Both the position numbers and the translations under genes were made by a program. From Candidatus Omnitrophota bacterium (GTDB lineage: Bacteria > Omnitrophota > Gorgyraeia > Gygaellales > Profunditerraquicolaceae), in NCBI GenBank assembly GCA_026387355.1, contig JAPLLW010000007.1, positions 170,198 through 234,197 on the forward strand: a stretch of DNA of 64,000 nt. The letters run 5' to 3'. Below, piece after piece: positions 1-64,000 of the stretch. The stretch's first letter is position 1. Each line of letters opens with the position of its first letter. The notes beneath the pieces were generated by a model. It saw only the letters and a program-made list of their open reading frames with translations. It made no database searches and was not told the DNA's origin.

Positions 1-26
1 TACGGCGGCAATCTTAGCGTACATAT

Positions 27-1076
27 TTATTTTATCGATTCATGATCTAGAATATATTTCTTAATTGCAAAAGCTGCTGCCTTATGCCCGCATTCATCTA
101 AATGTTCTCTGCTACATCTTCCTTGCAAAGATCTAAAATTTCCACCAGATTCCTCCTTAAAAATAGGGTATAAATCCAAGCAGTAAAAATTATTATTTTT
201 TGCTTCTAACTGTACTTTTTCGTGTATTTTTATTCTTGAATAATTATTCCAGTCTTCAAATAAAGGAAATATAACTACGAGTGTTTTGAATTTGTATTTA
301 TCTGATAAACTCCTTAGTTCTTTAAACCCAACATAAGTCCTATCTCTACCTATTTTTTCTCCGAAACGCCTAATAATTTTATCCTTCAATAGTTTAAGTC
401 TATAATACACTACTCTTGTCAAAGAGCTTTTGAGATAAATATTTTTAGCATAATTCCATATCCACTTCTCATTTTTTCGAAAAGCACCGAGTTCGGCAGA
501 AGCATCAAGACTATCATTTAAACAGTATGCAATAATTACAATATCCGGTTGCATAATTAACCCTTTTTCTTTCAAAAACTCGACTTCCTGAATAGTATCA
601 TATCCACTAACGGAAAGATTAATCACTTCGACACTCTTGAAGTTACTGAAGCTAACTTGATTAAGTTCCCTTTCAAGTACTTTTGCGAATGTGTCTTCCA
701 CTCGTAGGATTTCCTTATCCGTACAAAGGCCAAAACCAATAGAATCTCCCAAAACGAGAATTCGGAAAACATCATTAGGCTTGTCAATGGAATAGAACCG
801 GTCTCTTATTCCATACTTATTGATATCGCCGCAATTGGGCTTTGGGACATATTTTAAACGGGGATTATCGCTTGATATAAAAATTCCGTACGGCTTGTTA
901 ATTTCAATACTCGTGACTTCAGGCGCTAAACGGAAGATCCTTACAAATACATCAAGCAGAACAAAAGATGCAATCAGACTAATAATTAAAATAACAATAT
1001 TTAGCCTCACATTTACTTTCTTTTTTAGATTTCCACTTACGTACGGTTTACTCATTACCAATTCCCCTATCCTCAA
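27..1076 (-). CDS. SGNH/GDSL-family hydrolase with N-terminal membrane anchor
   Basis: 349-aa ORF with an N-terminal hydrophobic helix, then 'ILVLGDSIGFG' (GDS block I) and later SGNH-like blocks. Sits at the edge of the glycan cluster, where an O-acyl/deacylase role is plausible. Confidence 0.55.
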   Translation of the reverse strand: MRIGELVMSKPYVSGNLKKKVNVRLNIVILIISLIASFVLLDVFVRIFRLAPEVTSIEINKPYGIFISSDNPRLKYVPKPNCGDINKYGIRDRFYSIDKPNDVFRILVLGDSIGFGLCTDKEILRVEDTFAKVLERELNQVSFSNFKSVEVINLSVSGYDTIQEVEFLKEKGLIMQPDIVIIAYCLNDSLDASAELGAFRKNEKWIWNYAKNIYLKSSLTRVVYYRLKLLKDKIIRRFGEKIGRDRTYVGFKELRSLSDKYKFKTLVVIFPLFEDWNNYSRIKIHEKVQLEAKNNNFYCLDLYPIFKEESGGNFRSLQGRCSREHLDECGHKAAAFAIKKYILDHESIK

Positions 1077-1153
1077 TAACCATTATTTTATTTAATTGAA
1101 CTTGATCAAATGAATATTTTTGTTAACAAATGAAACGGGCATCTGTCCAATCG

Positions 1154-2812
1154 TTATTTTACTCGGCCATCGATTGAACCTTCTACTTCAATGCCAATTA
1201 TGGGAATACTTAATTTCAAATTTGGTAATAATTTATCTGTGTATTTTGTATTGTGATAAATAACTACTTCTTTATCCAAAACATTATAGTTAGAAAATAG
1301 CGTCACATGCGCTATCTTCTTAAACTGCGGGTAATGTAGGATTTTTTGAAATCGTTGCATGGACTTAAGATCTAACCAAAAATCAGGCTGGTTTACGATA
1401 TATGAAACATTATATTTATCAACAACATCTAAAATCTTAAGTTCTGTCAGCCCATAATCTTCAATACCTAATTCTCTGTGTGCAGCATATTTAAAAAGAA
1501 TTTTTTCCAATCGCAATACCGATAGGTCCCTTCGTTCTTCATGACAACGTAGATTAAAAATAAATGATCCGCTACGAGAACCTGAAAAAAGAATTACGCT
1601 ATTCTTTGGTGCCTTAGCAGCAATAAAATCGCTGATTTGACGATATCCTTCAACAAACGGCACGCGGTCATAAAAAATTGTATAAATAAAGGCTGTTAAG
1701 GCAAACAAGGATGCCAATAAAGATGCGGCCCTTCTCGGAAGAGATATGCTGAACAACATAACAGTAATTAATGCTAAAGGAAATAAAATAAATATATCAT
1801 ACCTGGAGTCTTTTAGAGATAAAAAAGAGGAAAATACATAGCCCCAAATAAACCAAATTAACAATACTTCCAAAATAAAAATATTTGGCCATCTCTTTTT
1901 TTTAAAAATATTAATAATTAAAAATAAAGCTGTTGATAAAAACACTGGCCATCCGACTTGATGCGGAAGCAAACGCGCATAAAATAGCCAACTTTTTAAA
2001 GAGAAACGAGGCATCTGTTTTTCAAATAATATACCAATACTTTGCCCTAAATTAAAAATACCAAATTTAAACGTAACAAAAACCAGGGGTGCGATTATTA
2101 TGGTAAATAACAATATGGAAATGAAAAAATGGTAGTTTTTAAATAGGGCGAGTCTTTCTCTTCTCAATAATACCCAGAGCATTACAGGTATAATAAAAAC
2201 AATAGTTTGTTTAGTATAAAGACCCATAGTAAAAACTACCATTGATATATATATAAAACAGATTTTATTGGTTTTTAAGTAATAAAATAAAAAGTATATA
2301 CTCCAAAGTAAAAAGGCATAGACTGGAATTTCCAACATAACTTGACGGCCCCAAAATGCTACTTCATGAAAAGAAATGAACCATAAACTTACAGCAAAAG
2401 CCTGCCAAGCAGGGAGCCAAAGTCTTGCCAAAAAAAATGCAGCCCAAGCAGTTAGTAAATAAAAAATCGCAACTGTCAATAGTGCCGCAAAATTAGATAT
2501 TCCCAAAAATGTAAAAACTATTGCTTCGGTCAAAGCAAATAACGGAGGATAAAATACAATCGAAAGACATGGGTATCTAAGATAATAGTTTATCGCGTAG
2601 CCTCTAATATTACCAAAAGGAAAATCTTTAAAAAAATCTCTCCAAAAGACACCATCCATAGCATGCCGGCTCGCATCGGTCCACCAAAAACCTCCTTCCT
2701 TGGGAGCCGACTGAAAAAGAATAAGTACAGCGACAAACAAAAAGAAAAGTGGTAAAGAATTTAAAAAAATATTTTTGTTTATAAATTTTATAAAAAAATT
2801 ATCTTTTACCAT
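1154..2812 (-). CDS. GT-C fold integral-membrane glycosyltransferase (ArnT/PMT-like, GT39/GT83-type)
   Basis: 552 aa with more than 10 predicted TM helices in the N-terminal two-thirds and a soluble C-terminal domain. This architecture is typical of polyprenyl-phosphate-sugar dependent GT-C transferases. Confidence 0.55.
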   Translation of the reverse strand: MVKDNFFIKFINKNIFLNSLPLFFLFVAVLILFQSAPKEGGFWWTDASRHAMDGVFWRDFFKDFPFGNIRGYAINYYLRYPCLSIVFYPPLFALTEAIVFTFLGISNFAALLTVAIFYLLTAWAAFFLARLWLPAWQAFAVSLWFISFHEVAFWGRQVMLEIPVYAFLLWSIYFLFYYLKTNKICFIYISMVVFTMGLYTKQTIVFIIPVMLWVLLRRERLALFKNYHFFISILLFTIIIAPLVFVTFKFGIFNLGQSIGILFEKQMPRFSLKSWLFYARLLPHQVGWPVFLSTALFLIINIFKKKRWPNIFILEVLLIWFIWGYVFSSFLSLKDSRYDIFILFPLALITVMLFSISLPRRAASLLASLFALTAFIYTIFYDRVPFVEGYRQISDFIAAKAPKNSVILFSGSRSGSFIFNLRCHEERRDLSVLRLEKILFKYAAHRELGIEDYGLTELKILDVVDKYNVSYIVNQPDFWLDLKSMQRFQKILHYPQFKKIAHVTLFSNYNVLDKEVVIYHNTKYTDKLLPNLKLSIPIIGIEVEGSIDGRVK

Positions 2813-2858
2813 AAAGGATTCCCTGAAAACCAGAACCGTTTGTAATTATAAATTAATT

Positions 2859-3740
2859 TTACGCTCCAAAATAAATTACGGCAATGCAAACAAGAAACCA
2901 GATTGCCAGATTCAACTGCATCACCTTATCAGCAATCAAAATGCGTGTCGGATCGCCTTCTTTTTTAAGCTTATGAATTAGATAAAGATAACGAAAAATA
3001 CCATAATAAACAAAGGGGATACTATACATAAGATGGGAGGTTCCAAATCTCGCTATTGTTGCAGGATCTACTGTATAAAGCATATAACACACCACTATCG
3101 ATGAGGTAATTACAAAAACCATCTGGTCTATAAAATAACTATTGTACTGCATAAGTGTATGGCGATGGTAAGTTGCCTTTTTTCCCAGCATACTTAACTC
3201 CTGCCGCCTTTTGTTAAAACCTAAAAATAGTGCCAATAATACCGTCGTGAAAATGATCCAATGCGACATTTGAACATTTGCCACGATACTACCCGCTATA
3301 ATGCGTAACAAGAAAAATACGCCTATACAAAAGACGTCTATTATAACCACATCTTTTAGTAACTTTGAGTATAAAACATTGAGGGCAAGATATGTTATAA
3401 TGATCATTCCAAAATATATGTTCAGTTGAAAAGAAAATGCTATGGACATGGCTCCCAAGATGGCTGCAACTGCCCATGCCTCCCGCGTCATTAATTTCCC
3501 GGATGCAATGGGTCTAAGACGTTTTGTAGGGTGAAACTTGTCTTTTTCAATATCGATGATATCGTTTATTAGATAGACAACGCTCGACGTGATTGAAAAC
3601 AGAAAAAAAGCAATTATTGTTTTTAAATTGGTTGGGTAGACAAAAAGTTTTTTCCCAAAGATTAATGGAAGGAAAATAAAGAAGTTCTTGATCCATTGTT
3701 TTGGTCTCAATGCAAAAAATAGATATTTTATCTTCTTCAT
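2859..3740 (-). CDS. UbiA-family polyprenyl-phosphate phosphoribosyltransferase-like (DPPR-synthase-like)
   Basis: N-terminal 'LRPKQWIKNFFIFLPLIFG' and the UbiA motif 'NDIIDIEKDKFHPTKRLRPIASG' (NDxxDxxxD). Has 8-9 TM helices and is adjacent to a GT-C transferase. Confidence 0.6.
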   Translation of the reverse strand: MKKIKYLFFALRPKQWIKNFFIFLPLIFGKKLFVYPTNLKTIIAFFLFSITSSVVYLINDIIDIEKDKFHPTKRLRPIASGKLMTREAWAVAAILGAMSIAFSFQLNIYFGMIIITYLALNVLYSKLLKDVVIIDVFCIGVFFLLRIIAGSIVANVQMSHWIIFTTVLLALFLGFNKRRQELSMLGKKATYHRHTLMQYNSYFIDQMVFVITSSIVVCYMLYTVDPATIARFGTSHLMYSIPFVYYGIFRYLYLIHKLKKEGDPTRILIADKVMQLNLAIWFLVCIAVIYFGA

Positions 3741-3994
3741 TTTGGTTTAGTAATTATACCTGATTTTAGCACCTTTGTCTTTACATCATACAATAATAGT
3801 ATATCTTTCATTTTATCTGGCTGTTAATTGTAATAATTCCTCATACGACCATCCTAACGTCCGAAGGGACGCAGCTTTATTCATAACTTATAAAATTCAG
3901 GGATTGAATAATTTTTTAATCCTTTAACTTATTTACTTGACCACACGTTTGTGTATTTGTAAACTACGGTTTATCAGTTCCAATAAAATAGTCG

Positions 3995-5038
3995 CTACCC
4001 CTTGGTCTTTTTGATTACACCATGTTCTTCTAGCGCTTTTTCAAAAAGATAATTATCATGATCTTTGAATGGGCAACCGCAGAATTCAAAAGGGCATTTA
4101 ATTAACTCATTTCTGAAGCTAATCTCACCATATATATTCCCCATCGCTTCTTTTATCAAAAAACATGGTTGAATATCCCCATACAAGTCAACTACACCTA
4201 CGTTATACCCCACATTACAAAATTTTCCTTTTTGATAAAAATGCCTTATATCTGAATCTGATGTTTTGTTTAAGCCGAAAATCTCAATTTCTTTTTCAGT
4301 ATAGGCTTGAGGATACTGTTTCCCTTGATATTCTCCGCAAAAAGGTCCAAAGGTTAGCTCAATCCCTGCTTCTTTAAAAAATCTTTTGTATTTATCCACC
4401 TCTCCTAAAAGTGGTGGAAATGCTACTTCTCTAGAAAAAATATTAAACCCACATTCTTTGCATATTAGAAAATTACATATATATCTATCCATTAAATTAA
4501 GCCTTTCCAATTCCTTAATATGCGTAGAGGCATTAAAATGAACTACTCTTAACGGATCTATCTTCTCACAAAATTCCTTAATTTTATTTGAAGTTAAGTT
4601 AGTATTAAGAGCAATAAAGTGTTTTTTAGTTATTTCCTGACATGCTTCTATAAAATTTGAGATTAGAAAAGGTTCTCCTCCAGTAAATCCAATTCTGAAA
4701 ATCTTTTTTGTTTTATCAAGAGTTCTTATTAAGGATGGGATGTTTATCTCGTCTGCTGTTACCCCAAAAATTATCCGTTTAAGTTTGCGCTTAAGTATTG
4801 CGAATAACCCAAAAGTACCAGCTTCTCTAATTATTCTTAGTAATTTCTCTAAAATTGGCTTTTCTTGAATTTGAGTTTTTTGTTGATATACTTTACCGCA
4901 ACAAAAAATACAACTTAAATTACATCTCGTTGTAACATTCCAATGCAGCCAAGCATCATATTTTTGATTACCTCTATTTGTGTTATTCCAGGCCGATGCC
5001 ATATCGTAATTTGGTTTTTCATCAACCATTATCTTCAA
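3995..5038 (-). CDS. radical SAM protein (possible SPASM/twitch C-terminal Cys cluster)
   Basis: 'CNLSCIFCCG' CxxxCxxC motif near the N-terminus, 'GGEPFL' glycine-rich SAM motif, and C-terminal 'CPFEFCGCPF'. Confidence 0.7.
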   Translation of the reverse strand: MKIMVDEKPNYDMASAWNNTNRGNQKYDAWLHWNVTTRCNLSCIFCCGKVYQQKTQIQEKPILEKLLRIIREAGTFGLFAILKRKLKRIIFGVTADEINIPSLIRTLDKTKKIFRIGFTGGEPFLISNFIEACQEITKKHFIALNTNLTSNKIKEFCEKIDPLRVVHFNASTHIKELERLNLMDRYICNFLICKECGFNIFSREVAFPPLLGEVDKYKRFFKEAGIELTFGPFCGEYQGKQYPQAYTEKEIEIFGLNKTSDSDIRHFYQKGKFCNVGYNVGVVDLYGDIQPCFLIKEAMGNIYGEISFRNELIKCPFEFCGCPFKDHDNYLFEKALEEHGVIKKTKG

Positions 5039-5216
5039 CTCCCTTCGATATTTCTGTTCAAAATATTTTTTTAATATAACTACTATAAATCTTATTGACT
5101 TTCGATTTTCTCTTCACATATTTCATGCTTTTTATTTTACTGAATGTTAGTTCTTGTCATACAACTTCCTCAAAAAATGTTGAATCCGGATGTTACCTAA
5201 GATGGGCATGATTATA

Positions 5217-5870
5217 TTAATTCTCGTATATCTCATTAGCTATTCTTTCCTTAAAATTCTTCGTTAAAAACGATAGCTTATCTAAACGAGTTTCCCATTT
5301 TCCTTGGAAAGTTACAAGAAACGAAATAAAAATAAGATAGGCGTCCAACCATAAACTTTGATTCTTTATATACCAAATATCATACTTAAATTTTACTTTA
5401 CGCGGGGCATCCCTCGGAAGCAAAACTTGAGCCACTCCCGTTAAGCCTGGACTAACACTGCATCTTTCTTTAAAATCAGGGTAATCAAATACACTAACAA
5501 CCTTACTGCCGCCAACTTCTTTTTCTTCTAGGCGCAAGGCCCGAGGCCCTACAAAGCTCATCTCTCCTTTAAAAATATTTAATAATTGCGGTAGTTCATC
5601 AATCGCAGTAATTCTTATTAACCTTCCGATCCCTGTCACTCTAGGGTCATTTTCTGTCGCCTGAAAAGGGCCTGTATCGTTATCGGCATCTGGAACCATG
5701 GAACGGAATTGGTATCCTTTAAAAACCCTACCGTACTTTCCGACCCTTTCTTGACGATAAAAAACCGATTTTCTATCGTTTAAGTAAATTACTAGGCATA
5801 TAATAATCCCTAGTGGTAAACCAAAGATGATTCCTACTACCGATAAAACAAGATCTAATAGTCTCTTCAT
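5217..5870 (-). CDS. undecaprenyl-phosphate sugar phosphotransferase (small PglC/WbaP-C-terminal type initiating transferase)
   Basis: One N-terminal TM helix, then 'FRSMVPDAD...DPRVTGIGRLIRITAIDELPQLLNIFKGEMSFVGPRA', the bacterial sugar transferase signature. Confidence 0.8.
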   Translation of the reverse strand: MKRLLDLVLSVVGIIFGLPLGIIICLVIYLNDRKSVFYRQERVGKYGRVFKGYQFRSMVPDADNDTGPFQATENDPRVTGIGRLIRITAIDELPQLLNIFKGEMSFVGPRALRLEEKEVGGSKVVSVFDYPDFKERCSVSPGLTGVAQVLLPRDAPRKVKFKYDIWYIKNQSLWLDAYLIFISFLVTFQGKWETRLDKLSFLTKNFKERIANEIYEN

Positions 5871-6652
5871 TTTCTGTAAAAAAACTGTAGCGCCTTACTC
5901 ATATTTTTCAAAAAAACAGCCCTTAATGGATTTTTTATTCCGCTTAATTTGCATATTTTAAAATCTTCAATATTCTTTATTATTAAGTTCGCCAGGTTTT
6001 TATTACTATTACCGCCAAAACGCATTTTTACCAATACTTCCGGTATATAACAAGATTTTATCTTATGTTTATATAAAGTCCTTAAAATAAATTCGTAGTC
6101 AGCTGCAATCCTTAAATCTTCCCTGAACAAACCATATTGATCATAAACTGTTCTTTTCACGAAAAATGTGGGGTGGGGTGGCATCCATCCATCTTCAAAA
6201 GCAGACATCCGCAGCTCAGATGATTTCCAATATCTAATTATCCAATTGAGATTATGCTCGTTAACATAGACTAGGTCCCCCCAACAAGCTTCATAATTAC
6301 TTGTACCTAGCCTTTGGACGACTTTTGCAATCACATTATTCTCGGCATATACGTCATCTGCATTTAGTATTCCAATAATTTCTCCTCTACACTCAATAAT
6401 ACCTCTGTTAAAAGCACCAAAAATCCCTTTTTTTAACTCAACTACGACTTTTCTCCCCCCAGCACATCTGATTATGTCAAGCGTTCCGTCAGTTGATCCT
6501 CCATCAACTAGAATATGTTCAATATTCTTATAAGTCTGCGAGCGAATACTATCAAGCGTGTCTCTGATTGTCTCCATGTTATTAAGGGTAGGGGTTACGA
6601 TCGAGACAAGTGGCATTTCAGATTTTTCGTTCATTTTCTTACTTAATTTCAT
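5867..6652 (-). CDS. glycosyltransferase family 2
   Basis: 'VSIVTPTLNN...ILVDGGSTDGT' GT-A N-terminal motifs. Start overlaps the downstream gene by 4 nt. Confidence 0.75.
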   Translation of the reverse strand: MKLSKKMNEKSEMPLVSIVTPTLNNMETIRDTLDSIRSQTYKNIEHILVDGGSTDGTLDIIRCAGGRKVVVELKKGIFGAFNRGIIECRGEIIGILNADDVYAENNVIAKVVQRLGTSNYEACWGDLVYVNEHNLNWIIRYWKSSELRMSAFEDGWMPPHPTFFVKRTVYDQYGLFREDLRIAADYEFILRTLYKHKIKSCYIPEVLVKMRFGGNSNKNLANLIIKNIEDFKICKLSGIKNPLRAVFLKNMSKALQFFYRK

Positions 6653-7236
6653 TAATAAACTATTTCGAGTTTTATTTTGTAAACGATAGCTTTACATTAA
6701 ACATATAAACTTGGAAAATACAGAATTCTGCCTTTTATGAATAGCAGAGTCTTACTCTGGATCTTTCTAGTAATATAATCAAGCAGACCTTCTTTTTTTA
6801 TCCGTAAGATACACTCCGTCAAGAAAACTGTTTTTTATTATTATCAATGATATCCAATGCTAAATATAATAAATATTACCGAAAAATTATAATGTGCTAA
6901 ACTTTCAACAAGTTTTTTAAAAGCTGACTTCGTGAAATCTTTTCGATAAAAATACGATTTTACTAGACGACTTTCGGTTTATGTAACATTTTACTGTAAA
7001 ATACAGATCGAATCGTACAACGCATATATATTATGGCTCACGTTCTTTTGAAATCTTACCAATAAAATTCACGGATAAATACTATAAACTAATATCTGTT
7101 GAAAGAACCCTTTTTGTGAAAATACCTTTCTTATGTGCTACCTAAATTTATTATAACCGATGCTAGCTGTCATTTACCAAATAAAGAAGCAAATGCATTC
7201 AAGAATGGTTGTTCAATAGCTCTTCTCATATATAAA

Positions 7237-8481
7237 TCATGGTAATGAATGCCTGATTGCATTTTCTTTACTAATATTAGAGGATATTATTTTAGCCTCT
7301 ATGCTCTTTGCTATATCCCTCCACGTATAATACTTCTCAACTAAAGACCTAGCCCTCTGCCCCATAGTCTTAGCCTTTTCAGGCTCAGCTAATAACGACA
7401 TAACTCTATCCGCAAAATAACCCGGATCATTAGCAATGTAAAGATGATCATCAGCAACCACATTAAGCCCCTCTACTCCAATATCAGTACTTACAATAGG
7501 TAACGCCATAGCCATAGCTTCTAAAGTTTTCAATTTTGTCCCTGCTCCAGATCGTAACGGTATAACAAAAATATCCGCCTGGGAATAGAATATCCTCAAA
7601 TCACTCGGATTTGAGAATATTCTTATGCGATCGCTTGCCTTTCTACAAATTAAACGAGTAGGATTACTTCCAGCAACCAAAAACTGTGTGTTACTAAACT
7701 CTTTTAATATTCTGGGAAAAATATCTTTTAAAAACCAAAGTATACCGTCTTCATTCGGTAACGCATCTAATCTCCCGGCAAAAACTAGTTTGGGAGATGT
7801 GTTTAAAGTTATTTTTGGTGCAGGTCTAAAGTAATCAACATCAACTCCATTAGGAACTACGATGACTCTTTCAGGAGCAGAGACATAATTCTCAGTGATT
7901 CTCTTTTCTTCATCAGAAACAGACATGATAGTATCAAAATACCTAAGGTACCTTTTCTCTAATTCAATATTTTTTCTTAACTCCCTGCTGAAATAAAATT
8001 TCTGGACAAGAGATTTACTATTAGTCAAAAAACTTTCCCACATAGATTTATTCAGACTATGTTGATCCAATAATAGCAACGGTCTACGTTTGTTAGGATA
8101 ACTATTAATAATTTTAATTTCATCAAATATACTAGCAAATAGATTGAGAAAATTAATCCAAATAATATCGAAATCATTTGTTCGCAAAAGATTGTTTATG
8201 GTTTTCCTAAATAATTCGTCTGTTACTTTTACCTCTAAATACGTTTTTGATGTACAAAATGCCTTTACTGCAGGTGTAAATTTTTTGAATTTATGTGGTA
8301 TGATTTCCTTGATCCACAGATCATCATGATTAGAATAAAATTCTGAGAATTTGGGATCCCCTAATGCAACAACCGTAATTTGATGATTTCTTGATAGTTC
8401 ATGAAGAAAAGCTGCGATACGACGCTTTTCGCCACTTAAAACGGGAAAGGGATATTCCGGCATTATCATTAAGATTTTCAT
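7237..8481 (-). CDS. glycosyltransferase family 4 (GT-B, retaining)
   Basis: C-terminal 'FVIPLRSGAGTKLKTLEAMAMALPIVSTDIGVEGL' (EX7E-type motif region) in a 414-aa GT-B-sized protein. Confidence 0.65.
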   Translation of the reverse strand: MKILMIMPEYPFPVLSGEKRRIAAFLHELSRNHQITVVALGDPKFSEFYSNHDDLWIKEIIPHKFKKFTPAVKAFCTSKTYLEVKVTDELFRKTINNLLRTNDFDIIWINFLNLFASIFDEIKIINSYPNKRRPLLLLDQHSLNKSMWESFLTNSKSLVQKFYFSRELRKNIELEKRYLRYFDTIMSVSDEEKRITENYVSAPERVIVVPNGVDVDYFRPAPKITLNTSPKLVFAGRLDALPNEDGILWFLKDIFPRILKEFSNTQFLVAGSNPTRLICRKASDRIRIFSNPSDLRIFYSQADIFVIPLRSGAGTKLKTLEAMAMALPIVSTDIGVEGLNVVADDHLYIANDPGYFADRVMSLLAEPEKAKTMGQRARSLVEKYYTWRDIAKSIEAKIISSNISKENAIRHSLP

Positions 8482-8559
8482 ATTAAAGAAAAAATTTGAA
8501 TAAACAATTCAACTCTATTTAACCATAAGAAGGTTATTAATAGTGAGAAATTTATCTAT

Positions 8560-9291
8560 CTACGAAGTATAATTTTTTACCCAAATCGCGTTACTTCCTA
8601 TCACTTCTTTTAGAATATAGCCATTATCTTTTAAGAGCCGATATTTATCATCATGCTTCTGCTTATTCCAAAGATACTCCTCAGTTAGAATAATTTTTGG
8701 TTGAAATAAAGTAAAATTCAAGCTAAGCAAAACTTCATAGTCCATTCCCTCCGCATCTATAAGCAAAATAGAAAAATCTTTCATGTATTTATTGTCTACA
8801 AGAATATTTGTTAAAGTATCTAATTGAACAACGATTGATTTATCCATCCTGTTTTCCTTAAACCAATCATTTTCATCTCGGCATAATGTACCAGTAGAAA
8901 TTGTCTTGCCCAAAAATAACTCCATACAGCCGGTTTTATTTGAACAGGCCTTATTTACGCAAATAACCCTTTTATTATGTTTATACCTTTGTAATAATAA
9001 CCTAAACAGATAGGGATTAGGTTCTATTACAATTGCGTTCCATCCAGATTTTATAAAATTATATGAGTTCGAGCCAACTATCCCATCACCAGCACCAACA
9101 TCAACAATAAATTTAGGAAATTCAGCGCTTACTAATTTATTTAAAAATGTAAATTCTCCCTTCTCAGATACATCAGACTTATTTGATAATAATCCCATCC
9201 TCAATTGATGAAAGATTGTGCGGGCAGTAGCATAAAAAGGGGCGCCCCTAATCATATCTTTAATTTTCTTAGGCTTTTTACTCTCTCCCAT
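8560..9291 (-). CDS. FkbM-family SAM-dependent methyltransferase
   Basis: 'FIVDVGAGDGIVGSNS' motif I and a length of 243 aa, typical of FkbM O-methyltransferases in glycan clusters. Confidence 0.6.
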   Translation of the reverse strand: MGESKKPKKIKDMIRGAPFYATARTIFHQLRMGLLSNKSDVSEKGEFTFLNKLVSAEFPKFIVDVGAGDGIVGSNSYNFIKSGWNAIVIEPNPYLFRLLLQRYKHNKRVICVNKACSNKTGCMELFLGKTISTGTLCRDENDWFKENRMDKSIVVQLDTLTNILVDNKYMKDFSILLIDAEGMDYEVLLSLNFTLFQPKIILTEEYLWNKQKHDDKYRLLKDNGYILKEVIGSNAIWVKNYTS

Positions 9292-9350
9292 TTAAATATC
9301 CCCCTAACCTTTAAAAAATTAGAATCAATATTACTTAGTATTTCGTCTCA

Positions 9351-10238
9351 CTAAAAACTGAGAAATATTTTACGATACGGCAGTAGCCAAAAAATAAACC
9401 AAAACGGCCCACCATATCTTTTAGCAAAAATCTTAAACCCTTCTATCGGCTTACCTCTCGTTAAACTTGGAACTAAGCTAACTCGCTCACGCAATGATAT
9501 CCTCTTATCTGCCCATGATTCAGTTGCGGGATTGGCAGAACACTTTCCCGCATACCATGGGGAAAGCCATGTAATATAACCTTTCTTTCTTGCGCGCAAG
9601 CCATAGTCCATATCGCCAAGCTTTTGAGGAAAAGCCTTATCAATATTCCCTACCTCCTTTGCAATGATATCAGGGATTAACACACAATTACCACTAATAG
9701 TATTGCAAATAACCGGTTCTTTCCTTGGCTCAATATTCTTAAAACTCAAAGGCAAAAATACCGATTTATTTTTCTTTCCGCTATAAGATAACTTACCTGA
9801 AAAGGGATCTTTACAAGCACCTACAATTAAACTATCTTTGTTTGTTTTATTTTTTACTAAAAAATACGTTTTTATTAAATTCGTCACAGCGTCTTGGTAA
9901 AGGATGACATCATCGTTTAGCCAGAGGTAAAAATCATAACCCTTTTCCATTGCCTTAGCAAAAACAAGCCGCATACCTCCACCCCAAAATAAATTTCCGG
10001 AACCAAATAGAATTATTACTTCAGGGTACTTTTCCTTAATAACATCTGAGGTTCCATCTGTGCTTCCATCATCGACAAGGTAAATTTGCAAATTAATATT
10101 TTGATCTCGTTTCTGATTATATAGACTCTCCAAACAAACAAGAGTCTTCTCTTTACGATTATGACAAGTAATCAAAACTGCAATTTTATAATATTCCATA
10201 GCACCAATCAATATATTAACACTATGATCTTTATTCAT
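9351..10238 (-). CDS. glycosyltransferase family 2
   Basis: 'IAVLITCHNRKEKTLVCLESLYNQ...YLVDDGSTDGT' GT-A motifs. Confidence 0.7.
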   Translation of the reverse strand: MNKDHSVNILIGAMEYYKIAVLITCHNRKEKTLVCLESLYNQKRDQNINLQIYLVDDGSTDGTSDVIKEKYPEVIILFGSGNLFWGGGMRLVFAKAMEKGYDFYLWLNDDVILYQDAVTNLIKTYFLVKNKTNKDSLIVGACKDPFSGKLSYSGKKNKSVFLPLSFKNIEPRKEPVICNTISGNCVLIPDIIAKEVGNIDKAFPQKLGDMDYGLRARKKGYITWLSPWYAGKCSANPATESWADKRISLRERVSLVPSLTRGKPIEGFKIFAKRYGGPFWFIFWLLPYRKIFLSF

Positions 10239-10365
10239 AAGTAGGATTTACTAACATAATTTTATACGAACAGTTCATCCCTGCTTACCGATAGTCAAAT
10301 TGACCATTTCTCTTTTTATTGGTCAGATCTTGATTATATGCCGTTACTTATTTAGTGCTCCACTA

Positions 10366-11232
10366 TTATCGATTCCAATAGCTTCCGAATTCTTTATCCC
10401 AAAAAGAAGGGTCAAACTTTCCTAAACCAGCTTCTGGATAATTAGTCAATTCCCCAAAAATAATCCGACCATTGATATTATATAAATCGACTCTTATAAA
10501 ATCTGTACCTTTTGATAATCTTTTAGCTATCTCTATCATTTTGTCAAAATTCTTAGGAACACTAACTTTGTCTTGGAAGTTCTCGTAACAAAACCTTACA
10601 GGAAGTAAAGACAAACTTAAATCATAGATATTACGTTGATGTTTAATAAATCTACCTCTGTCAATCTGAATAAATTGTGGGTTACCGTTAAAACAAAAGA
10701 ATTTATAATCATCGGGAAGATTGCCTTCAAAATCAAGCAATTCTTCGAAAATAATGCATGGTTTTATATTTTTGTAACACCATTCCTGATGAGAGCGGTG
10801 CCAATTTTCATTTAGATGGACTTCTGCAAATCTCTCTAATTCACCGCATTCGAGACCTTTAAAATCACGTACTATTTTCACGCCACCGGATAAATGGTTA
10901 ACTTTCATTACAAATTGATTAGGTAAATTAAGACTGTGTATTTTATCTAGAGTATCAACAACCGCATATAATTTTGTCAGGTGCTGTTCCGTATCCTCTA
11001 GTCTTGATTTAACAAAATCCCTGACGAGGAATTTATCTGCAAATAATGTAAGCTTAGGATTTCTATCAAAAAGCATTTTGAGTAATATTTTTTCATTAAG
11101 AGTTTGTGGGTTTATTAGATTTGGCATTCGTCCAAATATGCGTCTATATTTAATTATACACTTTAATTCTGGAAAGACCTTATAAGAAACCGATAGGAAT
11201 GGTTTTCCAATAAACTTTAGTATTTTATTCAA
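10366..11232 (-). CDS. TupA-like ATP-grasp protein (polysaccharide-associated)
   Basis: 'LINPQTLNEKILLKML' N-terminal signature recalled for the TupA-like ATP-grasp family (PF14305-like). Lies in a polysaccharide cluster. Confidence 0.45.
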   Translation of the reverse strand: MNKILKFIGKPFLSVSYKVFPELKCIIKYRRIFGRMPNLINPQTLNEKILLKMLFDRNPKLTLFADKFLVRDFVKSRLEDTEQHLTKLYAVVDTLDKIHSLNLPNQFVMKVNHLSGGVKIVRDFKGLECGELERFAEVHLNENWHRSHQEWCYKNIKPCIIFEELLDFEGNLPDDYKFFCFNGNPQFIQIDRGRFIKHQRNIYDLSLSLLPVRFCYENFQDKVSVPKNFDKMIEIAKRLSKGTDFIRVDLYNINGRIIFGELTNYPEAGLGKFDPSFWDKEFGSYWNR

Positions 11233-11406
11233 ACTATATTACCCTTCTTTAGTGACCTTATTGTTAATAGAAAAACCTCTGTTTTTAATACTCGAAAGGG
11301 CTTAAGCAACCGATTACTGAATGTGTTTTCTTGCGTTTATAAAAATTCCAATAAGCACAAAAATGGTCTAACTTATTGAACCAACAAACCATTAAAGTTA
11401 ACCATT

Positions 11407-12165
11407 CTAGCGTTCTTCTACCTTCCCGTTATCCTCATCGTACATTCTTACATATTCTCTTTCAATCGTGATGTATTTATTATAGAGCTCTCTCTTATTC
11501 ATCCATTTTAACATTCCTAAACGATAAGCGGCAACGCTAGGTACAATTTGGTTACGATGCCCTTTTACTCTCGGGTCTGCCGAAACGCTAATCGGATACC
11601 CATGAATACCGCTCCATTTCGCGCCATAAAAAGTTATTCCATCAGTAGCTTTTTCTTTCCAAAAATAAACTAAATCTAGACTCTTCTTCTTACGAAAATC
11701 TAAACCCAAAACCGCACCCCAACAGCTCTTTAAAGAAAACGACTTTTTGCGAGTTAACCCAAGTGCTTCTAATGCGACATCGGAACAGTACTTCCCCACA
11801 TCACAATCCGCATTTATAATTAGATACCCGCGTTTCTCAATGATCCGGAATAATGGTTCGGGCGAAATTTTAAAATTTGCCGCAGAATCTACCCATAAAA
11901 CTAAATCGTACCCACGCTTATAAGCATCCAGAAAGCAAAATGGCTTCACCCAGTCGTTAACCTCTTTAAATACGGGTGCGCCCTCAGGATAATCATTATC
12001 CCAACCTATAAAATCGCCTTTAAAACCTAGTTCCTTTAATCTTTCTCGAATTCGTCTAATCCCCCGGGGGAAGTCTTGCCAAATCTTAGGAGGACAGCCT
12101 GGACGAGACTTACTATTTATGCCAAGGCTTATAACGCATTTCTTTAAGGCTTTTTTTAAAAACAT
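11407..12165 (-). CDS. hypothetical protein, possibly a nucleotide-diphospho-sugar transferase fold
   Basis: 252-aa ORF with good coding periodicity. No motif I can name with confidence ('LVLWVDSAANF' could be a DxD-like region). Confidence 0.35.
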   Translation of the reverse strand: MFLKKALKKCVISLGINSKSRPGCPPKIWQDFPRGIRRIRERLKELGFKGDFIGWDNDYPEGAPVFKEVNDWVKPFCFLDAYKRGYDLVLWVDSAANFKISPEPLFRIIEKRGYLIINADCDVGKYCSDVALEALGLTRKKSFSLKSCWGAVLGLDFRKKKSLDLVYFWKEKATDGITFYGAKWSGIHGYPISVSADPRVKGHRNQIVPSVAAYRLGMLKWMNKRELYNKYITIEREYVRMYDEDNGKVEER

Positions 12166-12614
12166 GAATATCCTCGCTTAAATCCCAAAAATAATGTATC
12201 TCTCACAAAACAAAATCAACCTAGATATATCACAATTTGTTTAAAACCGGCCTACCTTAACTATGCAATCCTAATATAGATATTATCATGCCCACCAAAA
12301 AGAAATTTAAAGTAAAATACATGTAAATTTAATAACTTTTTTCGTATAATCTTGTTTAGGATTTTCAAGGCAAATGCAATATCTGGCTTCTTTCCCAAGG
12401 GATTAACCTGCCGTAAGAACTATTAAAATCAAAATTATACTGCTCCATATTAACAAAAAATAATCTAACTTAAAAACTTCTGACTAACGGAATCTTACGC
12501 TTTTACCCATAACTTCAAAAATTGTCTCTTAAATCACATTTCATGAAATCTTCAATCACCTTCTATTTATAGTTAATAAGCCAGGCTTTTTAGTTAAATA
12601 AAAGCTATTCTGTT

Positions 12615-13352
12615 TCAGTTTTTGTCATATTTCATTCTTGCGGCAGGTACAAGAAACGTGAATACTAAACTATGCAATGCTATCCATACACACACAATTG
12701 GAATAATTTTATCAACAATATAAAATAGAGGCGAAATAAAAAATATAAGAACAAGCATTTCGTTCATATCGACAGGGGGGAAGTACAAACCAATACTTTT
12801 TAACTTTGTTTTAAACTTATCTATAATACCTAAAAAGAAACTGTTATTACAAAACAAAAGAACATTGTTAGAATTTTTTTTCTCTCTATATAAAAAAATA
12901 ACCGGTACTAAATTAAGTAGAAAAATTGAAATAAAGATAAACATAAATATGAAAATACTACTTTGACCCATATCTCTATGCCATGAAAAAGACAAAGCAA
13001 ACCCAAGAATAATCATTAATGTTCTATCCAACGTCAGATCTAACCAGGCCCCAAAAAGAGTTAAACAATTTCTTACCCGAGCCAATTGCCCATCAATACA
13101 GTCTAATATGTATGAAACCAGATAAAATATCGCGCCTACAACATAATAAAGGTGGCCTCCCAGATAGAAAAATAAAGCTGCACACAAGCCTGTTCCAAAA
13201 GATAACCATGTCACTGTATTAGCTGATACATTTGTGTAGCAATAAAGAAGGTAACTTACTCTCGTGGCCAAAAGATTACCAACATATTTGCCCCAAATTG
13301 ATGTTGGTGTTTTCTGACACTTTTTTTTGAATTCCTCAAATTCCATCATCAT
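12615..13352 (-). CDS. CDP-alcohol phosphatidyltransferase family membrane protein
   Basis: 'DCIDGQLARVRNCLTLFGAWLDLTLDR' matches D-G-x2-A-R-x8-G-x3-D-x3-D. Multi-TM. Confidence 0.65.
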   Translation of the reverse strand: MMMEFEEFKKKCQKTPTSIWGKYVGNLLATRVSYLLYCYTNVSANTVTWLSFGTGLCAALFFYLGGHLYYVVGAIFYLVSYILDCIDGQLARVRNCLTLFGAWLDLTLDRTLMIILGFALSFSWHRDMGQSSIFIFMFIFISIFLLNLVPVIFLYREKKNSNNVLLFCNNSFFLGIIDKFKTKLKSIGLYFPPVDMNEMLVLIFFISPLFYIVDKIIPIVCVWIALHSLVFTFLVPAARMKYDKN

Positions 13353-13495
13353 TTTTTATGTAACTCCATATATTAAGCTAAGTCTCTACGCATTCTAACT
13401 GCTATTGTATTAAAAACATGGCTTCCTAAATAACCCATATAGCCGGTTCAAACCTTAAAAACCATTCAACTAATAAGAAACATTACAAAAATGTC

Positions 13496-14377
13496 TTAAT
13501 AGTGCTTAAATAATACTTCCCAAAGTTTTGTTTCTTTTTTTACAGTAAATTTTTGCGCTTTAACAAGCCAATTTTCACCTATTAATAACTCTAGGCCCAA
13601 AAAGTAACATACCTTCCTTACAATTGAGGGAAAAACATACGTGTTGTATGGTGGATATTCAAAGAATTCTCCTAATCTCTTTTTTTTGACCTCTAGATAT
13701 TTAAAATTATTGAAAAGTTCTCTAACTTGTTTATTACTATAGATATCTGTCTTGGGTGAATTGCCATGTACTTCTGAAATTTCGTTATATACTTTTTTCC
13801 AATCAAAACTATTAGCCAACCACCGTCCGCGAAATAATCCTTGGAATAAACATCTTTTTATATAATGCTTCCACCCCCTAGCGTAAACCATTACTATGGC
13901 TTTGCCATCTTTTTTTAAAACACGGTAGATTTCATTTACGGCCTTTTTTGTATCAGGTGTATGATGCAGCACGCCAAAAGAATAAACTAGGTCAAAAGAT
14001 TCGTCATCAAATGGAAGGGACTCTGCGTTACCCTCTTGAATTGTTTCATATGGTAACCCTCTCAATTTAAAGTTTATTTTTGTTAACATAACTTGGTCTG
14101 GACCAAGGTCAACTCCACTGACATTAGCTCCGTATTTAGCATATTCGATTAAATCGGTACCGATTCCACATCCTACTTCTAACACCTTCTCGTTTCCATG
14201 ATAAGCGAATTCGGCCCCTTCTACTAGATATGTATAATAAAGTTTATAGCGCTTGTAAGATATTTCATTAAACCATTGAAGAGTATAAGGCTCTCTTTCA
14301 GAATACCATTGCTGAGGTACGTTTTTGCCCTTCCAGTAATCTTTAACCTCTTCTAGCTGCGTTTTTTCTTTATTCAT
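13496..14377 (-). CDS. class I SAM-dependent methyltransferase
   Basis: 'VLEVGCGIGTDLIEYAKYGANVSGVDL' motif I and post-I. Confidence 0.7.
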   Translation of the reverse strand: MNKEKTQLEEVKDYWKGKNVPQQWYSEREPYTLQWFNEISYKRYKLYYTYLVEGAEFAYHGNEKVLEVGCGIGTDLIEYAKYGANVSGVDLGPDQVMLTKINFKLRGLPYETIQEGNAESLPFDDESFDLVYSFGVLHHTPDTKKAVNEIYRVLKKDGKAIVMVYARGWKHYIKRCLFQGLFRGRWLANSFDWKKVYNEISEVHGNSPKTDIYSNKQVRELFNNFKYLEVKKKRLGEFFEYPPYNTYVFPSIVRKVCYFLGLELLIGENWLVKAQKFTVKKETKLWEVLFKHY

Positions 14378-14446
14378 TTTTATGGCCTTCCTCCTCGCAT
14401 AACCCCAAAAATAATAAACTTTAATAAACTTCCAACTGGACTTTAA

Positions 14447-16360
14447 TTAGAAATATCTTCTCATCCATATCTCTAGGTTCATAAGCATCCAGATTTTTTT
14501 ACCATCGTAATCATATTTGGACGTATAGTTATCCTTGTAAAGAAATTTCTTAAGATTATCTTTATTAATAAAATCACCGGTTTTGGAGTCAGGATCAATT
14601 AACAATTCGATAGCTGCTACCTTAAATTCTTTATTAAACCAGCTATTTAACGGAACAGGAAAGCCCATTTTTTTTCGCCTAATAATCTCTTTAGGAATTT
14701 TTCCTTCTGCCAATCGCTTCAAGATATATTTTGGCGTATCATATTTTTCACTTATCTGCTCGCTATCCGAGAATAATGCTTTAATAAAAGGTAACACCCC
14801 ATTCCATCTTAACTTATACTGTAACGGCATTCTCGATACCATCTCAACCAACTCAAAGTCCAGAAAAGGAACCCTGGCCTCCACTGAAGCTGCCATAGTC
14901 ATCCTGTCCAAACGGTTAAGGAGATTCACTAGATGAATTTTACCTAGGATATAATACATCGCGCGATAGTAATTATTATTTCCGGTTTTGTTAAATAACT
15001 CTTTTATATATGAAATAGAGTACTCATCGAAATAGCGATTTTCAAAAAAATCTAAGTTTAGTAAATTATTCTTATCGTCCTCTGTGAACCATGAATAGCG
15101 CCATAAAAAATGCTCCATAGGAGAAAAGAATTGTTTGGAAGCTTGCGCTTTGAAGATAGGGCTTAGCATACAAGATAACCCCGGAACTGAATTTATTTTT
15201 CTTTGCTTATAATAATCAAACGGGCTCCGAAATATACGTCCATATCCTGCGAATAATTCATCAGCCCCTTCACCCGAAAGAACCACCGTTATATTCTTTT
15301 TCATTAAGCGTGACATCTTCAAAAAAGCCAGCTCATGTGGCACAGAAAGAGGTTCTCCACGGTAAGAAATGGCATCCTCCATACCTGCCTTATACTCTTG
15401 CTCATCTAACAATAACTTAATAGGATTAATACCTAAAGACGAAGTCATTAATTCGGCGTATGAAAACTCGTTATAATCTTCATCTCTAAAACCCGTGATA
15501 TATGTTTTAATATCTTCCTTTTTCTTCGCTAAATAATATAAAAGCATGCTTGAGTCTAATCCTCCACTAATAAATGCGCCCAAAGGAACGTCGCTCATCA
15601 GCTGTCTTTCAATAACCGAAGATAGCTTCTTATCTAATTTATCAAGATAATAACTTTCTCCCCGGTCTTTCTCTTCATCAACCGGAATATCCCAATAACA
15701 TTCTCGACTCTCCCCTTCAACAGAAAATACGTTACTCTGCCCAGGCAGAACATCCTTGATATGCTTATAAAAGGTCTGCTCACCTATTACACAACGAAAT
15801 GAAAGATAACTCAAAATAGCATTTGGATTTTGTTCCAACTTTACCCTGCTTTGCTTATGGAATGCATTATAGTCAGAACCGAAATATATCCTATCTTTAA
15901 CTACCATATAATGCATAGGCTTAACGCCCAAATGATCCCTGACTAAAAACAACTTCTTTTTTCTCTCATCCCAAAGAGCAATTGAAAATATCCCGTTTAA
16001 TTTACCCCATAGCGCACTTCCAAATTCTTCATAGCCGTGAAGTATAACTTCGGAATCAGTCTTAGTTTTAAAGACATGCTTTTTTGCCAAAAGAAATGAG
16101 CGTAGTTCCAAATAATTGTATATTTCACCGTTGCATACCATAATAACATTATCATTTTCATTAACATAGGGTTGGCTAGGAGCGGATAAATCAATTATAC
16201 TCAAACGATCAAAAGCCAAACATAAGTGTGGTCGTGCTAAAAAAGAGGAGTCATCTGGCCCGCGATAGTTAATTGCAAGCGCACCCTCACAAACTTCTTT
16301 ATAATCAATCTGGGTAATGTTACCCGAAAAATCCACAAAACCAAAAAATCCACACATCAT
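14447..16360 (-). CDS. asparagine synthase (glutamine-hydrolysing)-family amidotransferase (AsnB/WbpS-like)
   Basis: N-terminal 'MCGFFGF' Ntn-Cys amidotransferase start and 'SGGLDSS' PP-loop. 637 aa. Its position in the glycan cluster suggests sugar-acid amidation rather than Asn synthesis. Confidence 0.85.
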   Translation of the reverse strand: MMCGFFGFVDFSGNITQIDYKEVCEGALAINYRGPDDSSFLARPHLCLAFDRLSIIDLSAPSQPYVNENDNVIMVCNGEIYNYLELRSFLLAKKHVFKTKTDSEVILHGYEEFGSALWGKLNGIFSIALWDERKKKLFLVRDHLGVKPMHYMVVKDRIYFGSDYNAFHKQSRVKLEQNPNAILSYLSFRCVIGEQTFYKHIKDVLPGQSNVFSVEGESRECYWDIPVDEEKDRGESYYLDKLDKKLSSVIERQLMSDVPLGAFISGGLDSSMLLYYLAKKKEDIKTYITGFRDEDYNEFSYAELMTSSLGINPIKLLLDEQEYKAGMEDAISYRGEPLSVPHELAFLKMSRLMKKNITVVLSGEGADELFAGYGRIFRSPFDYYKQRKINSVPGLSCMLSPIFKAQASKQFFSPMEHFLWRYSWFTEDDKNNLLNLDFFENRYFDEYSISYIKELFNKTGNNNYYRAMYYILGKIHLVNLLNRLDRMTMAASVEARVPFLDFELVEMVSRMPLQYKLRWNGVLPFIKALFSDSEQISEKYDTPKYILKRLAEGKIPKEIIRRKKMGFPVPLNSWFNKEFKVAAIELLIDPDSKTGDFINKDNLKKFLYKDNYTSKYDYDGKKIWMLMNLEIWMRRYF

Positions 16361-17109
16361 TCACGCTCAATTCGCTGTAAGATCTTATTTGCCATTTTTA
16401 AATCAACTAGGTTGTCAACATCAACCCAGCTATGGGCATAGTTATACTTGGCTTTAATTCTGACTCTCTTCCCAAGAATGTTGATTGCTTCGGAAACCCA
16501 GTTTTTCTTTACTCCTTTTTTAACAAGCTTATCGATTATACCAAATAATCTATTAGCACCTATTGCATTAAACTTATATATACCAATCGCTGTGCCATCC
16601 GATTCACTCATAGTAATGGATTTGCTCATATATTCGATTTCCCCGCGATGGCAAATCACTTTCATTGCATCATCCCAATCCTTCGGAAAGTTTTTGTCTA
16701 CAATCGCGCAATTGCCGTGCTGAAACAACAAGAAATCTTCCAGCATCTTTGGGCTAAATATAAGATCACCATGAAGATAAACAAACTTGCAATTTAATAG
16801 CCTTCTCGCAAGCCACAGTGAAAATAACGTATTTGTTTCTCTGTATAGCTTATTTTCAATAAAAGTAATTTTTGCCACTTTCTTGCTACATATGCTTAGT
16901 ATTAAAGATTTAAGCTGCTTTCTTTTGTACCCCACAATGAAGATAATATCCCTTATCCCTGCCGCGATAAGCACATCCACCATCATCTCAAAGATATATT
17001 TCCCGTCAATTTTAATCATTGACTTAGGAATATCCATAACTTCCCGTATTCGAGAACCTATGCCGGCAGCCAAGATCACTGCTTTATAGTTTTCATTTTT
17101 GTTCTTCAA
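16357..17109 (-). CDS. sugar-phosphate or phospho-alcohol nucleotidyltransferase (LicC/GlmU-N-like)
   Basis: 'KAVILAAGIGSRIR' G-x-G-x-R nucleotidyltransferase motif. Its stop overlaps the asnB-like start (ATGA). Confidence 0.7.
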   Translation of the reverse strand: MKNKNENYKAVILAAGIGSRIREVMDIPKSMIKIDGKYIFEMMVDVLIAAGIRDIIFIVGYKRKQLKSLILSICSKKVAKITFIENKLYRETNTLFSLWLARRLLNCKFVYLHGDLIFSPKMLEDFLLFQHGNCAIVDKNFPKDWDDAMKVICHRGEIEYMSKSITMSESDGTAIGIYKFNAIGANRLFGIIDKLVKKGVKKNWVSEAINILGKRVRIKAKYNYAHSWVDVDNLVDLKMANKILQRIERE

Positions 17110-17728
17110 TTTTCACCCTTTTTCTTTCTTTATAATAAAAAGGCAGATTTTTCATAGATATTCTTGTTTTGTTATTCGTAGTTATATAGTCATCAATTCC
17201 GCAATACAAAAGTGGTGCTACTTTAGCGGTATTTATTAAACCGGCATTATCAAATACCCCCGCATCAAAATCAATAAGCGCCACCTTTCCGATAAAAAAC
17301 GTATGATCTCCAAACATGTATTTCCCAGTTTTAATGCATTCGAACGTACAATACGACAAGTTCAGAATCGGAGAGTCGACCTTTTGAGCGTTTGAATATT
17401 TTATACGAAACTTCTTTACCTTATCAATTTCCGCACCGGTACTTCTACCCAATGAACGCACAAGATGTACATGACTATAACTTACAAAATTAACAGTAAA
17501 AGACTTAGACCGGCTTATCATTTTATGAGAGTGCCTGTCGTTCCCGATAGCAACACCATATATAAATGGCGCGTAGGATAAAGCCGTACTCCATGCTACT
17601 GGCATAAAATTAACTTTCCCTTTATGTTTTAGCCCAATTACAACCAGGAGTTGTGGATAATAAAAAAAATATTTCGACCACAATTTTGGGGTAATTACTA
17701 TCCTGCTACTCCTTCTATACAAAGTCAT
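17093..17728 (-). CDS. flavin reductase-like domain protein
   Basis: 'VNFMPVAWSTALSYAPFIYGVAIG' resembles the flavin reductase-like FMN-binding domain (PF01613-type). Confidence 0.5.
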   Translation of the reverse strand: MTLYRRSSRIVITPKLWSKYFFYYPQLLVVIGLKHKGKVNFMPVAWSTALSYAPFIYGVAIGNDRHSHKMISRSKSFTVNFVSYSHVHLVRSLGRSTGAEIDKVKKFRIKYSNAQKVDSPILNLSYCTFECIKTGKYMFGDHTFFIGKVALIDFDAGVFDNAGLINTAKVAPLLYCGIDDYITTNNKTRISMKNLPFYYKERKRVKIEEQK

Positions 17729-17938
17729 TTTTGATTTTCCATGTTTATCTTATTATAATCTTCAATCATTGTCATCTCCACTCAAATCTTTATTATTGGC
17801 GTTTTACCAACTAACTTTAAAACTTTAGAAATTAGCTTATTTAGCTTTGTTACTTTTTTTAAAACTCACTAGGATGTACTATTTAAATTTGGTTTAATAT
17901 TTTTAAATACCCAAAGGCTTTTATATCATTCGAACTTA

Positions 17939-18859
17939 CTAATTATACCATTTTCTGATAAATCTATTTAATCCCACCAATAACCTGTTTCTCAATGAAA
18001 AGGTACCTGAATATCTTATTAACTCAGTATATTTATCAGCTTTATAGTTTTGAATAACAGACGGCGGATGAGAAAGAGGAAATACCATCGGCTGAATTTT
18101 CACATTAGCAAACCTACTACTTGAATCCTTCGTATGCGTTGCATCTTCAGTAAAACCTATATTCGAAACCAAATTAACATTAGGTAAAATTGCTAAACTA
18201 TTCTGTAGCCAACAAGCAAATGTCCACTGAGCGTCCCAGCCGTCAATTTTATTTTGATAAACTTGGTCAAAAACGTTAATCCAGTATTTCTCCGCTTTTG
18301 CATCTTTTAATATTTCCGATAACCACTTTCTATTCTTCATTTCTGGCCATAGAGACATATTCACGTCAAAGAATTGCCATGCTCGTCTCCAAGTTGCCCA
18401 TCCCCAGGTATGTCTGTAACGCGAAAAGTAGTAGCTATATTTTATCCTTAACCTACCAAACTGATGATTACAGCCACTGATTGACATAATGCGTTTATCC
18501 TGCCTGTAAAACTCCAACAGTTCTTCACAAAAACGAAAAAAAGTCTGCTGACAAAAACAATCGTCCTCTAAAATTATACCCTCTTCCACATTATCGAAAA
18601 ACCAGTTAATAGCATGGCTCGGGCCAAGTTTGCATCCTAAATGATCATTACTGATTAATGTTGATATTTCGCAATCCCAATCCACCTGGTTAATTACATC
18701 TCGGGCATCGTTACACTTTCTATAATCATCGGCCTTAACCTCATTTGGACCATCAGCAGCAATAAATAATTTTTCGGGCCTTGCCTTACGTATCGCATCA
18801 AAAACAAATCGAGTAAGTTGCGGACGATTATAAATTAAAAATAAAACAGGAATTTTCAT
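17939..18859 (-). CDS. HlpA-like nucleotide-diphospho-sugar transferase
   Basis: N-terminal 'MKIPVLFLIYNRPQLTRFVFDAIRKARPEKLFIAADGP' matches the start pattern of hemolytic protein HlpA-like glycosyltransferases, recalled from memory. Confidence 0.45.
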   Translation of the reverse strand: MKIPVLFLIYNRPQLTRFVFDAIRKARPEKLFIAADGPNEVKADDYRKCNDARDVINQVDWDCEISTLISNDHLGCKLGPSHAINWFFDNVEEGIILEDDCFCQQTFFRFCEELLEFYRQDKRIMSISGCNHQFGRLRIKYSYYFSRYRHTWGWATWRRAWQFFDVNMSLWPEMKNRKWLSEILKDAKAEKYWINVFDQVYQNKIDGWDAQWTFACWLQNSLAILPNVNLVSNIGFTEDATHTKDSSSRFANVKIQPMVFPLSHPPSVIQNYKADKYTELIRYSGTFSLRNRLLVGLNRFIRKWYN

Positions 18860-18920
18860 ATTATAACAACCCCTATAGCACTGATTTAATCGTAAATAGT
18901 ATTTTTCTAATTATACTTGA

Positions 18921-19865
18921 CTAAAACAACCTCTTGAAAAAGATAAGTATCTTCACGATATTAGTTAGTATGTTCTCTTTTACATAACGCTGCCACAAAG
19001 TTCTATGCGGCCTAAAGGTATCAAGAACAATAACTAACAATAATCCCGGTATTTTAATAAACAAGAAAAATAATGACCGCACTAAGCTCAATGAAGATCT
19101 CAACCTGGAATTCTTAGAAGGATTCCATAATCTAGTGCTTATTTCTTTAGTGTAAGCTGACTTAAACTGCCAGGAGATAGTCATCTTTTCCGGCCTTACG
19201 CTATGCAAAACCGCAGCATCCGGCAAATACTGAACTTTCAAATCAGGCATGACTTCCCGGGCGCGTTGTAATAATTCAGAATCATCTCCCCACCTAAGCC
19301 TATAGGCAGTCATAGCTAAATCTTCACGGAAACCACCTAAGAACTTAATTAAATATCGGCGAACAATAAAATTCATCCCGCCTAAGTATTCCCCGGCAGA
19401 GAGAACCCTCGGCTTATCGCCATACATGTATACGGAACCATAGCTCTCCCTGAACCAATATGGTCTTTCTGTTTTAAATAACGCCAGACTTGGCCCACCG
19501 CAGAAATCCGGGTTATATTCTCTGCATCCGTTTATTACTGCACTTAACCATGAGGTTGTTAATTCCACATCGTCATCAAGATAGGCGAGGTATTCTCCAC
19601 GCGCAACCTCAGCGCCTAGATTACGCGCACGGCTTAAGTTAGGGATTGGCAGAAAGAAATACCTTAATGGTAATTTTGCGGCGTACTCCTTTAAAATAAC
19701 AGCTACTCCGGGAAATGCAACGTTGTCATTCTCCACAACAACTACTTCCCATCCTTCTTTACAATTCCAATCCTGTTGAGTTAAGCTCTTAAGCGCCTGA
19801 CTAAGGTATCCTGGCCTGCGAAAAGTACAGATAACTACACTAAGAAAGATTCCGTTTGTTTCCAT
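18921..19865 (-). CDS. glycosyltransferase family 2
   Basis: 'LSVVICTFRRPGYLSQALKSL' and a 'DDD' region. C-terminal hydrophobic segment. Confidence 0.7.
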   Translation of the reverse strand: METNGIFLSVVICTFRRPGYLSQALKSLTQQDWNCKEGWEVVVVENDNVAFPGVAVILKEYAAKLPLRYFFLPIPNLSRARNLGAEVARGEYLAYLDDDVELTTSWLSAVINGCREYNPDFCGGPSLALFKTERPYWFRESYGSVYMYGDKPRVLSAGEYLGGMNFIVRRYLIKFLGGFREDLAMTAYRLRWGDDSELLQRAREVMPDLKVQYLPDAAVLHSVRPEKMTISWQFKSAYTKEISTRLWNPSKNSRLRSSLSLVRSLFFLFIKIPGLLLVIVLDTFRPHRTLWQRYVKENILTNIVKILIFFKRLF

Positions 19866-19998
19866 TAATTTATATTACTCCTAACAATAAATGAGTGACA
19901 ATATATCTATCCATTTAAAATAACGAAAAACAGCTATTGAACCCTTCTTTAACAAATCTTCGCTTAATCAACTAACCAAATACATAAAACACTAATTT

Positions 19999-21333
19999 TT
20001 AACCTTCCGCCCAATAGTAGATAGCTACAGCCAACGTTACCCATGGCAAAACAAACCCACCCGTACCATTTGTCATATTTAAGAAAATCGTAATAACTCC
20101 GAAAAATAAACCTAGGTTACGTCTATGAAATTCCAATAAGGTATCCGGTACTTCAAGTTTCTTAGTTTCACCTTGACGTATTTTTTTAGATTTAAAAACT
20201 GGAATAATGCCCAAAATAAGAAGTAGCGTTACGCAGATGCCTGCAGGAATACCATAAATCGCAGCAATATACAACATTAGCTGATGCGGCAAAGATCCTG
20301 GATAAGCCTGCACAGTTAGCTCATAATCGCCATACCCTAATATCGGCCTGACAAATATATCCTGATTAAACTTTTCAATAGCTACGACTCTACTTTCTAT
20401 ACTTTTATCACCAGTAGCTATTTCACTAAAACGGTCAATAATTGGCCCGAGGGGCTCGTAGGAAATTTTTGACAATATGCTTGAAGTTATAATTAGATAA
20501 ATTACGACAAGTGTAATTAATGATATTCCGATCTTTATCCACGCCTTTAAACGGAAAAAAATCGCAAAATAACCAAAGATAATCCCCATTAAAACGCCGC
20601 GTGTTGCAGAAATAAGTTGCAGCCAGATACAAATAACAAGGAATATAGCGCCAGCAATTCGCCAAGCTATTTGTTTGCCAACTTTAATAATATATATACA
20701 TAAAGCTAATCCTATTGCACTATAAAAACTCAATATAATAGTATTGTAAAATTGAGCAGATACTCTAGATCCATAAAGCATGTAACTATCCTGGCCAAAA
20801 AAATAATCCGATTTAAAACTTGCAGTATAATTTACCCCTTGCAAGACACTTAAAAAACTGTCTGGAATAATAATAATCAAAGCTCCTAGAGTGATTTGTA
20901 AAAATAAATAGAAGACAAACAATCGACGAGCAAAATTTTCTCTATAATAAGCAAGTGCTATTATCATTGCGTAAGGACCAAAAAACTGTATAGTGTTAAG
21001 TAAAATTAAGTATGAAGAAAAATTGAAATAGATGGAAGATATATAAATCCACATCATATAAAATACTGCAATTAAACCGGCAATAAATAACCTATGATTC
21101 ATCTTAGATAAATTCCGTTCTTTCCATAATCGAGAAAATGAAGTCAGGGCGCTAACGATAAAAAAAGAAGCGGCTATCCTATACGTTAAAGAAAAATTAA
21201 GCGCTCCTGCAATTCCAGTTGATTCTACGGGATCAACAAGCAAATACAAAAATAAGAACAACGGAGGGTAGATTTTCTGGCGAAACACCGACAATAAAAT
21301 AACTAGCCCTAAGACTAAATAATCTCCAGACAT
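19999..21333 (-). CDS. O-antigen polymerase/ligase-like polytopic membrane protein (Wzy-like)
   Basis: 444 aa with about 10-12 TM helices and a large periplasmic-loop candidate. Positioned next to the ABC exporter and glycosyltransferases. Confidence 0.5.
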   Translation of the reverse strand: MSGDYLVLGLVILLSVFRQKIYPPLFLFLYLLVDPVESTGIAGALNFSLTYRIAASFFIVSALTSFSRLWKERNLSKMNHRLFIAGLIAVFYMMWIYISSIYFNFSSYLILLNTIQFFGPYAMIIALAYYRENFARRLFVFYLFLQITLGALIIIIPDSFLSVLQGVNYTASFKSDYFFGQDSYMLYGSRVSAQFYNTIILSFYSAIGLALCIYIIKVGKQIAWRIAGAIFLVICIWLQLISATRGVLMGIIFGYFAIFFRLKAWIKIGISLITLVVIYLIITSSILSKISYEPLGPIIDRFSEIATGDKSIESRVVAIEKFNQDIFVRPILGYGDYELTVQAYPGSLPHQLMLYIAAIYGIPAGICVTLLLILGIIPVFKSKKIRQGETKKLEVPDTLLEFHRRNLGLFFGVITIFLNMTNGTGGFVLPWVTLAVAIYYWAEG

Positions 21334-21371
21334 ACTAACCTTTCTTAAAACCTAGCTCAGATAAAAACATA

Positions 21372-23216
21372 TCAATAAAACTTCTGCTCTTGCCAATATG
21401 TGTAAAACTTGCCCTTTCTCTCAAGCAATTCATTCAACGAACCCTGCTCTATTAGCTTCCCATCTTCTATTACAATGATCTTTTCAGAATTTTTTATTGT
21501 AAAAAATCTATGCGCAATAACAATGGTAGTCCTATTCTTCATCACCTCATCGATGGCCTCTTGGATTAGTTTCTCAGTCCTAATATCAAGAGAGCTTGTC
21601 GCTTCATCCAGAATTAAAAGTTCCGCATTATTAAGCATAGCCCTAGCTATAGAAAGCCTTTGTTTTTCACCTCCAGAGAGTTTAATCCCCCTGTCTCCAA
21701 TTGCAGTATTAAAACTATCCGGCAAATTTACAACAAAATTATATAGACGAGCCCTTTTTAAAACATCCACAAGCTCTTCGTCAGGAATACTTCGATCTAA
21801 ACCATATAAAATATTGTTTTTAATCGTATCATTAAACAGTAAAGTATCTTGGCTTACAAGAGATATATGATTCCTTAAAGATTTAAGCGTGTAATCTCTT
21901 ATATCAATCCCATCTATTTCAATAGCATCGGGAGAACAATCATAGAAACGCAAGAGTAGGTTTATTAATGTAGTTTTTCCAGTCCCAGTTGGTCCAACAA
22001 AAGCTACTTTACTTCCCCTCGCAATGGAAAAAGTAATGCCCTTCAACACAATTACCTCATTTATATAAGAAAAGGTTAGGTTTTTAAATTCTATACTCTT
22101 TTTTAAACCAGTAAATTCTACGTTTCCATCAGGCACGATAAATTTATCATCATCGTTAATGATTTTAACCAATGCTAAAATATGTCCACTTATTGTAGCA
22201 AGCCCGGCTTTAATATCATTTAAATTACCAAATGAAGCCGCGGATCTTTTAAGAATAAATAAAAATACCAAGAAACTTGCTACATCTCCTACTCTTTCCC
22301 TTACCACTATAAAAGTTATTGCGGAGACTAAAAGTAATGTGGAGGTAAGTAAAATAATTTCGTGCATTGGCGTAACCAAGTTCTGCTTTTTATCAAGACT
22401 AAATTCAATCTTTTCAATTTCATTGCTTAGGTTATAAAAACGTTTCTTTTCAAATTCCTCATTGCTATATAACTTAACCAAAGGAATACACGTTAATACA
22501 TTAGCGATATTATTACTTAATATTGCGTAAGATTTAGTATAATATTCCGAAGATTTTCTGATTTTACTGATAAGCCATTTAAATGCGTAGTTTAACACAG
22601 GAAAAATCAAAATAACAAAAATCGTAATTCTCCAAGATATAATAACCATTAACAGCAAATAAACAAAAAATAAAAGAAACGAACTTAAAAAACCAACGAG
22701 TCCCTTCAGTTGATTTGATACCTGCTGAGTAAAGCTGATTAAAATTGTTTGGAGATAGCCTGTGTTATTGCGGTCAAAAAACATTTTCCCAAAACTAATA
22801 TACCGATCGAAAATTGCCTGCCTTAATATATTCGAAAATCTTCTAATTAGAAAACTAACATTTAACACAGCAACATATTGACATATATTTTTAAGCACTG
22901 TTGCTATAAAGATCACGCCTACTAGCAATATAAATATGTTGGTATTAGTAGCTGAAAAATTGAAGTACCTAGGAAAGAATGCCTTAAAAACTGATGAATT
23001 TCTAATAAAACCAAAATCCATCGCTATAACTCCCTTGATCAAGGGAATCAAAAGACCTAAAGATAATCCTTCCAAAAAAGACGATGCTAAGAATAAAAAT
23101 GAAGGTATAAACCAGGGGTAAAATTTAAGTTTTATTTTTTTATAATCTAGGAACTTTTTTAATTCAAGCAAATTTTTTAATATACCTGTCGACTTTGAAC
23201 TTTTACGCTGGGTCAT
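21372..23216 (-). CDS. ABC transporter, fused permease/ATPase (MsbA-like exporter)
   Basis: N-terminal 6-TM domain. Walker A 'GPTGTGKTT', signature 'LSGGEKQRLSIARA' and Walker B 'ILDEATS'. Confidence 0.85.
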   Translation of the reverse strand: MTQRKSSKSTGILKNLLELKKFLDYKKIKLKFYPWFIPSFLFLASSFLEGLSLGLLIPLIKGVIAMDFGFIRNSSVFKAFFPRYFNFSATNTNIFILLVGVIFIATVLKNICQYVAVLNVSFLIRRFSNILRQAIFDRYISFGKMFFDRNNTGYLQTILISFTQQVSNQLKGLVGFLSSFLLFFVYLLLMVIISWRITIFVILIFPVLNYAFKWLISKIRKSSEYYTKSYAILSNNIANVLTCIPLVKLYSNEEFEKKRFYNLSNEIEKIEFSLDKKQNLVTPMHEIILLTSTLLLVSAITFIVVRERVGDVASFLVFLFILKRSAASFGNLNDIKAGLATISGHILALVKIINDDDKFIVPDGNVEFTGLKKSIEFKNLTFSYINEVIVLKGITFSIARGSKVAFVGPTGTGKTTLINLLLRFYDCSPDAIEIDGIDIRDYTLKSLRNHISLVSQDTLLFNDTIKNNILYGLDRSIPDEELVDVLKRARLYNFVVNLPDSFNTAIGDRGIKLSGGEKQRLSIARAMLNNAELLILDEATSSLDIRTEKLIQEAIDEVMKNRTTIVIAHRFFTIKNSEKIIVIEDGKLIEQGSLNELLERKGKFYTYWQEQKFY

Positions 23217-24136
23217 TTAGCATTACTCCTGGAATACAAAATTTTAAAACATTTTTTAAGGATAGAGTGGGGTAAAATAATAACAGTTTTTATAAACTTT
23301 AAAAACGTTCTTGTTTTAGTAACGAAACGATGGTCTTCGAAAACACTATTTAATGCCTTAATTTTAATCCAATTATCCGGCCAGAAATCATTATTAACAA
23401 ACTGCGAACATGGTCTTACAGGACCTTCTCTTGGAACAACAACTGTTTTATCTTTAGCGGGAATTAACCAAGCACCCCACCAGCTCAAGGTAGATATAGA
23501 ACAAACAAAGTCGTGACAAAGGCTCATCGAGTAAAGATCTTCATAAGGTTTATTTCCTTCTATATAAATAATATTTCCCTTAACTTTTTTCAAAAATCCT
23601 TTTGCAATCTTAATCTCATCAGAAAAAACTAGTATATACTCTTCGTTTTTTACTCTACTGAGGGCTTCCAAATAATATCTTGGAGGTACCGTATAGTATA
23701 ATGAGCGCAGGTTTAAAATTCTAATTTTATCTCCAAATCTAAAATGCAAACCCACGCTTTTAGAATAATTTATATGTTGATATTTAATCTTCACAGCTAA
23801 TACAGCTGCTTCCTTAAAAACATACCACTTCTTAACTTTTTCTTTATCTAAATATTTTTCCGTCTGAAACCAACCTGAAATATCTGTACCGTCTTCGATT
23901 TTTAACGTGCTTTCATTAAAACCAAAATAATTCGGTGGCTCAATATAAACCTTATCAATACCCTCAGGCTCTTCTGCTCTTTCGTTAGAATCGTTGAGCA
24001 GAAAAATCTCATCGCCAATCCACTTAGGACAATAAAACTTTACCCCCAAGCGTTGAGCCGTAAGCCGTAGGAATGCATATTGAAAGAGCTGGTTACCTAA
24101 CCTTCCTTGGGAACCCAGCCTTTTGAAAGATATCAA
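23213..24136 (-). CDS. glycosyltransferase family 11 (alpha-1,2-fucosyltransferase-like)
   Basis: N-terminal 'GRLGNQLFQYAF', the GT11 motif I. Confidence 0.75.
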   Translation of the reverse strand: MISFKRLGSQGRLGNQLFQYAFLRLTAQRLGVKFYCPKWIGDEIFLLNDSNERAEEPEGIDKVYIEPPNYFGFNESTLKIEDGTDISGWFQTEKYLDKEKVKKWYVFKEAAVLAVKIKYQHINYSKSVGLHFRFGDKIRILNLRSLYYTVPPRYYLEALSRVKNEEYILVFSDEIKIAKGFLKKVKGNIIYIEGNKPYEDLYSMSLCHDFVCSISTLSWWGAWLIPAKDKTVVVPREGPVRPCSQFVNNDFWPDNWIKIKALNSVFEDHRFVTKTRTFLKFIKTVIILPHSILKKCFKILYSRSNAK

Positions 24137-24169
24137 ATTAAATTTCCTGTAATGACTGTTAACCTTGCT

Positions 24170-24772
24170 TTAACTAACCTTAGTCCCGCACTTTGGGCAA
24201 AATACTACATCTTTCCCTAGCACATTTCCGCAGCCCTTGCATTTAAACTCTTCCGTTTTCACCTCAGGCTCTTCGACCTCTAACTCTGGCTCTTTAAAAA
24301 TAGCCTTTAATCTTCCGGTGAATAAATCCGTAATCTTCTCCATATTAGAAAAAATCAAGACCATGAGCCTTGTTAAAAGTAATAAACTTACACACAGAAA
24401 CGTTACATTGTAAACTTCAATATCATGTCTTCTGAATAGGTGCTTGGCAATATGATAAAAGGTTTGATACGCAATAATAGACGCGATAAGCATTACTATC
24501 CATTTAGCAATGACCATCGCCTTAGGGAAATTTATCATCTCATAATGCTTAGTCAGATAAAACCCAAATTTAATAAGAAACGTTAATATGACCGCATTAG
24601 CTGCTCCAATAACAACATCTAAAACAGTAAGCCCTGTGTTAAAAAACTCCATCTCATCAAAAACCTCAATCATGGAGATTAAGTACCTAAAAAGAAACAT
24701 AATCCCCAAGACTATGCACAGCTTTACCACGCGCATACCCATGTCATTTACTAATGCTTCGCTTTTGTTCAT
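24170..24772 (-). CDS. membrane protein with C-terminal zinc-ribbon
   Basis: 4-5 TM helices and C-terminal 'CKGCGNVLGKDVVFCPKCGTKVS' (CxxC...CxxC). Confidence 0.45.
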   Translation of the reverse strand: MNKSEALVNDMGMRVVKLCIVLGIMFLFRYLISMIEVFDEMEFFNTGLTVLDVVIGAANAVILTFLIKFGFYLTKHYEMINFPKAMVIAKWIVMLIASIIAYQTFYHIAKHLFRRHDIEVYNVTFLCVSLLLLTRLMVLIFSNMEKITDLFTGRLKAIFKEPELEVEEPEVKTEEFKCKGCGNVLGKDVVFCPKCGTKVS

Positions 24773-24863
24773 TGCCTTCCTCCTTTAATGAATACCGCTA
24801 TCGGCGGGACGAGCTCGCGACCTGTTTTATTCTATATTATAAACTGCCTAAAGTAAACTAAAA

Positions 24864-25328
24864 TTAAAAGAAGGGGTTTTCTCGCTTTATCCTGATGATT
24901 TTCAAGCCTTCCGGTCGCCTTACAAGCACAAGCTGAGTTAAGCCCCTCATTCTAATCTCAACCCCCGAAGTTGTTGTTGCATTTTTATACCAATGCACCG
25001 TAACACTTAGCCTATCTTTATCGCTAACTACCATATCGATAACAAAATGTATGTGGGGATAACTTACGGATTTAAGATATTCATCAAGGACTAACTTAAA
25101 CCGGTTCCTTTCATCAAAATTATTATCCAAAAGAAACATCAGCCCACCAAGGTCCTCAAATGCATAGGCAGACTCGATTCTTTGAAAAAACTCCTCAACT
25201 ATTGATCTAATTAAGATCTCTTGTGTTTGAAGATTATCTATGGCCCTTGGCCGCGGGCTCAAACCCAGAGTGAAAAACATAACTAAAATTAGAAAAGGAA
25301 GCACTCTTTTTACTCTTATATTCATCAC
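24864..25328 (-). CDS. secreted hypothetical protein
   Basis: N-terminal signal-peptide-like hydrophobic stretch ('LPFLILVMFFTLGLSPRPRA'). 154 aa. Confidence 0.4.
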   Translation of the reverse strand: MMNIRVKRVLPFLILVMFFTLGLSPRPRAIDNLQTQEILIRSIVEEFFQRIESAYAFEDLGGLMFLLDNNFDERNRFKLVLDEYLKSVSYPHIHFVIDMVVSDKDRLSVTVHWYKNATTTSGVEIRMRGLTQLVLVRRPEGLKIIRIKRENPFF

Positions 25329-25337
25329 TTCTTCCTA

Positions 25338-25378
25338 TAAAAAAACCCCGCACTCATAATTAAGTGCGGGGTTTTTCA
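25338..25378. terminator. bidirectional rho-independent terminator hairpin
   Basis: 'AAAAAAACCCCGCACTcataattaAGTGCGGGGTTTTT' is a 10-bp GC-rich stem flanked by an A-run and a T-run. It lies directly downstream of the minus-strand gene ending at 25393. Confidence 0.6.
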
Positions 25379-25392
25379 TCTGCCAATAGATT

Positions 25393-26094
25393 TTATTTCT
25401 TTTTTAATTTCTCAATAAACTCGTTCGTCATCTTTCCCGCAATATCTTTACAGCCCAGCCCAAAAGCCAGAGCCAAACCTAAACCTACGCTACCTAAAAT
25501 AATGCTTAGCGTTAGGGTGGTCAGACGAATACCAATCTTTAGCTGTTCTAATGAGATAAAAATTGCGAAAGCAATAATAATTATTTCAACTGCTTTAGCA
25601 AGAACTTTACCTTGAGAAAGACCAGCGTTATTGGCTGCAGTAATTACAATATTTCTTAAAACAGTAGCAGCAAACATACCTAATATTAAAATGAATATAG
25701 CTGAAATAACATTAGGTACATAAAGTACAATTTTATTTAATAAATCTGCGGCTATAGTTAAACCAACGGCATTAATTGCAACCATAAAAGTAACTAAAAG
25801 ACCTAACCAATAGCAGACTACCCCGATCAACTCAGAGAGCGATAAACCAATGCCGCCTTTTTCTAAAACATCTTCCAATTCAATGCGGTCAGAGAGCTCA
25901 TCAAGCTTAACTGCCCTAAGTCCTCTTGTTACTACAGTTTTAATCACCTTGGAAATAATCCAACCGATGATTAGGATGATAAGCACTAATAAAATACTTA
26001 CCATAAACTGTCCTATTTGAGCTAAGACAGTTCTAGCTGGTTCTAACAAAACTACTTGCCAACTACTCATCCTGCACCTCCTTTTTGTATGCAC
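25393..26094 (-). CDS. membrane protein with repeated conserved-TM-helix units (MscS-N-terminal-like)
   Basis: 233 aa made of repeated hydrophobic helix units. Function not assignable. Confidence 0.45.
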   Translation of the reverse strand: MHTKRRCRMSSWQVVLLEPARTVLAQIGQFMVSILLVLIILIIGWIISKVIKTVVTRGLRAVKLDELSDRIELEDVLEKGGIGLSLSELIGVVCYWLGLLVTFMVAINAVGLTIAADLLNKIVLYVPNVISAIFILILGMFAATVLRNIVITAANNAGLSQGKVLAKAVEIIIIAFAIFISLEQLKIGIRLTTLTLSIILGSVGLGLALAFGLGCKDIAGKMTNEFIEKLKKK

Positions 26095-26147
26095 TACTAA
26101 ATTGTTATAACTTTATCATAAAACGAGGGTTATGTCAAGAAATAATC

Positions 26148-26903
26148 CTAGAATGGGATCATCATTCCATCGTATGCAGCTACTACTTCAATACCTAAGC
26201 GTTTAGTCAAAATCTTTGCCTGTAATTGAGGTTTGGCTAAAAGCATACTCTTTCCAAAATGAGTAAGTATGGCCTTTTTGGGCCTACAGGCTGCTATAAT
26301 CTTTTCGGCATCCATTAGGCTTAAATGATCAACATTGGACCTTGGCTCAAGAAATACAACAGAAATTATTAATACATCGGTTTTATAAAAATCATTTAGC
26401 TTGCTAAAATACTTTGTATCTGTAAGTAAGCCAATACTGGTTTTATGCAATCTAAACTTAATTCCATAAGTTTCAGACGGATGGATATGGCGCATTGAAC
26501 TTCTAAACTTAAAATCCTTAACGCAGTAATCCTTATTAGGCTTTAAGATCTCAATCTTTTCCGGCAGATTAATCGCATACTTTAGAATTACCGGATCTTT
26601 GCGCAATGCATCCTTAGGACAAAATACAACCCCTTTCTTTTTAAAACCGCCTTCAGTCATAGCCTCAATCATTACATTAATATCATTAGCGTGATCTAAA
26701 TGGCGATGGGAGAGAATTATACCATCAAGCTTGGTTGGATTTAACTTTGGCCTGCTTGTAGCGCAACGCACAATACTTCCCGGCCCCGGATCTATCAAAA
26801 TATTAGTATCTTTGTAAGAAACCCAGATTCCCCCTGAAGCCCGGAGCTGTTCAATCATCACAAAGCGCGCACCCGCTGTACCTAAAAACTTTAGGAGAGC
26901 CAT
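26148..26903 (-). CDS. MBL-fold metallo-hydrolase
   Basis: 'ILSHRHLDHANDI' HxHxDH metal-binding motif. Confidence 0.75.
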   Translation of the reverse strand: MALLKFLGTAGARFVMIEQLRASGGIWVSYKDTNILIDPGPGSIVRCATSRPKLNPTKLDGIILSHRHLDHANDINVMIEAMTEGGFKKKGVVFCPKDALRKDPVILKYAINLPEKIEILKPNKDYCVKDFKFRSSMRHIHPSETYGIKFRLHKTSIGLLTDTKYFSKLNDFYKTDVLIISVVFLEPRSNVDHLSLMDAEKIIAACRPKKAILTHFGKSMLLAKPQLQAKILTKRLGIEVVAAYDGMMIPF

Positions 26904-27370
26904 AATTTCTTCAGCTCCTCGTTAATCTTGTGCATCTGAGAATAAGTTAGCTCCTCTTCGGATAATACCGAAAGTTTCCCTGCCTTATCCTTAGACCCAA
27001 GAAACTCTTCCACAGATATAGACTTAGCCCCACAAGATTTGATAAAAAAACTAATTTCTTTATCATCCGAAACAACAATTAGGTTCTTTGGGTTAGCTAC
27101 AAGCTCAGCAATCTTTTTTATACGCAAATCAGCGCTCTCATTCCTGGAAAATATGACTTTTATATTGCCATCATCCAATGGCCCCATGGATGCATCCGGA
27201 TGGCCATCAAAAATTACCCAAACTTGATTATTAAGACTGCCGCAAAGTCTCTTTCTTTTAATTAGCTGTACAAGGAGAAGGCGGGAATCAGGAGTTTTTC
27301 GGGGAAGTTGTTTTGCAAATTTGGGATGATTGGTTACATTGTAACCGTCGATTATGTAATGTATAGACAT
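26891..27370 (-). CDS. NYN/YacP-like PIN-domain ribonuclease
   Basis: N-terminal 'HYIIDGYNV' is characteristic of YacP-like NYN domains. 159 aa. Confidence 0.6.
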   Translation of the reverse strand: MSIHYIIDGYNVTNHPKFAKQLPRKTPDSRLLLVQLIKRKRLCGSLNNQVWVIFDGHPDASMGPLDDGNIKVIFSRNESADLRIKKIAELVANPKNLIVVSDDKEISFFIKSCGAKSISVEEFLGSKDKAGKLSVLSEEELTYSQMHKINEELKKLWLS

Positions 27371-28295
27371 AGATTAGGCCTCCCAATACCCCATAGAATA
27401 AACCAAAGGAAAAACTAAGTAAAGACATAGCAAAAGCGGGATCTTTACTTACCCCTGCCTTAGCGAAAAAGAATACTACAGAAACATCCCTCAACCCTAA
27501 CCCACCGATGGAGATAGGTAATAAGGTTATTGCGCTGATAATGGGCAAGAAAACAAAAAAGTAGACCAAGCTTATTTTTATTCCCAGAGATAAAGCAATT
27601 ATATAAAAGGTTATAGGAGTGGCCGCTTGCGCAAATGTAGAAATAAGCACACTACTTATAGCTACCCTCGGCTTTTCTCTAAATAAATGGATTTCTTCGT
27701 GTAAACCTGTAATTATGTCTCTAATTCTCCCGGCGCCAAAAGATTTAAGTAGCCCGCTTATCTTTATATAGATGAACTTATTAAACAAAACTAACAATAA
27801 AAGAGCCAGGATACCGATAATTATCCATAATGACAATAACACGCTCTTGTCCTCAAGTATATTCCAGCCCATAAAAACAGCCACTGAAGAAATGATCACT
27901 AAACCAACATAGCCGCTTAACCGGTCCAGGATTGTAGAAGCAATGATCTCTTTAGGCTTTTTAGTATAAGTAACTAAATCAATGCTGCGCAAAAAATCTC
28001 CTCCTATTGTGGAAGGAAGAAATAGGCTAAAGAATGCCCCTCCCGCGAATGCAGTAGCTACCCGCTTTAATGGAAGCTTAATTTTAACGGCCTTAATCAA
28101 AAGTTTCCAACGGAAAAGGCATAATCCGTAAGGCACAAAAGAAACCAGAAAAGCGATAAACAAAAGCGGTTTATTTGAATGCTGAATAATCTCAAATAAA
28201 ATCTTTTCGTCAACTTGTTTGAACAGGTAAACCAGCAAGATAATACTTAATACTATTCTTAATAAAATGGATAATATTTTCTTAAAGATAGTCAT
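27288..28295 (-). CDS. UPF0104 / lysylphosphatidylglycerol-synthase-TM-region-like flippase-type membrane protein
   Basis: 335 aa with 8 TM helices and a glycine-rich C-terminal helix region. Its 3' end overlaps the NYN gene start by about 83 nt. Confidence 0.5.
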   Translation of the reverse strand: MTIFKKILSILLRIVLSIILLVYLFKQVDEKILFEIIQHSNKPLLFIAFLVSFVPYGLCLFRWKLLIKAVKIKLPLKRVATAFAGGAFFSLFLPSTIGGDFLRSIDLVTYTKKPKEIIASTILDRLSGYVGLVIISSVAVFMGWNILEDKSVLLSLWIIIGILALLLLVLFNKFIYIKISGLLKSFGAGRIRDIITGLHEEIHLFREKPRVAISSVLISTFAQAATPITFYIIALSLGIKISLVYFFVFLPIISAITLLPISIGGLGLRDVSVVFFFAKAGVSKDPAFAMSLLSFSFGLFYGVLGGLIYVYTLHNRRLQCNQSSQICKTTSPKNS

Positions 28296-29189
28296 TTATA
28301 CGAGTGTTTTACCGGTTAACTTCTGATATGCCTCTAGGTATTTAGCCCTGGTTTTAGAGATGATCTCAAGCGGTAGCTGCGGCGCCGGAGGAGCTTTATC
28401 CCAATCAAGGGTTTCAAGATAATCGCGTACAAATTGCTTGTCAAAACTCGGCACTGACCCGCCTGGCGCATACTCATCAAGCGGCCAGAAGCGCGAAGAA
28501 TCCGGGGTAAGCACTTCGTCAATCAAAATTATTTTATTATCATAAGTTCCGAACTCAAATTTAGTATCTGCTATAATTATACCCTTGCCTCTTGCATAGT
28601 CACTTGCTTTCTTATAAATAGCAATACTCGCCTGGGAGATCTTGTCAGCAGTATCTTTACCAATAAGCTTTTCAATATATCCCTGCTCAACATTTTGATC
28701 ATGCCCGACATCAGCCTTAGTGGATGGAGTAAAAATAATTACCGGTAACTTATCGGATTCCTTAAGAGAATCTGGCAATCTTATCCCACAAACTGATTGC
28801 TTCTTTTGATACTCTTTCCATCCTGAGCCTGAGAGATAGCCCCTGACAATGCACTCAACAGGTAATGGCTTACTCTTTACCACGAGCATAGAGCGACCGA
28901 CTAATTGCTTTTTGTACTTCTTCAATTCAACAGGATATTTATCTACATCAGCAGTGATAAAATGATTGGGGATAATATCTTTTAGGAAATCAAACCAGAA
29001 ACAAGAAAGCGCAGTTAAAATTTCGCCCTTATTAGGAACTCCGTTGGGTAAAACCACATCAAAACAAGATATCCTATCGCTTGAGACAATCAAAAGCTTA
29101 TCGCCCAAATCATAAACATCCCTGACCTTGCCCCGGCGAAAAAGTTTTAAATCCTTAAAATCCGTAGTTAACAAGACCTCTTTATTCAC
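28296..29189 (-). CDS. purC: phosphoribosylaminoimidazole-succinocarboxamide synthase
   Basis: '[29 protein letters not shown]' and the overall SAICAR synthetase pattern. 297 aa. Confidence 0.9.
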
Positions 29190-30975
29190 TTGTTTTCAAC
29201 CTCTGACTAAGGCTCTCGTATTCATCCCATAATTCTAAAGGAAGATCCTTTTTAAACTCACTAAAAAACTTCTTTATACCCTTTAATTCCCCAACCCAGT
29301 CATCTTTACGCACTTCAAGTAATTTCTCTAACGCTCCATCACTTAAGCTAATACCTGTCAAATCTATGTCAGCAGGATAAGGCACATATCCAATAGGAGT
29401 TTTATATGCCTCCACTCTATTATTGCAACGGTCAAGAATCCACTCAAGGACTCTTAGATTCTCCGTAAAACCTGGCCACATGAATTTACCGGACTCATCC
29501 ATCCTAAACCAGTTCACGTGAAATATCTTCGGTGCCTTCTTCATCTTTTTACCCATATCTAACCAGTGCCTAAAATAATGCGCCATATTATAACCGCAAA
29601 AAGGAAGCATCGCCATTGGGTCACGGCGAACCTCTCCCACTTGTCCAACCTGGGCTGCTGTGCGCTCTGAGGCCATAGTTGAACCTACAAATACACCATG
29701 CTGCCAATTAAAAGACTCATAAACCAAAGGTGCCAGATGTTCTCTGCGTCCACCAAAAATTACTGCGGATACGGGAACTCCATGATGCTGTTCCAACCTA
29801 AATGATGCTGAAGGACAATTCATAATCGGCACAGTAAAACGGCTATTCGGATGAGCCCCTAGTACAGGTTTACCATTAACATCTTTTAATCCAGATTTCC
29901 AAGGACGGCCCTGCCAATCAATACCATTCGCAGGCACTTCTCCATCAGCACCTTCCCACCAAACTGTCTTATCGGATTTCAATAGGACATTAGTAAATAT
30001 GGTATCCTTTTTAACCGTCTCGACCATATTAGGATTGGTCTTTGAATTTGTCCCCGGTGCAACACCGAAAAATCCGGATTCAGGATTTATCGCCCAAAGA
30101 GTGCCATCAGAATCAACGCGCATCCACGCAATATCATCACCCACCGTCCAAATGCGATAACCCTTTACTTTAAGCCCTTCGGGAGGAACAAGCATCGCCA
30201 GATTTGTTTTACCGCAAGCGCTCGGGAAAGCTGCAACAACGTATTCAATGTGCCCATTAGGCTCTTCAATACCCATAATCAACATGTGTTCGGCTAACCA
30301 ATGCTCTTTTCTGGCGATATGGCTAGCAATACGCAAAGATAAACATTTCTTACCTAAAAGTACATTCCCGCCATAACCAGAACCCACACTCCAAATAGTA
30401 TTGTCTTCAGGAAAATGCAGGATTAATCTCTTATTAATATCAAGCTCTGCTTTAGAATGCAGGCACTTGGTAAAGTTATCTTCTTTTTCTATCTGTTTTA
30501 AAACTAATTCTCCAACGCGGGTCATAATAAGCATATTTAAGACTACATAACGCGAATCTGTAAGCTCTACTCCGATTTTACTGAATTCAGAACCCACCGG
30601 CCCCATAGAAAAAGGAATAACATACATGGTGCGACCACGCATCGCCCCCTTAAATATAGCCCTGGCTTTCTTGTACGCAGCCTTTGGGGACATCCAGTTA
30701 TTGTTCGGACCAGCATCGTGCTTTTTCTTAGTGCAGATAAAGGTGAGGTGCTCTGTGCGCGCAACATCATCAATTGCTGTGCGGTGCAAGAAACACCCCG
30801 GCAGCTTTTCTTTGTTCAGTTGAATTATCTCTTCATTTGCGAGCGCTTCTTTTTCTAGGATAATCTTTTGCGCTTCAGACCCATCAATCCAGACGACTTC
30901 ATCCGGTTGACAGAGTTTAGCCATTTTAGTTACCCAATCTTTTAACTTTTTATTATGCGTAGGAAATTTTATCAT
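29182..30975 (-). CDS. pckG: phosphoenolpyruvate carboxykinase (GTP)
   Basis: 597 aa with GTP-PEPCK kinase-1a '[13 protein letters not shown]' and strong similarity to GTP-dependent PEPCKs throughout. Confidence 0.9.
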
Positions 30976-31883
30976 TGTTTTAACAAATATTTATGCGCTG
31001 AGTCTGCTGCAGTGGCACCATCGCTACAAGCGCTTACAACCTGATACAAGCTTTTGCGTATGCAATCTCCGCAGGCAAAAATACCTCTCCTTGATGTAGC
31101 CATTTCTGGACGAGTAATTATAAAGCCGAATTCATCTATTTCCAATATATTTTTTACAAATTCTGTATTCGGAATAATCCCAACAAAAATAAAGACACCC
31201 TGGCAAGAGATCTCTGAAGTCTTCTTGCTCAACACATTCTGAATCTTAATCCCTTCAACTTTACTATCGCCGATAATTTCAGTAACTACGCTATTAAGAA
31301 CAAGTTTAATCTTATTGTTTTTTCTTACTTTTTCAACCAGAATTTCCGAGGCACGAAACTCGCTTCTCCTATGCACAAGGCTTATTGATTTAGCATAATT
31401 GACCAAAAAGATTGCATCTTCAACTGCGCGATCCCCTCCTCCAATCACAACAATATCTTTATTCTTAAAAAGCGGACCGTCACAAGTACCGCAATACGAT
31501 ACCCCTTTGCCGATAAGTTTTTCTTCGCCAACTACCCCAATCCTTTTAGACTTTGCACCGCTTGAGACGATTACACACTTTGCCTTGAAATCGCCTTCGC
31601 TTGTTTTTACTAGATACGAATTTCCTTCAGGGATTATCTCTAAAACTTCCTTGTTTTCAATTGCAACTCCTAAATCTTCAACTTGTTTCTTAAATTTATC
31701 AATTAAATCAAAAGTAGATACTCCCTCGGGAAATCCCGGGTAGTTCTCTATCAAAGGAGAAAGTAGGATCTGGCCTCCCGGAGATAATTTCTCAAATACT
31801 AGAGTGGATAATTTAAACCTTCCAGCATAAATTGCTGCGGCTAAGCCTGCGGGGCCAGCTCCAATAATTACCAAATCATACAT
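30972..31883 (-). CDS. trxB: thioredoxin-disulfide reductase
   Basis: FAD motif '[21 protein letters not shown]', redox-active 'CGTCDG' and NADPH motif '[13 protein letters not shown]'. Confidence 0.85.
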
Positions 31884-31894
31884 ATAATCAACCC

Positions 31895-32812
31895 CTAATT
31901 TGCAGTAGAAATTAACCTACTTGTTTCTTCAGCCTTATAAGAGCTTCTTACCTTAGGCCCGGATAAAACCTTCTTAAACCCTAACTTAATTGCAATTTCT
32001 TGATATTTACTAAACTGCTCTGGATGGATAAAGTCTTTTACTGAGTAATGTTGAACTGATGGAGCTAAATACTGCCCTAGTGTTAAAATATCGCAATTAG
32101 ACCTGCGCAAATCGTGCATAACTTCAAACACTTCCTCTTCAGTCTCACCCATGCCTAACATTAGCGATGATTTAGTAATCAGCGAGGAATTAAATTCCTT
32201 GGCAATTTTCAACAAATTTAGTGAACGGCTATAATCTGCCTGCGGCCTGACTACGGCATATAATCTTTTAACTGTTTCGATATTGTGCGCCAAAACAAAA
32301 GGATCTGCATCAATAACAACCTTTAAGCTCATAACCCTACCCTGAAAATCCGGGACCAAAACCTCAACCTTGATATCATTACTTATCTCATGTATTAATT
32401 CTAAAATACTAGCAAACTGAAAAGATCCACCGTCATCTAAATCATCTCGGGTAACAGAAGTGACTACTACATACCTTAACCCCATTAGCCTTACCACTTC
32501 GATGATTCGCTCAGCTTCCCTATAATCTACATCCGGTTTTGTTACGCCAGCTTTTTCAATATTACAAAATGAACAGTTACGGGTGCAAATTTTTCCGAGA
32601 ATTAAAAAAGTAGCCTGATTGCCCTTGAAACATTCACTCACATTGGGACATTTTGCCTCAAGGCAGACAGTATTCACCCCGGCATTAGCAATATCCCGTG
32701 CGATTTTTATTACCTGGGCATTAGGAATATCCTGATTCAACCAATTGGGTAAGCGCTTATCGAGGCTACAGTTGCAATTTACAGGATTTTGTATGTTTAA
32801 TTGATTCTTCAT
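31895..32812 (-). CDS. lipA: lipoyl synthase
   Basis: Auxiliary cluster '[12 protein letters not shown]' and radical SAM 'CTRNCSFC'. Confidence 0.9.
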
Positions 32813-33314
32813 CTTTAACTTGATCTTTTAATCTCTTTAAAGCTCTGGCAATCTCAATCTTTTTAATAAGAGAGGCATAATCTACAATAAGCTTACCCTT
32901 CAAATGATCAATTTCATGCTGAAATACACAGGCCAATAAACCTTCGGCCTTAATATCTAAAGACTTACCTTCATCATCAAGGGCCTTAAGCGTAATTTTA
33001 TTTGCCCGCTTAACTTTAATACATAAACCCGGTACGCTTAAACAACCTTCCTGATTCACCTGTGACCCAGTAGCTTTTACAATTCTGGGATTAACTAATT
33101 TATAAAGGCCTTCCCCTATATCAACGACAATCATATTTTCGTTGATACCTGCCTGAGGAGCAGCTAAACCCACCCCTTCGCCTTCATACATAAGCTGGGC
33201 CATCTTACTTAAGGCCTCTCTATGCCTTGCAGTTACCTTTTTAACTGCAGATGACTTTTTTCTTAATACCGGATCACCGAATATTCTAATTCTTAATGCG
33301 ATTTCTTCCATCAA
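32766..33314 (-). CDS. def: peptide deformylase
   Basis: Motifs 'GVGLAAPQ', 'EGCLS' and 'HEIDHL'. Its 3' end overlaps the lipA start by about 47 nt. Confidence 0.9.
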
Positions 33315-33636
33315 CCTTAATTATTTTTGGTTTTATACTCTTAGCTTCTTTTTCGTCAGCAGAGACATAGGTTAAAATAACAACTATATCTCCAGGACAA
33401 GCCCCGCGCGCAGCCGGGCCATTAAGACAGATAACTCCGCTATCAGGTTTTCCACAAATAGCATAAGTTTCGATACGCGCCCCATTATTTAAATTCAAAA
33501 CTTCAACCTTCTCGTGCTCTAAAATATCGGCTGCCCGCATTAACTTTTCATCAATAGTAATGCTTCCTTCATAATTAAGATTTGCTTCGGTTACTGTGGC
33601 TCTGTGAACTTTAGATTTTAAAATTGTTCTTAACAT
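33286..33636 (-). CDS. panD: aspartate 1-decarboxylase
   Basis: '[29 protein letters not shown]' with the pyruvoyl-forming 'GS' site. 116 aa. Confidence 0.85.
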
Positions 33637-33646
33637 TTTATCTCCC

Positions 33647-34231
33647 TTACTCTTTTAATGCCTTAGCAAGCTCTTCACCAAATGCTCTTGCTGAAGCCGG
33701 ACCATTAGCGGTAATAATAAAACCGTCCCTTTCAACATCTTTAGCCGTATAATTTACCTGATTATCAATAAGTTCCTGGGAATCCCCTGGAAAAACAGTT
33801 GCTCTTTTATTTTTTAATATCCCTGACTTAGCTAGAGTTACGCTGGCACTACAAATTCCACCGATTATCTTTCCGGATGAATCCGCTTCTTTTAATAGCT
33901 TATGCGCCAAGGGATCATCCCAATAGCTAACGCCCCCCGGGCCACCCACAAAGATTATCGCATCAAAATCCGCCATATTTATGTTGCTAAATAAAATATC
34001 TGGCTTTATCCTAGCGCCTAGGGAACCTTCAGCCTCGCTTAAGTCAGTTGAAGCAACCTTAACATTAATAGCATTTCTTTCCAGGGCTTGTTTTGTATGC
34101 AACAACTCTTCATCCCGAAAACCTTCATGAGAAATAACCATAACCGCTTTTTTCATCGTACCTGACTCCTGCGCAAAACTAAAATTTACCAGACCGAGAA
34201 TTACCAAAAACAAAATCAATAATCGCTTCAT
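33647..34231 (-). CDS. DJ-1/PfpI family protein with signal peptide
   Basis: N-terminal signal peptide. '[15 protein letters not shown]' nucleophile-elbow Cys of DJ-1/PfpI. Confidence 0.7.
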
Positions 34232-34235
34232 ACAC

Positions 34236-35315
34236 TTAGCCCTTGATTAACTTAAATGTTTGTTTTGCGATCATCAATTCTTCGTTAGTCGGAATAACCA
34301 GTATCTTGGGTGATTTCCTGAAATGATTAAAAAGATTCTTAGTAATTTTTTTACGGATTGTCGCCTGATTTTCTCCGATACCACCGGTAAATACAAGACA
34401 GTCGCAACCAGACATAACCGTAATATATGCCCCGATATACTTACGAATGCGATATGCAAAAATATCCCGTGCTAGTCGTGCGCGCATATCCCCGCTATTT
34501 GCCTTAGTCTCTAAAATACGCATATCATTACTTATGCCTGATATACCCTTAAGTCCGCTGGCTTTATTTAACAAATTATCCATCTCATGCATATCTAATC
34601 TCTTTTTACGCATGATATGAGTAATTAAAGCCGGGTCAACATCGCCGCAACGCGTGCCCATAACTAATCCTTCTAAAGGCGTAAATCCCATACTTGTATC
34701 TACAGATTTTCCTTTATCCACAGCGCAAATACTACATCCGTTACCTAAATGACAGGTAATAACTTTAAGCTTATCTATTGGCTTCTTTAATATATGCGCT
34801 GCTTCATGAGCTACATATTCATGACTGGTTCCGTGAAAACCGTATTTTCGGATATTAAATTTTGTATAGAATTCATACGGAAGTCCATAAATATAGGCGT
34901 AATCCGGGATAGTTTGATGAAAGGCGGTGTCAAAAACCGCCACCTGCTTTACTCCTGCCAACAATTTATTGCAGGCAAGAATACCTGCTAAGTTTGCGGG
35001 ATTATGCAGTGGCGCAATACTACAACATTGTTTAATCTTTTTAATTACCGAATCATCTACAATCACCGGCTTCTTAAATGTCTCTGCACCATGCACCACT
35101 CTATGGCCAACCGCATCCACAGAATCAATCTTGCCTAATATCAATTTAAGGCCGGTATAATGGTTAATGATATCCGAACCTTCTTCTCCTATATGCTCAA
35201 TCTTTCCGCAAGTTAAGAGCTTATTCCTTGGCATATCAAAGAACTTATATTTTATGGATGAGCTTCCGCTATTTATAACCAGTATTTTCATATTTTTACT
35301 GCGCCCTAATCGCAC
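34236..35315 (-). CDS. ackA: acetate/propionate/butyrate-family kinase (acetate kinase-like)
   Basis: N-terminal 'ILVINSGSSSIKYKFF' and 'VGHRVVHG'. At 359 aa it is shorter than typical AckA, so an ASKHA acyl-kinase with other specificity is possible. Confidence 0.7.
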   Translation of the reverse strand: MRLGRSKNMKILVINSGSSSIKYKFFDMPRNKLLTCGKIEHIGEEGSDIINHYTGLKLILGKIDSVDAVGHRVVHGAETFKKPVIVDDSVIKKIKQCCSIAPLHNPANLAGILACNKLLAGVKQVAVFDTAFHQTIPDYAYIYGLPYEFYTKFNIRKYGFHGTSHEYVAHEAAHILKKPIDKLKVITCHLGNGCSICAVDKGKSVDTSMGFTPLEGLVMGTRCGDVDPALITHIMRKKRLDMHEMDNLLNKASGLKGISGISNDMRILETKANSGDMRARLARDIFAYRIRKYIGAYITVMSGCDCLVFTGGIGENQATIRKKITKNLFNHFRKSPKILVIPTNEELMIAKQTFKLIKG

Positions 35316-36225
35316 TTACCGCAACACAATCCACAACATCTTCTACAGTACATCCCCGGGAAAGATCGCTCGCAGGTTTATTTAAGCCTAATAATAATGG
35401 TCCCACTGCTCGCGCCCCGGACAAGCGTTGGGTTAATTTATAGCCGATATTACCCGCTTCTAAATTTGGAAAAATTAAAACATTCGCTCTGCCGGCAATT
35501 TGGCTATCCGGAGATTTAATTGCGGCTACCTCAGGATCAATTGCCGCATCTACCTGCATCTCACCATCAGCGAGCATATCTGGGGCTAACTTTTTAAGCA
35601 TAGCTAAGGCCTCAACAATTTTATCAGCGGATTTAGTCTTAGCTGAACCGTGCGTAGAATAACTTAAAAAAGCGACCCTCGGCGTAAGATCTAAAACTTT
35701 TTTTGCTAATTCTGCGGCCGAAAGAGCAATACATGATAGCTGACGCGAATTAGGATCTGGAATCACTCCGCAATCAGCAAATACAAATGTCCCATCTTCA
35801 CCATAAGGGCAGTTAGGGACCTGCATGATAAAACAACTCGAAATTAAGGTGAGTCTTTCGTCTATACCAATACAGCGCATCGTAGACCTGACCATATCCG
35901 CCGTAGTATGCGCGGCCCCTGCAACTAAACCATCAAACTTACCTTCCTTAGTCATCATCGCAGTATAATAAAGAGTATCCTCGAATAACTTTCTAACGGT
36001 ATCAAGATCTATATCTTTAGCCTTATACGTTTCAAAGAATTCCTGGATATAGCGCTCCTTCTCTGAAGCAATAACCATATCTTTACTAAATAGGGTAACT
36101 TTTGCTAACCCTTCACCCTCAATAATCTTAGCTGCTTGTGCAACGCGCTTATCATTATACTCCGGTAAAACTATCGACTTAATCTTTTCTCTCGCCTTCT
36201 CATGAATCTTTTTAATCGTATCCAT
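35296..36225 (-). CDS. pta: phosphate acetyl/butyryltransferase (catalytic PTA_PTB domain only)
   Basis: 309 aa. 'GLVAGAAHTTADMVR' and 'SRGCTVEDVV' align with the E. coli Pta C-terminal catalytic domain. Confidence 0.85.
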   Translation of the reverse strand: MDTIKKIHEKAREKIKSIVLPEYNDKRVAQAAKIIEGEGLAKVTLFSKDMVIASEKERYIQEFFETYKAKDIDLDTVRKLFEDTLYYTAMMTKEGKFDGLVAGAAHTTADMVRSTMRCIGIDERLTLISSCFIMQVPNCPYGEDGTFVFADCGVIPDPNSRQLSCIALSAAELAKKVLDLTPRVAFLSYSTHGSAKTKSADKIVEALAMLKKLAPDMLADGEMQVDAAIDPEVAAIKSPDSQIAGRANVLIFPNLEAGNIGYKLTQRLSGARAVGPLLLGLNKPASDLSRGCTVEDVVDCVAVSAIRAQ

Positions 36226-36227
36226 TT

Positions 36228-37316
36228 TTACATCCCTCTTAATATTCTCTCTAAATCAACATTACGCCTAATTAATTTTACTACCGTTTCAATCTTTTCC
36301 AGGTCATTTGGACGAATCTTAACTGTTAAATCATGTAAAATTGTAGCAACATGGTAAGTATCTAGTTTGGAGAGTAAAACAGGTATCCCTGCTTTACTCA
36401 ATAAATTCATAATTGGCTGCTCAGGCGTAATCCCGCCGGTTAAAACCAAACCGCAAATCTTCAGCTTTTTTTTGTCAATTTCGCTAAAACAACTTAAGAC
36501 AGTCATGATCATATCCTCTCTGTCCCCGGGAGTAATCATAAGACTATCTTCTGTAATAAATTTAACTGCGTCGCGCGGCTCCATCGCACCGATAATAATC
36601 CGAGAAATCGATTGCTCAAGATATTCTTTGCCGCATAAAACATCAAAATCAGTCTCTTCTAAGATCTGCTCAAAGGTTGGCTTGGCAAGCATAGGGTCAT
36701 AAGGAATAACCCCTAATACATTAACCCCTTTTCTCTCAAGCCCTTTCCTAACCAACCGGTTAATCTTGTCATACTTATCAGGAAGAACCTTATTTATGAT
36801 TACCCCTAAAAGCTTTACCCCTTCCCGCTCAAGCAACGCCTTATTCAGAATAATTTCATCTATTGGGCGTCCAACTCCACCCGAAGAAATTAATATTGCT
36901 TTTGAACCTAATAATCTTGCAACAGTGGCATTAGAATGATCGAATACCGAACCTACTCCGGCATGACCTGTGCCTTCGATAATCACCAGGTTCTGACCAC
37001 GGGAGACCCTCTTAAACGAATCTTTTATCTGTTTAGTTATTGAATCCTTGTTCGGCTTAGAGATATACCTTTCTGTAAACCCCTTCTCAACGGCAATCGG
37101 GTTCATATCCTTAAGCCCGCATTTAATCCCACAGACCTCTTCAATTAAAACCGAATCTTCATCAATCTTCAGACCTTCTTCTTCAAGGTAGCGCTGGCCA
37201 ATAGGTTTAATAAATCCGACTTTCTTAAATATTCTTTGGAAGTTACGAATCAAGCCTAAAGATACTGTAGTCTTCCCGTCATTTTGCTTTGTTGCGGCGA
37301 TAAATATCTTCTTCAC
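36228..37316 (-). CDS. stand-alone Pta N-terminal-domain homologue (BioD-like P-loop + DRTGG domain)
   Basis: 'IFIAATKQNDGKTTVSLGLI' P-loop, then a DRTGG-type region. Collinear with the first ~350 aa of E. coli Pta but encoded as a separate ORF immediately upstream of pta. Confidence 0.7.
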   Translation of the reverse strand: MKKIFIAATKQNDGKTTVSLGLIRNFQRIFKKVGFIKPIGQRYLEEEGLKIDEDSVLIEEVCGIKCGLKDMNPIAVEKGFTERYISKPNKDSITKQIKDSFKRVSRGQNLVIIEGTGHAGVGSVFDHSNATVARLLGSKAILISSGGVGRPIDEIILNKALLEREGVKLLGVIINKVLPDKYDKINRLVRKGLERKGVNVLGVIPYDPMLAKPTFEQILEETDFDVLCGKEYLEQSISRIIIGAMEPRDAVKFITEDSLMITPGDREDMIMTVLSCFSEIDKKKLKICGLVLTGGITPEQPIMNLLSKAGIPVLLSKLDTYHVATILHDLTVKIRPNDLEKIETVVKLIRRNVDLERILRGM

Positions 37317-37325
37317 TTAGAATAC

Positions 37326-37646
37326 CTACAGATTTTCTTCTATCTTCTGTTTAAGGCTAGCTTTACTAAGCGCTCCGCTAACCTGGCCCATAATCTTTCC
37401 CTTTTTAAAAAATATCAATGTCGGAATCGACATTACCCCATAATGCGTTGCGCTCTTGGAATTACTATCCACATCCAGCTTACCAATCTTCATCTTCGTT
37501 GAATATTCCTTAGCTAATTCCTCAACCGCTGGAGCGATCATTTTGCAGGGCGCGCACCACTGCGCCCAGAAATCAACCAAAACCGGCAACTCAGACTCTA
37601 AAACTTCTTTCTTAAAATTACCATCGGTGAAATGTTTTATACTCAT
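37326..37646 (-). CDS. trxA: thioredoxin
   Basis: 'VDFWAQWCAPCKMIAP' thioredoxin fold with a CAPC rather than the canonical CGPC active site. 106 aa. Confidence 0.85.
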   Translation of the reverse strand: MSIKHFTDGNFKKEVLESELPVLVDFWAQWCAPCKMIAPAVEELAKEYSTKMKIGKLDVDSNSKSATHYGVMSIPTLIFFKKGKIMGQVSGALSKASLKQKIEENL

Positions 37647-37785
37647 TGCTTAGTCCTTATTTATTAAAGGGTTATTAATACGAAATGCTTAGATAAATTA
37701 TCACAATTGATTGAAAAATGCAAGCGGTTTTAATGATCGGACAACTTACGGAGCGCAAGCGTTCGCAAATCGTTTGCCTCGGGGT

Positions 37786-38181
37786 TTAATGGAGTGAAAA
37801 GCTTTGTGATGGATGACTAAAATCTGAGGAAGGCTTGCTGAAATCATCCGAAGGCCGGCTAAATTCACCCGAGGTTTTATTAAAATCATTTGAGGGTTGG
37901 CTAAAATCATCTGATGGCGAGGAAAAGTTATCTGAAGGTTTATCGAAATCACCTGAAATAGGCGAAAAGTCTATAGAAGAGTCGGAGAAATCTTCTGATG
38001 GCCTTCTAAAATCTCCTGAGGATATATTAAAGTCTTCTGAGGGCATATCAAAATCATCGGAAGGCTCGCTAAAATCCTCCGATGGCTTCTTAAATACAGC
38101 CTCATTAGTATCATTCACAGAAGCTAAAACAAACTGTACAGATAATAATACAAATAAGATTGCATACACTAACCTTTTCAT
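37786..38181 (-). CDS. secreted acidic tandem-repeat protein (PSxDF heptad/octad repeats)
   Basis: Signal peptide 'MKRLVYAILFVLLSVQFVLASV', then about 14 tandem units of 'PS[ED]DF[SND]x'. The plus-strand ORF 37835..38185 is the antisense mirror of the repeats. Confidence 0.5.
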   Translation of the reverse strand: MKRLVYAILFVLLSVQFVLASVNDTNEAVFKKPSEDFSEPSDDFDMPSEDFNISSGDFRRPSEDFSDSSIDFSPISGDFDKPSDNFSSPSDDFSQPSNDFNKTSGEFSRPSDDFSKPSSDFSHPSQSFSLH

Positions 38182-38223
38182 TTAAGCCTTTCTATACATA
38201 TTATAACCGAAAACGTATTTTTT

Positions 38224-39786
38224 TCAAACAGATTTGCCATTGGCGTTAATTTGTTTTGAAAAATAGCCTCCAGTTAGAGAATCTATAGAAGCGGTTAACT
38301 CTTTAACCCGCAGCTCTTTTTCAAAACGTTTTCTGCGATCTTCAATTTGAAGGCTATCCATCTCCATCTTTACGCGAATTCGTTCAAAATAGAGCTTAAC
38401 AACTTCATCTAATATATCGTTGCGCAACTGTACCGTAAGACGGGAACGCGTATCAATAGAAGTTTGATCGTCATTCCAAATCAACTTGCCTAAATCCCAA
38501 CTTAAAACTACCCCCCAATCCAAGCTATCGCGGCCGCGCCTCAATGTATCGTCGTCAGCTTTAGTCGTAGAGCCGCCTTCCCAATGCCATAGATCAGTAG
38601 TATTCCTATCTAATCCAAAATTAACTTCTGGTAGGAGTGCCTTTGCGCAAGCCTGCTTTCGCCAAAGCGCTATCTTCTCAGGGTTAACCTCAGCATAGTT
38701 AATCGCAGCCTGCTGCACACTTTCAATACCGGGTTCTCCTTTAGTATATTCCATAACGATGTCATCTGACATACTCATAAGCTTAAAATTAAGTGCTGCG
38801 CGAAATAATCCCTTATCTGTACAAACGTAAAGATTCGCTTCTTTATCAAATCCCATGAAATTAATTATACTTGCGGGAAGCCCCAAAGATACCTCTTCCC
38901 AGCGATCTCCCTGATATACAAATAAACCTGACTTAGCAATTGCATAAACCTTGGATTTCTCAGAGAGCGCTAAAAACTGTGTGTCTCGGCTAAGTAAACC
39001 ATTATCAGAAAACAGCTCCCAATCAAGCCCCTGGGAACTACTCTTATAAATTCCGCGGTTGGTAGCAAGATATACAGTATTAATATGCTTCGGATCTAAA
39101 GCAATATACTTTACCCCTGAATAGAAATCTTCTTCTTGAGCTCCCTCAACCTCATCTTCAAAATCGCTGCCCTGACCTGAAGTCTTCGTAAAGTAAATCC
39201 TTTGCCAGCTTGACCCTGAATCTAAACTCCTGTATGCACCTGAAGTCGAGGCTATATAAACCTGGCTTAGTTCAATAGATGAACAGGTAATGTTAAATAT
39301 CTGACTTTCCCCAAGCTTACCAGGCTCTTTATGCCACGACCGGCCACCATCATTACTCTTAAACAAACCAGAGTTTGTTCCTAATAGGATTCCGTTTGAC
39401 ACTAAAGCAACCGAAGTACAACTGCCCTCAGAATAATTCTTCCCCTGAAATATCCTCTCCCACCTTTTGCCTGCATCCGAACTAGCATACAAACCTGCAG
39501 CAGTTGCAGCAAATATTCTGTTTTTGACTTGTTTATCAAAAACAAGATAGTTTACACTTCTGTTACTTCCTCTCACCTGTAAGAGATTATTCCAGGTTTC
39601 CCCTCCATCAGCACTCTTAAACAGGCCCTTATCCGAACCTAAATAAACCACTTTTTGATTTCCCGGGTCAACTACTACAAATTTTACATTGACAATACCC
39701 CGACTTACCTCCTGCCAGCTTACTTCGGCACACCAACAAATACTACAGATACTAAATAGTCCCCAAAATACTATCCCCATCTTCAT
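38224..39786 (-). CDS. secreted BNR/Asp-box repeat protein (Ycf48/sortilin-like beta-propeller)
   Basis: Signal peptide. Repeated S-x-D-x-G-x-T/S-W units ('SADGGETWN', 'SSDAGKRWERI', 'SNDGGRSWH', 'SLDSGSSWQRI'). Confidence 0.65.
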   Translation of the reverse strand: MKMGIVFWGLFSICSICWCAEVSWQEVSRGIVNVKFVVVDPGNQKVVYLGSDKGLFKSADGGETWNNLLQVRGSNRSVNYLVFDKQVKNRIFAATAAGLYASSDAGKRWERIFQGKNYSEGSCTSVALVSNGILLGTNSGLFKSNDGGRSWHKEPGKLGESQIFNITCSSIELSQVYIASTSGAYRSLDSGSSWQRIYFTKTSGQGSDFEDEVEGAQEEDFYSGVKYIALDPKHINTVYLATNRGIYKSSSQGLDWELFSDNGLLSRDTQFLALSEKSKVYAIAKSGLFVYQGDRWEEVSLGLPASIINFMGFDKEANLYVCTDKGLFRAALNFKLMSMSDDIVMEYTKGEPGIESVQQAAINYAEVNPEKIALWRKQACAKALLPEVNFGLDRNTTDLWHWEGGSTTKADDDTLRRGRDSLDWGVVLSWDLGKLIWNDDQTSIDTRSRLTVQLRNDILDEVVKLYFERIRVKMEMDSLQIEDRRKRFEKELRVKELTASIDSLTGGYFSKQINANGKSV

Positions 39787-39835
39787 CTTGCCACCTCCTG
39801 CCTTAATAGACGAAGCTAGGAGGATAATCTAACTC

Positions 39836-39866
39836 AAAAAAAATCCCCAAATCTTTCGATTAGGGG
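39836..39866 (-). terminator. rho-independent terminator (minus strand) just upstream of the BNR gene RBS
   Basis: On the minus strand: 'CCCCTAATCGAAAGATTTGGGG' hairpin followed by 'ATTTTTTTT'. Confidence 0.5.
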
Positions 39867-39992
39867 AATTAAAAGCGGCAAGGGGAAATTTAGTTTTTGT
39901 TTGTTTTTTTCCGGGCATTGCCTGCCCGCTGGTAGTTTACCCCTTGCCTCATTGATAAATATAACACATTCTACCCATAATTTCAAGTAGGC

Positions 39993-40064
39993 ACAAAAAA
40001 AAGGGGTCAGAATTATTTATTCTAGCACATAAACTGTTGAATAAATAATTCTGACCCCTTTTTT
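39993..40064. repeat. palindromic mini-repeat element, long-loop form (copy A)
   Basis: Arms 'AAGGGGTCAGAATTATTTATTC' / 'GAATAAATAATTCTGACCCCTT' form a perfect ~24-bp inverted repeat around a 16-nt loop, with A- and T-runs outside. Lies immediately 3' of the gene ending at 40079. Confidence 0.7.
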
Positions 40065-40078
40065 ACCCTTTACTCAAC

Positions 40079-40504
40079 TTACCAAAGGTAATCTTTTATC
40101 TTCTGATCAGCCCTTAAATAAGCATATTCAGGAACCATTACCGGCTTATTATAAGGCGGAACCATGAAAGTCAATGTATCAAATACCCCCGCTCCTGCGC
40201 GAATCACGCTAGTAACTGCTCCCTGAACCAGACCAAATGTTATGCCTGTTAACGGATCAGTTTCATCAGATACTTTACATACCTGAGCTGGAATTTCTGT
40301 CCAGAAACCCACGCTATTCATTACCCCGCGATTCAGCTTGTTTATCGGCCTATCGCCATACGGGATCTTATCCGCATCGATTACAGGAATCGTGTTTATG
40401 CTACCATATTCAATATAATCATCCCCCATTTCATGCGCATACACAAATGAGGTTGCAGCCATTAAAACTACCAAAGCAAAAAGTACTAAAATCAAATTTT
40501 TCAT
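40079..40504 (-). CDS. exosortase-system-associated small secreted protein (TIGR04073-like)
   Basis: Signal peptide plus 'KLNRGVMNSVGFWTEIP...RAGAGVFDTLTFMVP', matching my recollection of the TIGR04073 family pattern (RGxxN...G(W/F)xEIP ... R(T/A)GAG..(E/D)..TF..P). Confidence 0.5.
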   Translation of the reverse strand: MKNLILVLFALVVLMAATSFVYAHEMGDDYIEYGSINTIPVIDADKIPYGDRPINKLNRGVMNSVGFWTEIPAQVCKVSDETDPLTGITFGLVQGAVTSVIRAGAGVFDTLTFMVPPYNKPVMVPEYAYLRADQKIKDYLW

Positions 40505-40535
40505 TTTTCCTCCTCCTTTAATCTACCTGACCCTT

Positions 40536-40778
40536 TTAGGATTTATGAATTTCTTCTATCAGCCTTGCTTTCAAGGTTTTAGCTGAATCTATCTTATCTC
40601 CCGAAATACCCGCCTCCATGGCAAAATCAATCAATCCACGAAGTATTTCGTTATAGGAGAGTTTATGTCCTGTTGAGAAAAGAGCATCTTTGCCTAGTTT
40701 ATCCAGGAAATCTATCTCCTGTCGGCCTAGCATGGTGATAACTCTGTGCACCATGATCTGTTTATCTAGCTTGTTCAT
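40536..40778 (-). CDS. small hypothetical protein (~80 aa)
   Basis: The ORF track starts at 40811, but an ATG at 40778 ('MNKLDKQ...') is preceded by 'AAAAGGGGGTGG' at SD distance. No recognisable domain. Confidence 0.45.
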   Translation of the reverse strand: MNKLDKQIMVHRVITMLGRQEIDFLDKLGKDALFSTGHKLSYNEILRGLIDFAMEAGISGDKIDSAKTLKARLIEEIHKS

Positions 40779-40814
40779 ATTGTACCACCCCCTTTTCAAA
40801 ATGTCCAGCATTAT

Positions 40815-40919
40815 TTATGCCGGCATCCCTAGATATAACCTTATGGCCTGTATGAAATTAAGGTGTCTTTTCTGCGTCCTTCTTCCTCTTTTAACCATCT
40901 TCCTGTGCATGCGTCTCAT
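40815..40919 (-). CDS. candidate 34-aa highly basic micro-ORF (MRRMHRKMVKRGRRTQKRH...)
   Basis: Strong SD 'GAAAAGGAGGGG' 5 nt upstream of the ATG, immediately downstream of the intrinsic terminator of the structured RNA. Not in the ORF track because it is under 60 aa. Confidence 0.2.
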   Translation of the reverse strand: MRRMHRKMVKRGRRTQKRHLNFIQAIRLYLGMPA

Positions 40920-40959
40920 TTTCCCCTCCTTTTCTAGTTCTTACGCTGGGGCTCATAAA

Positions 40960-40988
40960 CAAAAAACCCTAAAAGGCTTATTTAGGGT
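40960..40988 (-). terminator. rho-independent terminator (minus strand)
   Basis: Minus strand: 'CCCTAAAtaagcctTTTAGGG' followed by 'TTTTTTGTTT'. Confidence 0.55.
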
Positions 40989-41260
40989 TCATCCTTTTGG
41001 TAACCCCGCTATCCGCCACACTTCATGACGGACCGGAAGCTTTGCCTCTGCTTCGCTCTTTAATTAATGACTTATTAACTTTCGAGCTTCGCAGAGCCCT
41101 ACGAAGTCCGTCATAGCTTTTTCAAGCCTATTAAAGGACGAAGTAGGGGCCCCAACATTACTGTTAGTTTGCCTCCGCCACACTTCGTGGCGGACCCGCC
41201 ATCTTTGTGGCGGGTTTATCACTAGGTCAAATGCACCAAATTGTCAAAGTGTCAAATTAC
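40960..41260 (-). ncRNA. candidate ~300-nt highly structured small RNA or long leader (unclassified)
   Basis: Bounded by a near-consensus sigma70 promoter (41261-41296) and an intrinsic terminator (40960-40988). Contains several perfect GC-rich hairpins ('CCCGCCAcaaagaTGGCGGG', 'CCGCCACgaagtGTGGCGG', 'GGGGCCCC') and nested long-range pairings ('TGACGGAC'...'GTCCGTCA'). No match recognised to RNase P, SRP, tmRNA, 6S or common riboswitch cores. Confidence 0.3.
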
Positions 41261-41296
41261 ACTTGAAGTATAACATATTTTTTTGGCATTTGTCAA
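41261..41296 (-). promoter_or_regulatory. sigma70-type promoter (minus strand): TTGACA, 18-nt spacer, TATACT
   Basis: Minus-strand reading 'caccTTGACAaatgccaaaaaaatatgtTATACTtcaagtg'. Two further TTGACA hexamers follow within 40 nt downstream. Confidence 0.5.
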
Positions 41297-41302
41297 GGTG
41301 CC

Positions 41303-43495
41303 CTAATTTTGAGTTTCCAGGCTCAAAATCTCTGCTTTTACCTCTTTATAGCTTATAAGATCCAAACTACTATAAATTTCCTGCGCCTGGCGCAGATGTT
41401 CCCTGGCTTTGCTCTTTTTACCCAGCTTCTTAAACAGCAATCCCAGATTTCGCTCTGCTGCGGCCAATTCTAGCCTTGAATGGACCTGGGTAGCAAATAT
41501 AACTGCCTGTTTTAAGGCCTCTTCTGCCTCTAGGGACCTATCCATTTCCATATAGAGCTCGCCAATCATGTTATAATCAGAAGCTAAATTTACCTTATTG
41601 CCCTGCAACTGATCAATTCTTAGGCCGGAAAGATAGGAATCTAGCGCCTTTTGATACTGTTTTTCATATAAATAGAGCTCTCCTAAGTTAAAATAGTAAT
41701 CGCTTAGCTCATGCTTAAGCGCTAATTTCTCAAAAAGCGCCTGGCTTTTACGGTAAAATTGTTGGGCAGTGCCATAATCGTCCTTATTAGCAAAAACCAG
41801 GCCAATATCAAAATAATCGCAAGCCAGATTATAACGATGCGCATAAAGATGCTGATGCTCTAAGTTAATAGCTGTGCTTTTAGTTAACAAAACAAGTGCG
41901 GTGTCGTAATCCTTCTTATCTGTATGCCAGACCGCAAGCTTACGCAGCGCTATAGCCTCATTTAACTTATCACCATGCTTGACTGCAAGATTAAGCGCCT
42001 TATTGTAGAAATCAAGGGCTTTTGCATATTCACCTTCTAATTGATAAAACCAACCGATTTCAATATACGCTGATAAAAGGCTCTTAGTATCCTGTTTTTT
42101 CTCAACCAGTAGCGCATAAGTAAAATAGAAATTAAGCGCTTTTTCTTTATCACCGGTCCGGTAATATGTATCTGCCAATAGGTGATAAATCTCGGCAAAA
42201 GACTTATCTTTACTAATTATTTGCTCACCTAGCCTAAACACCTCTTCATTCTTACCTTTAGCAAATAATTTATTTGCCTTTAAATAAAGATAATACGCTC
42301 CCGGGTTAGTGGTTGGCAACCACAAATAAAAGAATGTGCTTAGCAAGAAAATGCTCACTAAAAGAATAATTCCGGGTATCCATTTCTTACTTAATTTTAA
42401 TTTGTGCCTTGGCTTAATTGACTTTTGTTTTGGCTTAAATATAACAAAACCAGGATCTCCGTAAAGTAAGTAATTAGCCCAATGTAATGAAATTATCCCA
42501 TATTCGTTAACTAGTTTAACTCTGGCTAAACGCACGCTCTCTCCCACTGATCTTCCATGGATCAGACAATGATAAAATTCTTTGGCAAAGGTTAGGCTTG
42601 CGCAATCTTCAATTCTACGTATCGATCCTATATAATGCCTTACTCCGGAAAATAGAAATGCCGCAGCTAGAGAATAATTCTTTCTCTGATAATCATGTTC
42701 AATTATAACCTCAACTCCTGCTTGGGCTGAATGACATGCATTTGAGAATACCAGCGTCGGTAAAGAGGCAGCCTGGCCCATACTTAAAATATCCTGAATG
42801 GAAAATTTACCATCGCTTAAGACCCAGCCGCTATTCTTTGGGTTCTGCGCTACATATTCGCAATGACCGGCAAAATGAACTATATCGTAATCGCAAAAGT
42901 TCTTTTTAACATACAGTTTATCAATATTGGTTGATTTGAAATCCACATGCATGGATGAGATGCTACGAGAAAACTGATTCTTGATATTTAAACCCTCCGC
43001 ATATGCCGCTTTTAAATCATCGGTAGGATTAGCTAGAATTAGCATCTTATAGATGTGCGTAGGATTGCGGTACTGAAGTACGCCTGCCTGGCTTTTAGTT
43101 CTTACTTGCCTGCCAATATTAAAACTCAAACAGAGAAAGTTCTGCCCGTCATACAAAACCTCCCAGGGGATATTGATTAATTCTTCGTCGATAACCAGCG
43201 CTAGATTTAAGACTTCACTTGCCTTTAATCTCTCCTTAACTGAGCGGCTAAGTAGATGATCCCAAAGCGCCTGGCCTGTCTTTTGAAGGTTTTTGATTAT
43301 TGCAGAATCTTTTGCTTGGGCCTTGTTCCAAACTGAGGTAATCTCATGACAAAGCTTATCGATCTCGCTAAAATCTATCTTGTGCTGGCTATAACGCTTA
43401 AGCGTTGAAGCAGTCTCTTCTGAATCAAAGATACTCATCTTCAGAAGATCATCCTGCCGGCTTATTTCTAAAACTAATCCTTTTTCACTCTGCAT
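41303..43495 (-). CDS. CHAT-domain (caspase-like) protease, single TM helix, C-terminal TPR-repeat domain
   Basis: N-terminal ~350 aa show CHAT hallmarks: 'INIPWEVLYDG', catalytic His in 'IVHFAGHCEY' and catalytic Cys in 'LVFSNACHSAQAG'. TM helix 'IPGIILLVSIFLLSTFFYLWL' lies at about residue 372-392. About 330 aa of TPR-like repeats follow (repeated 'A..YY..G..Y...G.Y..AL..Y..AL'). Confidence 0.8.
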   Translation of the reverse strand: MQSEKGLVLEISRQDDLLKMSIFDSEETASTLKRYSQHKIDFSEIDKLCHEITSVWNKAQAKDSAIIKNLQKTGQALWDHLLSRSVKERLKASEVLNLALVIDEELINIPWEVLYDGQNFLCLSFNIGRQVRTKSQAGVLQYRNPTHIYKMLILANPTDDLKAAYAEGLNIKNQFSRSISSMHVDFKSTNIDKLYVKKNFCDYDIVHFAGHCEYVAQNPKNSGWVLSDGKFSIQDILSMGQAASLPTLVFSNACHSAQAGVEVIIEHDYQRKNYSLAAAFLFSGVRHYIGSIRRIEDCASLTFAKEFYHCLIHGRSVGESVRLARVKLVNEYGIISLHWANYLLYGDPGFVIFKPKQKSIKPRHKLKLSKKWIPGIILLVSIFLLSTFFYLWLPTTNPGAYYLYLKANKLFAKGKNEEVFRLGEQIISKDKSFAEIYHLLADTYYRTGDKEKALNFYFTYALLVEKKQDTKSLLSAYIEIGWFYQLEGEYAKALDFYNKALNLAVKHGDKLNEAIALRKLAVWHTDKKDYDTALVLLTKSTAINLEHQHLYAHRYNLACDYFDIGLVFANKDDYGTAQQFYRKSQALFEKLALKHELSDYYFNLGELYLYEKQYQKALDSYLSGLRIDQLQGNKVNLASDYNMIGELYMEMDRSLEAEEALKQAVIFATQVHSRLELAAAERNLGLLFKKLGKKSKAREHLRQAQEIYSSLDLISYKEVKAEILSLETQN

Positions 43496-43500
43496 TCTGC

Positions 43501-44202
43501 TTAACCTTTTATATCTAATATAATTGAAGCAAGTTTGCCTTTGTCGCTAAGCACCTCTAAACTATACCTACCCAATAAAATATGCTCAAAAACAACCGGG
43601 CCAACGGCGCCAGAATATGATTCCAACTCCAAATTATCCTTAAACAGAGAGACTCTTAAATCCTTAATTGCATCCTGGCTGCGCTTATCTGCCACCTTAA
43701 TTATGACATTAAAATACTTATCACCTTTATTCTCAATTCTTACTTCTATTTTTTTATCGCCGATGTTTTTTAAAATCACTACCTCACCCTTAAAATCTTT
43801 TATGTTACGGCTGCGTAAAACCGGAGCCGGAATCAACTCCTGGCCCATAAGAATATCTCCGGTTGTATTAATTACCTCGAAAACATTTTCCTTAAGCCTT
43901 AACAATATCTCAAATACATTGAGCTTATTGCCTGCATCTAACAGCGCTCTTACGCGACAAAGCAGTTCCTCGGGGACATCTAAAGCTTCTGACTTCTCGC
44001 TATTTAGGCTAAGCGCTAAAATCTCTGCGCAACTTTCACATGTTAATAGATGTGTTTTAATACGCTCGCTTTCTTCGGACGGCAAGACCCCATCTAAGAA
44101 ACAGGCAAAAGTCTCATCATCCGGATGCTCTCCTTCAATACGGGAGCGCTTCTTCGCTCTTCTATAAAGCAGCTTAACTAACTCTTCAAACTTCTCAGAC
44201 AT
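43501..44202 (-). CDS. anti-sigma factor with N-terminal zf-HC2 (ZAS) domain
   Basis: 'FACFLDGVLPSEESERIKTHLLTCESCAEIL' matches the zf-HC2 consensus (..YLDGEL...E...VE.HL..C..C...L). Lies directly downstream of the ECF sigma gene. No TM helix evident. Confidence 0.65.
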   Translation of the reverse strand: MSEKFEELVKLLYRRAKKRSRIEGEHPDDETFACFLDGVLPSEESERIKTHLLTCESCAEILALSLNSEKSEALDVPEELLCRVRALLDAGNKLNVFEILLRLKENVFEVINTTGDILMGQELIPAPVLRSRNIKDFKGEVVILKNIGDKKIEVRIENKGDKYFNVIIKVADKRSQDAIKDLRVSLFKDNLELESYSGAVGPVVFEHILLGRYSLEVLSDKGKLASIILDIKG

Positions 44203-44234
44203 AGTCCTCTCCTACAATAATAGACGCGCTCACA

Positions 44235-44840
44235 CTATAAATCTAACTTAAATCCTTTTCCCTTAAAACACTCCTGCAGCTTCTCAATGAACCTGGCTTT
44301 CTGCATATCTATAGCGCCACGCGAAAGCTTTAAAAAATCCTTTAATACCTCCAGCTTTATCCCCTGGTTAATATTTAACTCAATAAGATACTTCTCCTGC
44401 TTACTTAACTTTTCAATGCAATCATTTAGACTATTAAGCATCTCTTCGTAATTTAAAAGGTCCGGAATAGAGATTGAGTTATCGGTTAATAAGTCTTTGA
44501 GGGCGACACCTTCCCCAACTTCCGCATCAAGGGAAACAGTTGATTTAAGCCTGCGTAAATAATCAAGCGTCAGATTTATGGTAACCTTCCTTAGCCATGA
44601 AGCCAGACTGCAACCGTTTATAGCCTTAAAACTGCGTAGTTTCTTGTAGTCGTCTTGGATTAAAGCAGAAAATAGCTCTTGGAAAATATCTTCGATGAAA
44701 TCCTGGTTAGCAGAAAAACCCTTTGAATTTAAGACACTGTGGATGTACTTGTAGATTAACAGGCGATAACGCTTCAAGAATTCATCCCAGGATTGCTTAT
44801 TACCACTACAGCATCCCTGGACAAAATCCAGATCGTTCAT
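44235..44840 (-). CDS. ECF-type RNA polymerase sigma-70 family factor
   Basis: Region 2 ('LIYKYIHSVL...DIFQELFSALI...WLRKVTINLTLDYLRR') and region 4 HTH ('LSKQEKYLIELNINQGIKLEVLKDFLKLSRGAIDMQKARFIEKLQ'). 201 aa. Confidence 0.75.
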   Translation of the reverse strand: MNDLDFVQGCCSGNKQSWDEFLKRYRLLIYKYIHSVLNSKGFSANQDFIEDIFQELFSALIQDDYKKLRSFKAINGCSLASWLRKVTINLTLDYLRRLKSTVSLDAEVGEGVALKDLLTDNSISIPDLLNYEEMLNSLNDCIEKLSKQEKYLIELNINQGIKLEVLKDFLKLSRGAIDMQKARFIEKLQECFKGKGFKLDL

Positions 44841-44877
44841 AGGTGCATTATAGCATTTTCGACCCTAAAAACAACAA

Positions 44878-44969
44878 TAAATGGGGTCAGAATTAATTCA
44901 AATAAAGGGGTCAGAATTATTTATTCAAACCTTAATAGCCGGAATAAATAATTCTGACCCCTTTATTTC
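44878..44969. repeat. palindromic mini-repeat element, composite (half short-form + full long-loop form; copy B)
   Basis: 'AATAAATGGGGTCAGAATTAATTC' is the left half of the short palindrome. Then come the arms 'AAGGGGTCAGAATTATTTATTC' / 'GAATAAATAATTCTGACCCCTT' around a 15-nt loop. The element abuts the stop codon of the gene ending at 44969. Confidence 0.7.
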
Positions 44970-47191
44970 TACTTTGGGTCAAAAAGTGTCCCCAAGAGCA
45001 ATAGGCTGCTCAACTTAAAAGCGACAATAAGTAAACAAGCGTTAAAAAAGCCTAGGATTGGTAAAAATACAACTCCTGCGAATATACCAGCTAACCAACC
45101 ACCTATAAGATCGCAGGCATAAAGTACACCTGAAGTACTACCTACCTTATCTTCTTTACTAGAGTATAACTTTCCAGCTAAAGGAAATTCCAACCCCATC
45201 AACATCCCTGATATGAAAAACAACAAGTAAAAAACTGTTGAATTTACGAATCCTGCAAAATTAACGATAAAATACCCAACACTAAAAGAAAATACAGCAA
45301 TTAATATCTCTAGCTTAATTAAGGTACGCAAAGCATTCTTTAATTTAGCAAGTTTAGCAGAAATTAAAATACTACCAGCTGCAATTCCAGCCATAAATAT
45401 AGCGGTTAGCATGCTTATATTCTGATATAAAGACCCATAAAAAGCCTGGTATGCAAATATCAACAGCAGATTAACCAACATCCCAAAGAATCCGGTTGTA
45501 AAAATTGCGTAGGCAACTGGAATCTTCTGGCTACGTCTCAATTTTGCTACTAAACATACTCCTAGTACAATCAATAAAACCATAATTAAACTAATCTTTA
45601 GATTTACATATTCAAAATAATCAAAAACCCTGCTAAATTGCGCTGAAAACTTTTTATTTATAATCATTAGCGTCTGGAAAACTGCTAACGGACGCAAATC
45701 CCGATTCTGCTCTTTTGTTGCTCCGGACATTTGCCGATTAAACCAATCTACCCAATCGTTGCTTAATCTATATTCAAGATATTTTGGAATTAAAATATCT
45801 TGCGGTATATTATTCCTAAATATTCTTTCGGATAATACTTTCGAACTAACTTGCATAATTTCACTAGAATCAGAGGCAATAAATATATTGCAATCTCCGG
45901 GTATCACTCGCACATACTTATTAACAAACCTCAACGAATTTAACACACTAGCATTTAAGTCTTTTAATTCTTGGCTCATATACGCCAATGAACCCGGCAT
46001 CCATAATGCTAGCAAACCGCCAGGATTTAAATGCTGCTTAGCTAATGCAAAAAACTCTGTAGTAAAATATCGATTACTTGATAAATCGGATTGATTTGAA
46101 AACCCAAACATTATTACATCGTAATGCGATTTATTATCTCTTAAGAATAACTTGGGGTCTGTATTAACTATTTTTATTCTCCCGTCGCTGAATTCCTTGA
46201 CCGTTAAAGCTGTGGAATACTTTTTAAGCTTTTCTATGATTATCGGGTCAATTTCAACATAATCTAACCTTTTAATTGGATACTGTAAAATCTCAGCAAT
46301 CAAACCACCCGCTCCTGAGCCTGCCAATAAAACCTTTTGTGGGCTAGGACTAAATAATAACGGAAGATTACCAAATTCCTTTACAAATTGCTTATCAGGA
46401 TACGGCGAGATTATAATCGGAATACCATTATAAAAGAATGTATACTGCTCAAGCTTTTTCGTAACAACGATATTGGCATAACTGGAATTTTGATAGTTCA
46501 AGACCTGCTGATTACTCCACTGTTTTTTCACTGACTCGCTCTGAAAATTATCTATTATGCTGCGCGAAAATAGAACAAAAATCAAAATAACAACAGCGGT
46601 AGCCAGATGTTTTATATTTCTTTTCGGGATTAATTGTACAGAAACCACTAAATTCAAGAATGAAATAATAAAAACGGTTTGAAAAGAATTAAAATTAGGG
46701 ATAAGCGCATATGTCAAAAGGGCTCCACCGATAATTGTCCCTAAAGTTTCCCAGGTATATATTTTACCCAGCGAATTCTCAGGCTTTTTGAGCGAATACA
46801 CCTTACAACCACAACTAAACAGACCGCCGTGTAAAAAAGCTAACGGCAAAATTATTAGAAACGACACGCTAAATATTACGGGTAAAGAAATACCTTCGGC
46901 AAAAGGTATTCCTAGAATTGTCTTAAATATCCTTGAGTAATAAATAGCAACAGGCAAAATCAAAGAAAATATGGTATTCATAACGATAAAGAAACTTAAT
47001 CTAGCCTTGATCTTATCTACAAGCTTTCCAATTACGTAGACGCCCAATGCCTCTAGAATCACCCAATTAGCCAGTATGATGCCAATGGTAAGTTCATTCC
47101 CCTGAAAACTCACCAATAGCTCGCGCAAGATAAGCACCTGCGCAACTATTCCGCTTAACCCGACTAGTAATATGGCAACTAATATATTCAT
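44969..47191 (-). CDS. polytopic membrane protein with embedded spermidine-synthase-like (aminopropyltransferase-fold) domain
   Basis: About 8 N-terminal TM helices. Central 'KVLLAGSGAGGLIAEILQYPIKRLDYVEIDPIIIEKLKKY' resembles the spermidine synthase SAM-binding signature. More TM helices at the C-terminus. The ORF track begins at a TTG at 47203; the ATG at 47191 (MNILVA...) is the more likely start. Confidence 0.65.
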   Translation of the reverse strand: MNILVAILLVGLSGIVAQVLILRELLVSFQGNELTIGIILANWVILEALGVYVIGKLVDKIKARLSFFIVMNTIFSLILPVAIYYSRIFKTILGIPFAEGISLPVIFSVSFLIILPLAFLHGGLFSCGCKVYSLKKPENSLGKIYTWETLGTIIGGALLTYALIPNFNSFQTVFIISFLNLVVSVQLIPKRNIKHLATAVVILIFVLFSRSIIDNFQSESVKKQWSNQQVLNYQNSSYANIVVTKKLEQYTFFYNGIPIIISPYPDKQFVKEFGNLPLLFSPSPQKVLLAGSGAGGLIAEILQYPIKRLDYVEIDPIIIEKLKKYSTALTVKEFSDGRIKIVNTDPKLFLRDNKSHYDVIMFGFSNQSDLSSNRYFTTEFFALAKQHLNPGGLLALWMPGSLAYMSQELKDLNASVLNSLRFVNKYVRVIPGDCNIFIASDSSEIMQVSSKVLSERIFRNNIPQDILIPKYLEYRLSNDWVDWFNRQMSGATKEQNRDLRPLAVFQTLMIINKKFSAQFSRVFDYFEYVNLKISLIMVLLIVLGVCLVAKLRRSQKIPVAYAIFTTGFFGMLVNLLLIFAYQAFYGSLYQNISMLTAIFMAGIAAGSILISAKLAKLKNALRTLIKLEILIAVFSFSVGYFIVNFAGFVNSTVFYLLFFISGMLMGLEFPLAGKLYSSKEDKVGSTSGVLYACDLIGGWLAGIFAGVVFLPILGFFNACLLIVAFKLSSLLLLGTLFDPK

Positions 47192-47200
47192 ATCAGTAAA

Positions 47201-47236
47201 CAAAAAGGGGTCAGAATTAATTCTGACCCCTTTTTG
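47201..47236. repeat. palindromic mini-repeat element, short form (copy C), acting as gap terminator
   Basis: 'CAAAAAGGGGTCAGAATTAATTCTGACCCCTTTTTG' is a perfect 36-bp palindrome between gap (end 47273) and the downstream gene start. Confidence 0.75.
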
Positions 47237-47272
47237 TTAGGAATAACTAGATGAACCGCATAAATTCAGCTA

Positions 47273-48325
47273 TTATAGCCCTTTCTTGATTATATACTCG
47301 CACAGATCAACCACTCTGTTTGAATAACCCCATTCATTATCATACCAAGAGAGCACCTTTATAAAATCATCCTGAATAACCTTAGTACACCCTGCATCAA
47401 CTATAGAACTTAAAATACAGTGATTGAAATCAACTGAGACAACCGGATCCTCAGTATACCCAAGGATTCCTTTCATCCTACCCTCAGAAGCCTCTTTCAT
47501 CGCTGCATTTATCTCCTGAACTGTAGCTTTCTTAGCTAGTAAGCAGGTTAAATCAACAACCGAAACATTCGGCGTAGGTACACGGATAGCAAAACCATCA
47601 AGCTTTCCCTTTAAATCAGGGATAACTAACGAGATTGCTTTTGCTGCGCCAGTTGAAGTAGGGATCATGGAAATAGCTGCTGCGCGTGCGCGACGCATAT
47701 CAGAATGAGCCATATCCTGTATCCTTTGGTCATTAGTGTAAGAGTGGATTGTAGTCATTAAGCCTTTTGTTATACCCCACTTGTCATTTAAAACTTTTGA
47801 GATAGGAGCGAGGCAATTCGTAGTACAGGATGCATTCGAAAGTACATTATGAATTTTAGGATCATACTTATCCTCATTAACACCCATAACTATGGTAATA
47901 TCTTCGCCTTCAGCAGGTGCAGAGATAACCACCTTCTTTGCTCCACCCATAGTAATATGACTTTCAGCACCCCTTACCTCTTTACCCTTCTTATTTATTC
48001 CGTCTTTCTTAATCGTAAATAAGCCTGTGGATTCAACTACTATTTCAACCCCTAAATCTTTCCAGGGTAACTCAACAGGATCCTTCTTACTTAAAACTTT
48101 GATCTCTTTACCATTTACTGAAATGACATCTTCACCCACAACTTTGATTTCACCGTTGAAGCGTCCATGCACTGAATCATACTTTAAAAGCAGCGCATTT
48201 GATTTTGCATCAGTTAAATCATTCACAGCGACGAGCTCTAAATCCTTAGAGTTCTTTTCTAAAATAGCGCGGGCAACTAACCGGCCGATCCTTCCAAAAC
48301 CATTGATACCAATCTTTACAGCCAT
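47273..48325 (-). CDS. gap: glyceraldehyde-3-phosphate dehydrogenase (type I)
   Basis: '[12 protein letters not shown]' NAD motif and '[12 protein letters not shown]' active-site Cys. 350 aa. Confidence 0.9.
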
Positions 48326-48365
48326 TTTGTTTCCTCCTTTTAAGCAATATGTTGGTTAATTATAC

Positions 48366-49350
48366 CTATTTCGAATTTAAATATTTAGCGGCTAACTCCG
48401 GAGGCGTAGAATTGACGTAGAAACCCGTACCCCATTCAAAACCTGCGACCTGTGTCAGCTTAGGCATAAACTCAATATGCCAATGATAAAACTCTCCGTC
48501 CCCTTCACCATTAATCGGAGCAGAGTGAACAATATAATTATATGAAAGATTCGGGAAAACCCTCTTCATCTTTACAATTGTCTCTTTTAGGATCTCTCCA
48601 AGGGCAGAGAGTTCTCCGGATAAATCCTGACAAAAATGACCGCTATGCTTCTTAGGAATTATCCAGGTTTCAAAAGGAAAACGCGAAACAAAAGGGCAAA
48701 AAGATAAAAAGAACTTATTCTCCGCAACTATGCGCTCTTTTTCCTCAATCTCTTGTCTGATAATATCGCAAAATATGCATCGCTCCCGGAAATCAAAATA
48801 TGCCTTTGCCCCATGTATCTCCTCTAGCGCATTCTTGGGAACCATAGGAAGCGCAACAATCTGTGTGTGTGGATGCTCTAAGGACGCCCCTGCTGCAGGA
48901 CCAAAATTCCTAAAATACATCAAATATTTAAAACGTTTATCTTTTGCTAAATCCGTTCCTCGACGGCAACACATCCTTAAATAATTTTCAACTTCAATCT
49001 GAAATATCTTTTGCATGATACGGTGTTTCAATTAAAACCTCATGCGCACCAACGCCATTTGACATATCATAAAGACCAAGTGGCCTACGATCAAGATCAC
49101 CTTCAATCTGTAAGGCAGGATATTTATTTGCCACTACGCGCACCTGCCACCCTGAACTGTTCGGCCAGGTCTGAGGATCACGAATTGACTCAATTTCGGG
49201 AGGAGTCATAGACTCATTGCCGTAACAAAATGGACAGACTCCGCCTTTCGGGACATACTGATCGTATTGAAAATCATCCGGTCTCGAAGGATGATCTGTA
49301 TCTACAATCACCCACCTACCTACAATAGGATCTTTTCTTAATTCAGCCAT
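48366..49350 (-). pseudogene. GalT-like HIT-family hexose-1-phosphate nucleotidyltransferase, frameshifted (two overlapping ORFs 48994..49350 and 48366..49031)
   Basis: The N-terminal ORF ('ELRKDPIVGRWVIV...CPFCYG...') and C-terminal ORF (canonical 'HPHTQIVALP' HxHxQ) together are collinear with the intact paralogue upstream. A +1/-1 shift occurs near 48994-49031, in an A/T homopolymer context. Confidence 0.6.
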
Positions 49351-50375
49351 TAAGCTTCTACTCCCCTTAAAAATTTAGCTCCCTCTTCAGGAGACAAAGG
49401 ACAGATATAAAAACCCGTTCCCCACTCAAAACCAGCTACGCGCGTTAAACGCGGCATAATTTCAATATGCCAATGAAAATCCTGATCCAGCGTCTTCCAG
49501 TAGCCTATTTTTTCCCTACGAAAAGGCGCGGTGTGGATAACATAATTATACGGCGGGTCATTTAGCCCCTTCTTAAGCTTCGAAAGCACAATCTTCATTA
49601 CCTTGCCAAGATTCTTTAAAGATTCGCTATCCTGACAGGTAAAATCGCAGCAATGTTTTTTAGGTAATATCCATATCTCAAAAGGAAAACGCGCCGCAAA
49701 AGGACTAATTGCTACAAATCCATCTAGGTCCAGAACAACTCGATCCTTAGTCGCTATCTCCTGTCTAATTACATCGCAGAATACACATCTCTCGTGATAA
49801 TCATAATATTGTTTACTACCGGTAAGTTCTTCTTTTATGCGCTTAGGAGTAACTGGTGTTGCGATAAGCTGGCTTCTTGAATGCTTTATCTGGCTGCCGC
49901 CGGCATCCTTACCATAATTCTTAAAAATACAGGCATATTTAAATCGCTGGTCTTTTTCGAGGTCTATAATCCTATCAGAATAGCACTTTAATACTTTGGC
50001 TATCTGATCGCTACTTAAATCCGCCATATTGGCAATATGCTGATTAGTTTCAACGATCATTTCGTGGGCACCTACGCCATTCATCATATCATATAGCCCT
50101 TTTCCTCGACGATCTAACTCGCCTTCGACCCTTAAGAATGGCGCAATACTAGGCACAACCCTTAAGTCCCAACCAGGAGCATTCGCAGGCGTATTGCGCG
50201 GCCTTACAGCATAAACCTCAGGAGGAGTCTGTGATTCCGCCCCTTCGCAAAAAGGACATGGTTTTTCAGGACTGGTATCTTCAGATTTTACATTAAACTG
50301 ATCCGGCCGCCTGGCCCTCTCAGTTGAGATAATTACCCATCTTCCTATAACTGGATCTTTTCTTAATTCTGGCAT
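49350..50375 (-). CDS. GalT-like HIT-family hexose-1-phosphate nucleotidyltransferase / ADP-glucose-phosphorylase-like (variant active site)
   Basis: 'ELRKDPVIGRWVII', Zn site 'CPFCEG', and 'GSQIKHSRSQLIATP' where the canonical H-x-H-x-Q appears as H-S-R-S-Q. 341 aa. Confidence 0.65.
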   Translation of the reverse strand: MPELRKDPVIGRWVIISTERARRPDQFNVKSEDTSPEKPCPFCEGAESQTPPEVYAVRPRNTPANAPGWDLRVVPSIAPFLRVEGELDRRGKGLYDMMNGVGAHEMIVETNQHIANMADLSSDQIAKVLKCYSDRIIDLEKDQRFKYACIFKNYGKDAGGSQIKHSRSQLIATPVTPKRIKEELTGSKQYYDYHERCVFCDVIRQEIATKDRVVLDLDGFVAISPFAARFPFEIWILPKKHCCDFTCQDSESLKNLGKVMKIVLSKLKKGLNDPPYNYVIHTAPFRREKIGYWKTLDQDFHWHIEIMPRLTRVAGFEWGTGFYICPLSPEEGAKFLRGVEA

Positions 50376-50403
50376 AGTAAAAAATTATAGCACAACGAAC
50401 CTT

Positions 50404-51366
50404 TTATTCAACTGCTTTTTTATAGTAGCTCCCAAAACAATCGCCTATTTTAACCTTGTGCCCATGAACAAAATCTTTAGCATTCATCCTCTTCCCGCCC
50501 TCAAGCTGTAATTCTTCAATAACTAAAACGCCCTTGCCGCATACCACAAGTATCCCATCCTGGTTAACAGCCAATACGTGTGAGCAAGAAACCGAGTCCT
50601 GCTGGCTCAAACCTTCCATGCATTTGGCTTTAAATATCTTTAGCGTCTTATTCTTAAAATATGTAAAAGCCCCCGGCCAAGGCAAGCTCCCTCTTATAAG
50701 GTTATAGATCTCGACTGAGTTTTTACACCAATCAATATACCCATCTGTTTTTTTAAGCTTAGGAGCATAGCTTACCTTCTCCTCGTCTTGCGCAACTAGC
50801 TTATATTTCTTATTCTTAATCTCGTCCAGCGCCTCAATTAATAATTCTGACCCCAATTTACGTAACTTTTCCTCAATAATCACAGAATCATCATTATCTG
50901 CAATCGATATAGCTTCCTGGAGTATTATCGGACCGGAATCCATCTTCCTTGTCACCTGCATAATAGTTATGCCTGTAGTCCTATCTCCCTGCATAATTGC
51001 CCAATTTACAGGAGCTGCTCCGCGATATTTCGGTAGCAATGAAGCGTGAATATTTATGGGTAAGATTTTCGGTATATCCAAAACTTTTTGAGACAATATT
51101 TGGCCATAAGCTACGACTACAAATAAATCTGCCCCAAATTTAATAATCTGCTTAACCGATTCAGCCGAATTCACATCCTTAGGCTGGAAAATTTCAAGGT
51201 CTGCCTTCTGCGCAACAAACTTGACGTCTGTACCAGCTAAATGCAGATGGCGGCCCTTTTTCTGATCCGGTTGCGTCACCACGCAACAAATATCTTGTTT
51301 GCTTTTGATCAAAGCCTCAAGCGCAGGAACTGCAAAATGTGAGCTACCAAAAAATATGATTTTCAT
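50404..51366 (-). CDS. fmt: methionyl-tRNA formyltransferase
   Basis: 'KIIFFGSSHFAVPALEAL', 'NIHASLLPKYRGAAPVNWAIMQGDRTTGITIMQ' and the C-terminal Fmt domain. Confidence 0.9.
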   Translation of the reverse strand: MKIIFFGSSHFAVPALEALIKSKQDICCVVTQPDQKKGRHLHLAGTDVKFVAQKADLEIFQPKDVNSAESVKQIIKFGADLFVVVAYGQILSQKVLDIPKILPINIHASLLPKYRGAAPVNWAIMQGDRTTGITIMQVTRKMDSGPIILQEAISIADNDDSVIIEEKLRKLGSELLIEALDEIKNKKYKLVAQDEEKVSYAPKLKKTDGYIDWCKNSVEIYNLIRGSLPWPGAFTYFKNKTLKIFKAKCMEGLSQQDSVSCSHVLAVNQDGILVVCGKGVLVIEELQLEGGKRMNAKDFVHGHKVKIGDCFGSYYKKAVE

Positions 51367-51396
51367 AAAATAGTAGTAGATAATAGTTAGGTGACA

Positions 51397-53256
51397 CTAT
51401 ACCGGATCCACATCAATCGTCACTATTATACCTGAATGACGAAAGCCTTTTAAGCCTTTTCTTATAAATTCTCCTGCCAAGGCGACCTTACCCGTACGCA
51501 ACAATACCTGCCAATAAAAATTACCCCGCAGCTTCGGAGGGTTAGTTGGAGTAACCGCAACTATTCCCAACTCCTTACTCTTATTTTCTTTTGTCAATTT
51601 ATTAAACAAAGCTTCAGCCGCAACTTTTACCTTCTCTTCACTTTTACCACGCAGTTTGACTAAAATCAAATGACTAAAGGGCGGAAAATTAAGTTGTTTT
51701 CTCTGCTTTAACTCTGCTTCATAGAAATAACTTTCATCTTTTTTAAAAAGCGCCTGAAAACAATGATGGGTAGGAGAACTTGTCTGAATTAAAATATTCT
51801 TATCCGTAAGCACTAATAGCCCGGCGAGCAATTCAAAGACTTTTTCAGTTGCGCGAAAATCAACGCGATTAAGAGTATTGTCTATGCCCAATACTCCGAT
51901 AAGATCAAAATTTAGATCAGCCCTTCTAATTACGCTGCTCGTAGCTATAAATATATCTGCATCGGATATATCCTGGCAGGCTTCATCCCAAATCTTAATT
52001 CGCGCTTGAGGAAAAATTCTAGATAGCTCACTCTCCATTTTTTCAGTCCCCCCTCCGGAAAATTTAATATATCCGGCGTTACACTCAGGACATATTTTGG
52101 GAGGCTCGATCTTATAATTACAATAATGACAACTCAGCAAATTGCCTTTGTAGTGATAAACCAAGTTTATATTGCAACGTGGGCACTTTAACACTTTACC
52201 ACAGGCATGACATGCTGCCTGAGTAGCAAAACCTTTTCGATTCAAAAATAAGAGTACCTTGCCCTTTGTATTCAAAACAACATAGATTGCATCTTCAAGT
52301 ATCCTAGCAACAACCTGCTTTTTCTTTCTATCTACAAATGCCAGATGTCTGGTATCGATAAGCTTAACATCGGGAAATCTACTTTTTCTTGGTACAAGCG
52401 TGTACTTGGCTTTATCTTTCTTGCTTGAATAATAGCTTTCTAGCGAAGGAACCCTGCTTCCCAAAATTAGCTTTGCACCTTCAATTTTAGCGCGCAGAAA
52501 ACCAGCTTCTCTTGCGTGATAATGCGGCACCTGATCTTGTTTATATACGCTGCTTGCTTCATCATCAATAATAATTAAACCTAAATTATTTAAAGGAGCA
52601 AAAATAGCTGAGCGCGTCCCTGCTATTACCTGAGCCCCTCCTGATTTAACCTTTAACCATGCATCTAACTCCTTAGGTTGCTTTCTATATAAAGGTTGAA
52701 CTTCAATACCAAGTTCTTTATTAATCATTGAGCTTACCTTAGCAATATCATGAACATCCGGTAACAAAACTATCGCCGACTGATTGTTCTTTAATATCTG
52801 CTTTATTTCATTAATATACACACCCCATCTTGCCCTACCATCCAAATCATGAATTAGGGAGACCTTTTTGTCCAAATAAATGGGGTCAGAATTAATTCTG
52901 ACCCCATTTATAGAAGAATCCCCTGAGATAATCTTCTTCCCTTTTCTCAAATCATCCGGTATCGCTACCTCAATCGCTTCACCCCATGAACAGCAATAAT
53001 ATTCCGAAAGCTCTTTTGTAATCAGCAACATCTCTTTACTCAACAAAGGAACCTTATCAATTAATTCTAAAATCGGCTTTAATCTTTTAATTTCGCTTTT
53101 TTTAACTAAATCCGTAACATAACCAACTATGCGTCTAGTCCCAAAACTAACCCAAACTCTTGAACCAATCTTTATTTGCTCTGCGCAATTATCCGGGACA
53201 ATATAATCAAACGGCCCGCTTACCGGTAGCCCCACTACTACCTTAGCGAATAGCAT
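51397..53256 (-). CDS. priA: primosomal protein N' (PriA) homologue lacking canonical helicase ATPase motifs
   Basis: Collinear with E. coli PriA. Has the 3'-DNA-binding N-terminus, 'IIIDDEASSVYKQDQVPHYHAR' (versus E. coli IVIDEEHDSSYKQ) and the Cys-rich Zn region 'CHACGKVLKCPRCNINLVYHYKGNLLSCHYCNYKIEPPKICPEC'. The Walker A position reads 'DLDGRARWGVY' instead of GVTGSGKTEVY. Confidence 0.85.
   Translation of the reverse strand: MLFAKVVVGLPVSGPFDYIVPDNCAEQIKIGSRVWVSFGTRRIVGYVTDLVKKSEIKRLKPILELIDKVPLLSKEMLLITKELSEYYCCSWGEAIEVAIPDDLRKGKKIISGDSSINGVRINSDPIYLDKKVSLIHDLDGRARWGVYINEIKQILKNNQSAIVLLPDVHDIAKVSSMINKELGIEVQPLYRKQPKELDAWLKVKSGGAQVIAGTRSAIFAPLNNLGLIIIDDEASSVYKQDQVPHYHAREAGFLRAKIEGAKLILGSRVPSLESYYSSKKDKAKYTLVPRKSRFPDVKLIDTRHLAFVDRKKKQVVARILEDAIYVVLNTKGKVLLFLNRKGFATQAACHACGKVLKCPRCNINLVYHYKGNLLSCHYCNYKIEPPKICPECNAGYIKFSGGGTEKMESELSRIFPQARIKIWDEACQDISDADIFIATSSVIRRADLNFDLIGVLGIDNTLNRVDFRATEKVFELLAGLLVLTDKNILIQTSSPTHHCFQALFKKDESYFYEAELKQRKQLNFPPFSHLILVKLRGKSEEKVKVAAEALFNKLTKENKSKELGIVAVTPTNPPKLRGNFYWQVLLRTGKVALAGEFIRKGLKGFRHSGIIVTIDVDPV
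52877..52912. repeat. palindromic mini-repeat element, short form (copy D), inserted in-frame inside priA
   Basis: 'ATAAATGGGGTCAGAATTAATTCTGACCCCATTTAT' is a perfect 36-bp palindrome identical in core to copies B and C. It translates in the priA frame as ...SINGVRINSDPIYL... Confidence 0.75.
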
Positions 53257-54334
53257 CAGCTATCTCCTGGCAGGCAAATGGCTTTTTTATATTTTCAATC
53301 CTAGCCTTCATTTGCTTCAGCTTATGGGGATTATTCTTAAAATCAATTACTATATCTCTAAGCTCTGTTAAATTCTTTGGTGTTAAACCTACACCAAACT
53401 CCTTTAGCGCTTGAATATTCCCGGCTTCTTGCCCGGGAATTACAGCTATGAAAATTGGAACTAAATCCATATTAACAACTTCGGCAATAGTTGAGCCCCC
53501 TGCCTTAGAGACTATCAAATCAGAAACAGCCATCAGCTCTTCAGTATTATCTATATACCCGTATACCTCTACGTTCGGAAGATTCTTTTTTAATAAACGC
53601 TTATACAATTTCTTATTTGATGCGCAAATAACCAAAACTTGAACATCGACAGATAATAATTCAGCTGCCTTCTCAAGAGGACCTATGCCAAATGACCCGG
53701 TCATTAATAATACAGTAAATTTATCTGGAGAGATATCTAACTTCGTAGCTAAAGCTCTCCTATCAAACTGCTGCGTAAATTTAGGGTGAAATGGTAACCC
53801 AAAAACTTTGATTAATTCCGGCTTAACCCCCTCAGCTAACAGCCTCTTTTTTGTAAACTCTGAGGCTACAACATATAAATCAGTATACTTGTTTATCCAA
53901 TAAGGATGCACGCCAAAATCTGTAATTACCGTGACTAATTTTGACTTAATCTTACGGTGCCTCTTAAGCAATCCCGCGATATTAGAAGGGAGAAAATGAG
54001 TCGAAATAATCACATCCGGGTTTTTACGAATAAGATACCGTATAAAACTTACAGAATTAATATTATTGATAAAGGTGGCAAGCGGAGAACTTATAAAGCG
54101 GAATAATTTATACTGCGTAAGCCAGAATGCAAAATTCCATCCGCCTACGGCGTATTTTACCAAAACAGAATACCCGACTGTGTTATTAAATCTAAACAAC
54201 GCATTCGTCTTATCCAGTACATCAATTAATTTAAGGCCATAATCTGGATGAGCGCTTTTTAAATAATCATACACTGCTTCGGCTGCCCTGCGATGCCCAG
54301 CCCCGGCAGATGCATGGGCAATTAATACTCTCAT
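53243..54334 (-). CDS. MGDG-synthase-like / GT28-family diacylglycerol glycosyltransferase
   Basis: N-terminal 'MRVLIAHASAGAGHRRAAEAVYDYL' (MGDG_synth-type N-domain) and a C-terminal GT-B domain. Confidence 0.7.
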   Translation of the reverse strand: MRVLIAHASAGAGHRRAAEAVYDYLKSAHPDYGLKLIDVLDKTNALFRFNNTVGYSVLVKYAVGGWNFAFWLTQYKLFRFISSPLATFINNINSVSFIRYLIRKNPDVIISTHFLPSNIAGLLKRHRKIKSKLVTVITDFGVHPYWINKYTDLYVVASEFTKKRLLAEGVKPELIKVFGLPFHPKFTQQFDRRALATKLDISPDKFTVLLMTGSFGIGPLEKAAELLSVDVQVLVICASNKKLYKRLLKKNLPNVEVYGYIDNTEELMAVSDLIVSKAGGSTIAEVVNMDLVPIFIAVIPGQEAGNIQALKEFGVGLTPKNLTELRDIVIDFKNNPHKLKQMKARIENIKKPFACQEIADAIR

Positions 54335-54338
54335 ATTT

Positions 54339-54878
54339 TTACTTTATGATAAATTTTGCTGCTTCTTTGAGGTTTTTAAATACAAAATCTGGAGTTGCTT
54401 CCCAGTTTTTTTTGTTTGGAAGCTTTTCTCTTCCGGAAAGAACCAGAATAGATTTACATCCGGCATTCTCTGCAGTAATTACATCCCTAATAGTATCACC
54501 AACAAAATAGGCTTTTTTTAGATCGAACCCGTATTCTTTCGCTGCCTTCTTGAGTATGCCTGGTTTTGGCTTTCTGCACGCACAACCCGCATCTTTACGA
54601 TGCGTGCAATAATAGACTTTGTCAATCTTACCACCAACTTTATCAATATCAGTGAGCATCTTACGCGTTATAATATCCAAAGTCTTTTGAGAATACGTCC
54701 CCTTGCCTACGCCAGCCTGATTCGATGCCACAAATATCTTACACCCATGCTTACTCAGCAAAGCAATCGCTTCTTTAGCTTGCGGCAAAAACCTAAACTT
54801 CGCCAAAGAGGTTACATAAAGCTTATCCCCCGGATACTTATTTATTACCCCGTCTCTATCTAGAAATATAATCTTCAT
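54339..54878 (-). CDS. gmhB: D,D-heptose 1,7-bisphosphate phosphatase-like HAD-IIIA phosphatase
   Basis: 'KIIFLDRDGVIN' HAD motif I and the 'DAGCACRKPKPG' Zn/Cys motif typical of GmhB/HisB-N. Confidence 0.75.
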   Translation of the reverse strand: MKIIFLDRDGVINKYPGDKLYVTSLAKFRFLPQAKEAIALLSKHGCKIFVASNQAGVGKGTYSQKTLDIITRKMLTDIDKVGGKIDKVYYCTHRKDAGCACRKPKPGILKKAAKEYGFDLKKAYFVGDTIRDVITAENAGCKSILVLSGREKLPNKKNWEATPDFVFKNLKEAAKFIIK

Positions 54879-54920
54879 ATAATTCTTGTAACGGGACAGG
54901 ACCCGTTACACTAATAATGC

Positions 54921-55691
54921 CTATTTCTTATTCATTATTATTTCGCGATATTTTAAATAACTAAACACCTGATACAATCCAGCGTTATAAGCAACCACAA
55001 ACCCTATAAACCCATCCTTATACCCATGCCTACCAAAGTATGCGCGCATGAATCTATCATAAGTCCGCCACATAAATCTACCCAGAGTCATTGGCTTACC
55101 CTGAGAATACCATTTCTTTGCTTCCCAAGTAGTCTGCTTATTCAATTTAGCCCAAAAATCCTCAAGATCCTTATAGGAATAATGCAACATATCCCCGCGT
55201 AAATGCCCGCAAGCTCCATCCATAAACGCCCGCGGGTGCACCTCAACTTCTTCATACCGAAACTTATCTTTTCTAAAGAGCCTCAATTGTGGGCTTGGAT
55301 ACCAACCTCCATGTTTTACCCAATAATCACCGATATAATTCCTGCGCGGAATAGTAAACCCGGCCTCTGTGGGATTACTGCCTAAAACCTTAATAATTTC
55401 ATCTCTTAACTCAGGAGTAACTCTTTCATCGGAATCAAGGCTCAAAACCCAATCATTCTTAGCCTGCGCATACGCCCAATTCCTATGAGTTCCCTCAACA
55501 ACCATCTTCCTAGTAAAAATTCTATCTGTGTATTTCTTAAGTATCTCCGGAGTCTTATCAGTGCTCATATCATCAATAACAATAATCTCATCAGCCCACG
55601 AATAAACACTCTTTAAGCATTCATCTATAATTAGCTCATTATTCTTAGTTAACACTACAACCGTTAGCTTTACTTTTTCCATTGGATTCAA
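54921..55691 (-). CDS. glycosyltransferase family 2
   Basis: 'LTVVVLTKNNELIIDECLKSV...IVIDDMSTD' GT-A motifs. Confidence 0.7.
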   Translation of the reverse strand: MNPMEKVKLTVVVLTKNNELIIDECLKSVYSWADEIIVIDDMSTDKTPEILKKYTDRIFTRKMVVEGTHRNWAYAQAKNDWVLSLDSDERVTPELRDEIIKVLGSNPTEAGFTIPRRNYIGDYWVKHGGWYPSPQLRLFRKDKFRYEEVEVHPRAFMDGACGHLRGDMLHYSYKDLEDFWAKLNKQTTWEAKKWYSQGKPMTLGRFMWRTYDRFMRAYFGRHGYKDGFIGFVVAYNAGLYQVFSYLKYREIIMNKK

Positions 55692-56884
55692 TTCTCCTTA
55701 TCCATAGAAAGCATACTACGAAACTTTATCTTAACTATAGCCGCAAAAAGAAACAAAGAACCAAAAATAACTATAGAAAAACGCTCAAGAATAGTCTGCA
55801 CAGCCTCACCCACAAAAGAAGGACTCCCAAAAGTTGTAAGCACAAAATATACTACAACTAAAGATAAAACTAATTTGTCTTTAAAATTACATACCATTAA
55901 ATAATAAATTACCAACATGGTAGGGAATATTAACGTTACAAAATTATGAATCCAACCATGGGGATTAAACAAAGGGATTAAGATAAAAACCAAACCATAA
56001 TCTAAGCAATTAGTAAATAGTTCTTTTTCTTTCTTAATTTGTTTTTTATTCGAGATAATAATGAATACAGTTAAGATCGCAAAAATACACAAAGTAAATA
56101 AGGTAGCGGAAAAACTGGAAATACCCGTAAAAGCCCTAAACGGAAAGGCCCATAATGATTGCATCTTTTCATTGAGAAAAGCCCCTTCCCCAAGAGAAGT
56201 TGAACTTATATGCGGAATCAATTCCTTTAAAAGAAAAAAGTTATATTTTAACCCAATAAATAAACCCGGTAATAAGCAATAAATAACAATCGCAACTAAA
56301 ATCAGAAAAGAAATCTTAAATTTCCTTTTTATAAAAAAATATGGAATAAACAAAGCAGGCATATATTTAATCATAACTGCAATCCCAATAAAAGAAGCCC
56401 CTATTGCATTTTTTGCCTTAGAAATAAAGAATAACCCAAAAACCACCGCTAGCATTATAAACAACCCCACCTGAGCGCTATGCAGGCAATTTAAAACAAA
56501 CCTAAAGTTAATTAACGAAACAAACACAAAAAGTAAAAACTCATTGTTGGCACTTATTTCTTTATAAAAGATAAGTTTTCGAGAGAGCTTAAAAATGAAA
56601 AAAACCGCACATAGATTCAAAAGAAAGAATAAGCTTGCAGATGTTCTTTGGTCAAAAATAGCAAGCGGTGCCATAAATAATGCAAAAATAGGTGTATATT
56701 TAAAAGTAGATATTTCTTCAGAATCCTTAATATAAGGGTTTTTCCCTTGCAGAATATCTTTTCCTGCCTTATAGAAACAACTGTAATCAGAGTAATTTCT
56801 TCTAGGCGCTCGAATCTGATACTGAATAAACAACCCAGAAAAAATGATTACGATTAAACTAAGGCCTACTATTTTTCGCGACAC
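55688..56884 (-). CDS. polytopic membrane glycosyltransferase-like protein (DUF2029/GT87-like)
   Basis: 398 aa with about 10-11 TM helices. Positioned in the LPS-core-like cluster. The assignment rests on weak resemblance. Confidence 0.4.
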   Translation of the reverse strand: MSRKIVGLSLIVIIFSGLFIQYQIRAPRRNYSDYSCFYKAGKDILQGKNPYIKDSEEISTFKYTPIFALFMAPLAIFDQRTSASLFFLLNLCAVFFIFKLSRKLIFYKEISANNEFLLFVFVSLINFRFVLNCLHSAQVGLFIMLAVVFGLFFISKAKNAIGASFIGIAVMIKYMPALFIPYFFIKRKFKISFLILVAIVIYCLLPGLFIGLKYNFFLLKELIPHISSTSLGEGAFLNEKMQSLWAFPFRAFTGISSFSATLFTLCIFAILTVFIIISNKKQIKKEKELFTNCLDYGLVFILIPLFNPHGWIHNFVTLIFPTMLVIYYLMVCNFKDKLVLSLVVVYFVLTTFGSPSFVGEAVQTILERFSIVIFGSLFLFAAIVKIKFRSMLSMDKEN

Positions 56885-56902
56885 TATAATTCTCCTAATG
56901 AA

Positions 56903-58009
56903 TTAATTCTTTACGGAGCAAATAATGTAATCTTTTTCCTCCTGAGTCATCTCAGGATAAATAGGCAGAGTAAAAAGCTGTTTAGCGGCTTTTTCTGCCT
57001 CAGGAAAATCACCTACCTTATAACCCAGATATTTAAAGCATTTCTGAAGATGCAGAGGAATCGGGTAAAATACGCGCGAATCAATTCCTTTTGACTGCAA
57101 ATGCTCTATGGATCCTTTGTTTGAAACAGGGGCTCTTAAAACATACTGGTGGTAAATATGGGTGGTATAATCAGGAACAAACGGGGTTTTAAAGTTAAGT
57201 CCGGATAAATTAAGATTATAATATTCAGCGATTGGTTGCCTCTTCTTGTTCCATTCATCCAGGTATTTCAACTTAACATCTAAAACTACTGCCTGAATAG
57301 TATCCATGCGGTTATTACGGCCTAAAACCAGGTGATGATATTTATTTTTATTCCCCTGGTTACGTAAAATCTTTAACTTTTCAGCAAGTGTTTTACTATT
57401 AGTTAAAATTAAACCCGCATCTCCGAAAGCGCCCAGATTCTTGCCAGGATAAAAACTTACCGAACCACAATCTCCAAGAGTGCCAGCCTTCTTACCCTTA
57501 TACTCTGCACCAAACGCTTGTGCAGTATCTTCAATAACTTTTAACTTATACTTACGCGCCAACTTTAAAATACCATCCATATCCGCGCACTGGCCATAAA
57601 GATGTACCGGAATGATTGCTCTAATCTTAAACTTATTCTTTTTAGTTAATATTTTTTTAACGCTCTCAACCGAAATATTATAAGTATCTCTATCTATATC
57701 CGCGAAAACAGGTCTTGCCCCAATATTCGCCACTGCTCCGGCTGTTGCATAATATGTAAATGCGGGACAAATCACCCCATCACCACGACCAATGCCCAAT
57801 GCTAATAAAGAAAGAGAAATAGCATCAGTCCCATTTGAAACACCAACTGCATATCTTGCATTGACATATTTTGCAGCATTTTCTTCAAACCTACTTACAC
57901 CGGAACCTAATATAAAACTCGAATTGTCGATTACCTCTTTTATCGCTAAATCAATCTCCTTACGTATTGGTGCAATCTGCTTTTTAAGGTCTAACGCTGA
58001 TATTTTCAT
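56903..58009 (-). CDS. DegT/DnrJ/EryC1/StrS-family PLP-dependent sugar aminotransferase
   Basis: 'AVGVSNGTDAISL', 'IPVHLYGQCADMD' and the Lys region 'SFYPGKNLGAFGDAG'. Confidence 0.85.
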   Translation of the reverse strand: MKISALDLKKQIAPIRKEIDLAIKEVIDNSSFILGSGVSRFEENAAKYVNARYAVGVSNGTDAISLSLLALGIGRGDGVICPAFTYYATAGAVANIGARPVFADIDRDTYNISVESVKKILTKKNKFKIRAIIPVHLYGQCADMDGILKLARKYKLKVIEDTAQAFGAEYKGKKAGTLGDCGSVSFYPGKNLGAFGDAGLILTNSKTLAEKLKILRNQGNKNKYHHLVLGRNNRMDTIQAVVLDVKLKYLDEWNKKRQPIAEYYNLNLSGLNFKTPFVPDYTTHIYHQYVLRAPVSNKGSIEHLQSKGIDSRVFYPIPLHLQKCFKYLGYKVGDFPEAEKAAKQLFTLPIYPEMTQEEKDYIICSVKN

Positions 58010-58016
58010 ATTTCTC

Positions 58017-59123
58017 CTAAGGATTTAATAAACTCTTTGCTGCCTCAAATACCGATTCTACGCTTATAGACTTTAAACATTCCTTATCCCTATCGCACGC
58101 CGGTAATCTAAAATTCTTGTAACACGGCCGGCAGGAAGTATCCCATTTTAAAACCACATGATTTCTATGTTCAGGATATGGTCCGTAAACTAATTCACTA
58201 ACCGGGCCAAAAACTGATACAGTCTTTACTCCTAAAGCCACAGCCATATGCATCGGTCCACCGTCATTAGTAATAAGTAGCCTGCAATTCTTAATTACAG
58301 CCGGCAAAATCCCTAAATCAGTTTTACCTACCAAATCTATAGGCTTATTGCGCATAGCATGTACCATTACATCTGCAATTTTACGCTCAGATTCATCACC
58401 TAATATAAGCACCTTTGCCTTAAACTCAGAAATTAATTTATCCGCTAATTGCGTAAACTTTAATACTGGCCAATGCTTATAACCAGCATCCTTACCCCAG
58501 CTTCCGCCAGCACCAGGTGCAATACCTAGCACTAAATCATTAACTTCAACACCAGCAGCGCTAAGTATATTCTTTGCTTTAGCTTCGCTCCCCAAGACTA
58601 CTGATAGAGATAAGCTCTTATCCCTAACCGGAATATTCAAAAACTTTAACAATTCTAAATAATACTCAACCACATGCTTGTCGTGATAACCATCAATTTC
58701 AATGCGGCTAGTAAGAAATCTGCCCCTACCTTTATAATTAAACCCGATTCGCTTACCTATCCCCATCATTTTTGCAAATAGGCTATAGCGGTGGTCTAGG
58801 GAAAAATCAAGACAAATGTTAAAACGCTCTTTTCTTATTGCCCAGGTTAATTTAATTGCGCGCCATACACCCTTAAAGAAAGATTCCTGGTATGCTTTTT
58901 TGAGGTCTCCTCTAGATAAGGCAAAAATCTTATTTATATTGGGATTGTTTTCTAAAACTGGCTTGACTCTTGCATTTGACCAGTACCCAATAAAACAATT
59001 AGGGACCTGCTCTTTAATCGCCTTGATTACAGGAGTAGTAAATAAAACATCACCTATGCCAAATGGATTTATGATTAGTATCTTTTTAAACGCTTGCCCG
59101 GCATTCTTTTTTAAAATCATCAT
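58017..59123 (-). CDS. glycosyltransferase family 9 (LPS heptosyltransferase-like)
   Basis: 'KILIINPFGIGDVLFTTPVIKAIKE' N-terminal GT9 signature and a C-terminal 'GGPMHMAVALGVKTVSVFGP' region. Confidence 0.75.
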   Translation of the reverse strand: MMILKKNAGQAFKKILIINPFGIGDVLFTTPVIKAIKEQVPNCFIGYWSNARVKPVLENNPNINKIFALSRGDLKKAYQESFFKGVWRAIKLTWAIRKERFNICLDFSLDHRYSLFAKMMGIGKRIGFNYKGRGRFLTSRIEIDGYHDKHVVEYYLELLKFLNIPVRDKSLSLSVVLGSEAKAKNILSAAGVEVNDLVLGIAPGAGGSWGKDAGYKHWPVLKFTQLADKLISEFKAKVLILGDESERKIADVMVHAMRNKPIDLVGKTDLGILPAVIKNCRLLITNDGGPMHMAVALGVKTVSVFGPVSELVYGPYPEHRNHVVLKWDTSCRPCYKNFRLPACDRDKECLKSISVESVFEAAKSLLNP

Positions 59124-60486
59124 CGAGTCTTTCTATATCGTCTTCGCCTAAGTAGCTACCGACCTGGACTTCTACGATTCTTACTGGTAAATTAGTTGGA
59201 TTCTCCAAACGATGCTTCATTCCCATTGGGATATAAACACTTCTATTTTTATCAGCAACCCAAACATGCTTTTCTGTAGTTATCTTTGCCTTTCCCGAAA
59301 CAACAACCCAATGTTCAGAACGACTCTTATGCCTTTGCAGACTAAGCCTCTTTTTAGGAGAAACTTCAATAAGTTTAATTTTGAATCCTACGCCTTCTTG
59401 CAGCACGGTAAATGAACCCCAGGGCCTCTTTTCTGTTAAATGCACCAAATGTTCTTTACGATTCAAAACCTTCATCATTTCAACTAACTTCTTAACCGAC
59501 TGAGTTTTACTTCTATCGCAAACAAGCAAAGCGTCAGGCGTATCTGCAATAACTATATCTTTAATCCCAATAGTAGAAACTAACCGATTACCTCTTGAAA
59601 ACACACATACGCCCTGACTATCCAAGTGCAGCACATCTTTATTAGAGATATTACCCTTTTTATCCTTTGGGAAAATCTCTGCAAGTGCATCCCAACTACC
59701 CAAATCCGTCCAATAAAAATTTGCTGGGATAAGCACAATTCGCCTGGAACGCTCCATAATTCCATAATCAACAGATATCGATTCTAGTTTCGGCCAAATC
59801 TTAGAGATATCATTAACTGAGTGAACCAGCTGTAAGTTGGCATACAATTTAGGCAGGTATTTTCTTGATTCCTCTAAGAAAGCCGAAGCCTTCCAGATAA
59901 ACATACCGCTGTTCCAATAAAAATGAGGATCTTTAAAATATTTTCTTGCTTTATTCAAATCCGGCTTCTCCAGAAACTTCTCAACACCTAAATGATTGTT
60001 CTTTTTTCCATTAACCTTAATATAGCCATAACCTGTAGATGGTAAAGTTGGCTTGAATCCTATCGTCACCAAGAAACCTTCCTTAGCAGAAACAATTGCT
60101 TTTTTTAGCGTTTGTTTAAAGTTATTGATATTCTTAATATAGTGATCTGAAGGTAAAACCAAAAGCACTGCGTTTTTATCAATTTGACTGATTAATTTTG
60201 CGCACAACCCAATTGCAGGCGCCGTATTTTTTCCTTCAGGCTCAAGAATAATATTCTTATCAGGAATACGGAACTTGGCAACCTGTGACTTAACCTCATA
60301 GAAGTAAATACTGTTCGTAATAATATAAGTTTGCGCAGGATTTACCAATCCTTTAACTCGCTGGATAGTTGCCTGCAGCAGACTTGTTTCTCCGAGTATC
60401 TTCATAAACTGCTTTGGCTCAAGTTCGCGGCTAAATGGCCAAAATCTGCTCCCCACGCCACCCGCTAAAATCACCGCATAATTCAT
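59086..60486 (-). CDS. manC: bifunctional mannose-1-phosphate guanylyltransferase / mannose-6-phosphate isomerase
   Basis: 'AVILAGGVGSRFWPFSRELEPKQF' nucleotidyltransferase N-terminus and a C-terminal cupin ('SLQRHKSRSEHWVVVSG'). Confidence 0.85.
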   Translation of the reverse strand: MNYAVILAGGVGSRFWPFSRELEPKQFMKILGETSLLQATIQRVKGLVNPAQTYIITNSIYFYEVKSQVAKFRIPDKNIILEPEGKNTAPAIGLCAKLISQIDKNAVLLVLPSDHYIKNINNFKQTLKKAIVSAKEGFLVTIGFKPTLPSTGYGYIKVNGKKNNHLGVEKFLEKPDLNKARKYFKDPHFYWNSGMFIWKASAFLEESRKYLPKLYANLQLVHSVNDISKIWPKLESISVDYGIMERSRRIVLIPANFYWTDLGSWDALAEIFPKDKKGNISNKDVLHLDSQGVCVFSRGNRLVSTIGIKDIVIADTPDALLVCDRSKTQSVKKLVEMMKVLNRKEHLVHLTEKRPWGSFTVLQEGVGFKIKLIEVSPKKRLSLQRHKSRSEHWVVVSGKAKITTEKHVWVADKNRSVYIPMGMKHRLENPTNLPVRIVEVQVGSYLGEDDIERLDDDFKKECRASV

Positions 60487-61448
60487 ATAATATCTCCCTC
60501 CAACTTTTCTCTTACTTTCTTAAACACCTCATCTACCGTAATATCCTCTAATTTATCCTTCTCTATAATCACATGCCCTTCTCCCCACGGCCCCCATCGC
60601 TTAGCAGTCTTTCCGAGTAAATCATTTCTAAATAACGCTATAACCGGCGTCCCTACTGCCGCAGCCAAATGCACAGGCCCGCTATCTCCTGAAACTAGTA
60701 GCTTTGCTTTCTTCAAAACTTCAGCTAGCTCAATTAAGCTAGTCTTACCGGTAAGATTTATGCAAACTTCCTGTAACCTGCTAAAGAAATCTTTATTTCT
60801 TAGCAATTCTTCCTTCCCGCCAATAACCACTATATCCAACCCAACAAGTTTTCTAATTAATTCCTCAAACCTGCCAAGCGGCCATTGTTTAACCGGATCA
60901 CTTGTCCAGGGGTGAATTACCACTATATTAGAACCTTTAACTCCTCCTAATAAATCAGTATCTGCTACCCTTAAGGTAAGGCTCCTATCTTTAGTAGTAG
61001 CTCCTATCAAATTAACCAACTCTAAATTATAATCAACCTCATGCGCTCTGGCCATCTCTTTTTCATCCTTCATCTTGTGCGTAAGCAAGAATCCCCATTT
61101 TCTACTATAGCCAACACGCACAGGTATTCTTGCCAAGAAACTAATCAAATTAAATTCTTTAGAAGGATTAAATATAACAACCAGATCAAATTCCCTACCC
61201 CTAATTAACCCGCTAAACTCGACTACCTCTTTAAACGGATGCTTTTTTTCCTCCCAGATTATTGTATCGTCAACATACTCGATAGCATCAGCCAATTCCA
61301 CAACCTTAGGATTAACAACGATTGTAATGCGGGCTTGCGGAAAACGCTCTTTAAGTGCCCGTAACGCCGGTATGATTAATAAAAACTCACCAAACCTATC
61401 ATTACGCACTACTAAAATGTTTTTTGCCATTTTTCCCTCCAAAGACAC
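60483..61448 (-). CDS. glycosyltransferase family 9 (LPS heptosyltransferase-like)
   Basis: 'ILVVRNDRFGEFLLIIPALRAL' and a C-terminal 'GDSGPVHLAAAVGTPVIALF' region. Confidence 0.7.
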   Translation of the reverse strand: MSLEGKMAKNILVVRNDRFGEFLLIIPALRALKERFPQARITIVVNPKVVELADAIEYVDDTIIWEEKKHPFKEVVEFSGLIRGREFDLVVIFNPSKEFNLISFLARIPVRVGYSRKWGFLLTHKMKDEKEMARAHEVDYNLELVNLIGATTKDRSLTLRVADTDLLGGVKGSNIVVIHPWTSDPVKQWPLGRFEELIRKLVGLDIVVIGGKEELLRNKDFFSRLQEVCINLTGKTSLIELAEVLKKAKLLVSGDSGPVHLAAAVGTPVIALFRNDLLGKTAKRWGPWGEGHVIIEKDKLEDITVDEVFKKVREKLEGDII

Positions 61449-61459
61449 ACTTTAATACT

Positions 61460-62707
61460 TTATGTTTTAGCTTTGTTACAACAAACTTTGTCTGTAAACC
61501 TACTCAAAGAAAGAATAATCCCTATCAAGTACCAGAAAACCATCACTACGCGTGGATAATAAAGGCTGGTTTCGGTCAAACCATTAACCAAAAATGAAAT
61601 TATACAAGCAATCACTGATAAAACGATTACCCTTAGATAATCATCCTTTAATTTACGGTAGGTATTTATTCCTAGCTTAAAAACTTCAAACAGAAACCAT
61701 AAAAAAGAAACCAATCCTAATAAACCAAGCTCTGCAGTTAATTGCATAAAACTATTATGCGCATATATCGAATCTCCGGTTTGTTCATAATCTTTCTCTG
61801 GAAACTTATACTTAGCATAATTCTTAATATATGTATTAACCCCAACACCTACGATAGGATGATGTTTAATCATGTTAAAAGTATTCCTGTAAATACTCAA
61901 GCGATCATAATTAAGCATAAATACGATCGGATTATAGTTAACTTCTTTTGCCCATTTCTTAATATTTTTAGGCATTACAAAAGGGAAAATTACAAGAATA
62001 GCGATTAAACCGACAATTAACCATTTCTTTCTACCCACTATACAAAGAAATAATGTAGTAACAAAAATGGCTAATCCTGTCCCTCTTGCAAATGTCAAAA
62101 ATGCACCTAATAAACCTAAAACCACCGGAAGAATCATGAATACTCTTTGTTTGCCTTTAAAATAAAGTAATGTTAATCCTACAACTAATGGAATTAACGC
62201 TGACATATATACACCAAATACATTTGGATCGGGGAATGAGGCTGATGCACGACGTAAACCTATATTATAATGAACAGCTATCCCGTGAACAAAATCCTGA
62301 CCCAAATAAAACTGCCAAAAGGCATCTATTGAAATAAATACAACGCCACAACAGATTGAAGTTACTATCCTAACAACGTGTTTTCTATCTCTAATTTCTT
62401 CGCCACAAACCAACAGAATTAAGAGATATTTTAAAAGCTTAATTATTCCTTGAAAACTCGTGCCATAGCTTACGGAGTTTATAAAAGAAGCCAGACTAGC
62501 TAAAATTATGCATAGGAAGGATAATAATACCCATTTGTTTATTTTAGGAGATTCTCTTTTTATTACTTTCTTTAAGATATAAAACACAGAAAATATACCA
62601 ATAAAAGCATTGGCCACTCCCGGAGCAATGACTACGGAAAAAGGCATTATAATAACTGACCAATAAATCATAAAATCTGCTATCTTTAGAATCTTCCTCA
62701 TAAACAT
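61460..62707 (-). CDS. O-antigen ligase (WaaL)-family polytopic membrane protein
   Basis: 415 aa with about 10 TM helices and a large periplasmic loop. Adjacent to heptosyltransferases. Confidence 0.55.
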   Translation of the reverse strand: MFMRKILKIADFMIYWSVIIMPFSVVIAPGVANAFIGIFSVFYILKKVIKRESPKINKWVLLSFLCIILASLASFINSVSYGTSFQGIIKLLKYLLILLVCGEEIRDRKHVVRIVTSICCGVVFISIDAFWQFYLGQDFVHGIAVHYNIGLRRASASFPDPNVFGVYMSALIPLVVGLTLLYFKGKQRVFMILPVVLGLLGAFLTFARGTGLAIFVTTLFLCIVGRKKWLIVGLIAILVIFPFVMPKNIKKWAKEVNYNPIVFMLNYDRLSIYRNTFNMIKHHPIVGVGVNTYIKNYAKYKFPEKDYEQTGDSIYAHNSFMQLTAELGLLGLVSFLWFLFEVFKLGINTYRKLKDDYLRVIVLSVIACIISFLVNGLTETSLYYPRVVMVFWYLIGIILSLSRFTDKVCCNKAKT

Positions 62708-63384
62708 CTCCCGAACAATCTAAATTTAAACATCGCTAAAACAGCCCAGAAAGCATCCGTTACCCTAATTTTCTTTCCCTCATGGTAAGAGCGCGGAAAG
62801 TAAGAAATGTGCACTTCTTTAATTCTAATCTTGTTAATTAAGGCCTTGCAAATAATCTCTACTTCGCTATCAAAACCAATTGTCTTAAGCTTAAAAGAAT
62901 TAAAAATATCCCTACGCGTAAGTTTATAACAAGTTGCGTAATCACTGATATTCGCACAAAAAAGAAAATTAACCATGAAGGTAAGGAATTTATTACCTGC
63001 TACGTGCATAAACAAACCCTTATAACCTTTAAAAAACCTTGCACCCAAAACCATATCCGCGCTACCATCTTTTATAGCATCAAATAAAACAAGATAATCA
63101 TTTGGGTCATACTCGAGATCAGCGTCCTGGATAATAACATATTCCCCTATAGCATTATTTAAGCCAGTTATGCAAGACGCCCCCTTACCGCGATTAGAAC
63201 TATGATAAATAATCTTAAGGTTATCGTAGCGCAATTCACTTAATATTTTTTGCGTACCGTCAGTTGAGCAATTATCTACAACGATTATCTCTTTTTCAAT
63301 ATTAACCGCATGAACTTTCTCAATTAGCTGCTTAACTGTCTTAGCTTCATTATAAACTGGAATAATTACTGATAACAAAGGCAT
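62698..63384 (-). CDS. glycosyltransferase family 2 (polyprenyl-phosphate sugar synthase-like)
   Basis: 'LSVIIPVYNEAKTV...IVVDNCSTDGT' and 'IIQDADLEYDP'. Confidence 0.75.
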   Translation of the reverse strand: MPLLSVIIPVYNEAKTVKQLIEKVHAVNIEKEIIVVDNCSTDGTQKILSELRYDNLKIIYHSSNRGKGASCITGLNNAIGEYVIIQDADLEYDPNDYLVLFDAIKDGSADMVLGARFFKGYKGLFMHVAGNKFLTFMVNFLFCANISDYATCYKLTRRDIFNSFKLKTIGFDSEVEIICKALINKIRIKEVHISYFPRSYHEGKKIRVTDAFWAVLAMFKFRLFGRCL

Positions 63385-63446
63385 AAAACCCCCATCCTAC
63401 ATCACTCCAAGAACCTTGCGTCGTTACTCTATATTTAAATCTATAA

Positions 63447-63980
63447 TTACTTACTAAAATTCGGCTCGTGCAATTTTTCTAATACGTAAAGACTGTTTAA
63501 TCCAAGTTGGAATAACTTAAAGTTATTCACTTTCAATCCACTCGACCTTGCTAAATCATAAATTTCATTTGGAATATAATAGTGCTTATGATCAGAAACA
63601 TTGTCAGCAACTAATTTGAATTTAAAAGCAATAAATTCCAAAATTGGTTTACACTGAAGTGTTGGAGTAGTTATAATTACGCGTCCATTCTTTTTTAAAA
63701 TTCTAGAAAACTCCAAAAAAAGAGCCACGACATCTTTTATTTCAATATGTTCTAGAACGGCAAGCAAAAAAACTTTATCAAAAAAATCATCTTTTAAAGG
63801 TAAATTACCTTGATATCTGTAATTTAATAAAACTAAATTCTCATTCTGCTGATTTACTATATCATAATCTAACCCATAGCCAAGTTTAAATTTATGTTTG
63901 AAATTAGTAAGTAGGTAATGCTGGACACCGCATCCAATATCAAGAATAACATCACCTTTTTCCACATACTTAGTCACCAC
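63447..63980 (-). CDS. class I SAM-dependent methyltransferase
   Basis: 'VILDIGCGVQHY' motif I. The ORF runs close to the window edge, so the start is uncertain. Confidence 0.55.
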   Translation of the reverse strand: MVTKYVEKGDVILDIGCGVQHYLLTNFKHKFKLGYGLDYDIVNQQNENLVLLNYRYQGNLPLKDDFFDKVFLLAVLEHIEIKDVVALFLEFSRILKKNGRVIITTPTLQCKPILEFIAFKFKLVADNVSDHKHYYIPNEIYDLARSSGLKVNNFKLFQLGLNSLYVLEKLHEPNFSK

Positions 63981-64000
63981 AGATAAACGATACTTTGAAA

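What the first reader, a model, noticed from the sequence alone, without database searches (positions are those of the whole stretch)
52877..52912. Palindromic repeat element inserted in-frame within the priA coding sequence
A 36-bp perfect palindrome with the same core as the intergenic elements lies inside priA. It reads through in frame, encoding 'NGVRINSDPIYL' at about residues 117-128, in the linker between the N-terminal DNA-binding domain and the degenerate helicase core. It adds exactly 12 codons and no stop. In-frame coding insertions of palindromic elements are well known from Rickettsia RPEs but rare elsewhere. The palindrome could also form an intragenic RNA hairpin that affects priA expression.
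Basis: seen in the sequence. Interest (0 to 1): 0.75.

Follow-up and report, generated by a model that had tools for sequence, protein, structure and literature searches.

The report
Terminator-like hairpin repeat translated inside priA
A 36-base perfect palindrome from this Omnitrophota genome's family of terminator-like hairpin repeats is translated as 12 floppy linker residues of the replication-restart protein PriA, and related genomes carry their own hairpin repeats at the same spot, so this linker has hosted such hairpins for a long time rather than taking a single insertion.

Summary
A perfect 36-bp palindrome lies at 52876-52911. It fills codons 116-127 (INGVRINSDPIY) of priA exactly, in the only open frame of three.

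It is a canonical member of a hairpin-repeat family with arm AAA(T/C)GGGGTCAGAATTA.... The family has three other full copies and two half copies in the window, and it occurs in at least 8 other Omnitrophota MAGs. Most copies sit just downstream of a stop codon, with an A-run before and a T-run after, like bidirectional intrinsic terminators.

The 12 residues fall inside the only low-confidence segment of the AlphaFold model (113-128). This is a short tether that replaces the winged-helix domain of enterobacterial PriA.

The claim that the element adds exactly 12 codons is not shown. The linker is 27 aa against 20-42 aa in 103 orthologues.

The new result is that 6 of 10 orthologues with DNA in hand also have a strong, mostly terminator-like hairpin in this linker. 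Three of those loci also hold intergenic hairpins, and in all three the linker hairpin belongs to the same family. The window keeps decayed arms of an older hairpin on both sides of the palindrome.

My best reading is long-term occupancy of a permissive linker, with the occupant replaced over time. A selected intragenic attenuator is not excluded.

The parts
52876..52911 (.). Perfect 36-bp palindrome (18+18 nt, no spacer). It is a short-type copy of the GGGGTCAGAATT hairpin-repeat family and is translated on the minus strand as PriA I116-Y127 (INGVRINSDPIY).
   Evidence: The family profile gives the best score in the window. The RNA hairpin has a 16-bp stem and 4-nt loop; the 71-nt context has centroid -26.3 and MFE -27.4 kcal/mol, z -4.4.
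51397..53256 (-). priA, 619 aa. It has the 3'BD, the Cys-rich zinc ribbon and the PriA C-terminal domain. It has no winged-helix domain, and Walker A/B are degenerate (GRARW, DDEA).
   Evidence: Pfam and NCBIfam. Alignment to the 4NL4 PriA structure sequence. 100% match to a protein that NCBI names as from a Candidatus Omnitrophica MAG.
52855..52935 (-). PriA linker, residues 108-134, between LRKGK and IHDLDG. It is hypervariable in length and sequence among orthologues and is disordered in the model.
   Evidence: Linker lengths. In the AlphaFold2 model, pLDDT is below 50 only at residues 113-128, with mean pLDDT 87.6. This is the most stable 90-nt RNA window of the whole gene.
52910..52923 (-). 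Probable decayed left arm of an older hairpin. GGGGATTCTTCTAT codes G-D-S-S-I. Compare GGGGACGGTTCTAT, coding G-D-G-S-I, in relatives.
   Evidence: MAFFT places it under the relatives' left arms. 'GD' sits at the same linker position in P0002, P0005, P0006, P0008 and P0013. This is an inference and is only suggestive.
52855..52869 (-). Probable decayed right arm of the older hairpin. AAAAAGGTCTCCCTA codes K-K-V-S-L. Compare AAAAATAGAACCGTCCCCTTT, coding K-I-E-P-S-P-F, in relatives.
   Evidence: Read from the sequences. This is an inference and is only suggestive.
47199..47238 (.). Short-type family copy, a perfect 40-bp palindrome AACAAAAAGGGGTCAGAATT|AATTCTGACCCCTTTTTGTT. It starts 34 nt downstream of the GAPDH stop codon and has a terminator-like form.
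44900..44968 (.). Long-type family copy, 27-nt arms and a 15-nt loop. It abuts the stop codon of the spermidine-synthase-like gene.
44875..44898 (+). Half copy, AATAAATGGGGTCAGAATTAATTC. It is identical over 24 nt to the left side of the priA copy and is the closest relative of the priA element in the window.
39997..40064 (.). Long-type family copy, 26-nt arms and a 16-nt loop. It ends 14 nt from the stop codon of the minus-strand ORF at 40079..40504.
50840..50859 (-). Single arm inside fmt, coding ...LGSELLI.... There is no indel relative to orthologues. It differs by about 3 substitutions from the relatives' sequence GGAGCGGAATTA.
   Evidence: (E 8.6e-5).

Best explanation
The palindrome is a genuine copy of this genome's terminator-like hairpin repeat. 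The arm is AAA(T/C)GGGGTCAGAATTA..., and copies normally sit just after stop codons with A-run and T-run flanks. This copy lies inside priA and is translated in its only open frame as 12 residues of an unstructured tether between the 3' DNA-binding domain and the helicase-like core.

It is not a single hit on a naive gene. The priA linker of this Omnitrophota subclade has carried a terminator-type hairpin since before these lineages split. Where it can be checked, the occupant in each genome resembles that genome's own intergenic hairpin family (GGGGACGGTTCT..., GGGGACAC..., and here GGGGTCAGAATT).

In the window the perfect palindrome is the newest layer. It sits between decayed arm remnants of an older hairpin.

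I infer that the occupant is replaced either by nested insertion into an existing hairpin or by short-patch gene conversion between hairpins that share the AAAGGGG(A/T)C...G(A/T)CCCCTTT base.

The protein tolerates the element because the segment is disordered and of unconstrained sequence.

The RNA forms a 16-bp hairpin followed by AUUUAUUU. It is predicted to act at most as a translation-sensitive partial terminator. I do not assume that this is exploited.

Shown: the palindrome, family membership, frame, disorder, hairpins in relatives, and family matching within genomes.
Inferred: ancestry of the hairpin, mechanism of replacement, the remnants, and any terminator activity.
For: - Family membership: the same 24-nt core occurs at 47207-47230. 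There are ten exact half sites in the window and none with one mismatch. A profile from other MAGs scores the priA arms best.
- Terminator-like placement: 21 of 33 element clusters in other Omnitrophota-type loci, and all 3 intergenic copies in the window, lie within 45 nt after a stop codon. Arm positions -6 to -2 are A-rich, which mirrors to a T-run on the other side.
- Frame and disorder.
- Relatives: strong linker hairpins occur in L099, L102, L097, L096, L100 and L101, with dG -29 to -47 kcal/mol, z -3.8 to -8.9 and 0 of 200 shuffles as stable. In the window, L098, L099, L102, L096 and L101 the linker is the most stable 90-nt window of the whole gene.
- Family matching within genomes: the L096 linker hairpin matches an intergenic hairpin 9 kb away at 47 of 53 positions, loop included. 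The L097 linker arms match the L097 gap-spe intergenic hairpin. L099 shows the same pattern.
- Arm conservation: L101 and L097 arms are 28/32 identical, while the genes are 68% identical and third codon positions 46%.
- Decay or absence in L095, L098, L103 and L104 shows that the hairpin is dispensable.
- Nested or composite elements occur elsewhere in the family: window 44875-44968, and L045, L070 and L088.
- A second in-frame copy of the same 24-nt palindrome lies in a variable loop of a cytochrome c peroxidase in a gammaproteobacterial MAG.
Against: - No conspecific or near relative is available. The nearest PriA is 69-70% identical, so there is no empty site and no dated insertion event.
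- The remnant arms in the window are short and degenerate. Their homology is only suggestive.
- High arm conservation and compensatory changes (G-C in L101 against C-G in L102 at the same pair; 8 of 19 consensus pairs carry double changes) would fit selection for the structure equally well. That would make the hairpin functional rather than a tolerated passenger.
- Independent insertions and vertical inheritance with homogenisation cannot be separated with ten lineages.
- No transposase or other mobilising enzyme was identified next to any copy.
- Terminator activity is untested. The simple terminator scan did not flag these elements, probably because their A/T flanks pair and use up the T-run.
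Confidence: 0.55

Rival explanations
1. The hairpin is a selected intragenic attenuator. It is kept because it works as a translation-coupled intrinsic terminator, or another RNA or DNA structure, that lowers priA and downstream expression relative to the upstream glycosyltransferase genes, whose last member overlaps the priA start. The stem sequence is free to change as long as pairing and the U-tract are kept.
For: - A hairpin sits at the same place in 7 of 11 lineages, counting the window, whose synonymous sites are near saturation.
- The arms are much more conserved than the gene average and the loops are not.
- Compensatory pair changes occur.
- Five of the six relatives' hairpins and the window's have U-rich tails in the sense orientation, and A-runs precede them.
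- An intergenic nested hairpin between the HAD and MGDG genes appears conserved between L097 and L099. I read this by eye and did not align it. If it holds, it suggests that this class of hairpin is under constraint in these genomes.
- The MGDG-synthase gene overlaps the priA start (53243-53256), so there is no intergenic space for a terminator.
Against: - L095, L103 and L104 lack the hairpin and L098 has only a weak one, so PriA and the operon work without it.
- Termination here would give non-stop mRNAs that encode only the 3'BD.
- Family matching to each genome's intergenic repeats, including the loop in L096, is what copy-and-paste predicts. It is not what independent structural selection predicts.
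- Palindromic insertions mimic covariation.
Confidence: 0.28
2. One reading: a single recent RPE-like insertion of a 36-bp mobile palindrome into a previously ordinary priA linker, adding exactly 12 codons.
For: - The palindrome is perfect, codon-phased and a multiple of three in length.
- A 24-nt identical half copy lies at 44875-44898.
- The residues are absent from all the other PriA sequences retrieved.
Against: - Removing 12 aa leaves a 15-aa linker, shorter than all 103 orthologues, whose minimum is 20.
- The relatives' linkers are already hairpin repeats.
- There is no target-site duplication. This is read directly from the flanks GTCCAA / AGAAGA.
- The two long copies in the window, and the copies within the other MAGs, share arms but not loops, so those copies did not move as a conventional MITE unit.
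Confidence: 0.1
3. The arm is a protein-recognised signal comparable to the DNA uptake sequences of Neisseria and Pasteurellaceae, which also form inverted-pair terminators and occur inside genes. The priA and fmt copies would then arise by biased recombination rather than insertion.
For: - Conservation is at the level of the roughly 23-nt arm, while loops are unique.
- The same arm occurs in MAGs whose loci range from 40 to 58% GC.
- The fmt half site arose without an indel from an already similar sequence.
- From memory, not a test: ATGGGGTCAGAA resembles the Neisseria 12-mer ATGCCGTCTGAA at 9 of 12 positions.
Against: - Density is low, 10 half sites in 64 kb and all within 13 kb. Eight of the ten are in pairs.
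- There is no halo of one-mismatch copies: 10 exact copies and none with one mismatch.
- Three syntenic relatives have no copy in 22 kb each.
- No competence genes were examined.
Confidence: 0.07
4. Assembly artefact: a repeat-induced chimera or a spurious insertion at the palindrome.
For: The sequence comes from a metagenome-assembled genome and no reads are available. The contig is not in the indexed collections.
Against: - Both flanks are the same gene, on the same strand and in the same frame.
- Domain order and gene order (MGDG synthase, priA, fmt) match six relatives.
- The model folds with pTM 0.84.
- The repeat is 24-36 bp, below usual assembler k-mer sizes (inference).
- Independent assemblies of relatives show hairpins at the same site.
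Confidence: 0.02

Closest known systems
[quoted passage not shown] 2011, PMC3049150)
   Same: Both are small interspersed repeats made of a long duplex (18 bp in SPRITE) followed by a U-rich tract. Both have AAAA/TTTT ends and are enriched close to the 3' ends of genes. Neither has a detectable target-site duplication or a linked transposase. SPRITE elements were suggested to be co-opted as terminators.
   Different: The sequences are unrelated and the phylum is different. The family here conserves only the arms, with unique loops of 0-40 nt. It spans many species-level MAGs, and some relatives carry other hairpin families instead. One copy is translated inside an essential-type gene. SPRITE insertions within coding sequence are not mentioned in the passages I read.
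Rickettsia palindromic elements (RPEs; summarised in PMC10969869)
   Same: Both are palindromic repeats found in frame inside unrelated protein-coding genes and are translated into segments compatible with protein function.
   Different: [quoted passage not shown] Here the element is 36 bp. Coding copies are the exception: one full and one half copy among 38 clusters examined in the window and Omnitrophota-type loci. The family otherwise looks like terminators. Sequence similarity to RPEs was not tested.
REP/BIME elements with RAYT transposases
   Same: Both are short palindromes, mostly extragenic, often paired or clustered, and present in many copies.
   Different: No GTAG-type 5' tetranucleotide is visible in the arm consensus. 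No Y1 transposase was found among the 10 neighbouring ORFs. REPs are imperfect palindromes in which each unit folds. Here a non-palindromic arm is paired with its inverted copy.
Inverted pairs of DNA uptake sequences (Neisseria DUS, Pasteurellaceae USS; intragenic bias discussed in PMC2346458)
   Same: In both, a conserved arm of about 12-23 nt occurs as inverted pairs that form terminators downstream of genes. Both show occasional copies inside coding sequence in tolerant positions, and related lineages carry variant forms.
   Different: Density here is far lower. Nearly all copies are paired, and there are no near-match copies. No link to competence is shown.
Intragenic intrinsic terminators and attenuators
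   Same: A GC-based stem plus a U-rich tail lies inside a transcribed and translated region. It could couple transcription read-through to ribosome occupancy.
   Different: No experimental 3' ends are available. Known attenuators lie in leaders or between genes, not in a protein's inter-domain linker where they are translated.

Membership tests
This genome's GGGGTCAGAATT hairpin-repeat family | Arm consensus (A/G)(A/G)AAA(T/C)GGGGTCAGAATTA followed by its inverted copy | tested here: met
   Both priA arms are the best nhmmer hits in the window to a profile built from 61 arms of other MAGs (26.8 and 26.4 bits). The 24-nt core is identical to 47207-47230.
This genome's GGGGTCAGAATT hairpin-repeat family | Located within a few tens of nt downstream of a stop codon | tested here: not met
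   The priA copy is 345 nt into the ORF. All 3 other full copies in the window, and 21 of 33 clusters elsewhere, are within 45 nt after a stop.
Intrinsic (Rho-independent) terminator | Stable GC-containing stem-loop immediately followed by a U-tract on the transcript | tested here: inconclusive
   The stem is 16 bp (71-nt context: centroid -26.3 kcal/mol). The tail is AUUUAUUUGG, with 6 U in the first 8 but interrupted. The consensus scan did not call it or its intergenic siblings.
Intrinsic (Rho-independent) terminator | Transcripts actually end there | not testable with these tools
   No transcript data are available.
Rickettsia palindromic elements (RPE) | Inserted in frame in protein-coding genes and translated | tested here: met
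   Codon-phased, 12 codons, no stop.
Rickettsia palindromic elements (RPE) | About 150 bp, encoding a conserved peptide, and frequently intragenic | tested here: not met
   The element is 36 bp. The two in-frame copies of the core seen are read in different frames: GVRINSDP in priA and GSELILTP in the L069 peroxidase. Intragenic copies are rare (RPE definition from PMC10969869).
MITE | Terminal inverted repeats plus a conserved internal sequence, and a target-site duplication | tested here: not met
   Within most genomes the arms are conserved and the loops unrelated. The exception is L096, where the loop is shared too. No direct repeat flanks the priA copy.
REP / RAYT system | Conserved 5' GTAG-like tetranucleotide and an associated Y1 (RAYT) transposase gene | tested here: inconclusive
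   No GTAG is present in the arm profile. The 10 neighbouring ORFs have no transposase domain. The rest of the genome was not available.
DNA uptake sequence (DUS/USS) | Roughly one copy per kb in both orientations, mostly single, with many one-mismatch variants | tested here: not met
   There are 10 exact half sites in 64 kb, 8 of them in pairs, and none with one mismatch.
DNA uptake sequence (DUS/USS) | Competence machinery with a sequence-specific receptor | not tested
   Only 64 kb of the genome was seen.
PriA (replication restart helicase) | 3'BD, Cys-rich zinc ribbon and C-terminal domain | tested here: met
   PF17764, PF18319 and PF18074 all score above their cut-offs. TIGR00595 scores 374.9 bits against a cut-off of 230.
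PriA (replication restart helicase) | Walker A GxGKT and DExH motifs of an active superfamily 2 ATPase | tested here: not met
   GSGKT aligns to GRARW and DEEH to DDEA against 4NL4. HDLDGxARW is shared by the Omnitrophota orthologues.

The most novel reading that the evidence does not exclude
The hairpin inside priA is a selected cis-element. On this reading, a translation-coupled intrinsic terminator, or another nucleic-acid structure, has been maintained for a long time within the inter-domain linker of an essential-type gene. It is translated as a disordered tether, and its stem co-evolves with, or is homogenised against, each genome's own families of repeated terminator hairpins. Omnitrophota would then reuse a small set of fixed-sequence hairpins as standard terminators, which implies a sequence-specific factor or copying mechanism.
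Probability: 0.25. Interest if true: 0.75.

Novelty: new variant of a known kind. Interest (0 to 1): 0.55.

Why it matters
In-frame palindromic repeats in genes are known, and so are terminator-like repeat families. Two things are unusual here.

- One inter-domain linker of one housekeeping protein carries such a hairpin in seven of eleven lineages sampled, counting the window, whose synonymous sites are near saturation. Where the locus allows a check, its stem sequence follows that genome's repeat family.
- The same arm sequence serves as the apparent terminator after unrelated genes in at least 8 Omnitrophota MAGs whose loci range from 40 to 58% GC.

If the hairpin is selected, it is a compact example of a coding sequence shaped by an RNA or DNA structure and of attenuation placed inside an ORF. 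If it is not selected, it shows how a disordered linker can act as a long-lived landing pad where small repeats overwrite one another.

Either way it offers a tractable handle on transcription termination and repeat dynamics in an uncultured phylum. It also warns annotators that linker peptides such as GDGSIF...KIEPSPF and INGVRINSDPIY are translated hairpins.

Tried and rejected
- The exact-protein lookup for the window's PriA found no record, so the rest of the 241-kb contig could not be read.
- Metagenome scans for an empty site and for the filled site both returned nothing. The nearest PriA among 5.8 billion proteins is 69% identical. A presence/absence test within the species is therefore impossible with these data.
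- A viral-contig scan for the arm found nothing.
- Rfam at a permissive threshold gave only sub-threshold generic hairpin hits on the elements.
- Full-text searches for the motif and for Omnitrophota palindromic repeats found nothing relevant.
- The consensus terminator scan did not flag any family copy, probably because the A/T flanks pair.
- Candidate intragenic copies in L008, L043, L045, L030 and window 47207 were rejected. The elements lie upstream of the likely start codons or in unsupported open frames, one of which spans a run of N.
- P0004 had no DNA on file.
- Programmed -1 frameshifting was considered, because some relatives have A AAA AAA before the stem. I rejected it because the window has no slippery site and the stem follows with no spacer.
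- Chance origin is rejected by the shuffles and the profile scores.
- I did not search for the translated peptides across the protein database, because E-values for a 10-12 aa query would be meaningless.
Full report
**1. The observation**

Reading the sequence and the inverted-repeat search show a perfect, spacerless 36-bp palindrome at 52876-52911, ATAAATGGGGTCAGAATT|AATTCTGACCCCATTTAT. This is one base to the left of the reported coordinates, and the next bases outward do not pair.

It lies in a 619-codon minus-strand ORF (51397..53256). That ORF has the PriA 3' DNA-binding domain, the Cys-rich zinc ribbon and the PriA C-terminal domain and passes the TIGR00595 priA cut-off. It is 100% identical to a protein that NCBI names as from a Candidatus Omnitrophica MAG, on a 241-kb contig.

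The element begins exactly at codon 116 and encodes INGVRINSDPIY. The other two frames of the 36-mer contain stops.

It is not a chance palindrome.
- The 24-nt core occurs twice against 0.00 expected.
- The 11-mer arm occurs ten times against 0.78 expected, all exact.
- The only other long perfect palindrome in the window (47199-47238) has the same core.

**2. The family**

The window holds:
- two long hairpins (39997-40064 and 44900-44968), with 26-27-nt arms and unrelated 15-16-nt loops;
- two spacerless palindromes (47199-47238 and the priA copy);
- a half copy at 44875-44898, identical over 24 nt to the left side of the priA copy;
- a single arm inside fmt.

A scan of one genome per species found the same arm in at least 8 MAGs labelled Omnitrophota or Omnitrophica, whose fetched loci range from 40 to 58% GC. 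It also found the arm in a few MAGs labelled only 'bacterium' or Planctomycetales. In these MAGs the arms are conserved, with consensus (A/G)(A/G)AAA(T/C)GGGGTCAGAATTATTTAT, while the loops differ from copy to copy.

With crude ORF calls, 21 of 33 clusters in those loci lie within 45 nt downstream of a stop codon, as do all three intergenic copies in the window. The A-run before the stem and the T-run after it give the shape of a bidirectional intrinsic terminator. The predicted RNA hairpin contexts are stable, at about -27 to -42 kcal/mol.

A profile made only from the other MAGs' arms ranks the two priA arms first in the window, so the priA copy is a canonical member. Rfam has no such family, and the literature searches found no description of it.

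The closest described analogue in kind is pneumococcal SPRITE. It has an 18-bp duplex plus a U-rich tract, AAAA/TTTT ends, and enrichment at the 3' ends of genes. It has no detectable target-site duplication and no linked transposase (PMC3049150).

**3. Where the element sits in the protein**

Alignment to Klebsiella PriA (4NL4) shows that residues 4-108 match the 3'BD and residues 134-588 match the helicase lobes. The roughly 110-residue winged-helix domain is missing and is replaced by a short tether.

An AlphaFold2 model built on 78 orthologues is confident overall (mean pLDDT 87.6, pTM 0.84). Its only segment below pLDDT 50 is residues 113-128, which covers the palindrome-encoded residues 116-127.

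GSGKT aligns to GRARW and DEEH to DDEA. HDLDGxARW is shared by the Omnitrophota orthologues, so this is a property of the clade and not of this gene copy.

**4. Was it an insertion of 12 codons?**

None of the 119 other PriA sequences retrieved, 116 of them full-length and aligned, has these residues. Three syntenic relatives (L095, L096, L097) share the gene order MGDG synthase, priA, fmt, two GalT-like genes and gap. Each has no copy of even GGGGTCAG in 22 kb.

However, the linker from LRKGK to IHDLDG is 27 aa here, against 20-42 aa (mode 21-22) in 103 orthologues. Removing 12 aa would leave 15 aa, shorter than any orthologue. No conspecific sequence exists in the collections: the nearest PriA is 69-70% identical, and metagenome scans for both the empty and the filled site were negative. 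A clean 36-bp gain cannot be shown.

**5. The unexpected result: relatives carry hairpins at the same site**

I fetched priA DNA for ten orthologues. Six of them have a strong hairpin in the same linker.

| Locus (protein) | Stem sequence | dG (kcal/mol) | Note |
|---|---|---|---|
| L101 (P0013) | AAAAAAAGGGGACGGTTCTATTTT ... AAAAATAGAACCGTCCCCTTTTTT | -35.1 | |
| L100 (P0010) | same type as L101 | -28.7 | two mismatches in the stem |
| L097 (P0007) | same type as L101 | -28.8 | partly decayed |
| L102 (P0006) | GGGGACGCTTCGG ... CCGAAGCGTCCCC | -37.8 | |
| L099 (P0005) | GCAGGGGACACTCTG ... CAGGGTGTCCCCTGC | -46.7 | |
| L096 (P0008) | composite of two types | -31.2 | |

The z-scores are -3.8 to -8.9, and none of 200 shuffles per sequence folds as well.
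- In the window, L098, L099, L102, L096 and L101, the linker is the most stable 90-nt window of the entire gene.
- L098 has a weak structure. L095, L103 and L104 have none.
- Five of the six relatives' hairpins have U-rich tails and are preceded by A-runs. The A-runs are supplied partly by the conserved Lys codons of LRKGKK.
- The peptides GDGSIF and KIEPSPF, seen in P0007-P0013, are direct translations of the two arms.

The type of hairpin in the linker matches the same genome's intergenic hairpins.
- The L096 linker hairpin is 47/53 identical, loop included, to a hairpin 9 kb away.
- The L097 linker arms match the L097 gap-spe terminator hairpin, which in turn is identical in its arms to the L101 linker hairpin.
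- L099 shows the same pattern.

Between L101 and L097 the arms are 28/32 identical, although the genes are 68% identical and third codon positions 46%. RNAalifold finds a 19-pair consensus stem with double changes in 8 pairs.

In the window, GGGGATTCTTCTAT (52910-52923, coding GDSSI) and AAAAAGGTCTCCCTA (52855-52869, coding KKVSL) flank the palindrome. They look like decayed arms of the older hairpin. This reading is suggestive only.

**6. Interpretation**

A terminator-type hairpin has lived in this linker since before these lineages diverged. It has decayed in some lineages. In others it has been overwritten by the hairpin family current in that genome.

The window's perfect palindrome is the latest occupant. 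The half copy at 44875-44898 is its nearest relative within the window.

Nested and composite elements elsewhere in the family show that these hairpins land in or recombine with each other (window 44875-44968; L045, L070, L088). The shared AAAGGGG(A/T)C base offers homology for short-patch conversion. That mechanism is an inference. The protein tolerates the segment because it is disordered.

The main rival is that the structure itself is selected, for example as a translation-sensitive attenuator inside an operon whose upstream gene overlaps the priA start.
- Arm conservation, compensatory changes and U-tracts favour it.
- Loss in several lineages, the non-stop transcripts it would create, and the copy-and-paste signature including the loop count against it.

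I put long-term occupancy with replacement at 0.55 and the selected attenuator at 0.28. These two are not fully exclusive.

The other rivals rate lower: a single naive RPE-like insertion at 0.10, an uptake-sequence-like signal at 0.07, and an artefact at 0.02.

**7. Comparison with known systems, and novelty**

As a translated in-frame palindromic repeat, it behaves like RPEs and like the in-frame ERIC, BOX and QMITE cases (PMC10969869). It fails the RPE definition on size, on a conserved peptide and on frequency in coding sequence.

As a family, it behaves like SPRITE. It fails the MITE criteria tested and lacks the REP hallmarks looked for, and its density and near-match profile do not fit uptake sequences.

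I found no description of two features: recurrent occupancy of one protein linker with family turnover, and the use of one fixed arm as the apparent terminator across many MAGs. I rate the finding a new variant of a known kind, with interest 0.55.

**8. Limits**

- Only 64 kb of this genome and 2-22-kb pieces of the relatives were seen.
- ORF calls in the loci are crude.
- Hairpin function is predicted, not measured.
- Ten lineages cannot separate inheritance with homogenisation from repeated insertion.
- The remnant arms are short.

Noticed in passing
L002-L092 (JALZVT01 loci), e.g. L069:6571-6594: The identical 24-nt palindrome GGGGTCAGAATTAATTCTGACCCC is a high-copy repeat in a MAG labelled Pseudomonadales (GC about 56%). 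There are 41 copies of the palindrome, allowing variation at its two central bases, with full flanks in the roughly 300 kb fetched. These copies have purine-rich left flanks and pyrimidine-rich right flanks instead of A/T runs. One copy is in frame (EGSELILTP) in a variable loop of a di-haem cytochrome c peroxidase, and a 68%-identical orthologue is 12 aa shorter there. Why two phyla share the same 24-mer is unexplained. It could be coincidence among very many palindromic families, horizontal transfer, or a shared recognising protein.
   Followed up: partly
window 51397-53256 (residues 134-148 and 229-236) and P0002-P0120: The Omnitrophota PriA orthologues retrieved lack a P-loop (HDLDGxARW in place of GxGKT). 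The window's copy also has DDEA in place of DEEH. These proteins have no winged-helix domain. They may be ATPase-dead PriA proteins.
   Followed up: partly
window 50840-50859 (minus strand, inside fmt 50404..51366): A single family arm with an exact 11-mer (profile E 8.6e-5) lies in a conserved, indel-free part of fmt (LRKLGSELLI). Relatives have GGAGCGGAATTA at this position, so about three substitutions created the arm. Chance and conversion cannot be told apart.
   Followed up: partly
L097:8841-8914 and L099:1407-1480: A nested hairpin lies between the HAD-hydrolase and MGDG-synthase genes, with outer stem GGGACGGTTCTCAA... and inner stem AAAAGTGTCCCC.../GGGGCACTTTT. By eye it appears conserved between two lineages whose synonymous sites are near saturation. 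If so, this hairpin class is constrained or homogenised even in intergenic DNA. I did not align the two regions.
   Followed up: no
L043:6719-6750, L074:4170-4206, L070:1093-1129, L057:1954-1990, L056, L082, L085: Short tandem duplications of an arm end plus its flank occur next to full elements in both the Omnitrophota and the gammaproteobacterial families. Examples are agaaatggggtcag twice and tgaccccatttcccc twice. This may be a footprint of the copying mechanism.
   Followed up: no
window 48366-49350 (minus strand): The second GalT/HIT-like gene is split into ORFs of 118 and 221 aa that overlap by 38 nt. The frame changes between ...HAKDISD and IEVENYLRMCCRRG.... Relatives have a single protein of 332-333 aa. 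This is either a frameshift or an assembly error.
   Followed up: partly
window 40996-41067 (minus strand): A match to the c-di-GMP-I riboswitch aptamer (RF01051) scores 34.4 bits, just under the gathering score of 35 (E 0.0013). It is followed by a terminator-like hairpin at 40964-40990.
   Followed up: no
window 44986-44993: A single arm of the GGGGACAC-type hairpin family (AAAAAGTGTCCCC on the plus strand) lies at the 3' end of the spermidine-synthase-like gene, right next to the 44900-44968 element. More than one hairpin family has therefore left traces in this genome.
   Followed up: no
window 53243-53256: The MGDG-synthase-like gene (53243..54334) overlaps the priA start by 14 nt, as it does in all relatives examined. 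This suggests translational coupling and leaves no intergenic room upstream of priA.
   Followed up: no
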